Below are positions 1-64,000 of a DNA stretch of 64,000 bases, piece by piece; the first letter of the stretch is position 1, and the number at the start of each line of letters is the position of its first letter. A model generated the notes under the pieces. That model was not told where the DNA came from, made no database searches, and was given only the letters and a program-made list of their open reading frames with translations. The position numbers and the translations under genes are program-made. Source of the DNA: Octopus vulgaris (taxonomy: Eukaryota); the NCBI GenBank assembly GCA_951406725.2, contig OX597815.1, positions 70,742,001 through 70,806,000 of the forward strand. Reading direction: 5' to 3'.

Positions 1-832
1 TCTTGGCTCCCCCACACCGAAGAAGGCCAAGCAAAGCAAGTACACCAGGAAGCTCATGATGATCCCCTTTTTCGACAGCAAAGGCATAATCTACACCCAC
101 TGGGTTCCCTTTGGCCAGAGCGTCACCAAAGAGTATTTTGTGGAGGTTTTGAGGGAGTTCGGGGAAAGATTTCCCTACAAAAGGCCAGAGCTCTACCAAT
201 CGGGTCGGTGGCATCTACACCAGGACAATACACCAGTCCACAATTCCATCCTGGTAACCAACTACTTGACAGAGATGGGCATTAAAACTGTCCCTCAACC
301 GCCCTGCAGTCCAGATCTTTCTCCCTGTGACTTTTGGTTTTTCTCCAGGCTGAAAGAGAAACTCAAAGGTAGACGTTTTGATGACATTGAGAAGATAAAG
401 GAGGCTGTGACAAAGGTCCTGGACACTTTCACTTTGGAGGACTTTCACGGAGCTTTCACCAAGTGGCTAGAGCGCTACAACAAGTGCATTGAAGTGAAAG
501 GATCCTACTTTGAAGGAGAATAATTTTGTACCTCTTTGAAACTAATAACTATCTCTTATTTCTTTATTGCCCACAAGGGGCTAAACATAGAGGGGACAGA
601 CAAAGGGATTAAGTCAATTACAACGACCCCAGTGCGTAACTGGTACTTATTTAATCGACCCAGAAAGGATGAAAGGCTAAGTCGACCTCGGCGGAATTTG
701 AACTCAGAACGTTAAGACGGACGAAATACCGCTCAGCATTTCGCCCGGCGTGCTAACGTTTCTGCCAGCTCGCCGTCTTCAACTAATAACCATCTCTTCT
801 GCAAAGGTCTCAAAACTCTTGAATGCACCTGG
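1..832 (+). mobile_element. mariner (DD34D) transposon, 3' part: catalytic domain ORF 56-523 and right TIR, interrupted by a SINE
   Basis: ORF has HLHQDNTPVH, PPCSPDLSPCDFWFF (YSPDLAP-D motif) and ends KCIEVKGSYFE*. The terminus ...GAATGCACCTGG is followed by TA at 833-834. Confidence 0.9.
558..780 (-). mobile_element. tRNA-derived SINE (octopus OK-like family) with 18-bp target-site duplication
   Basis: Minus strand begins GGCGAGCTGGCAGAAACGTTAGC (A box) with a GAGTTCAAATTCC B box. Flanked by AACTAATAACTATCTCTT (540-557) and AACTAATAACCATCTCTT (781-798). Near-identical copies at 14973 and 49231. Confidence 0.85.
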
Positions 833-850
833 TACATTGATTGAACAATC

Positions 851-1048
851 ATGTCTGACGCCACTGCACCCGCTTCTGTTGGTCCTTTTAAGGTCACTGC
901 TGGTAGAAAAGGAAAAAAACTAAGAAGGTACACGTTAAACCAAAAACTGAAGGAAGCTAAGAAAAGTGGTACCAAGAAAGCAGCCACGAAACTTATAGCC
1001 CCAAAGGAAGCCGCCAAAACACCCAAGGCCGCAGCAAAGAAAAAGTAA
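851..1048 (+). pseudogene. H1: histone H1 paralog lacking the globular domain (65-aa Lys-rich ORF, still open); pseudogene or tail-only basic protein
   Basis: Start CAATCATGTCTGACGCC-CTGCACCCGC and end AAGAAAAAGTAAACGAACTTTACA match the H1 gene at 26725. MSDATAP joins directly to ASVGPFKV (= ASGSYKL of the intact gene). Confidence 0.8.
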
Positions 1049-1118
1049 ACGAACTTTACATAAAAAAACAACAAACATTACAAAGTGACTTGTAAAATAT
1101 AATTGTATAAAATAATTC

Positions 1119-1533
1119 GGATCTTTTCGGTTTGAATGACAGTTTTTTCTAGCGGTGTCATATGAAATTGTCACCCATAATTATTACCCTAGTGTCGATC
1201 TATTGCATTTCAATCTGTTTTAGGGTTAGGGGTGGGGGGAAGGGTATATTTTTTTCTTCAGAAATGTAAATAAACCCAATCTGTTTCTTAAACGAGGGAC
1301 ATTCATACGGCACAGAATGTTTTTTTTATCTTAATAGACGTCATTGATTGGTTGAAATTGCAGAAATTAAAGAAAAAAAAAAACAAGAAATATCTTACAA
1401 ACTATAGAATTTTCTCAATAAAGCCAAGAGAAAAAGATGTTTTATAAACACATTCTACCAGTATACGAAGTTTAAAAGTGTTTAGTTATGCGGAAATTAT
1501 TTTAAAAAACTGCCGTTCAAACCGAAAAGATCC
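1119..1533. mobile_element. Merlin-like MITE inserted in the 3'UTR of the H1 paralog
   Basis: TIRs GGATCTTTTCGGTTTGAA.../...TTCAAACCGAAAAGATCC, 8-bp TSD AATAATTC (1111-1118, 1534-1541), internal TTAGGGTTAGGGG. GG termini with an 8-9 bp TSD fit the Merlin superfamily. Confidence 0.8.
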
Positions 1534-2607
1534 AATAATTCTTGTCATTAATATTTCAACCGATCATTTCCTCCGGTTTTTTCCCTCAGTATGAACTTTT
1601 ATACATTTTCATCTGTAAATATTCATTTGTCATTAATGGAGGGCGTTTGAATAATTCTTATGGAAATCGCTCTTCCAATATTCGTTTAAAAGATAAAGAT
1701 TCATTATTTCAAATTAAATTCACTTTTTTTTTTTTTGCATGCTATTCGAAACCATTTTATGTCCGTTATATATCTTTACTTTTGAGAAATCCGCACCTAG
1801 CAATTTATCTGGTTGCAGGTATATTATTTCTGTTTAATATGTTGTAGCGACATATTCAAGCTATTTCATCTGACACCAGATCTTTTTAAATGTCTGTTGT
1901 GTGTGGAACTCCACCACTGACAAATATAAACCGAATAGGCTGCAACATTTGTGGTAAAATATATAGCCTATAAATATTAATATACACAGGCAGGTGTTTA
2001 CTACAACTCTGATAATGTCTAGGATTTTGTTTGCCACCTTCCTTCTCGGGGTTCATAAGCAACTAGCCTCCTCTCACCAAAAATTGCTCTGCCACCTATA
2101 TCAGAAACAAGTGACAGATTCAGAAATGAGCAACAAAATGTAAAAGTGATGCAGCAGATAATATTCACACATAATTGACAGTTGATGAGGTCATGATTGG
2201 GTTGATACTGGGGCGGCAACATGGGGTTCTTTGGAATGTTGCTTCAGTGTACATATTCTTATAAAATGTATTGACAAGCCATTCTTTTATTTCAGGCCTT
2301 ATACGGACTTAAGCACCGAGACTGTATTGTCAATGAATTTAGCTGCTATTCGTAGAATATTTAGGCAATATAAGTACTTGCATATAATTATTTTAATCAA
2401 GTGTTTAATCTCGTGTTAGCTTCTAGTCCACCAAACACAACCCATGGGCGAAAGTATTCCACCTACGACCATCCTGACTTATTTTTCATTGGATCGAACG
2501 TGTTTTCTAATGAGGAAAAGTTGCTTTAGACACTGAAAACTATACAACTGACCCAGTTAATTCCATCAATTTTATTTTTCCCTCGCCGATTTTAGAAAAG
2601 GCGGTCA

Positions 2608-3570
2608 TTTGATCGCTCGAGTTGCTCGAAATAGCAGCCTAATCTCTGGATAAATTTCTCAACTGAAGGGTGAAGGAGTCGTCCGTTACTCACAAATCAG
2701 GGATCTTGAAAACAAGTCGCTTTTTTCATTTGCCATCCATTTCACACACTCGGCCTTATTGGAAATAGCTGGCAAAGCATCACTGGAATGACCAAACCAA
2801 AGCGAAAATAAACATGTAGAGCACAAATAATTTAACATCCAAGTAATTTAGCAAAATAAAAACGTGTAAGATCAGAAACAAAACATTTCGACTCATTTAC
2901 TTAAATGTTTTCATTACACTAATTTCTCTTCTTTAAAGATGGATAACATTTAACAGAGAAGTAAACGGTGGAATCAAGTGAACCACGGCCAGCCAACACA
3001 CAGGAAGCTGGGTCCCCACCCTCATTCCAGCATTTCCTTCTGCAATTTACTCCAAGACACCATCACCCATAGGCAAAAATACTGAACGTATGACCATCCC
3101 ATTTTGTTTTATTTGACCTTAAAATGGTCAGCTGTAGGTCAGTCGCATTTGAAAATTTGGCATTCAGATGTAATTTTCTATTTTTACGGGAGAACTGGTC
3201 AATTTAAATCTTTTCCGATACTTTGATCGCTCGACTTGCTCGAAATAGCCAAATCTCAGTGGATAAAATTCGCAACAGAAGGTCCTGGAGTCGTCTGTCA
3301 CTCACAATTCAAGGCCTTTAAATCCAAGTTGCATTTACTCCATTTAACATCTTTGCTAGAAATAGGTAAACCAGTCCTTCTCAAAGGGGATGGTCATTGG
3401 TGTAACAACCCAAAGCGGAAAGACATGTAAAGTTTCTTTTCTTAAAAAGGTTTAGTTGCTTAGTTTTTCTTTAAAAATGGATCTAACATTTAACCCAAGT
3501 AAACGGTGAAATCTGGCCCACAACCAATCAATACACAGAAGGCTGATTTTTGTTTCAGCAGTTCCATAGA
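2608..3570 (+). repeat. degenerate tandem duplication (~615 bp period)
   Basis: TTTGATCGCTCGA-TTGCTCGAAATAGC...GGAGTCGTC...AAGTAAACGGTG occurs at ~2608-3010 and ~3222-3548. A third homolog lies at ~28200-28550. Confidence 0.7.
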
Positions 3571-4852
3571 TCTTTAAGGAATGAAAGAGAAGCGTAACAA
3601 ATGGAGAATATGTAACGTTAGATAATGCGGTAAATGTGAAGAACAGCAGAATAATTTTAAAAAGGAGGGCAATATCAGGTTTACTAGAGATATCTGAAAA
3701 GAAAGTTCTCTTGTAATATATGCATACTTTTAATGTTTCGCTATTTGGAAATAAATCCAGAAATTTATTACATTAAATTTTTGCCGCAAGTTACATACGA
3801 GGGGTCTAGTCGCACCAACAATGATAGATATCGAAACTTGGCTTGCAGACAAAATACGGGTTATTTGATACTAGGTCTTTAGAAATGTGCAGACCATCAC
3901 AATAGTAGGGACTATTTTATAGATTTAGCTGGTATTCCAGCCTCGAGCAACGACTCTGTAGGCTCGACACTTTGCCTAGTACATAGCAGCTTCGCCATTG
4001 TGGTACACCTAATAAGTCGGGGGACTCGTGCCACTTCCTGGTCCTGAAGTTACTAGAAACAGCCATTGCTCCATCGTAGATTTGTATTTCAGCGATCTAG
4101 GACTAAACAATCGAAGTTGCAAGAGTAATGCAACCACCCAGTAATAAAAACAACCACAACTCATCCAGCGGCTAAAAAACAAATGTCTGAAAACGGTTGT
4201 CTCCCTTCGATCATTATGTTTTAACTCAAGTCTATCTATTTTGGCTGTCAGCTTACATTAGGTATCAATATTCCAATGGATTTAGAAAAAGAAAGTACAA
4301 ACGAGTATCCATTATGTATCAAGGGATTTTAATATATCGTATTTAAATGACATTTAGACGCCCCAAGGAAAAAATCACTGAGTCCTATCTGAAAAGAACA
4401 AAAAAAAACAACCTATTATTAAATTTATTCTTGAATATGCGCTGTTATACTATCGAATGTGGTATTACCGAACAGCGTAGATTTAGAAAAGCCGGCTTTT
4501 AAGCTTCCATACACTCACGGAAAGGAAAAGGGTACAAAAGAACCATGAGAAAATTTAATGTTTGGGCTTTGGAATCCCTATCTTCGCGTACGAAATGACA
4601 GGTAGGAAAACTAAATAATTTTGGAAACAATGAAAACCCTTCCAATTCCTCGTGAAGTATGAAACTCCGATAGTTCCGTCCATATGGTTAGATTTCAGTA
4701 ATAACAGAATAAGAGGGAAAAAAATTGGGACTTTTTTGAAAATACAACTTTATATCATGATAAAACAATAATCAGAGTGGTTAGAAAGCTCAGAAGCTGA
4801 AATTTTAAAATTTCATTAGTGCAGGTTGATTATAGAATGACCAAAATGAATA

Positions 4853-5120
4853 CCGTAAATCCTCGAATATAATACGCAGGGGATTTTTAGAGGGCTGTAC
4901 TTCTGAAGAACCTAAACCTTGTGTATAATACGCACCCCTTCTCTAACTTGAGTCGTGCGTAATTAAGGCAGCAGCACCTAGTCGAACTAAAACTTCCGCG
5001 CATGCGTAATACAATAATGGTGATGTTCTTAACTGTTATATGGGAATGTAAATATGTTTGCAAATTGTTTTTGTTACATGTTATTCTGTGTTCTGAATAC
5101 TTTTATTTTAATAAATGTTG
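4853..5120 (+). mobile_element. Tc1/pogo-type DNA transposon end
   Basis: TA followed by CCGTAAATCCTCGAATATAATACGCA, with an internal repeat GTATAATACGCA. The opposite TIR was not found. Confidence 0.4.
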
Positions 5121-5922
5121 CTTACTGCAAGTTATGGGTGATTCTTTTATGACTTCATTGCTTTCAGGCTTAGCTTAAGGTATTTTCGTGCCCGACATCA
5201 CAAAATGCGTCTGAATAAACATTGCCAGACAGCAAATAGAGACTCGGACATTGCTAAGAAATGTTTTCCGTTCTCTTTGAGCATATAGAGACAAATTTAG
5301 GTGGGGCAAAATGTGTAAGTCTGGATAAACTAAATTTGCTTTTTCTATTCCCCATTTGAAACAAAACTCATTCACGTTACTATCCACCTTAGACATCAAA
5401 AAGGCAAAAAGAAAAAAGTGTAATAAAAATATCCAGGTCAAATGAAAGAGGATCATGGAAAAATGGTACATGATATGAAATTATAAAGCTCAGCTAAATT
5501 TTAAAATTCAGCATAAAATACTTTCTATAGCTGCTTCACAATCTGCTGGATGCGTTCTCTCTGTGATATATTTATGCACATCATGCAGTTAAAAAGAAGA
5601 GAGTATTAAAATTAGTCATTTCTAATTTTGCCCCTATTTTTGGGGGGTGGGGAAACATTGGCTTAGAATCCAAAAGAGAAAACAATATTGATTGTTATAC
5701 ACCAAAACTTCAAAAATTATCCAGATGTTTTATTAGCAACCTATATTACATATTTTGTATATATATATATATATATAGGAAAAATTTTATCATCACTAAA
5801 TGTGATTGAGGGTGATGAAGCACCTATATTGCTAGAAATAAGAGTTAAAGACTCTTAATGCTGCAAGAAGAGTGCAATATATATACACTGACAGGGTGAC
5901 CACCCCATGACTGTCTCTAGAA

Positions 5923-5972
5923 TTACTAGACTAGGCTAGTTTTGCCAATTTCATTGGCATCATCAGTAGTGA
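5923..5972 (-). ncRNA. degenerate type I hammerhead ribozyme motif within a ~269-bp direct-repeat unit (Penelope pLTR / retrozyme-like)
   Basis: Minus strand: CACTA-CTGATGA-T-GCCAAT-GAA-ATTGGC-AAAA-CTAG-C-CTAG-TC-TAGTA. GAAA reads AAAA. Direct repeats at 5778-5859 and 6047-6126. Confidence 0.6.
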
Positions 5973-6352
5973 CTATTCAAACAGTTGATGCTAATGTGTA
6001 TATTAAAAATTAATATAAACAGCTAGGCATAGTATAATACCATAAAGGAAAAATTTTATTGTCACTAAATGTAACAGGTTACTGAAACACCTATATTGCT
6101 AGAAATAATAGTTAAAGACTCTTAAAGGGACAGTTATTTCCCCTGTCAGTGTATGTATATACAGTAATCCCTTGACTATCATGGGTGTTACATTTTGAAG
6201 CATCCTGGGGAAAATCCATGAAGTAGAACCAGTATTGTACTGTATATTTTTAAAAATTATATTTATAATTTGTATATGTTTTATTATTTGGAAGTTTGTG
6301 GTTATTGTCACTGCATGTCGAAATCTTAAAAAAAATTTTTAATGTATCATAT

Positions 6353-6752
6353 ACTAGCAGTATCGCCCAGCGTTGCTCGGGTTTGTAAGGGAAATAACTA
6401 TATAAACATTTTTAGAGATGTAAAGTATAATAACCATCTCAATATGGCTAACCACAAAGGGGGGTGTTACTGTAGCTTTTTACGTTCTGAGATTTAATAA
6501 TACATTTTTAGAGAGTTACTTCCCTTATATATGCCAAAAATGCATTAAAAATGGGGAAAATTGATGGTAATTTTTTTTTTTAATCGTAGACTCATCATCG
6601 ATGCGCGCTAATACCCAGAAGGGCTCGATATGAATCACGACTATAAGATACCCGGTTTTGGTTAAACTGCACCGCAAAATGTGGGAGGAGTTAGGAATCT
6701 AAATCATAGGAGACAGACAGCACACAACCTCACTTTTATATATAAAGAAGAT
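6353..6752 (-). mobile_element. non-autonomous Helitron
   Basis: Minus strand starts TCT-TATATATAAAAG and ends CCCGAGCAACGCTGGGCGATACTGCTAG (hairpin plus CTAG). Confidence 0.75.
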
Positions 6753-7325
6753 ATGTAATTTTTGACACTGAATTTGAATTTGTTATTTAATCCAGAAAAA
6801 ATTTGCGAAAATGTTACAGGCATTCAAAGTTTTATAATTTTCAGCCAACCAGTAAACAGTGCATCCGCTGCCTCTTCCTTCATCTGTTACATTAGCAAGA
6901 AAGGAGGCAGGGGTCACTGGCATGTCAAAACATTAGACTAGCTACAGTAAACAGTGAAAAACAAAAAGATTCACAAGCAAATTAAATATTTAGTAGCTAC
7001 GAACAAACCAACAGGAGTTGCTAGAAATAACAGTCAAAACATTGCTTAAAACAGACATTTATTAGTTTAAAAAAAACTCAAGAATGAAAGTTTGCAATAC
7101 ACACTTGGATTTTATAAAATAAATGATCTTTCTCATAATTCCTTCTCTACATAAATTCACAAAGATAAGTGTCAACCATGCTTTAAAGATGCCCAGGTAC
7201 TCTCAATTTATTGATTACACTCAATTTGGTGGTTACACTCCTTGTGTGCATGTGCAGCATCTTTGGTTACATGGGAAACAGTTCTTTGCAATCAGTTATG
7301 GAACATGTGGTGCTTCTTTGCTTAA

Positions 7326-10048
7326 TCCATTAGCGCTCACAATCCTTTTTTTTAGGACCAGAAGGATAATCCATCATATTTCTGCAACAGCTGTATTTTT
7401 CTGAGATATCTTTAGTTAGTCATCAAGACTGGAGTGTCTTTCAAATATTACACCTACTGTATGATGTATATTGGCAACACTTTTCAGAACAGTGTGAAAA
7501 TCTTGAGGGAAAGGATACACTCAGTTTCATGTATTATTCAATCAAAATTTTTTTGGTAAGTAGTACTTATATCCAACACATATTTGTATATAGTATAAAT
7601 AATTGTTCTAACTCTCCTATAAAGTCAAGAAAATCTTTGAAAGTAATTTTGCTCAAATATAGCATGCTCTATAAGTTTGGTCCTAATATAAGGACCATGG
7701 TCACTGGAGCTTTTTTCCATTTTCTATGGATGTTGCATAAAAGAGAAAACAGTTTGCATGGGCAAACATTTTTAAGCTGAAAATATTTTCTATGTATAGA
7801 CAACTGTGAAAAAAAAAAAATGTTATTTGTTATTTTCTTTCTTTATTATTCTTATTTTAGTTTTATTTTCAGATACTCTTCCATGGCTTTCTACCATTCA
7901 GTTCATGACATAGTAAATTATGCATCACCCAGTGATGAAAACTTGATTGATATTGTTGAAATTCTTCCACCAGTAAATGAACTAACTGATGAACAAGACT
8001 TTGATGATGAGAACAGAGATCTGACCCTTATCTTGTAGGATGTGCCAAGAAGTGTTGAGCTTCATCGGTATGATAATGAACAAGAACTAACACAACCAAA
8101 AGATAAAAAGAAAAGCTCAGATTTCTCTTGGAAAACTACTGATGGAGCAGATGATAGAATGAAATCAATGAAATATAAAGTACTTGGCAAGAGCTCAGTT
8201 GAGATTTTTGAACTTTTCCTTGATGAGGAAATTTGCAGAGAATCTGTTACTTATTCCACACAGTAAAATGTACATTATTTTAGTCTGTCAAAAAACTGCC
8301 TGAGAAATTTCATTGGAATCTTACTTTTTTCAGGATACCACAGACTACCAAGTGAATGGCATTATTGGAGTGTGTCTGAAGACCTTGAAACTCCGATTAT
8401 TCGAAAAACAATGCCAAGAAACAGATTTCTAAGCATCAAAAGGTTTCTTCATTTTGTTGGTTATGAAAATGCAGAAAACTACAAAAATGATAAAGGATTC
8501 AAAATTAAACTGCTGGCTAATGCTCTGTATCAGAAAACTAGCAATCTGGAATATTCTCTAAGAGACTGTCAGTAGATGAACAGATAGTAAGATACTATGG
8601 AAGAAGCTCTAAAAAAAATTTATAAGAAGTAAGCCAATAAGTTTTGATTTCAAGCAGTGGATGCTTTCTTGTACCACAATGGTGGCTCTTGTTTTAGAAT
8701 GGATTTATATCAAGGAAAGCAAAAAGATCCTACTTCCAATACCAAGAACAATGATATTCTAGGTTCAAAAATGGTTTTATCAATGACCAATCACCTAGAG
8801 AACCCCAATGATCATGAAATTTATGTTGATAACTTTTTCTCTAGTTATAACATATTTGTACAAATGAAATCCTCAGGAATCTGAATCATGGGTACAGTAT
8901 GTTCAAGCAGAACATCCAGGTGTCCCCTGAAGGATGAAAAATCCCTGATAAAGGGGAATTGTAAATCCTATGACTACAAATTTGAAGGAAAGGAAGAACT
9001 CTTTTTTTTTTGAAATGGCATGAGAACAGTGTTTTCACAATTGCAATATTTGTTCCTCAGCCATTTCTCATTTCTGATTATAACAAATATATGGGAGGTG
9101 TGGACCACTTAGACTGGCTTATCCAAAGGTATCGCATCTCTGTTACATCTAAGATGTGGTACTTTAGTCTATCTACAAATTTTCCACGTACTATAATGGT
9201 TAATTCTTGGATTGTACATTGTTTTGCAAATGGAAATATTGGGTTGTCCAGAAAGTTTGTGCCAATTTTTGAAGGAAAGAAAAAGGTCAATAAATACTTG
9301 CCATTACATTTTTAATCAGCCAAAGATGAACCATCTTGTTGCTCAATCTTACCTTTAACTTGAAAATACCCTCTTCCCAGAATTGAGGTGCCTGGGAGGG
9401 TAAGTCGAAAGGTAAGCTACTATAAATCGGCACAAACTTTCCGGACAACCCAATACTTTGACATTATTAGATTTCAAGAGGTCAGTTACACAAGCTTATT
9501 TGGAGTTAGATTCTGATTACAAAAATTTGGGATGGCCATAGGTATTTTCTTCAAAAGTAATACCAGAAATTGAATTTTCTACTACTGGACACGATCTTGA
9601 TAGAACAGAGGGAGGGTAACAAAGAAAATGTGCCTTTTGCAAAAAAAAAAAAAAGTTTCAAAAATGTGATGTTGGTCTTCATATGGGTGAATGTTTCAAC
9701 AAATGGCATTCAAAGTAATCTTTATTTAAATTGTTCAGAAAAAAAATTACTTTTGATTCTTTTCTTTTTTTCAAGTAATATGCATTTCATTTGAATTAAT
9801 AAATAAAGAGTGTGTTTTTTATTTTCATTTTCCTTTCTGAAATCTAGTATGCTATTTTATAAATCCTGTTTTTTGAAAAAAAGTACCCCATATGCCCATG
9901 GTCCTAAGAAAAGGACCAAACTAAAAATGAATTTTTTTCTTAGAATATTGTAATAATTTTTTTTTTTAATATTTAGTATCAAATAAAGTTGTATATAAAA
10001 AAAGATTTTTGGTAATAAATTAATGAAAAAAGTTTGGTTATGAATGGG
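7326..10048 (+). mobile_element. degenerate piggyBac transposon (PGBD2/PGBD3-like transposase, multiple stops and frameshifts)
   Basis: Motifs FIGILLFSGYHRLP, MPRNRFLSIKRFLHF, SVDEQIVRYYGR, IYVDNFFSS and YNKYMGGVDHLD across 7880-9240. Ends TTAA-TCCATT... and ...AATGGG-CTAA. Confidence 0.85.
9239..9453. mobile_element. mariner-type MITE nested in the piggyBac
   Basis: TIRs TTGGGTTGTCCAGAAAGTTTGTGCC / GGCACAAACTTTCCGGACAACCCAA with TA on both sides. Confidence 0.8.
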
Positions 10049-10145
10049 CTAAAGTGCTAACAGAACTTCACGGTGATGTGTAAAATACTTCTGATTGACT
10101 AAATACCCAAATTTTGCAAATTTTAAAGGCTAATAACTTTTTAAT

Positions 10146-10975
10146 GGATCTTTTCCTTTTGAACGGCATATGTCAACACAATTTCCAGTTAACTAAACAC
10201 TTTTAAACTTCGTATACTGGTAGAATGTGTTTATAAAACATCATTATTTCTTGGCTTTATTGAGACAATTCTATATGTTGTAACATATTTCCACTTTAAA
10301 ATCGAGCTTTTCCGCAATTTTAACCAATCAAATACGTCCATTTGGAGTCAAACATACCGTGCTGTATGAATACGTCCTCGTTTAAGAAACAGACTGGGTT
10401 TATTTACGTTTGTGAAGAAGAAAAGATACCCTTCCCCCACCCCTAACCCTAACCCTAACTCTAACTAAAACTAACCCTAAAATAGATCAATACTAGGGCC
10501 ATAATTATGGGTGACAATTTCATACGAGACCACTAGAAAAAAATCCCATTTTCCGTAGCGGTGTCGTATGAAATTGTCACCCATAATTATGGCCCTAGTA
10601 TCGATCTATTGCATTTCAATCTATTTTAGGGTTAGGTTTAGTTAGAGTTAGGGGTGGGGTTAGGGTTAGGGTTAGGTTTAGGGGTTGGGGAAGGGTATCT
10701 TTTTTTCTTCACAAATGTAAATAAACCCAATCTGTTTCTGAGGGACATATTCATACAGCACGGTATGTTTTAACTCCAAATGGACGTATTTGATTGGTTA
10801 AAATTGCCGAAAAGCTCTATTTTAAAGTGGAAATATGTTACAACATATAGAATTGTCTCAATAAAGCCAAGAAAAAATGATGTTTTATAAACATATTCTA
10901 CCAGTATACGAAGTTTAAAAGTGTTTCGTTAACTAGAAATTGTGTTGAAAACTACCGTTCAAAAGGAAAAGATCC
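10146..10975. mobile_element. 830-bp foldback Merlin-like element with telomere-like repeats in both arms
   Basis: Arms of ~390-420 bp are reverse complements with a ~20-bp spacer. GGATCTTTTCC termini, 8-bp TSD TTTTTAAT. CCCTAA-like repeats at 10441-10480 and TTAGGG-like repeats at 10626-10684. Confidence 0.9.
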
Positions 10976-11577
10976 TTTTTAATTACGAATTTAAATGAAA
11001 AATGAATTTCATTTTCATAATTAGTATACAAAACTTAATCCACATATCAAATTTGAAAACAATTGGGACAAAATTGTAAACAGTGACGATAATCACAAAG
11101 ATCCTAATTTATTCATAACCATCTCATTTTTTTTCATTATTGTATGGACTACATAATCTAATGTGTAACATGATTTTGGGTTTTGAGCTTGGAAAGACGA
11201 GATGGTTACTTTACGAAGGATCTTTTCCTTTTGAACGGCAGATTTCAACACAATTTCTAGTTAACTAAACACTTTAAAACTTCGTATACTGGTAGAATGT
11301 GTCAAAAGAAAACATTATTTTCACTTGGCTTTCTTGATAAATTTGTAATTCGTTTGTTTAACGTAGTTTAATTTTTCGAATTTTAACCAATCCTATGCTC
11401 TCTTTTGAGATAAAATCATTTGCTGCGTCTAAAACTGAGACAACATCCTGTAACTAACCCTAACCCTAATTTTTTTTTCTTAATTGTTAAATTAATTTAA
11501 TTGTTACATGTGTAAAAAAAACTAAAGCAATGGAAAATAATATAAACAATTAACATACAAAATAATTCTATAATTTT

Positions 11578-13337
11578 ACTAGCATTATGACCCGTCGTTG
11601 CCGGATCATAGTGCTAGTGCATGTATATATGTGTATATATATATGTGTACATATTACATGTACATCTATATATATACATTATTAAATCTCAGAACGAGAT
11701 GTAAACAGTAACCGCTCGACAATGTAAAGTATAATAGGAGAAAGGGATGGCCTCCCTTTGCAAATACCATAAGGGCACAGATAGTGTGCCTAAAGCCAGC
11801 TGGAGACGATGATCTCCTGGGGCTAAAAAGCTACAGTAACACCCCTCCTTTGTGGTTAGCCATATTGAGATGGCTATTATACTTTATATATATACATCTA
11901 CACATAAAATACAAAATACAAAGTTATATCTTGATATCGCTAGTGATAACAATACTCAAAATATATAACAGACTGGAATTGTAGGCTCGTCTCTTGCAAT
12001 TTCGATCAATTGTATCTTGTCCTCCCTCTTGTATAGAAGTGTGGCTACAATCCAACCTACCTCTACTTCTGGGGGGACATTTAAACTTTTTATCCGGGAC
12101 GTCCTACATCCCAGATATAAAGGTAAAAATAAAATATTTCCACTTTGCAAGGTTCGAGTCGACTCGAACCTTGCTTCTATTGTGGCGAATTTACCGCCTC
12201 TGGTTAGATATCTTTCATAGTCGCACCAAGACACTTTTCGATGGTGCTTTCCTCCAGGTGTTCAAATCTTTTTTTTTTCTCTACATTGTATACTTTATAG
12301 ACAATAGTCTTTTCTTTAATTTAATTTTTTATTTCATTTGGTGGTGTTATCCTAGATTCACCGTCTTTGTCGGTGATCAATCCGTATTTCTTCCATTTTA
12401 ATTTCAATGAGTTCGCGCCCGCCGACGGCTGCAGCGAAATTCATTTTTGGACTTTCTTCAATCGAAGGCATTCTAACAAAAATGCTTCCATTTAAACGGT
12501 GAAAATATTGTCAATTTCCCCAAATAGGGACACAATTCGATTTTTAAACAATAACCAAAGCTCCTTCTCCCAAAGGGGGAGGGTTACAGTTTACAATTAT
12601 TTAACAAATGCAACACAACAATGTTTCCTTTACAAGGAACCAACAAATGTGATAACAATAGTTAAACAGTAATAATAATAACAAAAAACCTTATGATGAA
12701 TCAGAAAGCTGTAAGCAGTTGAAGCTTTAGTCCTTTATGTATAAGAAATAAACCAACAGCAGTACTCTGTAGGAGCGGCTGTTCGAGAAAACAGATATTA
12801 CATACAGCGAAACTTCATATAGATACTTAATGCTAGCTAATTAGCAGATAATCTAATGTAAAAGCACAGCTCCATCTGGACTATTCCATTTCTGCATGCT
12901 AATTTTATTTTTAATTTATTCCCATTCATGTGAAACCACTTATTCAAGTTCAAGTCATTGATACAATTTTATACCAACAGCTATTTTTACTTTTGTTATG
13001 TTACGATTATATTATACTTTAGCTTGATTTTAATTATTACTTACTACATATAATTCAATTGTTATTATTATTTTTATTGTTAAAGTGAAAGCATCTGACA
13101 TAAAATAGAGAAATGTTTTTGTTTCACTTTTAACACATAATACTGAAATAGTGGAGAAGATATGATATTGCTATGGGCTCACTCTAGGCAAGAAGTTGAA
13201 CATTTATTTTTTTCCCATGAAACTACATGGACCCTAAGTAAGGCATGTGTAAAATTTGAATTAAATTGGTTGTGTAGTTCTCAAGTTTTAGGGAAACACA
13301 CAGACAGACATACATTCTGTTTTATATATAGAGAGAT
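11578..13337 (-). mobile_element. non-autonomous Helitron nested in the Merlin-like element
   Basis: Minus-strand 5' TCTCTCTATATATAAAAC and 3' CCGGCAACGACGGGTCATAATGCTAG. Shares an internal segment with the 6353 Helitron. Confidence 0.7.
11960..12470 (-). mobile_element. probable L1/Tx1-type ORF1 N-terminal fragment, degenerate
   Basis: Minus-strand peptide pieces KYGLITDKDGESRI...YLTRGGKFATIEARF...ILFLPLYLGCRTSRIKSLNVPPEVEVGWIVATLL resemble the Tx1 ORF1 RRM region. Assignment from memory only. Confidence 0.4.
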
Positions 13338-14429
13338 ACACATTTTAGACGCAGCAAATGTTGTTTACCTAAATGGAGGTAATCGATTGGTTAAAATTGC
13401 CGAAATGCTCGGATTTTCAGACGAAATATCTTACAAACTATAGAATTTTCTCAATAAAATCAACAGAAAATGATGTTTTATAAACACATTCTACCAGTAT
13501 ACGAAATTTAAAAGTGTTTAGTTAACTAGAAATCGTGTTGACATCTGCCGTTCAAAAGGAAAAGATCCCTTTACGAATGCTCTTACATGACGGGGCAGTC
13601 ACAAATAGAATACTTTTACTGCATAATTTTGCGCGTCATCGCTCACATTTCTATGTGTATATGAGTGTGTGGGTGTGTGTATCCGTGTGTGCGCGTAAGC
13701 GCTCGAACGGACGCACGCGCAATAAATGTGTATTTAATGTTAAAGACGTTCGATTTTGGCGCCTGAAATTATTTTCGCCCTCATATCATGAAAAATATAC
13801 TCAAGTTATCAACTTATTGTTCATTTAAATGAAGAACTAATTACGACTAGCTGATCAATATTTTTATCTTTTTTTTTTTTTCAATTTTCTTAAAAATATT
13901 GTTCCAATCTGAAAATATTTTCAGCATAAAAAAGTTTGCCTAGGCAAAACCGTTTTCTCTGTTTCCCCGTATTCTTTTATCACATTGCAATGACTCACAA
14001 AACATTGCAATATTCAATAAATGTACTCCTCGAGTCATACAAACATGTTTATGATTTGGAAATTGATAAACAAAAAATAAAAAAATAGAAAAGAAAAAAG
14101 CTGAACTGAAATCACCGAGAGTTATCTCCTCTTAATAATTATTATGTTTCTCTGTATATTGATTACATTAATACATTCTTGTTTAAGACTCAGAGAATAG
14201 GGGAATATAGAACATTGATGTTCGTGCGTTTTCCTTTATTATTCATTAGCAACGTAAGGGACATGGTTCCGACTAAGAACACATGAATTCTTAACTTACT
14301 CCTGACCTCATTTAATAACCGCCAACTCGATCATTAATGAAACATAGTTTCATCTAACCTATTTTGGCTGCTTTGTTATAGCGATTATTGTCTTGCTTAC
14401 TTTGAGTATACCTCAAATTAATTCTCTAC

Positions 14430-14865
14430 GAATGGTTCTCAACCAGAGTCGATATGAACCCTGGGGGGTCCATGTTAGCAAAATAGTAAATTATTTATCC
14501 ACAGTAGTATTTTAAAGGTCCATGAAAAACTTTTTATGTTTTTATTGTTGGAAGCAGCTAAATTTCTTTCTCCAATATTTTACAGAGTTCAACTTATACA
14601 AGTTAATGTGTGAATAGCAAAATAGAAATTTTGTGCCTATGAAATTAGTTTTTAAGCATCGAATGACTATGGGGGTTCACCAGAATAAAATAATAATCAA
14701 AGGGGGTCCACAGGGTTCACCTATACAAGTTAATGTGTGAATAACAAAATAGGAGTTTTGTGCTTATAAAACTAGCTTTTAAACATCGAATGGCTATGGA
14801 GGTCCACCAGAATAAAATAATAATCAAAGGGGGCCTACAGGTGAAAAACTGGTTAAGAATCACTG
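14430..14865. mobile_element. hAT-type MITE with an internal ~127-bp tandem duplication
   Basis: Ends ..ATGGTTCTCAACC / GGTTAAGAATCACTG with GGGGTCC subterminal motifs. 14585-14712 is repeated at 14713-14840. Confidence 0.6.
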
Positions 14866-14972
14866 CTTTAGATAATCTCGTTTTTGAAAGCGGGGAAATT
14901 TTTCTCGAAATAATGTTGTTTAGTTGTTGTTTCTAGCATGTTGAGATTTCTGGTAGTGGTCTAATATTTGTG

Positions 14973-15202
14973 TTTCTTTATTATCCACAAGGGGCTAAAC
15001 ATAGAAGGGACAAACAAGGACAGACAAATGGATTAAGTCGATTACATCGACCCCAGTGCGTAACTGGTACTTAATTTATCGACCCCGAAAGGATGAAAGG
15101 CAAAGTCGACCTCGGCGGAATTTGAACTCAGAACATAACGGCAGACGAAATTCGGCTTCGCATTTCGCCCGGCGTGCTAACGATTCTGCCAGCTCGCCGC
15201 CT
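14973..15202 (-). mobile_element. OK-like SINE, full length
   Basis: Near-identical to 558-780. Flanking imperfect duplication TRGTGGTCTRATATTT. Confidence 0.85.
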
Positions 15203-17096
15203 TAACATGGTGGTCTGATATTTTTGACATCTGCTATTTCAGTAGAATTCTATGCATTCGGGAAACGGACGAAAGTAAAGCATTTTGAGTTTTTAGTTTT
15301 TTGAAAGCGGGTGGGTGAGGCGGGGTGCGGCTGGAAAGGATATTGAGTGTTTCTTAAAGAAAAATTAGAAGTTTAAAAAAATTTCCCAGATTCGTAATCT
15401 CTATATTTTTCTACGTGAATTTTAAAAAAATCGAAAAAGTAAAAAAAAGTTAAGAAATTGGGGTGTGGTAGGGGGAAATAAAAATTTTGAAAACGTGATT
15501 TTTGGGTAAAATTGTATTCTATAACGAAAACATAGAAATCCGAAAAAAAATTGAAAAAAACCCCACCGAAAACGGGTGTGTACACATTCTTTACCTCCGC
15601 CCATCTCGAGAAACTTCGAAGGCGAAATATGAAGTTTTATCGGTATTATCTTGGCATTAGCCCCAAAATATCTTTCTCTGTAACCTTTCTATTTATTGAT
15701 TATACCAAACTATATTTATTTACTCTTCATGTTAAAAGGAATTTTACTTTAATGTCTTAAACATATAAACTACTTTTTAGTTTGGGATATCGCATCAGTT
15801 CAGCTCTATTGCTTCTGCGAGATTTGCAGTTCCTCGTCACCAAACTCTCCTCATTTCTCGTATACGTTATCTTTCAGATTTGCGGATGATGAAATAAGAT
15901 TTCCGTTGCTTTTTGAGCGCTAAATTGCTCTATTGTATTCCCGCTCTGTGGACTGTAACAGTTCTGACGAAATTTAAGAATAATTTACGGTAAACAGCAA
16001 ACGCAGTGATTTTTACACAAGTTTTAGTTTTCTTGTGTATTATGCTTTAAATCTCCTCTTTGGATACGACTATTTCTAATAAACATGTTTTTAACAGAAA
16101 AAAAAAAAGCAGGGCCATTTCTTTTAATAGCCCTGTCTGCATTACCACCTCGTTTGACATTTTGTTAAGGCGTGCCTTTTGAACAGTTACATCGACTGAA
16201 TGGGTAGACTGCTACGATCAGAAATGATAAAAGACTATTAGACATATCCTTACTGAAAGCTAAAAGCAAAGTACGCAAAATAGTCATTAAAGATTTTTCT
16301 GGGCGAGCCTTCTTTTTGGCTCGCAGACTTGTAAATATTGTTCGTTAATTTCTGTAAAATTTATTTATTTTTGTTTTCATAACGTGTGGAAGGCGATATT
16401 TGCTTTGAAGTGAGAGCAGAAAGTGAACGATGTATATATGTGTATACGAAATGGTCGTGTGTATATATGTGTGTGAGTGAGAGAGAGAGTGAAGGGATGT
16501 GTTGTCATGTATACGTACATATATAAATACATATGCATACATCTTTTTGCATGTATGTGTGAGTGAGTGAAGGTGTGTATTATCGTATGTATATTTTTGC
16601 ATGTTGAAGTGGTACTCATTCACTCTCTCTCTCGCTCGCGCACTCTCTATCTCTCTCATACACGTACACATACATGCAAAAAAGATGTATGCATATGTAT
16701 CTCTAAATCTGGCACTAAAAGTATAACACAACCAACCATCACTTGTGAGCAAATGATGGCTTGGAAATGTGTACTACCATACTTTTGGTAATTGTTTTAG
16801 ATGCTCAAATAGTTGCAAATAGACATAGACATAGAAATAGATACTTTCTTGGTCCTGACACATCAAGGAATGGCAGCTGGAAGGAAGAAGGGATGGAGCA
16901 GTAGTAAATAGTTGGTACTCATTACAGTTGATTGGAACAATGCAAAATGAAGTGCTTTCTTCAAGAATACAATTTGCTTCCCAGTTTACGAGGTAAATTC
17001 ATGAACTTTTAATTGTGAGCCTAATTACCTAATCTCAACATTAAGCAATCACCTTTACAAATCTGGCACTGAATGTAATTAACATAGATTCATGTA

Positions 17097-17712
17097 CATC
17101 ATCATCATCATCATCGTTTAACGTCCGTTCTCCATGCTAGCATGGGTTGGACGGTTCGACCGGGGATCTGGGAAGCCAGAAGGCTGCACCAGGCTCCAGT
17201 TTGATCTGGCAGTGTTTCTACAGCTGGATGCCCTTCCTAACGCCAACCACTCCGTGAGTGTAGTGGGTGCTTTTTACGTGCCACCTGCACAGTTGCCAGG
17301 CGAGGCTGGCAACGGCCACGGTTGGATTGGTGCGTTTTACGTGCCACCGGCACGGAAGCCAGTTGAGGCGGTACTGGCATCGGCCACAATTCAGATGGTG
17401 CTTTTTACGTGCCACCGGCACGGAAGCCAGTCTAGGCGGCGCTGGCATCGGCCACCTTCAGATGGTGCTGTTTATGTGCCACCGGCTCAGGGATCACAAC
17501 TGCAGTTTCCATTGATTTTGATGTCGGTGTACTTGACTCAGTGGATCTCCTCAAGCACAGGGTCGAAATGGTGTTTCTTCACTTGCCACCTGCACAGGAG
17601 TCAGTCCAACAGTCCTGGCAACTGCCGGGTGCCAGTCATAGGATTGGTTCAATTTCGATTTTGATTTCACTTGCCCCAACAGGTCTTCGCAAGCAGAGTT
17701 TAGTGTCCAATG
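17097..17712 (-). mobile_element. retroposon with (ATG)n tail (RTE-type 3' end) and an internal ~60-bp tandem array
   Basis: (CAT)n followed by CGTTTAACGTCCGTT. About 5-6 repeats of GGTGCTTTTTACGTGCCACCGGCACGG. Related decayed pieces at 23500-23850 and 24710-24830. Confidence 0.6.
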
Positions 17713-17718
17713 AAGGGA

Positions 17719-17908
17719 ATATATATGAAAAGACAAGTCAGGATAGAAAATGCTAAAATAATTTTATAAAGAACATTTCAGTACCAGTTTCAGTCATTGA
17801 GACCTTTTCCAACTGTTGAAAAGGTCTCAGTGACTGAAACCGGTACTGAAATGTTCTTTATAAAATTATTTTAGCATTTTCTATCCTGACTTGTTTTTTC
17901 ATATGTAT
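17719..17908. repeat. ~190-bp near-perfect palindrome with essentially no spacer
   Basis: CAAGTCAGGATAGAAAATGCTAAAATAATTTTATAAAGAACATTTCAGTACC... is mirrored around position ~17814. Confidence 0.9.
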
Positions 17909-20564
17909 CAACTCATGTGTTCCTTTTTATCCCTATACATATATATATATGTATATATATCATACTCACACATATCTATCCATCCATCCATATATATGTG
18001 TGTATATGTATGTATGTATATACAAACATTATCAATGAAAACTTTGATTCTGTACATTGGCACAAAGCTAATATTAAACAATAATGCTCCCATACAACAC
18101 AGTGACCTATACTTGTCTATAGTTAAGGCACTAATATATAACAGGTAATCATCCCTATGGGTTCTGTCAACTATTCACAGCAGTAATATGATGTGAGAAA
18201 TTTTTGTAGATGGAGCAGTGTAATTTTTGTATTGACTTCAGTATTTAACTGGAACTTATTTTATCGACTCTCCACCACTATCATAATAAATGGTAAAGGT
18301 AACCCAAGAGGGTTATAAATATATAAAGGGATTAAAAAATTCAAAGGTTTTTTTAATAAAATTTTATCCTAAACAAGGCTTACAAAGAAGAAAAGAAGGA
18401 GCCTATAAATTCAAGGGACTATAAAGGAGGAATAAAGGGTCTAGAAATTCAAAATATCTAGATTGACAGATAGATTAAAGGACTCGACATCATTGATTAG
18501 AGGAAACACAAAACAATGATAGTAAGTTCCAGAGAGCAGTAGTTCAAGGAAAAAAGCTATTAGAATATTTTTTGATGCTCCTCTCTACCTCATACACATA
18601 AATTAAAGTAACCATGAAAATAGGAATTAAAAAAATGAATATCCATCATTGTCTGTAAATTAGACAAGGCAACCAGATTCACACCACACCCACCAAATGG
18701 ATTTTAAGTGCAGATATGTGGATCAGCAGTGTTACTGGGGTAGGAGAAGTCCATCCTGGGTAGCACTTTGAGATCTGTTGTATAAGCCTGTATAGCGGGT
18801 TGGAGAGGGTGACATTTGATTGGGTTTCTACCATTCTTTCTGTATTCCTCAGATCATATAGCTATCGTGTATAAGTACCAGAGTCTCAGAAAAGTTACTT
18901 GTAAAAGACCAATGTTTTAAGTACAGATAAGCAATGAGCACTGTCAGTAGAGCATGAAATCATTAATATTTTTACTATCTTTAAATAGAATAAAATGAAA
19001 AACCGAGTTAAAATTTTCCATCACCAGGAGTTACAAAGACTTTCATGTAGCAACTTGATCTATTCAATGAAGAACACAAATCTTTTTCAAGAGAATCACT
19101 ACAATCTTTAAAACAGGAACCATATTCCTGAAATCCTAAATCTGAATATACCACACTGAATAGTAAATGCTTCATATTTTAGAGTATATTAAATGTATCT
19201 AAATTAGGCAGAAGGCTAGCAATTTTGAAGGGAGGAATAGTCAATACCATGACTTGTACTTTATGCTATCGATCCTGGAGGGATGAAAGGCAAAGTTGCC
19301 CTTAATGGGATTTGAACTCAGAATATAAAAAGGTGGAACAAATATTACAAAGCAATTTTCCTGACAGTCTAACAATTCTGCTTGCTTCTTTCCTTTGTAG
19401 AGTATATTAAATATCAACAAGTTAATGTATATTAATGCTAATATACATTAATGTTAGAGGTCAAGTATTTTTTGGTTTTGAAAAGAAACCCAGCTTTTAT
19501 TATGCAGTCTTGTCAATGTGTTGAATGCTGGGTTTGTCCTTGGAACTTATTAGAAACTGTGCATCACAGAGTAAGAAACATGAATGATCTTTGAAGAGTG
19601 CATAGATTCATAGCTAGGGTGACTTCATTAAAATGTTTTTAGGAGATGTATGACTTGTCATGAATTTTCCTAACCAAGTTGTTAATGACAAGAATTGTCC
19701 ATTAGCAAGCATGTTTATGAGAAGTTTCCTATGACAAATACTGTCAAAAGATTTTCTGATGTTTTATGAGAAATTCATAATGAAGCACAATGGATTTTAG
19801 ATTAACAATAGTTTGTATCTCTTCAAATTCATTAGCTTGTATCACTTAAGTGTTTACTCTAGTTACTAAGGCAATAAAATGTGTAACTCTTTCTTCATCT
19901 TAGGAAAGCCATCTAGCTGCCAACTAACTCTCCTTGGGAAATTGCAGAAAGCTACCACATTTTGTTTTTGTGTCGAGAACTAAATCTCAACAGGAAAATA
20001 ATCTCACAAAATAATTATCTCAAGTGCTCTGTACCATTAAGTTAAGCAACCTTTGACATCTGATGCTGTCTTTTATAAAGCTAAATATCTTAAAATAACA
20101 AAAAATATTTTAATTTGTAAAAATGATTACTTTTTTGTAGCTAATATTTTTGACAAGGTTTTCCCCATAGGATTCATCTCATAAAGCTCTTTCATTTGTA
20201 CACAACTATTGTATAGTTTTCTTTTACAACAGCTGAGATATTTTAAGTCAAAGTCATTTGTTAGTCGAGGTTCTTTCATCATTGTTCATGACCTTTTCAG
20301 TGACTTAGTGACTTCACCTCTCACTCTAAGGTCAGTTTTGCATTTATCCTTATGAAATATGACACTATAAGTCATAAACTGATATAAGGCCTTTAAAAAG
20401 AAAGTATACCACTAATATCCCTTCAGGTTAACATCAGTGTGTGTGTGTGCATGTCAGTGTGCATGTGTGTATGTATATATTTAGCTTCTTAATACATACC
20501 TAGATAAACAACTTATCTCTCTTATCTGGCTATTTGGTATATTGTCTGTTTGACTATAACCTTC

Positions 20565-20596
<32 letters not shown>

Positions 20597-21125
20597 ACAA
20601 GGTTATGTCTTAACACCAATCCTTTTCACCATTTACTTTGTTGTATTGCTGCAGTATGCATTTCAAGAGTTGCTGGGAGATGTCTATCTTTGTTGGAAAA
20701 CTGATAGGTCACTCTTTGATCTTTCTAGACTTCGGGCCAAGACCAAGATCAATAGAGCAATGATAAGAGACTTTCTCTTCATCAATGATGCGGCACCTGT
20801 TGCTCACAGTGAATTAATTCTACAAATAATGATGGACCACCTATCACCAGCATGCAAGGTCTTTGGTTTGGTTATCAGTGTAAAGGAGACAGTCATCCTC
20901 ACTCAGGAGGGCACAATGAAAGGCTATATCAAGCTTGATGACAAAGAGCTTGATACAGTGGACAGGTTCTGCTATCTAGGGTCTACCATTTCCTCTGCTG
21001 CTTCACTTGATGATGAGATTAACGTCAGGATTTGGAAGGCTGACAAAACGAGTATGGAAGAACGAGATTAGACATCAAAACAAAGATCAGGATTTACAAA
21101 GCATGTGTTTTCAGCACACTCCTCT
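20597..21125 (+). mobile_element. RTE-clade LINE reverse transcriptase fragment, degenerate
   Basis: QGYVLTPILF, LFDLSRLRAKTK, DFLFINDAA (FADD decayed), FGLVISVKET, FCYLGSTIS, TKIRIYKACVFSTLL. Confidence 0.85.
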
Positions 21126-21129
21126 AGAC

Positions 21130-21502
21130 CAGTGTTTCTCAACATTTTTATCCTTGCATAACCCTTAAAATAAATTACATGTCTCAAGGAATCCCTACAT
21201 AAAAAATATTATATTCCATATCTTTCTCATATTTTTTCATTGCAGCTTATGTGGTAAATATCATATATATATACACATATGTATATACACATACATACAC
21301 ACACACATATATATGGTTGTTATATTTTTTTGATAACATAATAGGTTAGCTAGGATGATTTCTATATTACAATATTACAATAACCAATAATATGTTGTGC
21401 ATGTATAGTAATATTACGATCATGAAATTAGCATTAGCTTATCTCACTCTTTCTCATGGAACCCCTAGAAACCTTTTGCGGAACCCCAGTTGAGAAATAC
21501 TG
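21130..21502. mobile_element. hAT (Charlie-like) MITE
   Basis: TIRs CAGTGTTTCTCAAC / GTTGAGAAATACTG, imperfect 8-bp TSD CTCTAGAC / CACTACAC. Confidence 0.75.
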
Positions 21503-21539
21503 CACTACACAGGGAGGAGAGGATGTCTGGTACAATGGT

Positions 21540-22060
21540 GTCCAGTTCAGTGGTTGGTATGGCTTTTGATCCTAAGATTGAGGGAAAGGCTTTCAAAGAT
21601 CTTTCATATCTCACTGTATCTTTCACCTCTTGTATGTAGGTAGTAGAGCCTCAATCCTTTTAGCCTCTCCTGATTGCTCAGCTGTTGCTTCAAGTCAATA
21701 TTCTTTGTGCAGTAGCATCGGATTGCTTCAAGTTCTATTGTTTGTGTGACACATTGAAGTGACCACAGTTGGGAGCAGTTGCTTATGTGATAGTGAAAAA
21801 AATGTTTTCCATAAGAGTAGCATGGTCTCAGAATCAAACTGACTGTTCAGTGTTGCCATCTTTGTAATATGCACATGGAATGTTGCAGAATTACACATGT
21901 GGATTCCCACGTCATGCAGACTTTGACTCTGGAATTGCACTACTCCCTGGTCCTGTATATATTGGTTTCAATCTATTTGAGGACCAATGGAAGAATGTTG
22001 AAAAACTTTCCAGCATTGAATTTTATTAGCTCATTGTATATTGCATTCCGGTCTTTCTGT
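21540..22060 (-). mobile_element. CR1/L2-type LINE C-terminal fragment
   Basis: Minus ORF 21604-21837 contains CSQLWSL...IELEAIR..CTKNI...LSNQERLKGLRLYYLHTRGERY, matching the post-RT region of CR1/L2 elements. Confidence 0.65.
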
Positions 22061-23869
22061 CTACAGTTTTAGTGGGTCATCAGAGTCTGTCACTGCTTGT
22101 GATACTGTTGTATTATAACTGGTGAGATTGGTTTACTGTATGATTGAGGGCATGTCTGACAGCAACACCATAAGCATTAGTGGTCTCAGTACAATTCCCT
22201 GATTACAGCATGTAATTGGTCAGAATATTATGGTCAGTTTTATGCCCCATATATATATGTTTGGGTAAAATTTGGTGATCTTTTTTTAATGTATCCTTTT
22301 TTCAGGAACAGCTTGATGCATTGGAGAGTATAAAGATTAAAGTTGTAGTTGAGAAAAAGTTAGCTAAAATAGAGGACTGGAAACCATATGAATATTGGAG
22401 AAGTGTACATGATGATTCACATAAGGTGTCAATATGCTGACAACATGACTACTGGTCAATACTCTGCAAACTTTGTAAAAGCTGTAAGACATGACATGAG
22501 CAGCTGCAACAGAGACTACAAAGCCATGATCAGCAGGAGTGGACATAGTAGGCATTCTGATAGTATCTATTTGCCAGCATTCTTCCCCACATCATTGAAC
22601 AGTACTTTAGGCTTCATTCAGATCACTATGTAAAGCTGCTGTAGGCTGTCGTCAATCTCTTGTTGAAGAGGGTTGCTACTTGAAGGTCATATCCCTGACT
22701 GCGAGATTCAGCTCCGTGCCATACCTTCAGAAAGTGTCAGAATTGGTTGATGGAGAATTTCTACAACTTCTAATTGAGAAAATTTGGGTCCTATGGATTA
22801 CTATATGTGTGGCATGGATAGAAAGACACCAGGAACGCTGCCTGCAAAACCAAGGCCAAGATCAAGGTGTTTGAAAGTCTTCCCAGGGACACATTAAGGA
22901 ATGCATTTTCTAGGTTCCAGGGCATGGTGGAAGCTATGGGTAGCTACTTTCAGAAAATTGTTATCTCCCGGCTATAGTCTACTTGATCTTTTTTGATTTT
23001 TTAAAATACCTTTATTTTTTAGATGGATTATTGTATTTTGCTTACGAATTTGTTTTCCAAGATTCCTGGAAACAGATATTGTTATATTTTGGGATGGTAA
23101 TTTTTACTTTTTTTCTTGCCAAACACACACACTATATATTTGTTCTTCACTCTCATTTATCATTGTTCTTATTTTATCTTATGTCCATTGTCTGGAAATC
23201 TTTCTTCACACATTTGTGACCTTTCCAGCGGCCCTTCCATCTATGTCTCCTCCTGTTTTTTCTGTGATGTGCAATCCTTATCTGCACATGCATTTATGTC
23301 TGTATCTGTGTGTGTGTATGTATGTGAGTGTGTGTACACCTGTCTATGTGTATATGGGTTTGATTACTATATTATTTGTATCTGTATATGTTTTTTTCTC
23401 ATCTATTTACTTCTTTATCTCTATTTCTTATATTTCATCATAAGTATGTGCACGTGTGCTTTTTCTGTGAGTATACATGGGTTTATGTATTATACAGTAT
23501 AATGGGGGCTTTTTATGTGCCACCGGCATGGGTGCCATTTACATGACACCAGCAATGGCCATGACAATTTCACTTGGCTTATCACCAAAGTTCTCGGTTA
23601 CCTGTCATTACCTCCGTGAGGCTCAACATTCAAAGATCATGCTTCACCACGTTGTCACGTCTTCTTGGGTCTATCTCTTCCACAGGTTTCCGCCAGTTAG
23701 AGATCAGTACTTTTTTACACAGCTGTCCTTGTCCATATGCATCACAGGACTATGTTCAGTTATAATAAAAACAATTTTACATATCATCATCATTTAACAT
23801 CTGCCTTCCATGCTGGCATAGGTGGGATACTGCCTGAAGTCAGAATGCCATGATAGACCGTTAGCTCCT

Positions 23870-24045
23870 ACATGCATTTTTTTCTCTCCTTGTTTCTTTT
23901 CTGTGTATCTTTCTGTCGAAGAGCGTAGGCTTGAAACGTAAAAGACTTGTTCTATTTCTATTCCTGAGCGCCATACTAATACATTTGTTTGTTTGTACTC
24001 CACCTGCCTTCGTCTTTTGTTTATTTTCGTAAACCTTCCCGTTAT
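23870..24045 (+). mobile_element. Penelope-type pLTR fragment with minimal hammerhead-like motif (23908-23945)
   Basis: TCTTT-CTGTCGA-A-GAGC-GTAG-GCTT-GAAA-CG-TA-AAAGA. Same repeat at 41170-41372 (+) and 45697-45860 (-). Each is followed by (TA)n. Confidence 0.55.
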
Positions 24046-24204
24046 ATATATATATATACATATATAAGAGAACAAAGTGTATGTATGCCGCTATATATAT
24101 ATATAAAATACAAAATTATAAATATTTATATATATCTATATATAGTATATATATATCTATATATATATACATATATGTATATTTATATACACACACACAT
24201 ATAT

Positions 24205-24237
<33 letters not shown>

Positions 24238-24242
<5 letters not shown>

Positions 24243-24393
24243 GGCTTCTTTCAGTTTCTAGTTAACAAATCCACACACAAGGCTTTGATCAGCCCACAAC
24301 TATCTTTGAAAACACTTGCCCAAGATGTCATGCTGTGGTTTGAACCCTCAGCAATGTGGTTGGGAAGTAAACTTCCAATCATACAGCCATGCT
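24238..24393 (-). mobile_element. OR-like SINE, decayed 5' part
   Basis: Reverse complement of GGCTGT..GGTAAGAAGTTTACTTCCCAACCACAT..GGGTTCA...TTGGGCAAGTGT, as at 33991. Confidence 0.65.
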
Positions 24394-25081
24394 CCAAAAT
24401 ATATCCAAATGTATATTTTGTATTATTTGATTCTCTGTATGATGATTTTTTTTTTTTAGGAAATTTGTGATTCCTGTTAGCAAATGAAACATATGTAATA
24501 GTGAATAAATAATACCAAAAAATTTTCCAGATTCTTGTTTTGTTATATAACTTTGCAAACAATATTTCTAAAATTTTCAACTCTAATATCTACCTCACAT
24601 CAATGCAACAATAATAGCTACTACATACAGAATTGTAATAAGCAGATGTGCTTCAAGAGAACACAACTTGGATTTTTCCCTACCTACTTAATATATACAT
24701 ATACTATTAACATCATCATATAATGTCCATTTTCCATAGGTTGGACAGTTTGACAGGAATTGGCCAGCTGGAGCTGCTCAGGCTCCATGTCTGTTTTGGC
24801 ATGGTTTCTACAGCTGGTAGTCCTTCCTAACACACACACATGCAGTAATGAAACATGTAATGTGTAATAAATAAAACCAGAATTTCCTCAAGTTTTTCTT
24901 TTCATATGTAATTACTCTGCAAAATGTATTTTCTAGTATTTTCAACTCTCATGTAAAATATAACAAGTACACATGTACCTTGGATTACTGGAAAATGCAG
25001 AAGTGCCTCTTGAGGACACAACTTTGATTATAACCTTACCTACATACCATAAATATGTGTATATATATATATATACATATG

Positions 25082-25143
<62 letters not shown>

Positions 25144-25224
25144 TATACATGTATACATATGTACGTATGTATACATAAATGTATATGTATGTATAGATGT
25201 ATACATGTTCATATGTGTGTGTGA

Positions 25225-25259
<35 letters not shown>

Positions 25260-25298
25260 GTATGTGTGTGTGGGTATATATATGTATGTATATGTATA

Positions 25299-25369
<71 letters not shown>

Positions 25370-26504
25370 ATATATATTTATGTATGTGTGTGCATGTATG
25401 TATCCAGCATTTTCTATTATATTTGTATCATTTTCAGTGAAATATTACTGGATCCAGAGAGTATGGAAATATAACCAAAATATAGAGTAGAAGATAGCTT
25501 TGTAAAGGTGATGTAAACAATCTTTGTGGATCTCAAATTCTTTGGCAAATTAGTCTTTGTAAATAATTTAAATACTGACTTGAGTTCTACAACAACTTAT
25601 TATAGCAGCGAAAAATAATATGTGATAATAATTTGCTTATAACTAGAGAAATCATTCGAAAAATAAAGTGGTTTTAATGATAGAAGATTGATGATACCAT
25701 GGATGGAAACAGTTTTGTCTCTCTTCAGTCGGAAAAATACAATATACACGAATACATTGCTTTCACTGTAAATCTTAAAAAATATGCAATTGAATGAAAT
25801 ACTAGAGGAAAGAGGAAGACACTCAATAATCCCTTTCTATAATGAAAATATATTTTGAAACAATCTATTAAATTATAACTGAGAAAAATTTTGTGACATA
25901 TTTGAACTTAGCTGGTTACGTCTATGTACTGTGTTGTTTGCAGTGTATGTGGAGTATAGACCAGATTTCTGGTCATTAAAACTGACTATAGGTACACATT
26001 AATAACTTTATTTAACCATTTACATAAGAAAAATCACCAAAAATATAATCGTGTTACTACTTAAGGCCAAAAATGATGTTTTTAGCAAAATATTAAGACA
26101 ATATTTTTATCGACTGAAAACTCTTAAAAGAGAAAATGGCGGATCGGTATCTAAAAATTGTGTTTGTTGATGTAATCAGACCCCTCGTATCTGACTTGAA
26201 TTGTCATCTAGGAGAATAAATTTATAAAAACAAATATCAGATATTACCATTCTTTAGAATTTTAACTTAAAAAAATTTGAACGGATCAATAAAAAGCTTA
26301 AAATTTGGTCTTGATTGTAGCCTACTGTAATTTTTCGGAGTAGACAACACAACATATTTATGGTAATATTATATGCCAGATATGTCTCTGAAACAGAATT
26401 TCTACGGTAAAATGTAGCCACATGTCTTTTCTTTAGATTATCAATGAATTGCTTAGGTTTTGTAGAGAAGTTCCAGTAGTTTACACCAGAAACATATAGA
26501 CAAA

Positions 26505-26597
26505 AAACACAGTTGTGATATTTCGGCTGCCATATTTGTAGTTGGTGGTCGCACTGTTGATGTGATTACTACTACGTCCGTGCGTAATGTATAAATA
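26505..26597 (+). promoter_or_regulatory. H1 promoter: AC/H1 box (AAACACA 26505-26511) and TATA box (TATAAATA 26590-26597)
   Basis: AAACACA about 85 bp upstream of a TATA box is the known H1 promoter arrangement. No CCAAT lies between them. ACGTCCG just upstream of TATA loosely resembles an H4-box. Confidence 0.65.
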
Positions 26598-26724
26598 AGC
26601 GTTTAACGTTACGAAGGGATGAATTTGACGTTTGTTCTTGTGAACTTACCAACTAACTTCGTAGCCCGAATTTTGGTCCTCACCGAAGTATTTTCTTTTC
26701 TTTACATCAATTAACTGATCAATC

Positions 26725-27303
26725 ATGTCTGACGCCGCTGCACCCGCCGCACCCGCTCCCGCTGCACCCAAAGCTAAGAAAGTAAAAAAGGTGAAGAAAG
26801 CTTCGAGCCATCCTCCCTACATTGATATGATTAAGGACGCCCTTGTGAAGAGCGGAGAAAGAAAGGGTCTCTCTCGTCAAGGGATCGTTAAACGCATTGG
26901 AGCCAGCCACAGTGTAAATACCCAAGATAATGTCATCCTGAAACAAATTAAATTGGCGATTAAGAGAGGTGTCGCCAACAATGTTCTGAAACAGCTGAAA
27001 GGAGTTGGAGCTTCTGGTTCTTATAAACTTGCTCCTGGTAAAAAAGAAGAGGCCAAGAAGAAGAAGAAGAAGCCGGCATCAGCTAAACCAAAAGTGAAGA
27101 AACCTAAGACAGCCGCTAAGAAAAGTGGCGCTAAGAAAACTAAGAAAAGCCCAGCAAAGAAGGCAGCTAAGAAATCAGCCGCTAAGAAACCGGCTAAGAA
27201 AGCTGCTAAGAAACCCGTTAAGAAACCCGCTAAGAAACCCGCCGTTAAGAAAACTGCCGCCAAGAAGAAGCCTGCCAAGAAGGGTGCAGCCAAGAAAAAG
27301 TAA
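26725..27303 (+). CDS. H1: linker histone H1 (H1/H5 family), intronless, 192 aa, divergent variant
   Basis: Ala/Pro/Lys N-tail, winged helix HPPYIDMIKDAL...ERKGLSRQGIVKRI...KLAIKRGV...LKQLKGVGASGSYKL, Lys/Ala/Pro C-tail, ATCATG start context and upstream H1 promoter elements. Confidence 0.97.
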   Translation: MSDAAAPAAPAPAAPKAKKVKKVKKASSHPPYIDMIKDALVKSGERKGLSRQGIVKRIGASHSVNTQDNVILKQIKLAIKRGVANNVLKQLKGVGASGSYKLAPGKKEEAKKKKKKPASAKPKVKKPKTAAKKSGAKKTKKSPAKKAAKKSAAKKPAKKAAKKPVKKPAKKPAVKKTAAKKKPAKKGAAKKK

Positions 27304-27607
27304 ACGAACTTTACAACAACAAAAAAAGACTTTATTACAGACTTGTAAATATCCAATTGTATATATTAATGCATCATTCATCATTCATCATTCATCAAAC
27401 ACCCATTTCCACAATCGCCTCATTTGCCCCATCATGAACTTTTTAACATCCACATACATTTTTCATCTGTATATATTCATTTTTCATTAATCGAGGGTGT
27501 TTTGGTTTGGCTTGTGAACTTTTACAATCGCTCTTCAAAAATATATATATAAAACTTCATTTAAGCTAAATTCGTTTTTGTCGTTTTTCGCATGCTATTT
27601 ATTGATA

Positions 27608-27749
27608 CAGTAATCCCTAGACTATCGTGGGTGTAACGTTCCAAAACTTTTTCTATATTTTAAAAATTTGTATATATATTTTATAAATGCAAAACACCAG
27701 AGGAATCGACGCAAGTTTAGATGAACCGCGATCTGGCGAGGGATTACTG
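27608..27749. mobile_element. pogo/Tigger-type MITE just downstream of the H1 3'UTR
   Basis: TIRs CAGTAATCCCTAGACTATCGTGG / CCGCGATCTGGCGAGGGATTACTG with TA TSD. A related end lies at 6161. Confidence 0.75.
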
Positions 27750-28700
27750 TACTTTCCAGAATCCTGCAGCCTTTTTTTTTTCAGAATTTTTGTTGCAGTG
27801 ACATTTACGCTATTTATATATTGTCCTTTGAAACCTCGCTAGAACTAACCGTCTATTCAGAAATGGAGCAGTTACTTGTAATTTTACTGAATGTAGAAGT
27901 GTTTAACCTTGATGTATTGGTGTTAACCTTCCACTTCTGCGTTCAACCTTTGGCTGTTTGGTTCTGCATGTTAGGTTTTCTGGGACAAGAGTGAGATAGT
28001 CGAAGGGTATGTTCAGCGTATAACTCGTTCTATGGACAGATCTCGACACGTACAATAGAAAAGGTAACCGCAATTGCATTTTTTTAAAGTTTTGTCTCAC
28101 TCATATGCTGATCATCTCTTAAATGCTCGGGTGCGGGTCGATTTGGCTGGTCAGTTTACTCAATACTTGATCGTAATAACCAAATCTTAGGTAGTTCGTA
28201 CCAAGGGCTCTGAATTCACAAATCGAGGCTTTTAAATCCAAGTCGCATTTACACCAATTGATATTCATTTTATACGTTCGACCTTACTAGAAAAAGGCAA
28301 ACCAGTACTTTAGAAAAGCAAACATACAACCAAGCTCACCAAAAAAACCGATGTTCTTTGGCATGAACAACCCAAAGCTGGAGAAAAAGTAGGGCATTAG
28401 ATAAGGACTTGAATGAAAAAGACTGCATGATCATATGAACATTCCCCATATTTTTCGACTAAGATGTTAATTTGCGAACGGTGAAATTTGGACCACGACT
28501 AGCCAACACGGGAAGCTGGATTTTTTTACGTTCCAGCATTTCCTTCACAATTGAACGTGGAGAACAATGGCATTTAAAAAAAAGGCGGTTTACTAGTTTT
28601 AGAAAGAAAAGCTCACAAACATACTAGTTTCTGAATTAAAGCTTCTCATGAAAAAGTATTGTAGCCACGACCTCTCAATTTCGTAACTACTAATTTCAGA

Positions 28701-28952
28701 TTTGTAAAGTATAATAGCCATCTCAATATGGCTAACCACAAAGGGTGGGTGTTACTGTAGCTTTTAGCCCCAAGAGATCATAGTCTCCAGCTGGCTTTAG
28801 GCACATATCTGTGCTCTTAAAGCCAGCTGGAGACGATGATCTGGGGCTAAAAGCTAACACCCACTCTTTGTGGTTAGCCATATTGAGATGGCTAGTATAC
28901 TTTTTACATTGTCGAGCGGTTACTGTTTACATCTCGTCCAGAGATTTAATAA
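28701..28952. mobile_element. hairpin element (CCAGCTGG family) with a Helitron-associated tail
   Basis: 28706-28902 is a ~95-bp-arm inverted repeat AAAGTATAATAGCCATCTCAATATGG... Flanked by TAATTTCAGA direct repeats. Partial copies at 6422, 11726 and 38605. Confidence 0.7.
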
Positions 28953-29179
28953 TAATTTCAGAGATTTAGCTGGAATACCAACCTCAAGCTACGCTTGAAT
29001 GGACTTGGCGCTTTGCCCGGAGGAAGTAGGGAAGGCACACCGGATGCTACGCTTAATAGTCGGGCTACTGCAAATTTGTACGCCCACAAACGAGGGGAGC
29101 GTGCTTGCTAGAAACAACAGCCGTGTTGACTGACTATTGCCTTTCGACCTAGAACTCAACCTCTAGGTTAATAGTAATC

Positions 29180-29354
29180 TTTTCTGCTTAGAGGCACAAG
29201 ACAAGAAAGGACTAGTCGATTATATCGACACTAGTGTTACACTACATAATTTATCGACCCAGAAAGGATGAAAGGCAAAGTCGACCTCTGCGGAATTTGA
29301 ACTCGGAAGGCAGCAACGGGCCAGCGCGCTAACGATTCTGCCAGCTCACCGCCT
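29180..29354 (-). mobile_element. OK-like SINE, internally deleted
   Basis: TTTATCGACCCAGAAAGGATGAAAGGCAAAGTCGACCTC...CTGCCAGCTCACCGCC. Confidence 0.75.
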
Positions 29355-29834
29355 CGATAGTTTAATAGTAATAACCACCCGAGTGATAAACCGCCTCCAG
29401 CTATCCAATGGCTAAGCACACGGTTCTGTTGAGGTTGTCTCCCTTACATCAGTAAGTTTTAACTCTAATCTTTATTTTGGCGGCGGCGAACGAGAAATCG
29501 AAAAGTACAAATGAATATTCCTGATGCTTTAATGAGCTTTAGGTTTCGTTGCGGGGCAGTTATGGGGCGGTTGTTGGTTCTGGAAGGGGTCCAGGGTTTG
29601 TGTTGGAGGCGCGACAATTGTTGGTATTCAGTTTGTTTTTCTAGATATATACAAAAATGTCGGCGTGTTCGTGCTGCATGAAATTAAGAGGTTATATACT
29701 CGCAAGGAGTCACGCACGTCCCGCAGCATGCATGGGACTCCAATAACACCGGATTTAATGGCATTAAGAAGTTACCCCTAGTGCTAATATGCAAAATTTT
29801 TGCATGCTTTAAATACACTACAAATTTATTCCTG

Positions 29835-30051
29835 GGTACTATTTTAAGAAGAGTGGTCCGGTGCGCGCATCCGCGCTAGCTAGTCGTAACTAGTCGATCC
29901 TTTGTTTTTGTGCTTTTACTATGTTGAAAAAAATTATTTACTTTGTAAAAATATTTATTTTGTGTTTTTACTTAGCTAGGTAGTCGTAGGATCGACTAGT
30001 CACGACTAGCTACCGCGAGTGCGCGCACCGGAACCACTCTTAAATAGTACC
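29835..30051. mobile_element. 217-bp MITE with GGTAC termini flanked by a ~40-bp direct repeat
   Basis: ~65-bp TIRs GGTACTATTTTAAG...GGTGCGCGCA...AGTCGATCCT. Direct repeats at 29795-29834 and 30052-30089. Confidence 0.85.
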
Positions 30052-30397
30052 AATTTTGCATGCTTTAATACACTACAAATTTATTCCTGAACATTTAAAA
30101 ATTGCATCTTTTTTGCCATAAAATACGGTTTGTCATAAAGTAGCGTAGTTTTGGAATAGCTGGCCTTCGAAGTCCCATGCGACGTGCACAGAAGGACCAT
30201 TTATAAAGGTAGAGCCTTTAGAATCCCTATTTCTGTGTATGAAGCCTGTAGGAATACTAAAAAAAAAAATTAAGGAAACCATGAAAGCTTTTCCTCGCGA
30301 AATATGAGATTCCTAAATTTCCGTTCATAAAATATTCGTTAGATATCAGTAATAAGAGCAAAAGACGAAACACTTGTACTTTGAAAAAGAAATTATA

Positions 30398-30541
30398 GGC
30401 GCGGGAGTGGCTGTGTGGCAAGTAGTTTATCAACATATGGTTCCGGGTTCAGTCCCACTGCGTGGCACCTTGTGCAAGTGTCTTCTATAGCCTCGGGCCG
30501 ACCAAAGCCTCGTGAGTGGATTTGGTAGACGGAAACTGAAA
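30398..30541 (+). mobile_element. OR-like tRNA-derived SINE, 5' part
   Basis: GGCGCGGGAGTGGCTGTGTGG (A box) ... GGTTCAGTCCC (B box) ... GGATTTGGTAGACGGAAACTGAA. Confidence 0.8.
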
Positions 30542-31664
30542 TATGTTTTACATACCTGTCTTATACGTCGGTTTTGTTTTTTCGCTTTAATGGTAAACGG
30601 TTCTGATAGAAGCGAACACGATATTGGATAATTCTCCATGATACGTCTACGGCTCCACCCCCCCTTTTTTTTTTTCTAAAGATAAACGCTTTTTAATTGT
30701 GATAATAAAACGAGGTTTAGTTCTTAGCGCCAAAATTAATTTCTCTTGCAAAAGAGAGGGTGGCATTTTCTCTCTTTTCCAATATTTAATTAGAAGAGAA
30801 TATGTTACCAAAAAACTTTAAAACTTTACCAACTTGATCGATATACCACTGAACCAAGATTTTAATTTCTCTTGATACACACTTTGCTATCATTTATTTG
30901 GAGAATTGCAAACATGGCATATAAAGATAACTTATTTTAATAGAATTTTTTATGAGTACATTTCCGTAAATGTTTTTCTTGTGCCCACCACAACACACAT
31001 CTGCACATACGCACGCGGATACACATGGACGAAGTCCCACTTTTGAAGCATGTTAAAGTTTTTATTATTTTGGAATGAAGCACACAAACATTGGTGCTGA
31101 GCCAGTGACTAAACTTGTAGTATTTTGTTGGGGTTAATCCAATGAATTGACTGTAAGGCATGTTGGAAGTACTTTTCTGAAACAAAATTTCTGTGTACAG
31201 TCCTATCGCACACGCATTCACCCAACACTTTCACACAAAGGCTGGTTGCTGATAAACATAATTATGACTGGATAAGAATTTGGTAAATATTTACAATAAC
31301 ATCATACTTGCTAAATACTAACCCTAACTGTAACCCTAAACTATAAATTTGTTTACAGCAGGGCCGGCGCTATGACCCTACAGTCGCAGGGGTTCTCCGC
31401 GAAGAACTGGAATTGCTACAATGTAAAACTTAAAATTCGATGTTACACACAACTTATGCAATTTTCTGAAGAAAAAGAAACAGTAAGGTTTCTTATTACA
31501 TTGATATAAGTCATTCGTTCAATCGGTCCTGTAAGCAATATACACTTTAGGAGATCTTTTAATTTATTAATTTTAAAGTTCAATATTCTTGTGACTTAAA
31601 TTAGAGATATCGACATGAGTTATTCAAACGTTCGTGGAATGGACCTAATAAAATTAGCTAGAGT

Positions 31665-31978
31665 ACACTTGAAATTTCATATTCAAATCCGATATGACTA
31701 TTTCTACTTGGATAGGGATTAGAAAATATATCTTTAAACTTCCAACACAGTTTGGATATTTTGGGAACAACTCGCCTTATTAACGCTTGATATATTACAT
31801 TTAAATCCGAAGTATTTATTCTTGGACATGGATTGAAAAATATACGCTGATAACTTACGTTACCTATTTTTAATATTCTTGGAGCAACTCTACTTATTAA
31901 CACTGGATATTTCTATTTCAAATCAGATGTGAGTAATTATACTTGGATCGAGATAAAATATTGTATGCTGATAACCAA
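31665..31978. repeat. degenerate tandem repeat, ~118-bp period, ~2.7 copies
   Basis: AAATC(C/A)GA...CTTGGA recurs at 31685, 31803 and 31921. CAACTC..CTTATTAAC occurs twice. Confidence 0.7.
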
Positions 31979-31987
31979 AGCTATATG

Positions 31988-32574
31988 CTAGCCGGTAAAG
32001 GCGGGAGGCGACCCCTCTCCTCCCAGAGGGTGGTGGTGGTGGTTGCGGTTCCCTTCTATTCTTTTCCCTATACCCTTCTCAATTATATCACTAGGTAAAG
32101 GGGAAGGGGTTTGAGAAAGCTTTCCTATCTTTCCAATCTCCGCTCCCCTTCTCCCGAGCATCCTCCTTAACTCTCCTATTACTCACCCTCATAAAAGGGC
32201 TAAAGGTCGTAATGTACATATTACACACTAGAAAGGGGTAGAGGCGATGTCATGCAACCTAAAAGAGCCGAGCTAACATTACACACAAGGCTGAATCAGC
32301 ACTCCATCTTTCCATCGAAATCTACACATTTTGATCCACATTTGACTCGCCTGTTACTGGTTGAGAAATATTCATGAAAATATTCTTGATAGTTTATTAA
32401 TCAACAAATGATATCTCAGCAGTCGGAAGTCCGATAGTAACTGGACTATGCTAAGAACACTCCTCAGTACATTACCTTGCCTATGGTCTATATTGGTTCA
32501 ATTTGGTTGATTGGTTTGGTCAGAAGAGAGACACACACACAAACATACATAGGGCCGAGAATATTAGTATAGAT
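31988..32574 (-). mobile_element. non-autonomous Helitron
   Basis: Minus strand starts TCTATACTAATATT..., then TGTG repeats, and ends ...CCCGCCTTTACCGGCTAG. Confidence 0.55.
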
Positions 32575-32670
32575 TTTAGATATTCGTGGCACAACTCGCG
32601 ACTTATGTAAGCGAGAAGACCTATAGCACAATTAATTAAAGTTTAGTAAGGTCGGTGCATTCATTACAGA

Positions 32671-32930
32671 ATGCCACCCAAGAAAGCTGCTGGGCTGTCA
32701 CGGAAGACCTCTGGTGCAAAGCGCAAAGTTGCCTTAGTGAGTCTGAGGAAGAACAAAATCAGAGGGTGACACAAAACCAAGTAAGGATGGCAACTGCTCT
32801 GCAAATGGAATCCTCAAAGTATCGTGCTGAGAGGCTAGCACAAAACCAAGCAAGGAATGCAACTGCTCGGCAAATGGAATCCTCAGAACATCGTGCTGAG
32901 GGGCTAGTACAAAACCAAGCAAGGATGCAT
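32671..32930 (+). pseudogene. STPR-like 23-aa repeat coding fragment (Helitron RepHel N-terminus-like), frameshifted
   Basis: MPPKKAAGLSRKTSGAKRK, then after a frameshift 69-bp repeats ESEEEQNQRVTQNQVRMATALQM / ESSKYRAERLAQNQARNATARQM / ESSEHRAEGLVQNQARM. Confidence 0.6.
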
Positions 32931-33249
32931 ATAAATACATCACATTTTCTAGGGTTTCCTATATCTGTAAAAATGTCTATTTGATGAGTGTTGTTGTTTA
33001 TATCCTTCATGATAAGATTGATACATAGCTGACCATAATTCTTCCTGTCGGACGTATTTTGATTGCATCTATCGAAACATATGTAAGGGATATGAAGATA
33101 TAAATGTTTTAATATCCTGAGTGTTTGTCTCCTTTTTCAATTTTCCCTATATATATATATATATATATATAATAACAAAATAATATATAAAACATATGCA
33201 TATATACATACATATATGTACATACCTACATCTATATATGTATATATAT

Positions 33250-33519
33250 ACATGCATATATGGGTACAGACCCCCCCCCCCAAAAAAAAAATGTTGAACA
33301 CAATGAGAAACGATAACTTAAAAACAAAAACATGGAAACGGACTTTTTCCAAACAACGAAAAAACAGTATAAGACATACAGCACAAGGAATATTCCCCCT
33401 TTTCAGTTACCCCTGTTTCGGTTACTCCGCGTTTCAAGGTAAGGGTAAGACGCGACTTCGTTGAAACAGTCCTTCCCGCAAAGCAGATTAAATAAAATTT
33501 GGGATTTTTTGCGGAGGGG

Positions 33520-33522
<3 letters not shown>
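33250..33522 (-). mobile_element. solo terminal-repeat fragment related to the 3' end of the Penelope element at 56085-56335
   Basis: Reverse complement AATCCCAAATTTTATTTAATCTGCTTTGCGGGAAGGACTGTTTCAACGAAG matches 56087-56140. Confidence 0.6.
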
Positions 33523-33567
<45 letters not shown>

Positions 33568-33570
33568 GCA

Positions 33571-33924
33571 CAAAGATGAGCACCGTTAATCGAAAAGTTA
33601 ACTTCGTTAACCGTTAATAATGTGTTATTTCCTAATGTAATGGAAGTTATCGATAAACTGCTAACATTAATTTTTATTTTAGAAAAAAAATCAGTTTTTG
33701 CTCTAACCACCTAAAAACACCTTTAAAAGTGCTAAAACTATAAAATCCGTTAACTTCAGTTCAATTGAAGTTAACGGCAGTTGACTCAAGGTGACTTGAG
33801 TTAACGGAAGTTACTAATGTAACTAATGTCCGATAATAATTTCCAGAGTTAACTTAAAAGTTAAATCGTTAACGAAAATGCTACATTCGTTAATTAACGA
33901 GTAACGGTTTGGTGCCCAGGTTTG
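33571..33924. mobile_element. hAT-like MITE with many GTTAAC/TAACG subterminal motifs
   Basis: Ends CAAAGATGAGCACC / GGTGCCCAGGTTTG. More than 10 TTAAC/GTTAA motifs inside. Confidence 0.55.
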
Positions 33925-33942
33925 TATACATACATACATACA

Positions 33943-33990
<48 letters not shown>

Positions 33991-34245
33991 GGCGCAGGAG
34001 TGGCTGTGTGGTAAGTAGCTTGCTAACCAAACACATGGTTCCGGGTTCAGTCCCACTGTGTGGCATCTTGGGCAAGTGTCTTCTGCTATAGCCCCGGGCC
34101 GACCAATGCCTTGAGAATGGATTTGGTAAACGGAAACTGAAAGAAGCCTGTCGTATATGTGTTTGTGTGTCTGTGCTTATCCCCCTAGCATTGCTTGACA
34201 ACCGATGCTGGTGTGTTTATGTCCCCGTCACTTAGCGGTTTGGCA
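33991..34245 (+). mobile_element. OR-like SINE
   Basis: GGCGCAGGAGTGGCTGTGTGGTAAGTAGCTTGC...GGTTCAGTCCCACTG...AAACTGAAAGAAGCC. Confidence 0.85.
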
Positions 34246-35033
34246 TTGTGTCCTTTGTACTTTGTTCTTGCTGTAGGGCAGTTGCTTGAGCGAAGTAAAC
34301 CTGTTGGCTATTTTACAAGTAGGCAATAAATCGCTGAATGCTTTGCTACCTCTATGAAAGGGAAAGAAAAAGTAAGTGCCTGAAAGACTCATTGTTGTTG
34401 GTACATCCAGGCCCGTTGCCAGACTTAGACGCTTCGGAATATTCTGGATAGATACTAATTTGTAATAACGCTAAAGTGGGGTCACTAATGTGGAATAAAT
34501 CCGAAGGTGCACCATTGAATAGTGAAGGGCAGTACCTTCTAGTGTATCCCCTTAGCGACGGGCATGGATACATTACTCTTTCTGGAACTGGATAACCTCA
34601 TCGCAACTGTTTGATACAACCTTTTTATTTTTCATTGTTCTCGATATTCTTGCCAACTCTTTTTCGCGCCCTCTTCTTCCCCTACCTATTTTTTTTTTGC
34701 TAAGAACATCTGTCCTGTCTTTTAATCAATTTGAGCGTGCAAACAATTTAACTTACCTTGTTTATTATGGTTTTCAACATTCTTGCGTGTTGTGGATCTT
34801 GTAACTACTTTTAATTACCCGGTACTTGCTCCTATATCGTACAACTTAAATCTTTTCATACTATTCCTGTTTCATTTTCTCATTTCCATCCTTGCACCTG
34901 AACAAGTAATACGGCAATTTTGCGGTGGTAGGACATCACAACTTCTATCAGATTCAGCTATTTCATGTTTATCTTCGATTCTGTTGAATTTAACTCCAAA
35001 CGCATAAAGTATAATGCATTGCCCATGTTCTTC

Positions 35034-35215
35034 ATGACTCATAAGAAACCAGCAACTGGAAGCGAAGAGGTTAGAGCGAAAAGGAATCGTAAAAGAATCA
35101 CACTGGGCGTTAAACTTTACAAAGGTTTGTTGCAGGAGCAAAAAAATCAGCCTTTTTGTAAAAACATTGAAATTTGCAACGTCTACAGTGGGCAGAATAC
35201 CTGATAAATACAAAA
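35034..35215 (+). mobile_element. pogo/Tigger (CENP-B N-terminal HTH) fragment
   Basis: MTHKKPATG..AKRNRKRITLGVKL then, frameshifted, QRFVAGAK and LKFATSTVGRI. Confidence 0.45.
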
Positions 35216-36313
35216 TTAGATTCAATGCCCCAGCAGCTAGTTAAATGTCATGACATTGCTGTATTTTTACTAATGATCTTGCATGATGCTCAACATCGAA
35301 TGGCTCCTAAGTGGGTCGACGATCAAACTGGACGTAATATGACAATAAACATAATGGTCATACATGCGAACGCTACAAGTTGGTATCCATCTGTCTGTCT
35401 GTCTGACACACATATTTATACACATACATACATACATACATACATACATACATACATACATACATACATACAGAAATCTTGAAATAAAACTGAACAATAA
35501 CATACATAAACACCACTCAGTTTGGTTTTTAACCAAGTTCAATATGTATGACGCAGACAATAATTTTTGTTTTCTTTGTGATTAGTTATAACACCGCTTA
35601 CTGGCGGGAATATTTCTAGTCCGTTGTACTAGGACTTATTTTATCGAATGCGAAAGGACAAGCATATATTTTCGTTTTGAAATTTCTGCTCTATCATAAA
35701 AATTTAACCGATCCGCCACCTTCAGTAAACCGTAAATTTTACAGTATTTAGCTTCTGATATTTTGCTGTTTTCGTCTGAATTCTATCATATTCAAATTTA
35801 CTCCCCCCCCTCTCTCTTTTATCGACCCGTGGGTTCTTAATTTCATACCAGTGGCAGAATTGTTAGCACGCCGGGTAAAATGCTTAGTGGCATTTCGTCC
35901 ATCTTTTTTTTGTTTTGAGTTCAAATTCCGCTGATTTGATGCATAAAAAACAATGATGAAATTAAATATAAATAGATGTATTCATTTACTTTCTATATCT
36001 TTTTGGACGCCTATTAATGAATACGTGAATGAAAAATAATAAATTTACTGATTTTAAAAAATTAATGAAAGTAAAAAAAAAGTAAACAATCTTGTCTAAT
36101 CGCTAATGTTAGACAACTCTTTACAATACATTTGATTTTTACACGAGACCTATAAGAGTTATCTTTCTTACATTGTTACACAGGTCATGCAATAAGAAAA
36201 AATTCGCACGAATATGTATATAAAAACAGGCTAATCTCTCCAACTGCCCCAAGCAACCACCCACCCATCCATCCATCCATTCACACACACACACACACAC
36301 TGACGTATGCATA

Positions 36314-37852
36314 CGAAGGTTGTGCCGAAACTATTGCACATATAGGCAAAATGTTTTTATTAACTGGCATAGGTTTTTCAAATTGGACATGTTGCAGAAT
36401 AATTCTTCGTCTATACAAAGATACTACTTAACGTAGTCTACATCACAAGCGTTGCTCTTGCGTCATCATTGCACCCAAGCTCCTGAATACTCTTTGAAAG
36501 AATTCAAGGGCGTACTGTTGTACCTATTTCTTCACAATGATTTCCATCTCGTTTGTGTCATCAATTCGCTGTCCCCGAAGACTATCCGTCGTTGGGTCGA
36601 AGAGGTGGAAGTTGGAGGGCGCCAGGTCCGGGCTGTTCGGTGGATGGAAGACTGCCCAATTTTCTGGTTGCGTGATTTGTTGCCAAAGATATATGCTGCA
36701 ACGGTGAATGTAGTTCGTTTTCAGACTCATGTTTAGTCTCATTCTCTTGATGGCTTCCCTAAACTTTTAGAGAGTCTCAAGGTACCGCTCGCAGTTAACA
36801 GTGCAACCATATTGCAGAAAACAAAGGAGAACGACGCCAATTTTTTCTTAAGAAACTGTCATTATGACTTTCACTGCCAATCGCTTTCTCTAGAACTCCT
36901 GAGAAGGTGAAAAAGATGTGACGCATTCCACGGTCAGAAAGTTCATTTACGGATCATATAGATACGTCAACGATTCATTCATTGTCACCAGATCAGGGAA
37001 AAGTGTCTTTAGTTTAAGCTATATCACCAGTTAATATGCTGTGTTTCTAAAAACCCGCTATTTCTTTTGATAAGCTCTCTTCCCTTGCCCAAGGCTTTAT
37101 GCGCATTGCTGTTTTCATTTCTGCGTACGTGAAAACCTGATTCGAAGCATCTCCCCCCACCCATATTCACGGATGAAATGCCTTTAATCACCCAGGTTAG
37201 AGTCAAATGGTTAAACAAGGTATCACGAGCTTGAGCGAGAAGAGCGGCTCATCTCATCAGGCCATTGTCAAATACATCTTGAAGAATTTCAAACTGCCGG
37301 CTAATGAGAAAGCTGTCACTATCCAAACTAAGAAGGCTTTGAGAAGAGGTGTTGCTACTGGATTGTTGAAACGCTGCCAACAGATCAGAGTAGATTTTCA
37401 TTCCTTTTTTCTTGAAATCGGGTGTCAGCTGCCGAAAAAAGCCATTTACACAGACTTTCAGATACCCAAAGTCTTCCATCATCTCCTGTTATGCATTCTT
37501 ATCATAGTATTGCGCAACAAGCTCGCTGATTTGTTTCAGCGGCCACAGTTGATGGTCTCCCACTGTGGTTTCTCTTCAATGCTGTTTCCCCTTCTTTAAA
37601 CTTCCTAATCCAGCTGTGCATACTGCTAGTGTCAATGGTGTCATCTAAATAATCTGCAGTCATCTGTGGATGTAAGACACCCTACACACCTCGCTCTTCA
37701 AACACTCAATGATTGCACGCTGCCTTTGTTTAGAACGTATTATTCACTTGTAATGAAGAACGTTCATGCACACACACACACACACACATGGTCAGTAGAA
37801 GGTTAGCTTTTTGTACCATTATCCAAGGCAAACAGTTTGGCAAGACTTGACA
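36314..37852 (-). mobile_element. degenerate mariner transposon containing an H1 insert
   Basis: Minus-strand pieces RQRAIIECL, SWIRKFKEG, FGYLKVCV..RQLTPDFK (WVPRxLT region) and HPPNSPDLAPSNFHLF. TA-CGAAGGTTGTGCCGAAACTATTGC end with a decayed counterpart at ~37828-37852. Confidence 0.8.
37186..37372 (+). pseudogene. H1: isolated histone H1 winged-helix fragment from a different H1 paralog
   Basis: NHPG*SQMVKQGITSLSEKSGSSHQAIVKYILKNFKLPANEKAVTIQTKKALRRGVATGLLK. Ungapped against the 26725 gene, 19/56 identical from Met. The Tyr of HPxY is now TAG. Confidence 0.85.
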
Positions 37853-38599
37853 GGACATTTAATTTAGCTATATAATAAAAGGTTTAGAAAATACTTTTCA
37901 GTATTTATGCAATTGTTGATAAATAAAACTGAAATGTTAGAGGTGCGGTAGTATAGGATGAGCTTAGTTTCAATGTGGTTGGACTACAAGAAAGTTTTTG
38001 CCTCTGTCTCCACTCATGGATATAGAAGCTTTTCGACTTGCTAAAGTTTCAGTGAGCATAGCCAAAGCTATAGCTGACCTGACTTCATCATGGGCCACCA
38101 CCTTGAAATTAAATACAAGGTGTGATTGTATTATCTCTGAGAAAACAGTATCGCAGAGGTATATTCCAAAGGGACAGCTTCTCTGTGATGTTGTTTATAC
38201 TTTCTGTAAAGTCTGAAGAATATCTCATTGGTTCACAAGGAAACAGAAATACTAAAATTACACAGTTTCTTTGTGGACGACTGGAAACTGCATGCCAAGA
38301 ATATACATGCGATGAAAAAGATCCTTGACCTAGTTACAACATTCTCAAAAGATATAGGGTTGGATAATTGGTTAGGATAAATGCTGCTATATGGTTGTGA
38401 AAAGAGGGAAAACTATGAACCTGACAAGCAGCATCTCCATCAATGACTGTTTCTAATGAGGAATGTTACAGGTTCCAAGGAAGAGATGAAAACATATCTT
38501 ACTATGGTACCTGTAACAAGGCACGTTCCAATAAATAATATTACATCCGGATAAAGAAAATATGGACCTCTAAATTCTCTGCATTCAATAAAACAGTGT

Positions 38600-38850
38600 C
38601 AATAGCCAGCTGGAGAAGATGTTCTCCTGGGGCTACAAGCTACAGTAGCATCCACCCTTAGTGGTTAGCCATATTTAAGTGGCAAATATACTTCACATAC
38701 TTTAGGTTACTGTTTAGTTTACTTTGCGTTGATCTACGAGAGTAAATTTTCTTAAGGAATGATGTGAATTTAGTGTTGGTTTCTTGTAAAAATGCAATTG
38801 CCTTCGTTTCGTCGCTGATCACATAAAAATCTTTAATCAACATCTTACGG
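38600..38850 (-). mobile_element. DNA transposon remnant: CCAGCTGG-family arm next to a possible Merlin/ISXO2-like transposase start
   Basis: 38605-38695 matches the 28820-28900 arm. Minus-strand MLIKDFYVISDETKAIAFLQE resembles ISXO2-like N-termini (weak). Confidence 0.35.
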
Positions 38851-39553
38851 GTTTTTAGAAATTGAAAGGTAAAAGGTAACCTAAAATTATCTCCCTTGTA
38901 GATCACAAGCCAAGCAGCACTCCTTTTTTCTTCTTTCTCTGTTTCCCTTCAACTAATCGCTTGAAAGCGTTACAGTTAAATTTTCCTTTACTTCACATCA
39001 TGGACGCGTCTGTCTCCTCCTCTTTTTCACCCTCCCTATTTTTCTCTCCTTTTCTTTCTCCCTCTTTTTACTTAAACACGTATGTGTGTGTTTGTGCGCG
39101 CGTATCTGTATGCATGCACATAGATACACACTCATTTATTACACTGCGTTCTATTTTCTCAAACAGTTAACTTATTTGTTGTTTTGGTGATGGGGAAGTT
39201 CTGCAGGATTCGGCCTGATGTAATAACAACATCAACTAAAACATAAAAGTTTAAGTTTCACTTTCACTTAATTTCTTACGCACAATCATCATCCATCCAC
39301 AAACCAGATACTTTATATCAGATATGCACAGATCCTATAAACGAATACCTCGGAAACATCCTTTCATGAGATCAGGACAGTTTAGACCATTTTACAGTCA
39401 CTACATATCTCTGGTATTATTTTGTTCCTACGTTTCATGAAATTACATTGAATAAAAAAATCAAAAAAATCCAGTTCAATATCTTTTGTCTCCCTTGAAC
39501 AGTTGTTGATATTTTCTTCGAGTTATTTCCCTTACAAAAAGTTATATTTTTAA

Positions 39554-39631
<78 letters not shown>

Positions 39632-40392
39632 GTGCGTGCAGAACGATTTCGTCGGTCAGAGCGACGAAACCGTTCTGCACGCACTCGTGCAGTGTCCAAC
39701 AATTTTCGACCTGTGGGATTATGTCGAACGTGTGGGACGAGTCGGTTTATCAGCCGAGTCTATCGTCAATACTGTCACGCCTCCTTCCTTCAAACGTGAA
39801 GGAAGAGCTATTTTCATCATCCTTGTAGCTATGGCGAAAGAATGTATCTGGTGGACGCGTCTGAAAGGATTGGAGGCAAACACTTTCCTCTCTGGTCAAT
39901 CTCTCATCAACTTCTTCAAGTATCACTTGGAAAGGAAAGTAAGAGTAGAGAGGCAAGTTTTGTCTAGCGAATGTTTTAAAAAAGATGGGTGAATGTAGCA
40001 AGGATGACACGTATGAATGACGAAGCCACCTTGAGCATAATCCTATGAACCCGGAAATTTAAAACAGAGGGTTACCTACTTGCAAATAAATGTGGTAACA
40101 TGTAAACAATATTGACCGAGGTTACCGTGGTCTTTTCCGTAGGCTTTTCTTCTTCCCACGGATAAACCTTATCTGCTTCCCCCTTTAAACCTTACATCAT
40201 GACACTGCGATACATGATCCCTATTGATCGTTTTTTCTTTGTTTTTGTTTTTCTTTTTTCTTTTCTTTTGTTTCTTTTGTTTCTTTTTCTTTTTTCTTTT
40301 CTTCTTCCCCTTTTACGATTCCTTTTGATCGAAAACCTTTTTTTTGTAATCTGTCCCGTCTGTGTGCAGCCCTGTGTGGCTAATAAAGAAAC
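39632..40392 (+). mobile_element. 5'-truncated Tx1/L1-type LINE 3' end embedded in a (TATC)n tract
   Basis: DETVLHALVQCP...LW...AKECIWWTR (C-terminal zinc-knuckle region), pyrimidine-rich 3'UTR, AATAAA at 40382, (TATC)n on both sides. Confidence 0.8.
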
Positions 40393-40393
40393 A

Positions 40394-40475
<82 letters not shown>

Positions 40476-40476
<1 letters not shown>

Positions 40477-40675
40477 TTTCACTTGTTTCAGCCACACTGG
40501 AGCATCACCTCGAAGGGGTTTAGCCGAACAAATCGACGTGTTTATGTTTTTTCTAAACTTTACTGCCTTTTGTATAGGTCTCCTGTCGAAACCGATAAGT
40601 TACGGGGATGTAAACAAACTAGCATCGGTTGTCAAGCAGGTTTGTGAGCGTGTGCGTGCATGACAGACAGAAAGG

Positions 40676-40721
<46 letters not shown>

Positions 40722-40872
40722 TATCTGACAGTCTTCCATAGTTTCCGTCTACCAAATTCACAATGCATTTTTTGGCGAGAGCCCATAGTGAAAGACATGG
40801 GTTCACGCAATCAAACTGAATCCGAAACTCGTGGCTGCAAAGCGAGCTACTTAACCAAATATCCATGCCTGT
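40476..40872 (-). mobile_element. OR-like SINE with internal (CA)n
   Basis: Reverse complement of the 60464-60922 copy, decayed. Confidence 0.7.
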
Positions 40873-40953
40873 GTCGATAAAGCGTACATGCACTGGTGCG
40901 TGCATGCGCGTACACACACACAGTACGTAGTACATACATACATACATGCATAC

Positions 40954-41065
<112 letters not shown>

Positions 41066-41368
41066 ATTTATCATACACTGAAATTATTATTACACGATGA
41101 AGTTTACGAAACGGCCGCACCCCTAACAATGACAAGTGGTTAAATAAGTGGTCTCATATGTTGAACCGTTAATCTTTCCACCTCTTTTTTTTCACTCCGT
41201 TTATTTCTTTTCATTCTTTCTCCGTTTTTTTTTTTACCTCTTAATACTTTCTGTTGAAGAGAGTTAGCTCGAAACGTAAAAGTCTTTTCCATTCTTCCCG
41301 AGCGTTATACTAATACACCTGCTTGTTGTTCTTACACCAGTCTTCGTCTTTTGTTTTCTGTAAATTTA

Positions 41369-41407
<39 letters not shown>

Positions 41408-42111
41408 CTAGCAGTATAGCCCGGATTTGCTCGGATCATCAAGTTCCTTTTTTCAAAGCAAACTAAGTAACGTCGACGTCGTTGAAATTAGTAAACTTTT
41501 GGCTGAAATTTTGCAGACAATTTGATTGGGAAATCCCATAAGGAATCGTTTTATCGATTTATTCCACTCATCGATTGTTTTTTTTTTTTTCGTTTTTGGA
41601 GAACTGAAAACATTCAAAGATCCCATGACTCCTAGGGTAATGCTGGCATCACCTCCTACCCGAGTAATACCATCAATTGAAGCAAATTTGGCACCCGGAC
41701 GTAAGTTCTGTAAGAGGAATAGAGAAGCCTACCTTCTCCCGCAGAGATGTGAGAGTCAGCTCTCTCCTTTTCAAAACATCGACAGTTTCGAAACATTGTT
41801 TACAAAATGCAAATTTGGCACCCGGACGTAAGTTTTGTTAGTAGAATAGAGAGTCCTACCTTCTCCCACAGAGATGTGAGAGTCAGATCTTTCCTTTAGA
41901 AAACATGAACAGTTTCGAAACGTTGTTTACAAAATAATAGCCGATCGTTTGCGAAGGAGCGTGTCTACAGTCAACATGTAGGTCTTTTGCTCTGGTAGCC
42001 TCTGCTTTCTCCCATGTTCACGCACGACCAGCTATATATCGCTGAGTAGAGCAACGGATTCAGCTAATTTGGAAATTAGTTGTGGAGAAACGGAGAATAT
42101 CGTTTATATTG

Positions 42112-42143
<32 letters not shown>

Positions 42144-42375
42144 CGGGTAACACACACACATTGCATACATGTGTTTTGTACGCATACATGCTTGTGTGAC
42201 TGAGGCTATTCACACATACATACATACACATACATACATACACATACATACATACATACATACATACATACATACATACATACATACATACATACATACA
42301 TACATACATGCATAACAATACCTGTCTGTCTGTTTTTGCCTGTCAATCACTAAAAAGACGAAATTTTAAAAATCT

Positions 42376-42413
<38 letters not shown>

Positions 42414-42644
42414 CCTCTCTTTACACCGTCACTAGAAGGGGACTTAACTCATGTTTGTAAACAATGGTGGATTTCTCCGCCGTGAAAATTGTTAACTTAT
42501 TGTCGAAAATTTACTTTTACCGCTATTCTCTGGTGCCTCGGGGGAAAATAATTTGACGAAAATGCAGCTAGGAAAGTGACGAATGTCCTCCTAAAATTGG
42601 AGTGACATGCGTGCTAATTTGTGGACGTACATAAATTACATTCG

Positions 42645-42677
<33 letters not shown>

Positions 42678-42682
42678 CCTGC

Positions 42683-42700
<18 letters not shown>
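41408..42700 (-). mobile_element. non-autonomous Helitron with an internal 123-bp tandem duplication
   Basis: ACTAGCAGTATAGCCCGGATTTGCTCGG at the left end (3' CTAG plus hairpin on minus). GCCTTTTATATATA at the right end. 41681-41803 is repeated at 41809-41932. Confidence 0.7.
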
Positions 42701-42743
<43 letters not shown>

Positions 42744-42746
42744 ATA

Positions 42747-43894
42747 TCTATATAAACGGCAGTTTGTCTGTCTGTGTGTCTGTCAGGTTGCACCCTCACC
42801 CTGATCACGGCTGTCAACCGATTCTGATGAAACTTGACACACACATAGCCCAATGTCATAATTCAAAACTAATGCAGCGAAAATTTTGGAAAGTTCCTCC
42901 AGTTCTGAAAAAATCGATAAATTCGACATGGGGTCGAGAATCTAAGCTTTTTATATGCAACACATTTTCTGTTGTAGTTTTCGCAACTTGCAATCGATTT
43001 TCACCAAACTCATGGTGAAGCTTAATGTTACCCTAAGAAACTTAATTCTGACGTTAGATTTCCATGCAATACCTTACCATCAGAAATAATCGATAAAATC
43101 ATGCCATTTTGGGAAATCGCGTTCAAATTCAAGATGACATATTTTCAACAATATCTTTCACAAATTGGCAGGAGTTTTTTAAAAAATTCACAGCGAGCAT
43201 CATGTCTGCTCCAAGGAGCTATATGGCCCATTTTATTCCAATAGGATACTTTATTACTGGAAAAAATCGGTTGATTAAATCATATGTGGCACACATAGCA
43301 AACCGATTTGTGTATTAAACACAAACCACAGACTGTCTAGGGGACGCAACTCGACCTTTTTAACTCTCGGAACACGTGGGGTAAGTATCTCAAAATGTAT
43401 AAAAATGTACAAAAACGGCAAAAAAGCGGGCAGCAATGTGAGTGACAACAACGAAAAAGTCAAAAGCGACCAAACTGAACAAACGAATGGAAAAGGTTTT
43501 TTGGTGCACACGACAAAAGCGGTTTATAATAAACCAAGAGTTTGCAAGTAGCGTCCGAGGACCCTTAGGGTACGTCAAAAATTTAAGGTAAAACGTTTGG
43601 GGTGGTAGTTATAAAGAAAGTTTAAACAAAAAAGTATTCGAATAACTTGCGGCTGCAGCAGCTATTAGCAGAAGTGGCGGTGTTGGGAGTAAAGTCTCGA
43701 ATGTAATTTCTTCCTGGTAGGAATTGGTTGGGTTGAATTATCGATAGCTGTTTGATAGTTATTTGGAAGTGAAGAGAAGACATTGCAACCTACACATGCG
43801 CCTTCGTTCCCTAGAGGGAAAGGACTAGATTGGGATTAGTCGTTGCCTACTAGGGGCTCTTACATACTCGGGCAACGCCGGGCTATGCTGCTAG
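42747..43894 (+). mobile_element. non-autonomous Helitron
   Basis: 5' TCTATATAAACGGCAGTTTGTCTGTC, 3' CTCGGGCAACGCCGGGCTATGCTGCTAG followed by T. Confidence 0.8.
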
Positions 43895-44317
43895 TATATA
43901 TATAAAAGTAAATATGCACATTTATATTCATGCGTATATGTATATCTATTAATATATAAGTGTGTGTGCAACAAAACAACCATAAACCAAGAAACCAGGA
44001 ACCCTTTTACAAGTTCAACATTATAAGAATGAAGGCCAACAACGAGATCACATGATATAAAAACTTAACAGCTTTCAAACATCTATACACATCATCAGCT
44101 ACCTAACAGATATCATTATGGTTTCGACACCTTGGTAGTACCATTCAGTTTCAATACGGTTGTGTTAAGAACGTGAAAAACATAAACGCTGTCCGGGAAT
44201 TAATAGACAAGAAGCAGGACAGAAACATTAACGTATTGGTGTCCTTTACGTCTACACTTGCTTAGTGTTATAAATTCAAAACATCAAATGTGAAACATAT
44301 AAAAAATTTGTTTACCA

Positions 44318-44375
<58 letters not shown>

Positions 44376-44380
<5 letters not shown>

Positions 44381-45619
44381 CATTAAGAATGAAATGTTCA
44401 ATTTTCTTATGTAATAAGTTTGACAATCGTTAACTCTAATGTTTTATCCTGACAATTCTTTGTTTTACAACATTGAAGAGTTACCTCATCACTTTTCGAA
44501 ATGCAATTCATGGTGTCTGATTATATTGTGAGTTTTGTCTTGTAACAATTCTTGTGAACTCATGGATAAATAAAAAATTCGTGTTGTTTATGAATATGAG
44601 TTCCGTTGTGGAACCAGTACATCCCAAATAGCTCGAAACATCAATGAGGTGTTTGGTGAAGATGTGGCGAATGAGCATGCTGTATGTTGGTGGTTTGAGA
44701 AGTTCCTATCTGGTGACTTTTTCTCTTGGAAATCAGCCCCATGGTAGACCTGAGACCAAGGTGGATAATGGTGAGTGGAAGCAGATACATCTCAAATTAC
44801 GCATGAGTTAGCATCAAGGTTTGCTGTTTCGATTCCAACTGTATTGGACCATCGGAAACAAAACGGCAAGGTAAAGAAGCTGGACAAGTGGGTACCACAC
44901 GAACTGAATGTGCATCAAATGGCAAGTCGTCTTCAAATTGCTGCTCTTTGCTGTCACAGCATAAAAGCGAAACATTTTTGCATCGTATTGTTATGTGTGA
45001 AGAAAAATAGATTCTTTTCAACAAAAGCAAGCGTTCTGCATGGTGGTTGGATAGAGACGAAGTGTCAAAGCACAATCCAAAAAATATTCACCAAAAATAT
45101 CTAATGGTGTCTGTTTGGTGGTCCAGTTCTGGTGTCATCCACTACAGCTTCATGATACCTGGTAAGTCAATTACAGCGGATGTATACATCCACCAATTGG
45201 ATGAAATGATAAGTGAACTTATAATTAAACAACCGAGATTGGTCAATGGAGACAGGCCAATTCTTTTGCAAGACAATGCTCGACCACATGCTGCACAAAG
45301 AACGCTACTCAAGTTACAGGAATTGAACTTGGAAGTACTGTCATCTACCATATTCACCAGACCGTGCATCAACTGACTACCACGTTTTCCAGGCATTAGA
45401 CAACTTTTTGCAAGGAAAAAACTTCAAATCTGAAGAAGATGCAAAGACAGCTTTCGTGATTTCATCATCTCTTGCTCTCCAGAATTCTTCGCTGCCGATG
45501 AAATGGCAAAATTGTAATGATAATTTAGGTACATTCTTCGATTAACTACATTGATTTTTATTGAGATAAAGTAAAATAATTTTCAGTTCAAAACCGGACA
45601 TTTCATTCTTAGTGACCTG
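44376..45619 (+). mobile_element. full-length but inactivated mariner (Hsmar1/SETMAR-like) inserted in (TA)n
   Basis: TIRs AGGTCATTAAGAATGAAATGT / ACATTTCATTCTTAGTGACCTG. Broken ORF 44562-45545 with WFEKF.SGDF, KLDKWVPHEL, LMVSVWW and LLQDNARPH, and a stop at codon 4. Confidence 0.92.
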
Positions 45620-45696
<77 letters not shown>

Positions 45697-46114
45697 GGGA
45701 AGCTTTATGAAAATAAACAAAAGACGAAGGCAGGTGGATTGTATTAGTATGGCGCTCAGAAATATAAATAAAACAAGTCTTTAACGTTTCGATACGCTCT
45801 TCAACAGAAAGATACACAGAGAGAAAAACACAGAAAGAAGGAGAGAAAAAATGCGTGCAGTAGCTAACGAATCAACATGAATCTTTATCGTTTACCTGTG
45901 TCAATCACTGGACTGCTGCTATATTGGGGCATCGCATTGAAAGTATCTTTTTTCAGTCGAAAGAAATGACCTTAGTACTTATTTTTAAGCATGGTAATTA
46001 CTTTATCGATCTCCTTTGCAGAACCGCCATGTCATGAGGACGTCAACAAATTAACATCGGAAATAACTATTTTTAAAGCTCACAACGTGAGATATTCAGC
46101 GACAGTACTTTGTA

Positions 46115-46397
46115 GTAAAGATTGTTTGCCAACATAACATGGCAGTCGTGGTTTAGGACGAATGTTGCTGTAATTTAGCCCCAGGAGACAGCATCTCCAG
46201 TTGGCTATACGACACGCTCTGTGTCCTTATATTTTCGAACAAGGGAATCTAGCAACCCCACTCATTCTCTTGTTCGAAAATATTAGGACACAGATCGTGT
46301 CGTACAGCCAGCTGGAGACGATGTCACCTGGGGCTAAATTACTGCAACATTCGTCCTGAACTAGGACTGCCATGCTATGTTGGCAAACAATCTTTAC
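46115..46397. mobile_element. 283-bp foldback MITE (CCAGCTGG core family), TA-flanked
   Basis: ~130-bp inverted arms GTAAAGATTGTTTGCCAACATA.../...TATGTTGGCAAACAATCTTTAC. Confidence 0.85.
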
Positions 46398-46999
46398 TAT
46401 AAATTATATATAGATATATATAATAACATAAACACAAAGGCACACACACACAACACATGTAAGTATATATATATATAAATATAAGAGAGTAACCACTATG
46501 TGGTCGACTCTAGCACTAAAAATAGATCCGCTAGGTTTCAGCCACAAAGAATTGTTTCCGATGAAAGTTAGCACAACTACTAGCGCAAACGAACAGGGCA
46601 AATAAAAATAACAAAAATGCAGATTAGTTCAGGACAATTGTTTCGCTATTAATAAATTATGTAATTTTACTCACATAACATATCTGTAGCTCTTCAGCCG
46701 AACCCGTCCAGAATACAATTTACTCAACCGCACGCTAGATTTTACCATAACGATAAACACACGTGCGGTTCAGTCGATTGCATTCGCTGTTATAATTCAA
46801 GCCCGCCGTGGCTATAGTAGAAGACATTTGACCGAGGTGCTACGCAATGGAACTGAATCCGGAACCACGTGATTGAGAAGCAAACTTCTTAGCACCCAGT
46901 TACACCCGCACACACACACATACACACACACACACACATGTGCCTTCAGAAAAAAGGCTGTTTTGGGAATCTCTGCTAAAATATTCAGCGACAGAGGGC

Positions 47000-47565
47000 A
47001 ATCGTACAATGTACGAACCCTCTTCTCCTGGCCTTATATTGTGCACGACTATCTCTCGTCCCTAGTACGTGCACCGTCTGCCTCCGTTCATACAGTATGC
47101 AGCCCTGTAACACACCCCTTCTACTTCCAGGTTTATTATGTATGCTCTTTCATTCACACCTGCTATACGCACCCCTATTTCTCAATCCTACAATGTGCGA
47201 CCTCTTCTTGTTTCCCTACAGTGTACATCCCATCTCGCAGCGCTATAATGTGTGCTCCCGTTTCCCGACTTCCGACCCTACTATGTGTTTCTTTTCTCCC
47301 AACCCTACAATGTGCACGTACTTCTTTTTAAGCGTGTGTTACGATATACATCCGCTTCTTCCTCTTCTATCAACCCTTCACTGAATGCTCCTCTTCTATC
47401 AACCCTTCACAGTTCACTTCTCTTAGTTCTACAATCTAACCCTTTCTCCCAGCTCTATAACGTGCGTCATCTTCTCTCAGCCCTACAATATATAACTCCA
47501 TCTCCCAACTCGACAATGTCTATTGTCTTTTCTCAGCTCTATAACATGCTACACGTCTTAATTTT
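47000..47565. repeat. degenerate ~30-bp minisatellite
   Basis: Recurrent CTTYTCTC..CCCTACAATGTGC-like unit, roughly 15-18 decayed copies. Confidence 0.65.
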
Positions 47566-48235
47566 TTAATACGTAGAAGAAATATATATATTAGCACGTA
47601 CATCATTGAGTAAATTTTTTATTTGGAAAAGTTTTAAATGCTTCACACTAAACCATGTGACAGGTCATGACATTACATGACATTTATGTCTCCACTGCTC
47701 TACCATTACCCTATCCACTATCCTTCTGAGATCCGGAAGTGACCTCTACTGTCTCCTTTATTATAGAGAATTTGTGTTTTTGGTTAGATTAAAAAATTCA
47801 GGTAGCTCCTTCAGATTTTAGTACCTTTAGCAAATGTATGTACTTGATATGTAGCAGTGTATGAGACGTTTTGGTACAGCCATTTTAGTGACGCTTATTT
47901 GTTGTTGCTGGGTCGATGCTGACTTATTTGACACCATAGGTTTTAATGTTTTGTTTTAATGTTTTTCCTGTTCTAATGCTTTTCTTGTTCTCACGAACCC
48001 CCTCTCTCACACACACATACTTTCTTTCTATGTGTGTATATTTCTGCGCGCCTCTAGCGTCTAAAAGTGTAGCTGCCAAAATAGGGTGACTCTCAGCCGT
48101 GCCAAATCGTCAGCATCCAAACAACTGCGCCAACACGTCTCATTCCATGTGTAGCAACGGCTCTGGTGGTGTATGACAGTTTGACAGTTGGTGCGTAACA
48201 ATCTATTTCAAACGGAACTCTATTTCCGTACAGGC

Positions 48236-48642
48236 ACCCACCACCACCACCACCAATACCACCACAGTAGCAACAGCAACAGCAACAACGCGACAACGGC
48301 GACCAACACCACCAGCACCATCAGCACCATCAGCAACAGTATCCAAAATAGTAACAGAAACAGTAACAAACGCAACAACAGCAATAAGAGTAACAGCAGC
48401 CGCAGCTGCAGCATCTGCAGCCACAGCAGCAGCAGCAGTCGCAGCAGCAGCCGCAGCAGCAGCAGCCACAGCAGCAGCAGCCGCAGCAGCAGCAGTCGTA
48501 GCAGCAATAGCAGCCGTAGCAGCAGCAGCAGCCGTAGCAGCCACAGCAGCAGCAACAGCAGCAACCGTAGCAGCAACCGCAGCAGCAACCGCGGCTACAG
48601 CAGCAGTGGCAGCAGCAGCGATAATAACAATAACAATAACAA
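48236..48642. repeat. compound trinucleotide tract (CAC/CAA/CAG/AAC)
   Basis: Mostly AGC/CAG with CGC/CAC/CGT interruptions. Explains the poly-Ser, poly-Ala and poly-Leu ORFs. Confidence 0.9.
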
Positions 48643-48840
48643 GAGGAGAAATATCAGTAATAACATATCTGCCATTTCACTTCAGCCTAAGTGAATTTGG
48701 TAATTAGAAACCAATAGCTAATTTGAAACCAATAGCTAATTAGCTAATTAACAAAACACAGAGAAGCCTGTTTGTGTTTAACGACCTTTGTTTTGGTAAT
48801 TCTGAAAAATCAACGCCACATCAATACATAGACACAAGTA

Positions 48841-49459
48841 GGTGGCGAGCTGGCAGAATCGTTAGCGCGTCGGACAAAATGCAATAGCAGTACTTCTTTC
48901 GGCCGTACGTTCTGAGCTAAAATGCCACCAAGATCAATTTTTGCCTTTCATCGTTTCAGGTTCGATAAAATAAGGTACCAGTTGTGCATTGGGGTCGACC
49001 TAATCGACTTAGTTACTCACACTAAAAATCGCTGGATTTGCACCAAAATTTGAAGCCATTAATGGCGGTGAGCTGTCAGAATGGTGCATTGGACAAAACG
49101 CATAACTGCATTTCTTCTTGCTCTTTACGTTCTGAGTTCAAATCCTGCCGAGATGAGCTTTACCTTTCGGTTCACCCACTCCCACCAAAATGGCTGGTCT
49201 TGTGGCAAAATTTGAAAGTATTCCATAGACTTCTTTACTACCCACAAGGGGCTAAACACAGAGGGGACAAGCAAGGATAGACAAAGAGAGTAAGTCGATT
49301 ACATCGACCCCAGTGCGTAACTGGTACTTAATTTATCGACCCCGAAAGGATGACAGGCAAAGTGGACCTCGGCGGAATTTGAACTCAGAACGTAACGGCA
49401 GACGAAATACCACTAAGCACTTCGCCCGGCGTGCTAATGGTTCTGCCAGCTCGCCGCCT
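48841..49459. mobile_element. cluster of three OK-like SINEs (48841-49055 +, 49063-49220 +, 49231-49459 -)
   Basis: Heads GGTGGCGAGCTGGCAGAATCGTTAGC and GGCGGTGAGCTGTCAGAAT, plus a full reverse copy like 558-780. Confidence 0.75.
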
Positions 49460-50348
49460 CGGATTTCTAGGAATCTAATGGACATCCTAGAAGGGAATAA
49501 GAAGTTGTGACGTAGATTAATTTGTCAAGAGATTTAGTGATATAAGAAAGAAAGGAAATGGTTTCAACACGGTATCTAATTGCGAACTCAGCTTCTCTCG
49601 TTTTATTAACATATACGGTAGTACTCTATTCTGTCATGAAACATGATAAACAAATAACTACCTAAGGAATATCGTCCAGTCGTCACTAGTAAGCGAGTAT
49701 GAAGTGGTGGCTTATACCACCTTTTCGCTAATTGTTTTGGGTGCTTGTGTAGTCGCCAGTGGGACATGGAGCATGTGACAGCGTGGGGGGGGGGAGAGTG
49801 TGGGGGGAAAGATATACTAGCAGGTCAGGTCGGTTGGTACTCATTTACAGCTGAGGAAACTGGAGCAACGGAAAATGAGGTGCCTTGCTCAAGAACAATA
49901 CGTGATACCCAATCTAAGAATCGAACCACGGCCTTACAATCATAATTCCAACATCTCTATCCACTAGGCCACGGTATCTTCATACCAAACAACTCTTCTG
50001 AATTAAAGTGATCTAATTTTATACAGACAGGCGAAGCAGTTTGGTGTATCAACACTTCGATTGTCGCTTATAAGATCTTCAGAATGTCACAAACAACCAT
50101 AATCGGATCTTCCTATACCACACAAACGATAAATTTCCTGCTGCAGTGAGGGAATTTTCCGAGAACGCAAAATTGGTTTCGATTCCCAGAGAAGACGGTC
50201 AGTTTATTTAAACTATTAGGATCTTTTATGAAACACGTCAATGATAGAAGTGGTGGCTAGGAGTAAGTCGATACCATCGACTCCAGTACTTGACTCTGAA
50301 AGGATTTTACTGACTCTGAAAGGATAAAAAGTATAGTCGACCTCAGCG

Positions 50349-50404
<56 letters not shown>

Positions 50405-51223
50405 GCACAGATACACGCACACGCACACACATACACACATGTAATACACAAACACACACGCATACACGTACACGCCCAAATGCGCACGCACGCGCACATA
50501 CGCACATACTAACAAACACATATGTACACGCACACACATGCACGATCACACGCATACACACATACACTCATGCACGTACAAACACACATTCACATCTTAA
50601 TAATACTAAAACTCTAGAGATGTTTGTGTGTACCCAAAATATCTCCGAAATAGTATATTTTATCTTAATTTTTTTTTGCATATTTATTTTCATACTTACC
50701 TTCGGCAGTGCCGTATAAATTTTTGTGATATCTGGACCTCTATTTATTAATGAAAACGATTAAACATAATTTTGTTTGTTATTTCTTGATGAAAAAAAAG
50801 ACATGGTTTCCGTGCCGTCAACACATACTCACATACAAAATACACATACATATAATGAATGTCATGGTTATCAATCAATACAAACATACGTACACAATCT
50901 GTGACAAATACACACATGTAGTCTTCGTGTTCTCTGAGAAGAAAAGAAAACGTCGACTTTTTGACGTACACAATATTTTAATCATTTAGAAATATTTTTA
51001 ACTGAATGTGATTTCAAAAATGTAAGTTGCTTGTACAATAAGTATTTTGTATTTTAGCTTTCTTTAAACAGACAATATTTTAATGTTTTTTAAAAATTAT
51101 TTTGAAGTGAATGGCGATATTTCACTTGTCATCCGAAGTTCGTTAATTTCCGTAAAATTTATTTATTTATTTAGTTTTGTTCTAAAGTGAGAGGAGAAAG
51201 TTTGAAAGAGAGAAAGGAAGAGA

Positions 51224-51276
<53 letters not shown>

Positions 51277-52967
51277 TGAGTGAGTGAACGTGTGTGTTCT
51301 CATATATGTGTAAGTGGAACTCCCTCTCCCTCTCACAGACATATACATAGACACACACACGTCCATTTCATTTACACGTGCATACATCTTTCACATTCTC
51401 CTCTCTTTCACTTTAAAAAGAAAAGTAAATAAAAATTTTTTACGAAAATTAACGAAGAAAACCAGCTGATCCGGACGACAGTTCTGAGAGTCAAAGTGAC
51501 TGTTCTGAGAGTCAAAGCGAAAGATCGCCCAAGGAAATACCGTTGCAAGAATTTTTTGGAGTACATTCAACGTATCTCAGCTCCAAAGATTTGGCTGCTA
51601 TTTCTAGCACACCCTAATACCACATAACAGCTATTTGCGACGAAGGACCCGACATACCTGTTATGTGGTAGCAGGATGTGCAAGAAATAGCAGCCAAATC
51701 TCTCCTTTTCTAGGAAAAAAGCCGTTTACGCGTGGCTTCGATGTCACATTCGTTGAAAGCACGCGAAATAAGCTGGAAAAGAAAACAATTCCCACGAAAC
51801 AAAATTCCATTGATGGGAAATTCAAACTTTCCAGGTGACCCAATGGGTCACGGGTAGTCTAGTATACTGGTAAAACTACAGAATCTGCACGAAACAATAA
51901 CCTCATGTACAAAACAGAGCAGGCCACATAGAGAACATATTGGACTCCCTGAATGCGAACAAAATTTCTAAAGCATGGTGTTTTATTGTTTGTAAAATAT
52001 TTTATAAAATATACTATAAAACGATAATTAAGTCAGTTTAATTAGTCCTACTAATCACAGGCTACCTCACTGGACCAGAAAGAATGATTTAAACTATACA
52101 TGTGGAACCCCGAATGTCTACAAAAATTCTAAGGCGTTTTGTTTTATGGCTATTAAATATACCATTGAAAGGTAATTAAATCGGCTTAATTAATCTTAGT
52201 AGTCGCTTATGTAAAATGATGATTTATTTGTAAATTGTGTGATAGCAGTATTGTGTTACTCTGTGGTCCCTTTGATTTTGTTTACTGGATGTCGTTGCTA
52301 ACAGGCATCCTCAACAGATTAGCCTACATGTACGTACGTACGTATGTATGTATGTATGTATGTATGTATGTATGTATGTATGTATGTATGTTATGTCAGG
52401 TCACTTTCGAGTGCTACTGGTAACATGTAACCCAGTACAACCTGTTGCATGGTCGGGTCGTCGGCGACTAAACCGGCAACCCCACCAAGCTTGCTTGGTG
52501 AGGAGGGTGTTTATTGGACACCCTGCGGGATGAAAAACAAAACCCATCAAAGGCGGAGGAACTCTTGTGAGTCAACGGCCATCCAATAAATGTCTTAAGG
52601 CTATATCATGCGCGGGAACATACAAATAATCGGACTGAATACCCGATCGCGCGGTTAAACCATTGGGAGTGAAGGACTCCTTGCCTTTGTTAGGGCATCC
52701 TTCTAGGAGAAGGTAACTCAGGTAACTGGGATAACTCCGAGATAAAACCTGCGGCTCAGTGGTTACCGATGATGTTGACTTGTTCTTCTTTTCGGATTAT
52801 GGCTGCTGTTGCTTAGTGAGTGGGATTGACTCAGTGCACAGCCTTTCCTCACTTTAAAAAAAATCTTCTTGCACAGGCATTGCACGATAACAACATTGAT
52901 TAAGCTTCGTGCAATGGCCATACTCGATAACGAGGGGGCAGCCACCATGTATGTTTGTATGTATGTA

Positions 52968-53235
52968 TTCTTTTATTTATTTGCTTGTTTCTGTCATTTG
53001 GCTGCAGCCATGCTGGGGCACCACTTTGAAGGGTTTTAGTCGAACAAATTGACCTCAGGGCTTATGTTTTAAAGCTTGGTATTTATTCTATCGGTCACTC
53101 TTTGCCGAACCGTTAAGTTACGGGAACGTAAACACACCAACACCGGTTGTCAAACAGTAGTGGAGGGACAAACACAGACATATAAAGACACACGCACACA
53201 CACACACATACACACACACACACGCACACACACAC

Positions 53236-53294
<59 letters not shown>

Positions 53295-53452
53295 CGACGT
53301 GCTTCTTTCAGTTTATGTCTACCAAATCCACTCACAAGGCTTTGGTCGGTTCGTGACTATAGTAGAAGACACTTGCCCAAGATGCCACGCAGTGGGACTG
53401 AACCCGGAACCATGTGGTTGGGAAGTAAACTTCTTACCACACAGCCACGCCT
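52968..53452 (-). mobile_element. OR-like SINE, full length with internal (CA)n
   Basis: Reverse complement of the 60464-60922 copy. Confidence 0.8.
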
Positions 53453-53559
53453 ACACACACACGTTTATTGGTGTTGAAGGTTTAAGTTTTTCCCAGTTCG
53501 GTAAGCTGAAAAAAGTTTTTTTATAGCTCACGGTTAGCAACAAGGGTTGTTATGTATGC

Positions 53560-56335
53560 GAATAAAAGTACAAATTGAAGGAATGGAGCAGGTAAAATCC
53601 AGGTTACATAATACGCCTAGGTAGCAGAACTTCGTAGATAATAATTACTCAACAATGGGTGGACTAGTACTATTCCAGCGTGTATACTATCCTACAAAAC
53701 ACAGCCATCATATTTGCACTAAAATATACTGACCTAACGAGAAGTGATATCGATATTATCCTAGACAGCCCATCGAACTATTGTAAAATTCAATGGAAAA
53801 CTTTGGACCCACAAGGATACCGTTAACTACTTCGACATCCCAATTGGGATGAGAGACTTGACCCAAGTTACCGACCTCGTGGGTTGTTACTTGCTCCATT
53901 GTCTATGGAACCAATTCCCTAATATTTCTGGTGTCTATATAGGGACGACGCTCTATTTGCGATTACGAATTCTAGTAAATGCGAAGTTGAACAACTTAGG
54001 AAAAGAATCAAATATTTTTTTTTAAAACGTGGGACTTAACGTCTCTTCCAGTTCCAATATTAAAACAGCCAATTTCCTAGATGTCACTCTATATTTAGAA
54101 AACAACACATTCAATCCGTACGATAAATCCCGGAGAACCTTAATTACGTTAATTTTTCTTCAAATCACACTCCATCTGTCCTAAAATAAATCGGAAACAG
54201 CGCGTCTTATAGGATCTCCAGTAAAGAAATATTCGAGCAATATGCTGAATATTACAACTCCACCCTATACCGCGTCAGATATAAGAATCCGAATAAGTGC
54301 CTCCCTTTATGGAGTGATCCTTCCCCCACTGAACCTGGTACCACAGATACATCTGCCCTTTTAGATAGAACCCGAGGTATCCCCTATATTCCGCCCACCC
54401 CATATCCCCCCATATTTTAGTAGCTAACGCAATTGGCACTCCTCCCACCCTGTGATTCTGGATCCCAGATCCACCGCTGCCCATCGAAATCCACACCAGC
54501 ACGCACTTCCATAACTCAAGCCACACTCGGACAATCCTCTAAAACAGAATAAGTAGACCAGGAACCAGGACACGTGACGTTATTTGGTTCCACCCCACCC
54601 TTTTGCACTTAATATTCAGATCAGAGTACCAAAGCTTTTCTTTGCTCTACTTGAAAAACATTTCCCTAGGTCCAGTTCTCTTAGCAAAATCTTTAACCCC
54701 ACAATCTATTGCCTGTATAATGCGACGTATGAACAATAAGAAACTAAGTAACCAGCAATTTGTTAACTTTAATCTCGCTAATACAACAGACCCTAACCCC
54801 CATGCCCCTGCCCATAACCCTAGGACATCCTTAAACCTCCTTACCATCACCGACATTTACGCCACCAGTCCTAATCCTAATACTCCACCCAATACCCTTA
54901 ACCAACCTAGCGATCTGGCTATACCCACCACCGAAATAGGCAATGATAGGAATAATATCACTAGACACGAGAACTATTATAAGCTACATTCCCTGGACGA
55001 CACCTTCACCACCCTAAAAAATATCAATCCTAACGCCGCAGCGGATAAGACATATAAAACCGAGTTAGCTCCAGATAATTATAACCCTGTAAACTCCACT
55101 TTTCACAAAACATATTGTATATAAATGTTCGGTGACAACGGAAAATTCCAAGTATACATATATCGGCTCATGCAGCACCACCTTCAAGGTCAGAGTTGGT
55201 AATCACTATTCTAGCTTTAAATCTCAAGCGAGAACTAACAGCACTTGTTTATTTAGGATCATTCATAACCTAAAACGAAACTCAGTTCTATAATTTAAAA
55301 TTGTCCATCGTTACCCATGCCAAATCGTATAACGGTTATAACAACAAATGCGATCTCTGCATCGCAGAAGTCTTATCTCCTATGCAATGCACCGATTGTC
55401 TGAATGAACGGAGCGACCTAATTCTTAAGTGTAAACACAGGTTGTGTAACATATTCTTAAGGTACAAATAATAACGCTCTCCCCAATTATTCCTTAACTA
55501 TTCCTCCACCCCCACTTGAAGCTCTTCCATGTATTTATAACAAACAACTTTTTAGCTACTTTTATATTTTTTGAACCTTGTGATCTCCCTACATCTTCCT
55601 CTCTGCATGTTGGAATATGCAGGCGCGTACGCGCAGATATGTGAATATATAGTTTTAGTGTTAAGTGATTAACCCACTGATTTGCCCTTGACTACTATGT
55701 TCTCCTAATGTCTAGTAACTTTATCTCTTATCTCCCTCTCTTTCTCCCACCTCCTCTCTTCTTCTCTCCTAACAAATCCACCTTACTCCCACTCCTAAAT
55801 ATTTGACCTCTTCCTTTTCTTCTCATTCCTGACAATCTCTTTCTGTCACTCTCTCTCCTTCACTCTTCCTCTCCTGCTCATGTGGCTCCCACGTGACCAT
55901 CGGTCATCTTTCTTTCTTCTCCTGACTTGTATTTCTTTCTTTCTCTCCGTTGTAGCTGAGTCAAGGAAAACGTGTGTTGCCTGTCTCCTGTCCAAGCTTG
56001 ATTTACGCGTTCGCCACCACAACCTCGTTTAGACTTAGCAACGCTTCCTGTTTGTTTTCACTGTCTTGTTTTTTGGGATTCTACACAATCCCAAATTTTT
56101 ATCTAATTTGCTTTGCCGGAGCAACTGTTTTATCGAAGGCGTATATTGGTGTTAAATGCTCGAAATACGAGAGTAGAAACACAGCCAACAACTGATAAAG
56201 GGTCTTTCTTTACGTTGTTTGTCTTGTTTTCCATTTGTTTTTCGTTGTTCGAAAGAGTTCATATTTCATGTACTCGTGCTTCGTATTTTTTGTTGTACAC
56301 GTTTCGTGACGTCCAGTGCCCACATATGCATATAT
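53560..56335 (+). mobile_element. degenerate Penelope-like element (RT plus GIY-YIG endonuclease plus terminal repeat)
   Basis: IPIG, YRDDAL (53938), NFLDVTL, NYVNFSSNHTPSVLK, VIWFHPP, YIGSCSTTFKVRVGNH, KCDLCIAE and LNERSDLILKCKH, with many stops and frameshifts. Confidence 0.88.
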
Positions 56336-56380
56336 ATATATAGGTATAGATGTAAGTATGTACATATACGTATGTATATA

Positions 56381-56419
<39 letters not shown>

Positions 56420-56487
56420 TATATTATATATATATATGTGTACATACGTACATACAAACATAGATACACATGCATACATAGATACAT

Positions 56488-56539
<52 letters not shown>

Positions 56540-56779
56540 TGCATTTCTAAATCTCTCAGAGAGACTTGTACAGTAGCAGCACGATAAAGTGATGGTTGTC
56601 CTGGGACTACTACATTATGTTGGCAACAAACCATCACTTTATGTATGTATGTATGTATGTATGTATGTATGTATGTATGTATGTATGTATGTATGTATGT
56701 ATGTATGTATCGTGTGTATGAGCCTATATTTATTTATTTTATTTCTATTTGATGTCCTTTTATTTTTTACATTTTATCT

Positions 56780-56935
56780 TTATTACCCCCGCCTTCACTA
56801 AGGCGGGGGTATTGTTTTTTAGTCGTGTTTGTTTGTCCGTGGACAAGATATCTCAAGAACCGCCGGATGGATTCGGATGAAACTTTCAGGGATGTTTGGC
56901 CTTGTGGCTGGCTCGAACTGATTAGATTTTGGGAA
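56780..56935 (+). mobile_element. Helentron-associated (DINE/HINE-like) element 5' part
   Basis: TTATTACCCCCGCCTT-CACT-AAGGCGGGGGTA hairpin, then GTTT/GTCC repeats and GGATTCGGATGAAACTTT. Confidence 0.5.
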
Positions 56936-56939
56936 AATA

Positions 56940-57313
56940 AATAGAAGGGAAAGGAGAAGAGAAAGATTAAGAAAGAGAAGAGGAAGTAAAGGAAGAGAAG
57001 AGGAGAAGGAAGAAGAAAAATAAGGGAATGAGACGAGGAGGAAGATAAAGAAGAAAAAGAAGCGGAGGTGAGTAAGAACATGAAGAAGTAGTAGAATAGT
57101 GGAGGGGAAGGGGAAGGAGGAGGAAGAGAGAGTAAGAAAAAGACAAAAGAAAGAGGAGGTGGAAGAAGAGGAAGAAGACGAGAAAGAGGAGGAGTGAGTG
57201 GAAGGAAGAAGAAGAAAAGGAAGTAGTAGAAAAAGAAGAAGAAGAAGAAGAAGAAGAAGAAGAAGAAGAAGAAGAAGAAGAAGAAGAAGAAGAAGAAGGA
57301 GAAGATGAAGAAA
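56940..57313. repeat. ~370-bp polypurine tract ending in (GAA)~21
   Basis: Direct inspection. Confidence 0.9.
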
Positions 57314-58219
57314 AGTTGTGTTGGTTGTCGAGACATAAATGTGGATGGTGTGATGAGTGAAGATGGCTGTTTTTGCACCTCACAAACAAAACTGAAAAGC
57401 GTGAAAAAATTCAATTCAATCCAGTAGTTATTGGTTTCTGCTGACCGAAATCAATCACGCGTGAAATTAAACCAAGCTTTTAAAGAAATCAAAGAAATAT
57501 TCTTAAGTTCAAAGTAGAACGAATGGATAAGTACCAACACATCCATTTGGTAAAATTAGGTTTACATTTTGTCGTTGATCGATAAACCAACCTCCAACAT
57601 GTATCCAATATGTATTTATACACACACACACATACACACGCCCACCTGCATACATACATTACATACACAGTGTTAGCCTGCAACTCGATTTTGGGCAATG
57701 CCATCGCTTGATTTTTTACCCTTAATCATGAGCCACACGTATGTAGCATTTCAGTTCAGCAACACCCTTTTGCATAGATGTAGAAACGATGGGCACCTCT
57801 TGCAACAGGTGTTCACAGAGTTACCACTCACGCTGATACATGCTTTCATTCTATCTTCATCTTCCTTTCATTCATTCTTCTTCATCTTCCTCCTCGTGTT
57901 GAGTGTTTTGCCATTTTCGGCTACGGACAGCCCTAGTATGCTACAAATAACAGAAATGTTAAAAATCAAGCGATGCTCATGCCTGATACTATATAAAGTG
58001 AGGAAAGGGCTTGCACAGGACCAATCTTCCTCTCTAAACAACGTATGATTTTACTCCAAGATGAAGAACTGGTCTACATCATTGGATGTGGATGAAGTTG
58101 CAGGTGATACACCAGTTTTTCTTCTAGTGGGATATCTAAATAAGGATTAGGAGTCTCTCACTCCGAGCTCTTGGGTGTCTGTTGACTAATAATATGTCAC
58201 CCTGTATACTCTTGTACCA

Positions 58220-59300
58220 TTGGGATTGGTCTGGTAAATATTGAATGTCATTTTTGGGAACTAGAATGGCGTGTTCAGAAAGCCAGTCACAGCTTCTATA
58301 ATACTGTGAAAGGCTAGGATAAACTTCTAATCATATTTCTTGAAATGTGTTGATAATTGCTCCACAGTGGAATCTCCATTGCATGTATTATCTGGTAACT
58401 GATCATAGTTCATTTGAAGCAAAACTGGGTTGCTGTGGCATTTCTATTAAGTGTATTCGTCTCTTACAATGGTAGAAGGATGACATTTTTAACACTCAGT
58501 TATACCCTCAACTCATAACAGATGTACTTTGCCTGAAATTGTCAGAAAGTTCGACTGTGACTCAATACACGATATTAGTGTTTCTTCTGAGATCTTGTAA
58601 GGTGTGACCAGGAAGTCTATTAGACATTATGTAGTTGTGTGGACACCCTACAGTTTCAAATCGGCCTGTTTCCGAACCCTCTGTGGATTCTGTGCCAGTA
58701 TTGTACTCAAGACATTGTGCTTGATTGAATGTTAGTTTAAAGGAAGAATGAGTAGTTCAACCACTTGAAAACAAAGTTGCAGAAATTCCAGGCAATGTCA
58801 TTGCAATAGTAATCTTATGGTACAAATGAGCTTTTCACCAAAATTGAGTTAACCAAAAAAGTTTTACCTATACAACCAGAAACAACAAGTAAACCATTTC
58901 ACTTGAGTTAGATGTCACCAATTTTTCGATCCTTGTACAAGTTTTTATTATTATCTAGAACCAATAGTAATTCATTTTGGAAAATATGCTGCCCTAGTTA
59001 TTAAGTATAATAGCCCGAAAAATCTATTAATTGGGAATTGCAACTTCAGTTTGTACCGGAGCTAGCAGTCCCCACTGTGAAAGATTCTTGCCAGTCATGG
59101 ACTGTACAGTATTTTTAATGAGCATCAGTGTTTGGTTGTGTAGCAGAGGTATACTTGTACTGTGTTTTTTCTTTTATTCTTGTTTGCTTTCTGCAGCATG
59201 TCTTCTGTCATACTGTCCTCGAGATTATGACTAAGCATTGCATGGTTAACTACCAAAGCTAATAATAGCAAAGATACTCTTCTTGCCTGGAGAATTCATT
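58220..59300 (-). mobile_element. Helitron Pif1-family helicase remnant, heavily decayed
   Basis: Minus strand, in the expected order: DSMTEDML, GCIGKTFLVN (Walker A), GISATLFSSG*TTHSSFKL, SDNFRQSTSV (GDFRQ) and DWLSEHAILVPKND. Confidence 0.75.
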
Positions 59301-60463
59301 AGTGCAGTTTCTTCCAAGGTTCCATTCTGTGTCATCTTCTGAGAAGCTTCTTCCCTGGCAAACTTCCCGGTATTTTTCACAGGCATATCCAGCAACTCTT
59401 CTGAGATCCTGGAATGCGATTGAACAACATTAAGGGTTCTAACCTTGTCTCCGAGAGTAATTTGATCGACTATTGATTTTTAAATGTGTGTATTTGTGTG
59501 TACGCGCGCATGTATCTCCCCCTCTCTCTCTATATATATATACCATTCTACCACACACATACGAAATTGTAGCTATATAAGTTAAACTGATTCTACACTT
59601 GAAACTGATTTTCTATATACAATTGAAACGCATTCTAGCTGAATTAAAACATCAAACGAAATAGGTGGCGAAACTATTTCATATTTTCATCTGTATCTAT
59701 TTTATTGTAGTTGTTTGTGTTTATACATATATACATATATATTTCAATATCATATTATAACTCAACTTCGATATTATAATTTTATTTTTCAAAATATTAG
59801 TTTGCTTACATTGCTAATGCTTCTGTAAGTCAGTCTATTTTTTTTATATCTAAAAAATAGTTTTTATTTCCTTTTGTGTGTGTAAACACTGTGATATCGT
59901 TTCACTTCAATAATTCCCTTTTCACACGTTATTTCCCCTATTTAAACTCGTTCAATATTACTATTTTCTTTCTCTGTTTAAACTTTTTTTCATTTTCCTT
60001 CTCTGTATTGTTTTTCAATTCGGTGAAACTATTTTATGTTTCAAACTCGCTAAATTTTGACATATGCATTGTATCTCTGCGACATTTATACGTCTTCTTT
60101 TTCTTCCTCACTCTCTTCCTTGGTTTGTTCTCAAACTTAAATGTATTCAAATCTAATTTGATACAGGTTTTATAACATTTTTCTCTTTCACAACACTACA
60201 TTTTTAGAAACTTCTAACTCTGTAATGAGCTGAGACTTGATTCAGCTGAACCGTGAAGAATGCATTCATACATCCACGTACTTCGCAACATCCTCCCCAC
60301 TCACACCTGCTGGACCCTATGGTACTTGAAGCCAGTTGACTTATTGGTGACTCGTTAGTTCTATAATACTTCTTGGCAGTAGGCATGCTTTTTCTCCAGA
60401 CATACAAGTAACAGATAGGCAAATAACTGAAATCACTTTTTAAGGAATGTTCCTCCACTTCCC

Positions 60464-60620
60464 AGGCGTGGTTATGTGGTAAGAAGCTTACTCCCCAACC
60501 ACATGGTTCCGAGTTCAGTCCCACTAAGTGACAACTTGGGCAAGTGTCTTCTACTATAGCCTTGGGCTGACCAAAGCCTTGTGAATGGATTTGGTAGACG
60601 GAAACTGAAAGAAGCTTGTC

Positions 60621-60696
<76 letters not shown>

Positions 60697-60922
60697 GTGT
60701 GTGTCTTTGTATCTGTGTTTATCCCCGCCATCATTTAACAACCGATGTTGGTGTGTTTACGATCCCGTAACTTAGCGGTTCGGCTAAAGAGACCGATAGA
60801 ATAAGTACTAGGCTTACAAAGAATAAGTCTCGGGGTTGATTTCTTCGACTAAAAAACCCTTTAAGGCGGTATTCCAGCATGACGGCATTCAAATACTGAA
60901 GCAAGCAAGTAAAAGAATAAAA
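60464..60922 (+). mobile_element. OR-like SINE with internal (TA)n
   Basis: GGCGTGGTTATGTGGTAAGAAGCTT...GAGTTCAGTCCCACT...GAGACCGATAGAATAAGTACTAGGC...AAAAGAATAAAA. Confidence 0.85.
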
Positions 60923-61212
60923 GGAAGTCCCTCAAACATTTCATTCATAGTTCCGATGCTGCAGTTCAGAAAAGGCCTATAATTGACGTACAGCCTCTGA
61001 TCCAGTGTTTTAGGCTCCATTTACACACACCGCATAAGTGCAATCTGTTCGGAAGACACGATCAAAAAAGAGGAAAAGCAAACAAGTGGGCAGTTTTGAG
61101 AGGAGTTTTGCGTGCCAAATACAGTTGATGTACTGCTGTCGAGGGCAACACCACTACTTTCACTAAATATCTCGAAACATACATGTGATATAAGAAGGTA
61201 GATCTCCAGTAA

Positions 61213-61282
<70 letters not shown>

Positions 61283-61364
61283 GTTTGAGGGATTTTAGGC
61301 TAGAATTTGAACTCGGATAGCCTTAATCACTCGGCCAATTTGCTAATTCTTTAAAATAAATCTT

Positions 61365-61752
61365 TTTAATCTTTGGCGCAAGCCAGTAATTTTAAAGGGG
61401 AGTGGCAAGCCAATTACATCGAAACCAGTACTTGAATAATACTTTATTTTAACGGTCCCGAAAAGATGGGAAGCAAAGATGACCGGAAGAAATATTATTA
61501 AACATTTTGTCCGACATGCTAACGATACTACCAGATTATCGCCTTAAATATTTATAAAATAATTCTATCTATCATAGGGTACAAGGCCTGAATTTTTGGG
61601 AGAGGGAGCTAGTTGATTACATCGACCCCAGTGCTGAACTGATACTTATTTCATCGACCCCGGTGCCATGTGAACTTAGAAGGACGTAAATACGGATGAA
61701 ATTCAGCAAAGCATTTTGTCCGGCGTGCTAACGATTCTGCCAGCTCACTGAT
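61365..61752 (-). mobile_element. two decayed OK-like SINEs in tandem
   Basis: ATTACATCGA.CCCAGT...TTTGTCCG.C.TGCTAACGAT occurs at ~61410-61545 and ~61615-61750. Confidence 0.6.
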
Positions 61753-61837
61753 TTTAATATATATAAAAATAATACACAGCAACACTGCCCTCTTTTCACT
61801 ACTTCTATAATGTAATTTATCATATCATTTATATATT

Positions 61838-62055
61838 CGAGAGGTTGCTGGAAAGTTGCTGCTTTAAGAGTAGTGCCAAGGGCCTGGTTGGAGGCCCAAC
61901 TTTCCTAGTTCTTTCACAGGGCTTAGAAAAACTGAGGGACCGCTGCAATAAGTGTGTGAATCTGTGAGAAGAATATGCTGAATAAAATCATAATTAACTG
62001 ATATTCCTGTACTTTCTTTTACCCCAAAGCCAAGAACTTTTCAGCGCCCCCTCCT
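61838..62055 (+). mobile_element. internally deleted mariner (MITE)
   Basis: Ends CGAGAGGTTGCTGGAAAGTT / AACTTTTCAGCGCCCCCTCC-TA. Retains GLEKLRDRCNKCVNL*EEYAE*. Confidence 0.65.
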
Positions 62056-62300
62056 ATGTTGTTTAGCAGTCTTTCGCTTGCAAGTGTGTCTTTGGTTTTT
62101 GTTTCGTCTTCATTCTCATTCAGTTATATAAACCACTATGTTATATCCAGCATTATATCATATTCACTAGTAAATTATATAACAATTATGTAATTATATA
62201 CAATTATATATACCCCACTAAATTAGACATCATTTCATAATCATAATTCAGAAATGCATTATCGTAAATTTAATATCTTTGTCAGTAAAAATATAATTGT

Positions 62301-62301
<1 letters not shown>

Positions 62302-62387
<86 letters not shown>

Positions 62388-62484
62388 CCTACCTACCTAC
62401 CTACCTACCTACCTATCTACCTATCTATCTATCTATCTATCTATCTACCTACCTACCTACCTACCTACCTACCTACCTACCTAC

Positions 62485-62558
<74 letters not shown>
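62302..62558. repeat. compound (TATC)n/(TACC)n microsatellite
   Basis: Direct inspection. Other large microsatellite fields at 24040-24240, 25050-25400, 39555-39631, 40920-41060, 42215-42310, 50355-50590, 56330-56710 and 61215-61278. Confidence 0.95.
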
Positions 62559-63814
62559 GCCAATCTATGTATGTACGTACATATGTATGTATGCGTGTGT
62601 ATGTGTGTGTATGTGTATATGTATGAGACTGTGTACATATGTTTGTGAGCGTGCGCGCGCATGTGCATGAATGTGTCAAGTGAATGTCAGTTTTGCTGAT
62701 TTTGAGGTCGTTTCGACACACCAGCGATATACGACTGTAAACTGATGACGTCACGATAGACATATGGGCGGAATATGAAATACGAAACTGATGACGACTT
62801 AATACACGTACAGTACAACATATAATATAATCGAGTCAGCATTATTATCAGCAGGATAATACACACTGGTTTCGAATGACCAGTTAAATAAACTACGCGA
62901 GAGAACCCAACGGCAATGCCTGAGGGTAGAATGTCTATCCTCAAGTACATGAAACCTGGAACAGCAGCGAGTGCAGAATAACCAGACAAGCTAATGAACT
63001 TGAAGGCTTGACAGTGGTATGTGAAATGCTAAATTGTCAGAACTGGTCAAGGCAGAAATCGACATCTATTAGTCTTCGTGAAAGAGATTGGGGCCTCATC
63101 AAGTATTATCCCAGAGAAATGCCAATAATGATCCCAGTAGAAGCAACCGGTAATGGAACTTGCGAGTCTTAGCAAGCCGACTTCTGGGCACTTGGAAGGC
63201 ATCTGGCTGACGGCTGATCATACAGTGTTGAATTAATCACATTATAGCGATACCTCTTATCATTTTGTTTCTCATTTCATCTTTGTTGTTACATCTAAGC
63301 GTCAAGGCACGTAACTTAGGTATTATGACTTCCAGCTCATGATCGTAACCGAGCCGGTTATATATATATATATATATAGAATAAAACTTTATATATAAAG
63401 AACGTGAAATTCACGAATTGACGAACACGGAAAACAGACAGTCATTCAGAGCCTTCATTCTTCAGTCAGAAACCGATTCATCATGGCAAATTTCGGCTGT
63501 TTAATTCTGAGATTTGCTCCAAAACGGCCAGCCCCAAGGAAAAGCTAAGCTATGGGCATTATATTTCCTTGGTAGAAGGAAAGAATGTGACAACAGAGAC
63601 GAATAGGAAAACAAGAGACGAAGATAAAATTGGAAACAGTAACGAATAAAAACAGGAATGATACGACTAGCAATTTAATAGAGGTCACTAAAGTGACAGG
63701 GGGTACAAATTAGTACCTTCTGTCTACATTTATATCTTCGTCTGTTCTATACCTTGTATGCATTTGATTCATATATTACGCTTTCTGTACTTTTAATAGA
63801 GATATTGTCTAATG

Positions 63815-63988
63815 TAGGTATAGGCAACCTTTTTCGAAAAGTGGGTCGCACGTCACATGGTTTATCATCAGGCGGGCTGCATTACTAAAAAAAAAAATAA
63901 AAAAAAAAAAAAGAAAAGAAAATTAAAGGTAATTTTTCATCGGCGTGCCATTCAGAAAGTCTCGCAGACCGCAGTTTACTCATGACTA
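63815..63988. mobile_element. decayed hAT-type MITE
   Basis: TAGGTATAGGCAACC ... GCGGGCTGCA ... GACCGCAGTTTACTCATG. Confidence 0.4.
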
Positions 63989-64000
63989 ATGTATTTGTCG

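Follow-up and report, generated by a model that had tools for sequence, protein, structure and literature searches.

The stretch of DNA considered here, referred to throughout as the window, comprises 64,000 nucleotides of Octopus vulgaris (assembly GCA_951406725.2, contig OX597815.1, positions 70,742,001 to 70,806,000 of the forward strand). At its left end is a short open frame related to histone H1, and directly before it lies a mariner element whose transposase frame starts 541 nt before the window, so that only part of it had been visible to the reader who made the initial annotation. The positions of the features are collected in Table 1.

Table 1. Features of the mariner and histone H1 locus, in window positions except where a contig coordinate is given
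Feature	Position	Strand	Basis or remark
H1 promoter TATA box, followed by H1 5' UTR	G000:C2:70741125		upstream of the left inverted repeat
Left inverted repeat of mariner	G000:C2:70741262		upstream of the window
Start of transposase ORF	G000:C2:70741459		541 nt before the window
3' part of 354-codon mariner (DD34D) transposase ORF	1..523	+	reading frame, Pfam, Mos1 alignment
Left copy of 16-nt target-site duplication of nested SINE	540..555	+	15/16 identical to 781-796
High-copy SINE-like repeat nested in mariner	556..780	.	very high depth; between transposase stop and right inverted repeat
Right copy of SINE target-site duplication	781..796	+
Decayed right inverted repeat of mariner	803..834	+	ends in TA inside H1 5' UTR
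Final 16 nt of H1 5' UTR	835..850	+	homology to paralogues
H1 remnant, 65-codon 'tail-only' frame	851..1048	+	reading-frame list, paralogue alignment
Junction of 264-nt in-frame deletion, GC microhomology	872..875	+	alignment; crossed by contigs in 8/8 runs
Length-variable A-run	913..919	+	window length in 4/8 runs; +11 nt in 3/8; +12 nt in 1/8
First stretch of H1 3' UTR	1049..1113	+	homology
High-copy MITE-like element with terminal inverted repeats, in H1 3' UTR	1114..1537 (about)	.	AATAAA at 1269 and 1417
Remaining H1 3' flank	1570..1760	+	homology with L001 and L002
Intact 192-aa histone H1 paralogue, comparison copy	26725..27303	+	Pfam PF00538 at residues 29-103

Histone H1 and mariner sequences at the locus

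Homology of the promoter and 5' UTR to two H1 loci elsewhere on the contig, L001 (the window's intact H1) and L002 (77% over about 860 nt), breaks at the left inverted repeat of the mariner and resumes past the right one. Because H1 homology flanks the element on both sides, the mariner must have inserted in sense orientation at a TA within an H1 5' UTR. The repeat nested within the element is SINE-like. Counting from a presumed transcription start 30 nt past the TATA box, the transposase AUG is the second on the transcript, after a four-codon upstream frame, and the H1 ATG is the 22nd, 1.7 kb in. Divergence is lower in the proximal promoter than farther out in the flank (11/113 vs 91/528, p = 0.048). 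A motif, CT(A/G)CTACGTC(C/G)G, stands before the start codon in seven of eight H1 loci (not L008), mostly immediately 5' of a TATA-like box, and is retained ahead of the transposase, at L031:1104.

Of the eight H1 matches that the genome search yielded, four lie in a 350-kb stretch of the remnant's contig, and six H1 loci, four of them intact, lie on one strand within G000:C2:70.43-70.78 Mb (L005, L002, L003, the remnant copy, L001 and a locus at window 37180). The last of these, at 37180-37422, is likewise a broken H1; it belongs to the L003 / O. bimaculoides H1-delta type, and its 5' end is gone, with a stop where the globular domain begins and its tail swapped for unrelated sequence. The H1 remnant is 84.6% identical to L002 over 195 aligned nt and 80.2% identical over 197 to the window's intact H1. 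Since its upstream flank is 21% diverged from both L001 and L002, and these are only 12% from each other, the remnant copy branched off before they split, outside that pair. A 3' stem-loop is seen by eye behind L004, L006 and L007 but not behind the cluster H1s, for which reason the cluster looks replication-independent. The best named relatives of the intact paralogue are H1s of Argonauta hians, at 78%; the Argonauta H1s P0001 and P0003 were considered as orthologues of the remnant copy and set aside as of unclear orthology, and as the Argonauta H1s supply no clear pre-deletion sequence, no codon-level dN/dS is given for the remnant.

Is the locus transcribed? Eight of 20 public sequencing runs containing the locus were compared; they carry four organism labels, here A to D, and are near-identical (about 99%). 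Six of the eight are small (57-134 million letters), five being guessed as RNA, and 'RNA-like' is to be read as a guess throughout, none being on record as RNA. Contigs of six RNA-like runs continue unbroken from the end of the SINE (about 750) into the remnant. In run X17 overlapping contigs cover L031:1176-2581 and 2752-3147, with a gap only at the SINE, and in X11 they cover L031:1496-2281, 2339-2528 and 2753-3108. Coverage in X17 and X11 sets in at the TATA-box bin, while the DNA-size run X15 bridges L031:615-1503, and this onset is a weak hint of transcription starting at the H1 promoter; uncovered stretches in RNA-like runs (window 1676-1927; L031:421-1120) carry no weight as boundaries. 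A transcript that begins at the H1 promoter and reads through the element is likely, although contigs as such are silent on strand, start, tissue and level; no spliced form is among the contig joints listed. Further along, more contigs of RNA-like runs lie at window 1896-2720: X17 has one of 2.5 kb beginning at about 1896 and X1 has shorter ones, and there is a TATAAATA at 1969; possibly this is another transcript.

Age of the transposase and selection on it

Between window positions -541 and 523 the transposase frame is free of stops, with a length of 354 codons. It has Pfam matches above cut-off to HTH_48, Transposase_1 and DDE_3, aligns with Mos1 and with SETMAR, a relative in the PDB, and retains an intact DD34D triad (D162, D255, D290); the combination of a helix-turn-helix and DD34D transposase between inverted repeats with a TA target is that of a mariner. 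Among the 45 matches of the DNA search, for which the best 40 of 2456 candidates were scored, the next-best genome copies are 72-80% identical. The best 24 non-self loci, which as top matches are biased towards good preservation, are all broken, with means of 4.8 stops and 6.8 frameshifts. A protein search of the genome (120 matches; 115 of 55,248 candidates scored) gave no full-length stop-free member of the family and, over at least 200 aa, no copy closer than 65% identity; in L068 and L070, which are partial family matches, the matched part is stop-free, and the full-length stop-free matches belong to other families, at 31-39% identity. Among 1126 matches in the protein collection (best 73%) there was no orthologue. 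The transposase thus appears to be single or low copy among the best-scored candidates, where a closer copy could be missed.

Other mariners were noted in passing. L064 (G000:C28:3280488-3281528) is a full-length stop-free transposase frame; at 39% identity it stands outside the main young family, and it may be either young or another domesticated copy. The family in question (31-34% identity) is a younger one whose stop-free frames, about 354 codons long, are numerous and spread over many contigs, and it was possibly active recently. Short frames at window 36524-36742 and 45104-45376 resemble, by eye, decayed mariner fragments.

For selection, the reference was the consensus of the other 24 copies and the test was Fisher's, against the pooled dead copies; a simple comparison of dN/dS with 1 (p = 2e-9) was set aside because dead copies likewise score below 1. 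The open copy has a dS of 0.23, vs 0.24 for the pooled dead copies, and a dN of 0.06, vs 0.15, giving an omega of 0.26 where the dead copies range over 0.45-0.83 (p = 1e-4). The difference is strongest in residues 1-115, the DNA-binding region (0.19 vs 0.82, p = 8e-4), and is present in residues 116-170 (0.09 vs 0.50, p = 0.015), whereas in the catalytic region, residues 171-354, it is not significant (0.37 vs 0.57, p = 0.14). Where the consensus and six outside relatives are invariant, the changes in the open copy are clustered in its catalytic half; a two-codon deletion and CSPDLSP for YSPDLAP are among them. It is in the DNA-binding half that the constraint is centred. In the tree, which is a star, the open copy has the shortest branch (0.081 vs 0.12-0.21), and its non-coding parts have diverged like those of the dead copies, by 18% vs 16% on the 5' side and at 12 of 71 positions on the 3' side: the insertion is as old as its dead sisters. 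Could a frame of 354 codons have stayed open for that time by luck? In neutral simulations it did so in 0 of 60,000 at full divergence and in 3 of 60,000 at three quarters of it. Because the frame is open and constrained while sisters of equal age are broken, we consider it likely, with good though not full confidence, that an old mariner with its transposase behind an H1 promoter has become a domesticated gene, predicted to encode a DNA binder, and that the H1 remnant is an untranslated leftover in its 3' UTR.

Has that constraint lasted to the present? The transposase may have been constrained for a time after insertion, for instance as a repressor while its family was active, and now be released and beginning to decay: an omega of 0.26 averages the entire length of the branch, the mariner family is long dead, and between labels A and B the frame has three amino-acid and two silent changes, too few to judge present constraint or to demonstrate release. 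One allele may even lose a catalytic aspartate. This last is from a contig of X11 with three changes in 7 nt at L031:1938-1944, one of them D162N in the first catalytic Asp, and it is either a real allele or a chimeric contig. However, the same locus is seen under all four near-identical organism labels and in the four runs compared over the transposase frame no stop or indel is listed, the stop codon itself having changed only to another stop (TAA to TAG); release of constraint is accordingly improbable. The one frameshift listed for the transposase copy comes from the edge of the alignment, where its stop codon lies, and the frame is open.

It is likewise improbable that the copy arrived late from a low-copy mariner lineage that was still active, had its low dN from before the insertion, and is now a passively transcribed fossil. 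Such a long-lived active lineage would also yield a high dS with a low dN, and the intact triad and still recognisable inverted repeats are in keeping with it. Yet the element's own inverted repeats differ at five of 32 positions where the two consensus ends of the family agree at 32 of 32, a SINE is nested within it, divergence of the H1 remnant that follows has reached about 15%, and no close sister is among the best-scored candidates; moreover, the losses from the invariant catalytic-half residues described above are unlike the result of selection for transposition.

The H1 remnant

Relative to the intact H1 at 26725, the remnant lacks 264 nt in frame (CDS nt 24-287, window 26748-27011), and with them most of the N-tail and the winged helix. 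A 3-nt insertion directly follows the deletion, and the tail is short of about another 40 codons. Opposite slips, in the A-run at 913-919 and in one near 951-955, leave about 12 codons off the ancestral frame. The 65 amino acids encoded at 851-1048 include 17 K and 3 R (31%), two of the three arginines deriving from the frameshifted stretch, vs 48-49% K+R in parent tails, so that the product would be less basic than an H1 tail. Much of this had been read correctly from the letters alone: an in-frame loss, put at about 260 bp, of N-tail and globular domain; its join over a microhomology, which is GC, in GCACCCGC|TTCT; retention of the original ATG, stop and 3' UTR, all homologous in the alignment to the intact H1; two compensating slips in A-runs, with the alternate frame reading TKKVHVKPK; and the 20 K/R. 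The comparison with the H1 at 26725 served well for the deletion, though not as the nearest paralogue, which is L002, 130 kb upstream, and the initial annotation was silent on the further tail codons lost, the mariner end at 834 and the MITE splitting the 3' UTR. As contigs cross the deletion junction in all eight runs, the remnant is a real feature and not an assembly error.

Searches with the 65-aa frame returned little. PF00538, the winged helix, is absent from it in the Pfam search, where ParD (E 0.006) fell below cut-off and was taken as compositional. For this low-complexity query no homologue of 35-114 aa was among 27 candidates, and the protein collection held no exact match to it, to the H1s or to the transposase.

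In other samples the frame is not dependably open. The four label-A runs have the A-run as in the window and the frame open; with the run longer by 11 nt (X13, X15 and X17, of labels B and C, from three studies) it stops after 27 codons, and with 12 nt more (X16, label D) there is an open frame of 69 codons, beside a weaker second contig without the listed change. X17 has in addition a nonsense change in the window's frame, 1025 A>T. Of the two options offered by the initial annotation, a decayed duplicate that stayed open by chance and an intermediate in an H1-to-protamine-like transition, the first is supported and the second is not, since the stops or frameshifts in orthologous copies that it had counted against an intermediate were found in three of the eight runs (labels B and C).

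Does openness in the remainder call for an explanation? In a neutral simulation, with substitution and indel rates taken from the dead mariner copies and the large in-frame deletions taken as given, 14-17% of 20,000 runs left a frame of the remnant's size open when divergence was full, and 21-25% did so at three quarters; when the start codon was kept the figure was 9-18%, and adding a one-in-three chance for the 264-nt deletion brought it, again with the start codon kept, to about 3-6%. Given the large in-frame deletions, the openness is no more than chance. The in-frame tail deletions are the best argument for past coding constraint, though they may equally predate the insertion, and alternatively may follow the 12-nt periodicity of the tail.

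That the frame is translated as a protamine-like, 'tail-only' sperm H1, perhaps off a transcript that is spliced, or has a start of its own, and so bypasses the mariner, is very improbable: it could draw on a native ATG and stop in frame in the window and four of eight runs (open in a fifth at +12 nt), on the frame-preserving 264-nt and tail deletions, on junction-spanning contigs in six of six RNA-like runs and on the resemblance of the cluster to replication-independent H1, a lineage related to a clam PL protein according to PMC11607694, but against it are the shut frame and second nonsense change just described, the 21 AUGs ahead of its start, contigs running unbroken out of the SINE, the reduced basicity, the want of a homologue among the 27 candidates and the chance figures above. 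Though the initial annotation had counted an absence of junction-spanning transcripts against its intermediate, and RNA-like contigs do span the junction, they are better read as the 3' part of a transposase transcript. Octopus sperm already use true protamines, a cysteine-rich one in Eledone being the subject of a paper, and Mytilus PL-IV is cut from a longer precursor and is not known to be made by gene deletion. Mytilus PL-III and PL-IV resemble the remnant in being short, basic and H1-related (PMC10046793), and PL-IV at 6.5 kDa is near its size (PMC11607694); however, they are abundant in sperm, whereas the remnant is less basic than its parent tail, has 21 AUGs ahead of it and is closed in its sister organisms. 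In the available portion of PMC6341066 no octopus protamine sequences were found.

By itself, then, the 'tail-only' H1 is an ordinary decayed duplicate. It is like other unprocessed pseudogenes of tandem H1 clusters, which are duplicated with their promoter and broken by transposons, deletions and frameshifts, and is unlike them in that its promoter appears still to be used, by the inserted transposase.

Known systems and a proposed history

The obvious comparison is with SETMAR (Metnase, from Hsmar1, in primates), where, as here, a mariner transposase is fixed at one site under a host promoter. PMC6326780, a second-hand source, gives it a KA/KS of 0.1 for the DNA-binding vs 0.7 for the catalytic region, beside 0.19 vs 0.37 for the octopus transposase, and has it binding remnants of transposon ends. 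Unlike the octopus gene, which is unfused and has its triad intact, SETMAR is a spliced SET-domain fusion that has lost the third catalytic Asp; and while it has kept its host coding sequence, that at the octopus locus has decayed. Closer in some respects is LOC26532114 of the Drosophila obscura group, described in PMC13548663: it too is lineage-restricted and near full-length, uses a neighbour's promoter and has kept the DNA-binding part. However, its promoter is bidirectional and serves a living gene as well, its dN/dS is 0.7 and it has no inverted repeats, whereas in the octopus the promoter's own gene was displaced, omega is 0.26 and inverted repeats are present.

PMC13548663 also supplies six criteria for domesticated Tc1/mariner genes, which extend to intact syntenic orthologues that form a clade of their own in distant species, to expression and to function in vivo. 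Of what these call for, the octopus transposase has the transposase homology, the low copy number and an intact constrained frame; an absence of inverted repeats or target duplication is also among them, and here the repeats are decayed (27/32) yet recognisable, so on the strict list the gene is a candidate and not a member. For Octopus, the part of PMC10027918 that was available has families derived from pogo, P and hAT and names no mariner case. The locus itself was not found described in the literature covered, including the accessible parts of PMC13282606 and PMC9115989; supplements, subscription papers and genome annotations fell outside that scope, and supplements could list it as an annotated gene.

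How might the arrangement have arisen? An H1 gene would first have been duplicated, leaving a redundant copy, and a mariner would then have entered the 5' UTR of that duplicate, in sense, at a TA. With this the transposase AUG would have become the first strong start on the transcript from the H1 promoter, upon which translation of H1 would have ceased and its coding sequence decayed, to be now, as is likely, the 3' UTR of the transposase transcript. The host would have kept the transposase for its DNA-binding half, with the catalytic activity probably lapsed, though the three aspartates persist. By analogy with known cases, the targets of the N-terminal helix-turn-helix region may be its family's inverted repeats, which it would bind either to repress the family or to act as a regulator at remnants, a suggestion on which we are evenly divided. 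Tentatively, and perhaps with somewhat more doubt than belief, the whole may be seen as a gene replacement in place, in which a transposase took over a spare H1 promoter, the H1 coding sequence became a 3' UTR and an octopus-specific DNA-binding regulator, expressed on the H1 programme, came to target the ends that its transposon family has left across the genome.

With the idea of a protamine in the making gone, a false lead is closed. In its place stands a candidate domesticated gene with a readable record of its birth, as the donor promoter, the insertion site, the displaced host gene, two intact paralogues and many dead sisters that serve as neutral controls are all to hand. It would show a route to domestication through the promoter of a redundant duplicate, without fusion, of a kind hidden by repeat masking, and it offers a testable transposon-derived regulator in a group where transposons have often been proposed to have shaped regulation.

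What the first reader, a model, noticed from the sequence alone, without database searches (positions are those of the whole stretch)
37180..37380. H1 winged-helix segment captured antisense inside a mariner transposase
Seen: ~190 bp encoding helices I-III of an H1 (NHPG*SQM...GLLK) interrupts the minus-strand transposase between ...SDLLAAF and ..AF. There is no TSD or poly(A), a few transposase bases appear lost, and the junctions could share microhomology (TTGAAAC on the right, GCCTTT on the left). It is only 19/56 identical to the intact H1 10 kb away, so the donor is another, more canonical paralog. Inference: templated gap-repair capture of a host gene piece (Pack-type behaviour, seldom described for animal mariners). 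If amplified, such elements could generate antisense RNA or piRNA against H1.
Basis: partly seen in the sequence, partly recalled or inferred. Interest (0 to 1): 0.75.

Follow-up and report, generated by a model that had tools for sequence, protein, structure and literature searches.

The report
Histone scrap patched into dead transposon
One broken mariner transposon in this octopus-type genome holds a single-copy 355-base patch made of two oppositely oriented pieces of a histone H1 gene 85 kb away, likely left by a one-off DNA repair accident well after the transposon had inserted, which is an ordinary and already described kind of event.

Summary
The H1 piece is real and interrupts one mariner element, but the insert is about 355 bp, not 190. 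It has two parts from one intact H1-delta-like gene 85 kb upstream. One is coding bases +67..+259 (86% identical); the other is 3'-flank bases +1293..+1446, joined in inverted orientation (72%). The junctions show 3-7 nt microhomology and no clear TSD or poly(A). Contigs from 3 of 4 public runs bridge all three junctions. No second copy was found, and the 5' TIR is missing. The mariner is 20% diverged from its family consensus; the insert differs from its donor at only 12 of 120 non-degenerate sites (p=0.007). Capture therefore likely came after transposition. Best reading: a local, microhomology-guided templated insertion with one template switch, into a dead element. Tan et al. 2021 describe this for animal TIR elements (370 Pack-TIRs, 115 TcMariner, nearly all single-copy), so it is not rare in animals. 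It fails their both-TIR criterion. Antisense or piRNA function is untested and unsupported. The scan has no note at this locus, but noted similar captures in other genomes (e1-8611353, e1-7808160, e1-10357364).

The parts
36312..36415 (-). 3' terminal inverted repeat of the mariner (about 105 bp), with TA at its outer end; the only TIR left
   Evidence: matches both TIRs of the family consensus; score 145 against a shuffle maximum of 75 for 630 bp
36312..37009 (-). 3' half of the decayed mariner (catalytic domain with stops and frameshifts); consensus positions 603-1324
   Evidence: 145 mismatches in 703 aligned bases against the consensus of 56 copies
37010..37017 (.). junction 3: eight bases not clearly assigned, in place of at most 7 mariner bases; possible 3-nt microhomology beside them (37018-37020); A-rich on the minus strand but not a poly(A) run
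   Evidence: by eye the alignment is ambiguous between a loss of up to 7 bp and a duplication of about 5 bp
   Evidence: 72% identity, E 1.2e-11; only other match in the genome to the donor's 1176-bp 3' flank; 36 mismatches in 154
37175..37180 (.). junction 2 (inversion point): 4-nt microhomology GAAA shared by both donor pieces, plus 2 extra bases
   Evidence: chance of 4 or more for random donor-donor joints 0.022
37181..37372 (+). segment B: copy of donor H1-delta-like coding bases +67..+259 (most of the globular domain), with a stop codon at 37198-37200 and a 1-nt deletion near its start
   Evidence: 166/193 identical to G000:C2:70692978-70693170; next best paralog 62%; Pfam PF00538
37366..37372 (.). 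junction 1: TTGAAAC, exact to the donor and 6 of 7 to the mariner if its decayed CpG is counted
   Evidence: CpG state at consensus 588-589: CA 18, CG 7, TA 6, TG 4 of 42 copies
37373..37760 (-). 5' half of the same mariner (HTH region, consensus 144-595); the 5' TIR is absent and a (CA)n run follows
   Evidence: 80 mismatches in 399; no TIR match in 37770-42000 above shuffle level or elsewhere in 204 kb

Best explanation
A single broken mariner copy contains 355 bp copied from two places in an H1 gene locus 85 kb upstream, likely written in during one DNA break or stalled-fork repair event after the element had already inserted and decayed. Shown: one element, donor identity, two inverted pieces, short microhomologies, at most 7 bp of mariner unaccounted for, single copy, donor intact, insert less diverged than the mariner. 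Inferred steps: a break arose inside the relic. The free end annealed by a few bases to the H1 gene and copied about 195 nt of one strand (+259 to +64). It then switched by 4 nt of microhomology to the opposite strand 1 kb downstream, copied about 155 nt (+1293 to +1446) and rejoined the mariner end. Transposase is not needed, and the patch has since decayed neutrally.
For: Donor found at 86% and 72%, same contig, 85 kb away. Chance of landing within 87 kb of the donor at random is 6e-5, or 6e-4 for any of 9 H1 genes. Halves are contiguous in the consensus (595 to 603). 41 of 56 copies span the site without such an insert, and 0 of 58 mariner loci match the insert. Age: insert 12/120 non-degenerate differences against mariner 126/626, Fisher p=0.007. 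Three of the 12 are donor-lineage changes by the O. bimaculoides ortholog, giving 9/120, p=0.0007; outside CpG-prone sites 7/81 against 74/373, p=0.016. The mariner decays equally at 0-fold and 4-fold sites (20% and 18%). Segment A lies about 520 nt beyond the main poly(A) site at +774. Cis bias, microhomology, small gap, later capture and single copy are the pattern Tan et al. give for transposition-independent gap filling.
Against: The age gap is smaller by the two-lineage measure: segment A 36/154 = 23% (CI 17-31%) against mariner pairs at 32% (29-35%), one-sided p=0.012, and synonymous divergence in segment B is 0.29. Capture is thus at roughly one third to 60% of the element's age, not pinned. 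Gene conversion from the donor could mimic youth. The geometry (inverted 5' piece, then sense 3' piece) is also that of twin priming, and low-depth contigs in 3 of 4 RNA-type runs cover segment A. Junction 3 is ambiguous. Microhomologies are read through about 10% decay; random 3-nt matches occur 5-6% of the time. No outgroup with the empty element at this locus was seen.
Confidence: 0.75

Rival explanations
1. RNA route: a rare read-through H1 transcript was reverse-transcribed, by LINE twin priming or as a cDNA patch, and inserted into the relic.
For: Order and orientation fit a 5'-inverted retrocopy as described in PMC12016303. The donor mRNA is polyadenylated and abundant; low-depth contigs cover segment A in X4 (22 against 1784), X9 (3) and X10 (2.4), while 574-834 upstream of the gene is empty in all four runs. 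Junction 3 is A-rich.
Against: The main transcript ends at +774, not +1446. No poly(A) run or clear TSD, whereas 96% and 70% of processed pseudogenes in PMC12016303 have them. 1 kb is missing at the inversion point. Landing 85 kb from the donor is not expected of retroposition. The low-depth contigs may be DNA, and X19, the only run on record as RNA, lacks them.
Confidence: 0.11
2. The template was not today's donor but its decayed neighbour duplicate (G000:C2:70706331-70708400), copied or captured as broken pieces by end joining.
For: The duplicate is of similar age (promoter 92% identical) and now lacks most of the globular domain and all of the 3' flank, the parts found in the insert.
Against: About 17 bases are present in both duplicate and insert, so it was not a simple cut-out. 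By eye they share no derived change in that overlap. Most of the comparison is impossible because the duplicate has lost these parts.
Confidence: 0.08
3. One reading: capture by gap repair linked to transposition of an active mariner, giving a mobile Pack element.
For: The insert lies inside a TIR element with microhomology junctions. The upper confidence limit for segment A (31%) overlaps the range of mariner pairs (29-35%).
Against: The insert is younger than the element at non-degenerate sites. No second copy. The gap is under 1% of the element and internal, which Tan et al. take as against excision repair. The closest family members found are only 65-83% identical. The 5' TIR is missing, though when it was lost is unknown.
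Confidence: 0.05
4. Two independent mariner insertions trimmed a resident H1 gene, or the junctions are an assembly artefact.
For: The region holds several H1 genes and two H1 pseudogenes hit by another mariner family.
Against: The halves are collinear, on one strand, contiguous within 7 bp and equally diverged (20.1% and 20.6%). Single contigs of X1, X5 and X8 bridge all three junctions.
Confidence: 0.01

Closest known systems
Single-copy Pack-TIRs of animals made by transposition-independent gap filling (Tan et al. 2021, PMC8277862; e.g. Pack-Tigger1)
   Same: Non-TE sequence of 100-5000 bp between two halves of one TcMariner element; single copy; donor on the same chromosome; microhomology; small internal gap; host element about 20% from consensus (their median 18.3%); capture after insertion; exonic filler (13.4% of theirs).
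   Different: 5' TIR missing; identity to the donor below their 90% cut-off; filler in two inverted pieces (355 bp from a 1380-bp span), which their 80-120% length filter would exclude; donor at 85 kb, whereas 57% of theirs lie within 15 kb.
Class 2 templated sequence insertions (Onozawa and Aplan 2016, PMC5110952)
   Same: Patch copied from elsewhere at a break; no TSD or poly(A); microhomology, microdeletion and a few untemplated bases; donor intact.
   Different: Those come from distant sites and are argued to be RNA-derived and polymorphic. This one is local and old, and was present in all 4 runs laid.
FoSTeS/MMBIR complex insertions with iterative template switches (Gu et al. 2016, PMC5120786; abstract only)
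   Same: Several template pieces, microhomology at the junctions.
   Different: Those are large clinical rearrangements; this is a 355-bp old germline event.
5'-inverted (twin-primed) retrocopies (PMC12016303)
   Same: Inverted 5' piece followed by a sense 3' piece.
   Different: No poly(A), no clear TSD, 3' end about 670 nt past the main poly(A) site, local insertion.

Membership tests
Pack-TIR (Tan et al. 2021) | Non-TE sequence of 100-5000 bp flanked by two parts of the same TIR element | tested here: met
   355 bp between consensus positions 595 and 603
Pack-TIR (Tan et al. 2021) | Both flanks reach at least 10 bp of the element's termini (both TIRs) | tested here: not met
   5' half starts at consensus position 144; no 5' TIR found; criterion from section 14
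Pack-TIR (Tan et al. 2021) | Unique parental copy | tested here: met
   86% to one H1 against 62% to the next; segment A matches one other place. A decayed duplicate of the donor cannot be excluded as template
Pack-TIR (Tan et al. 2021) | Pipeline cut-offs for young cases: 90% identity, length ratio 80-120% | tested here: not met
   86% and 72%; 355 bp from a 1380-bp donor span
Multicopy (mobile) Pack-TIR / Pack-MULE | Several copies of the loaded element with different target sites | tested here: not met
   Only self and donor in genome searches; 0 of 58 mariner loci; only two loci cover segment B in runs X1, X5 and X8. The searches give lower bounds
Transposition-independent gap filling | Capture later than element insertion | tested here: met
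   12/120 against 126/626, p=0.007; controls; weaker by segment A
Transposition-independent gap filling | Empty orthologous element in an outgroup | not testable with these tools
   No relatives' genomes are held; all 4 runs laid carry the insert or part of it
Class 2 templated sequence insertion | No TSD or poly(A); microhomology or microdeletion; donor intact | tested here: met
   junction 3 is ambiguous for a decayed duplication of about 5 bp
Class 2 templated sequence insertion | RNA-derived template | tested here: inconclusive
   Donor is intronless; segment A lies beyond the main poly(A) site but inside low-depth contigs of 3 of 4 runs
Twin-primed retrocopy | Poly(A) tail and TSD, 3' end at a transcript end | tested here: not met
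   decay of about 10% limits the test
mariner (DD34D) transposon | TA-flanked TIRs, HTH plus DDD transposase with 34-residue spacing | tested here: met
   Family consensus has TIRs of about 105 bp flanked by TA and one long reading frame. Spacing counted by eye, with the third residue at a decayed CpG. Pfam hits are weak and below cut-off: HTH_48 E 0.0018 and Transposase_1 E 0.0032 in 2 of 4 copy fragments. The label DD34D is recalled

The most novel reading that the evidence does not exclude
The patch was copied from a rare read-through H1 RNA by twin-priming-like reverse transcription and written into a break 85 kb from its own gene, i.e. locally biased RNA-templated repair in an invertebrate germ line; the fixed antisense H1 piece might then feed small RNAs against this highly expressed H1 variant.
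Probability: 0.08. Interest if true: 0.55.

Novelty: new member of a known kind. Interest (0 to 1): 0.17.

Why it matters
Little, on the best reading: it is a neutral scar of one repair event. It is a clean, datable mollusc example of post-insertion gene-fragment capture inside a mariner relic, with an extra inverted template switch that the published Pack-TIR filters would have discarded. It could serve as a presence/absence marker among octopus species. It would matter more if the template proved to be RNA or if small RNAs from it targeted H1-delta.

Tried and rejected
H1 at 26725 as donor: rejected (21/62 aa). Other H1 loci of the genome as donor: best 62% (10 loci compared, the insert itself left out). 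Segment A as diverged transposase or a repeat: rejected. Repeat search for TIR pairs or TSDs in 35500-39000: nothing relevant. Search for the 5' TIR in 204 kb: none. Junction-spanning searches for further copies: none. Pfam on 4 window transposase fragments: only sub-threshold HTH hits in one and an unrelated weak hit in another. A 43-nt skip in an RNA-type contig downstream of the donor lies between 9-nt repeats and reads as a deletion allele, not an intron (by eye). Run X11 has no cover at 37040-37137, which proves nothing. Scan notes near this place: none; 'relatives' gave one unrelated bacterial note; 8 of 14 same-genome notes shown for 'histone H1' did not bear on this. Paper searches for octopus H1 or piRNA context gave nothing usable. 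Expression of the insert and piRNA mapping were not tested: both read-laying runs were used for the donor's transcript and for the junctions.

Full report
Observation. Six-frame translation shows NHPG*SQM...GLLK on the + strand at 37186-37371 and decayed transposase frames on the - strand on both sides. The stop-free part matches Pfam Linker_histone at E 5.7e-15.

The insert is larger than reported. A search of the own genome with 37020-37375 gave 3 matches from 3 candidates: itself, 37181-37372 at G000:C2:70692978-70693170 (+, 86%), and 37021-37178 at C2:70694204-70694353 (-, 72%). The first lies in an intact, intronless 180-aa H1 gene (ATG at C2:70692912). The second lies 1.3 kb downstream of that ATG, on the opposite strand. 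The donor's 1176-bp 3' flank matches only itself and the insert (2 of 2 candidates), so this piece is not a repeat. Of 10 H1-domain loci compared, the donor gives 86% and the next 62%. The donor's best protein hit is histone H1-delta of Octopus bimaculoides, 87%, so the genome is octopus-like. The donor has no histone stem-loop in the 200 nt after its stop, unlike four other H1 loci (by eye; motif recalled).

One mariner, not two. I took the top loci of two searches (40 of 199 and 40 of 196 candidates scored, 58 loci besides self), dropped 2 duplicates and aligned 56 copies. The consensus has TIRs of about 105 bp flanked by TA and one long mariner-type frame. The window's 5' half covers consensus 144-595 and its 3' half 603-1324, with 80/399 and 145/703 mismatches. 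41 of 56 copies span the site with no comparable insert, and none of the 58 loci matches the insert. The window copy lacks its 5' TIR. Pfam support for the family is weak (2 of 4 fragments, below cut-off), so the family label rests mainly on the consensus.

Junctions, read along the transposase strand. Junction 1 (37366-37372) is exact to the donor and fits the mariner at 6 of 7 once a decayed CpG is allowed. Junction 2 has 4 shared bases (37175-37178) plus 2 extra; random joints reach 4 in 2.2% of trials. Junction 3 has a possible 3-base overlap and 8 unassigned A-rich bases in place of at most 7 mariner bases; a decayed duplication of about 5 bp cannot be excluded. There is no poly(A) run.

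Reality and copy number. I laid 4 of the 24 runs listed on 36305-37765. One X1 contig spans the whole stretch. X5 (36695-37531) and X8 (36813-37531) bridge all three junctions. X11 bridges junction 1 only by the tool's 31-base rule. The runs come from four studies and four organism labels, and are assembled contigs, not long reads. Segment B is covered only by the locus itself and the donor contig in X1, X5 and X8. Junction-spanning genome searches found no second chimera. These searches give lower bounds.

Age. The mariner copy is 225/1102 (20.4%) from consensus, evenly at 0-fold (126/626), 2-fold (48/222) and 4-fold sites (22/121), as expected for neutral decay from an ancestor close to the consensus. 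Other copies have a median of 19.6%. Segment B differs from the donor at 12/120 0-fold sites (p=0.007). At codons 41, 42, 55 and 68 the insert agrees with the O. bimaculoides protein against the donor, so these are likely donor-lineage changes; three are 0-fold, leaving 9/120 (CI 3.5-13.8%, p=0.0007). Excluding CpG-prone sites gives 7/81 against 74/373, p=0.016. Against this, the two-lineage measures give a smaller gap: segment A 36/154 (CI 17-31%) and synonymous 0.29, against 32% (29-35%) between mariner copies (one-sided p=0.012). Corrected distances per lineage are 0.08-0.14 for the insert and 0.24 for the mariner. Capture therefore likely happened at one third to 60% of the element's age. 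Gene conversion from the donor was not excluded.

RNA or DNA template. On the donor, the high-depth contigs of four RNA-type runs end at +729 to +774, and X9 carries a 22-A loose end at +774 (three runs are guessed to be RNA, one is on record). Segment A lies about 520 nt beyond that site. It is covered only by contigs at about 1% of the main depth or less in X4, X9 and X10, and not in X19. These may be read-through RNA or DNA. The order of the pieces fits twin priming, but the tail, the TSD and the transcript end do not. A random landing within 87 kb of the donor has a probability of 6e-5. DNA-level copying from a nearby template with one strand switch is the simplest account; this step is inference. 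A decayed duplicate of the donor 13 kb downstream of it is of similar age and lacks the same parts. It may have been the template or may stem from the same period of local rearrangement.

Comparison with print. Tan et al. 2021 (PMC8277862; I read parts 1-3 of 10, section 14 and term-search passages; supplements not opened) report 370 animal Pack-TIRs, 115 in TcMariner and only four multicopy. Of the 281 unique single-copy cases, 59.8% are intrachromosomal, 67.6% have microhomology, and the median gap is 4.6% of the element. They already raise antisense transcripts and small RNAs as a possibility. This locus works like their single-copy class but fails their both-TIR, identity and length filters, so I do not file it as a Pack-TIR in their sense. 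Class 2 templated insertions (PMC5110952, passages) share the junction features. For twin priming I saw passages of PMC12016303, and for iterative template switching the abstract of PMC5120786. A search for 'Pack-TIR' with 'mollusc' returned 0 papers, and 'octopus' and 'mollus' do not occur in Tan's main text. Their species list is in supplements that I did not open, so a first mollusc case is not established. Other papers were seen only as search listings.

Function. The piece has a stop codon, no second copy was found, and its host element has lost its 5' end. By eye the longest perfect match to the donor is about 19 nt. Nothing here supports a regulatory role, and its expression was not tested.

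Verdict. A real but ordinary single-copy templated insertion into a dead mariner, with one inverted template switch as its only unusual detail. Interest 0.17.

Noticed in passing
window 557-1100 and G000:C2:70741260-70742840: A near-intact mariner of another family (355-aa open frame; a SINE-like repeat at window 557-772 interrupts its 3' end) ends about 20 bp before the ATG of an H1 pseudogene at window 852 that has lost its globular domain. The H1 lies outside the TIR, so this is not a capture.
   Followed up: partly
G000:C2:70706331-70708400 (L009): Duplicate of the donor H1 (promoter 92%, upstream 81% identical) with a SINE-like repeat and a piece of the same second mariner family before its ATG; its coding part has collapsed and lacks about +84..+411. 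Two H1 pseudogenes of this cluster thus lack the globular domain, while the insert holds only that domain.
   Followed up: partly
G000:C2:70434859, 70613263, 70692912, 70768725 (window 26725): A loose cluster of four intact H1 genes without a visible 3' stem-loop; the donor is polyadenylated. H1 genes on C3 and C21 have the stem-loop.
   Followed up: partly
L002:1435-1974: The H1-delta-like donor changes fast for a histone: 86-87% identical to its O. bimaculoides counterpart, with at least four globular-domain changes since the insert was copied.
   Followed up: partly
L008:1721-2924: Low-depth contigs in RNA-type runs extend up to 1.2 kb past the donor's poly(A) site: possible read-through transcript, separate RNA, or DNA carry-over.
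   Followed up: no
mariner family copies L019-L077: Strong CpG decay in the copies (CA and TG products at the same sites) suggests that these elements were methylated after insertion.
   Followed up: partly
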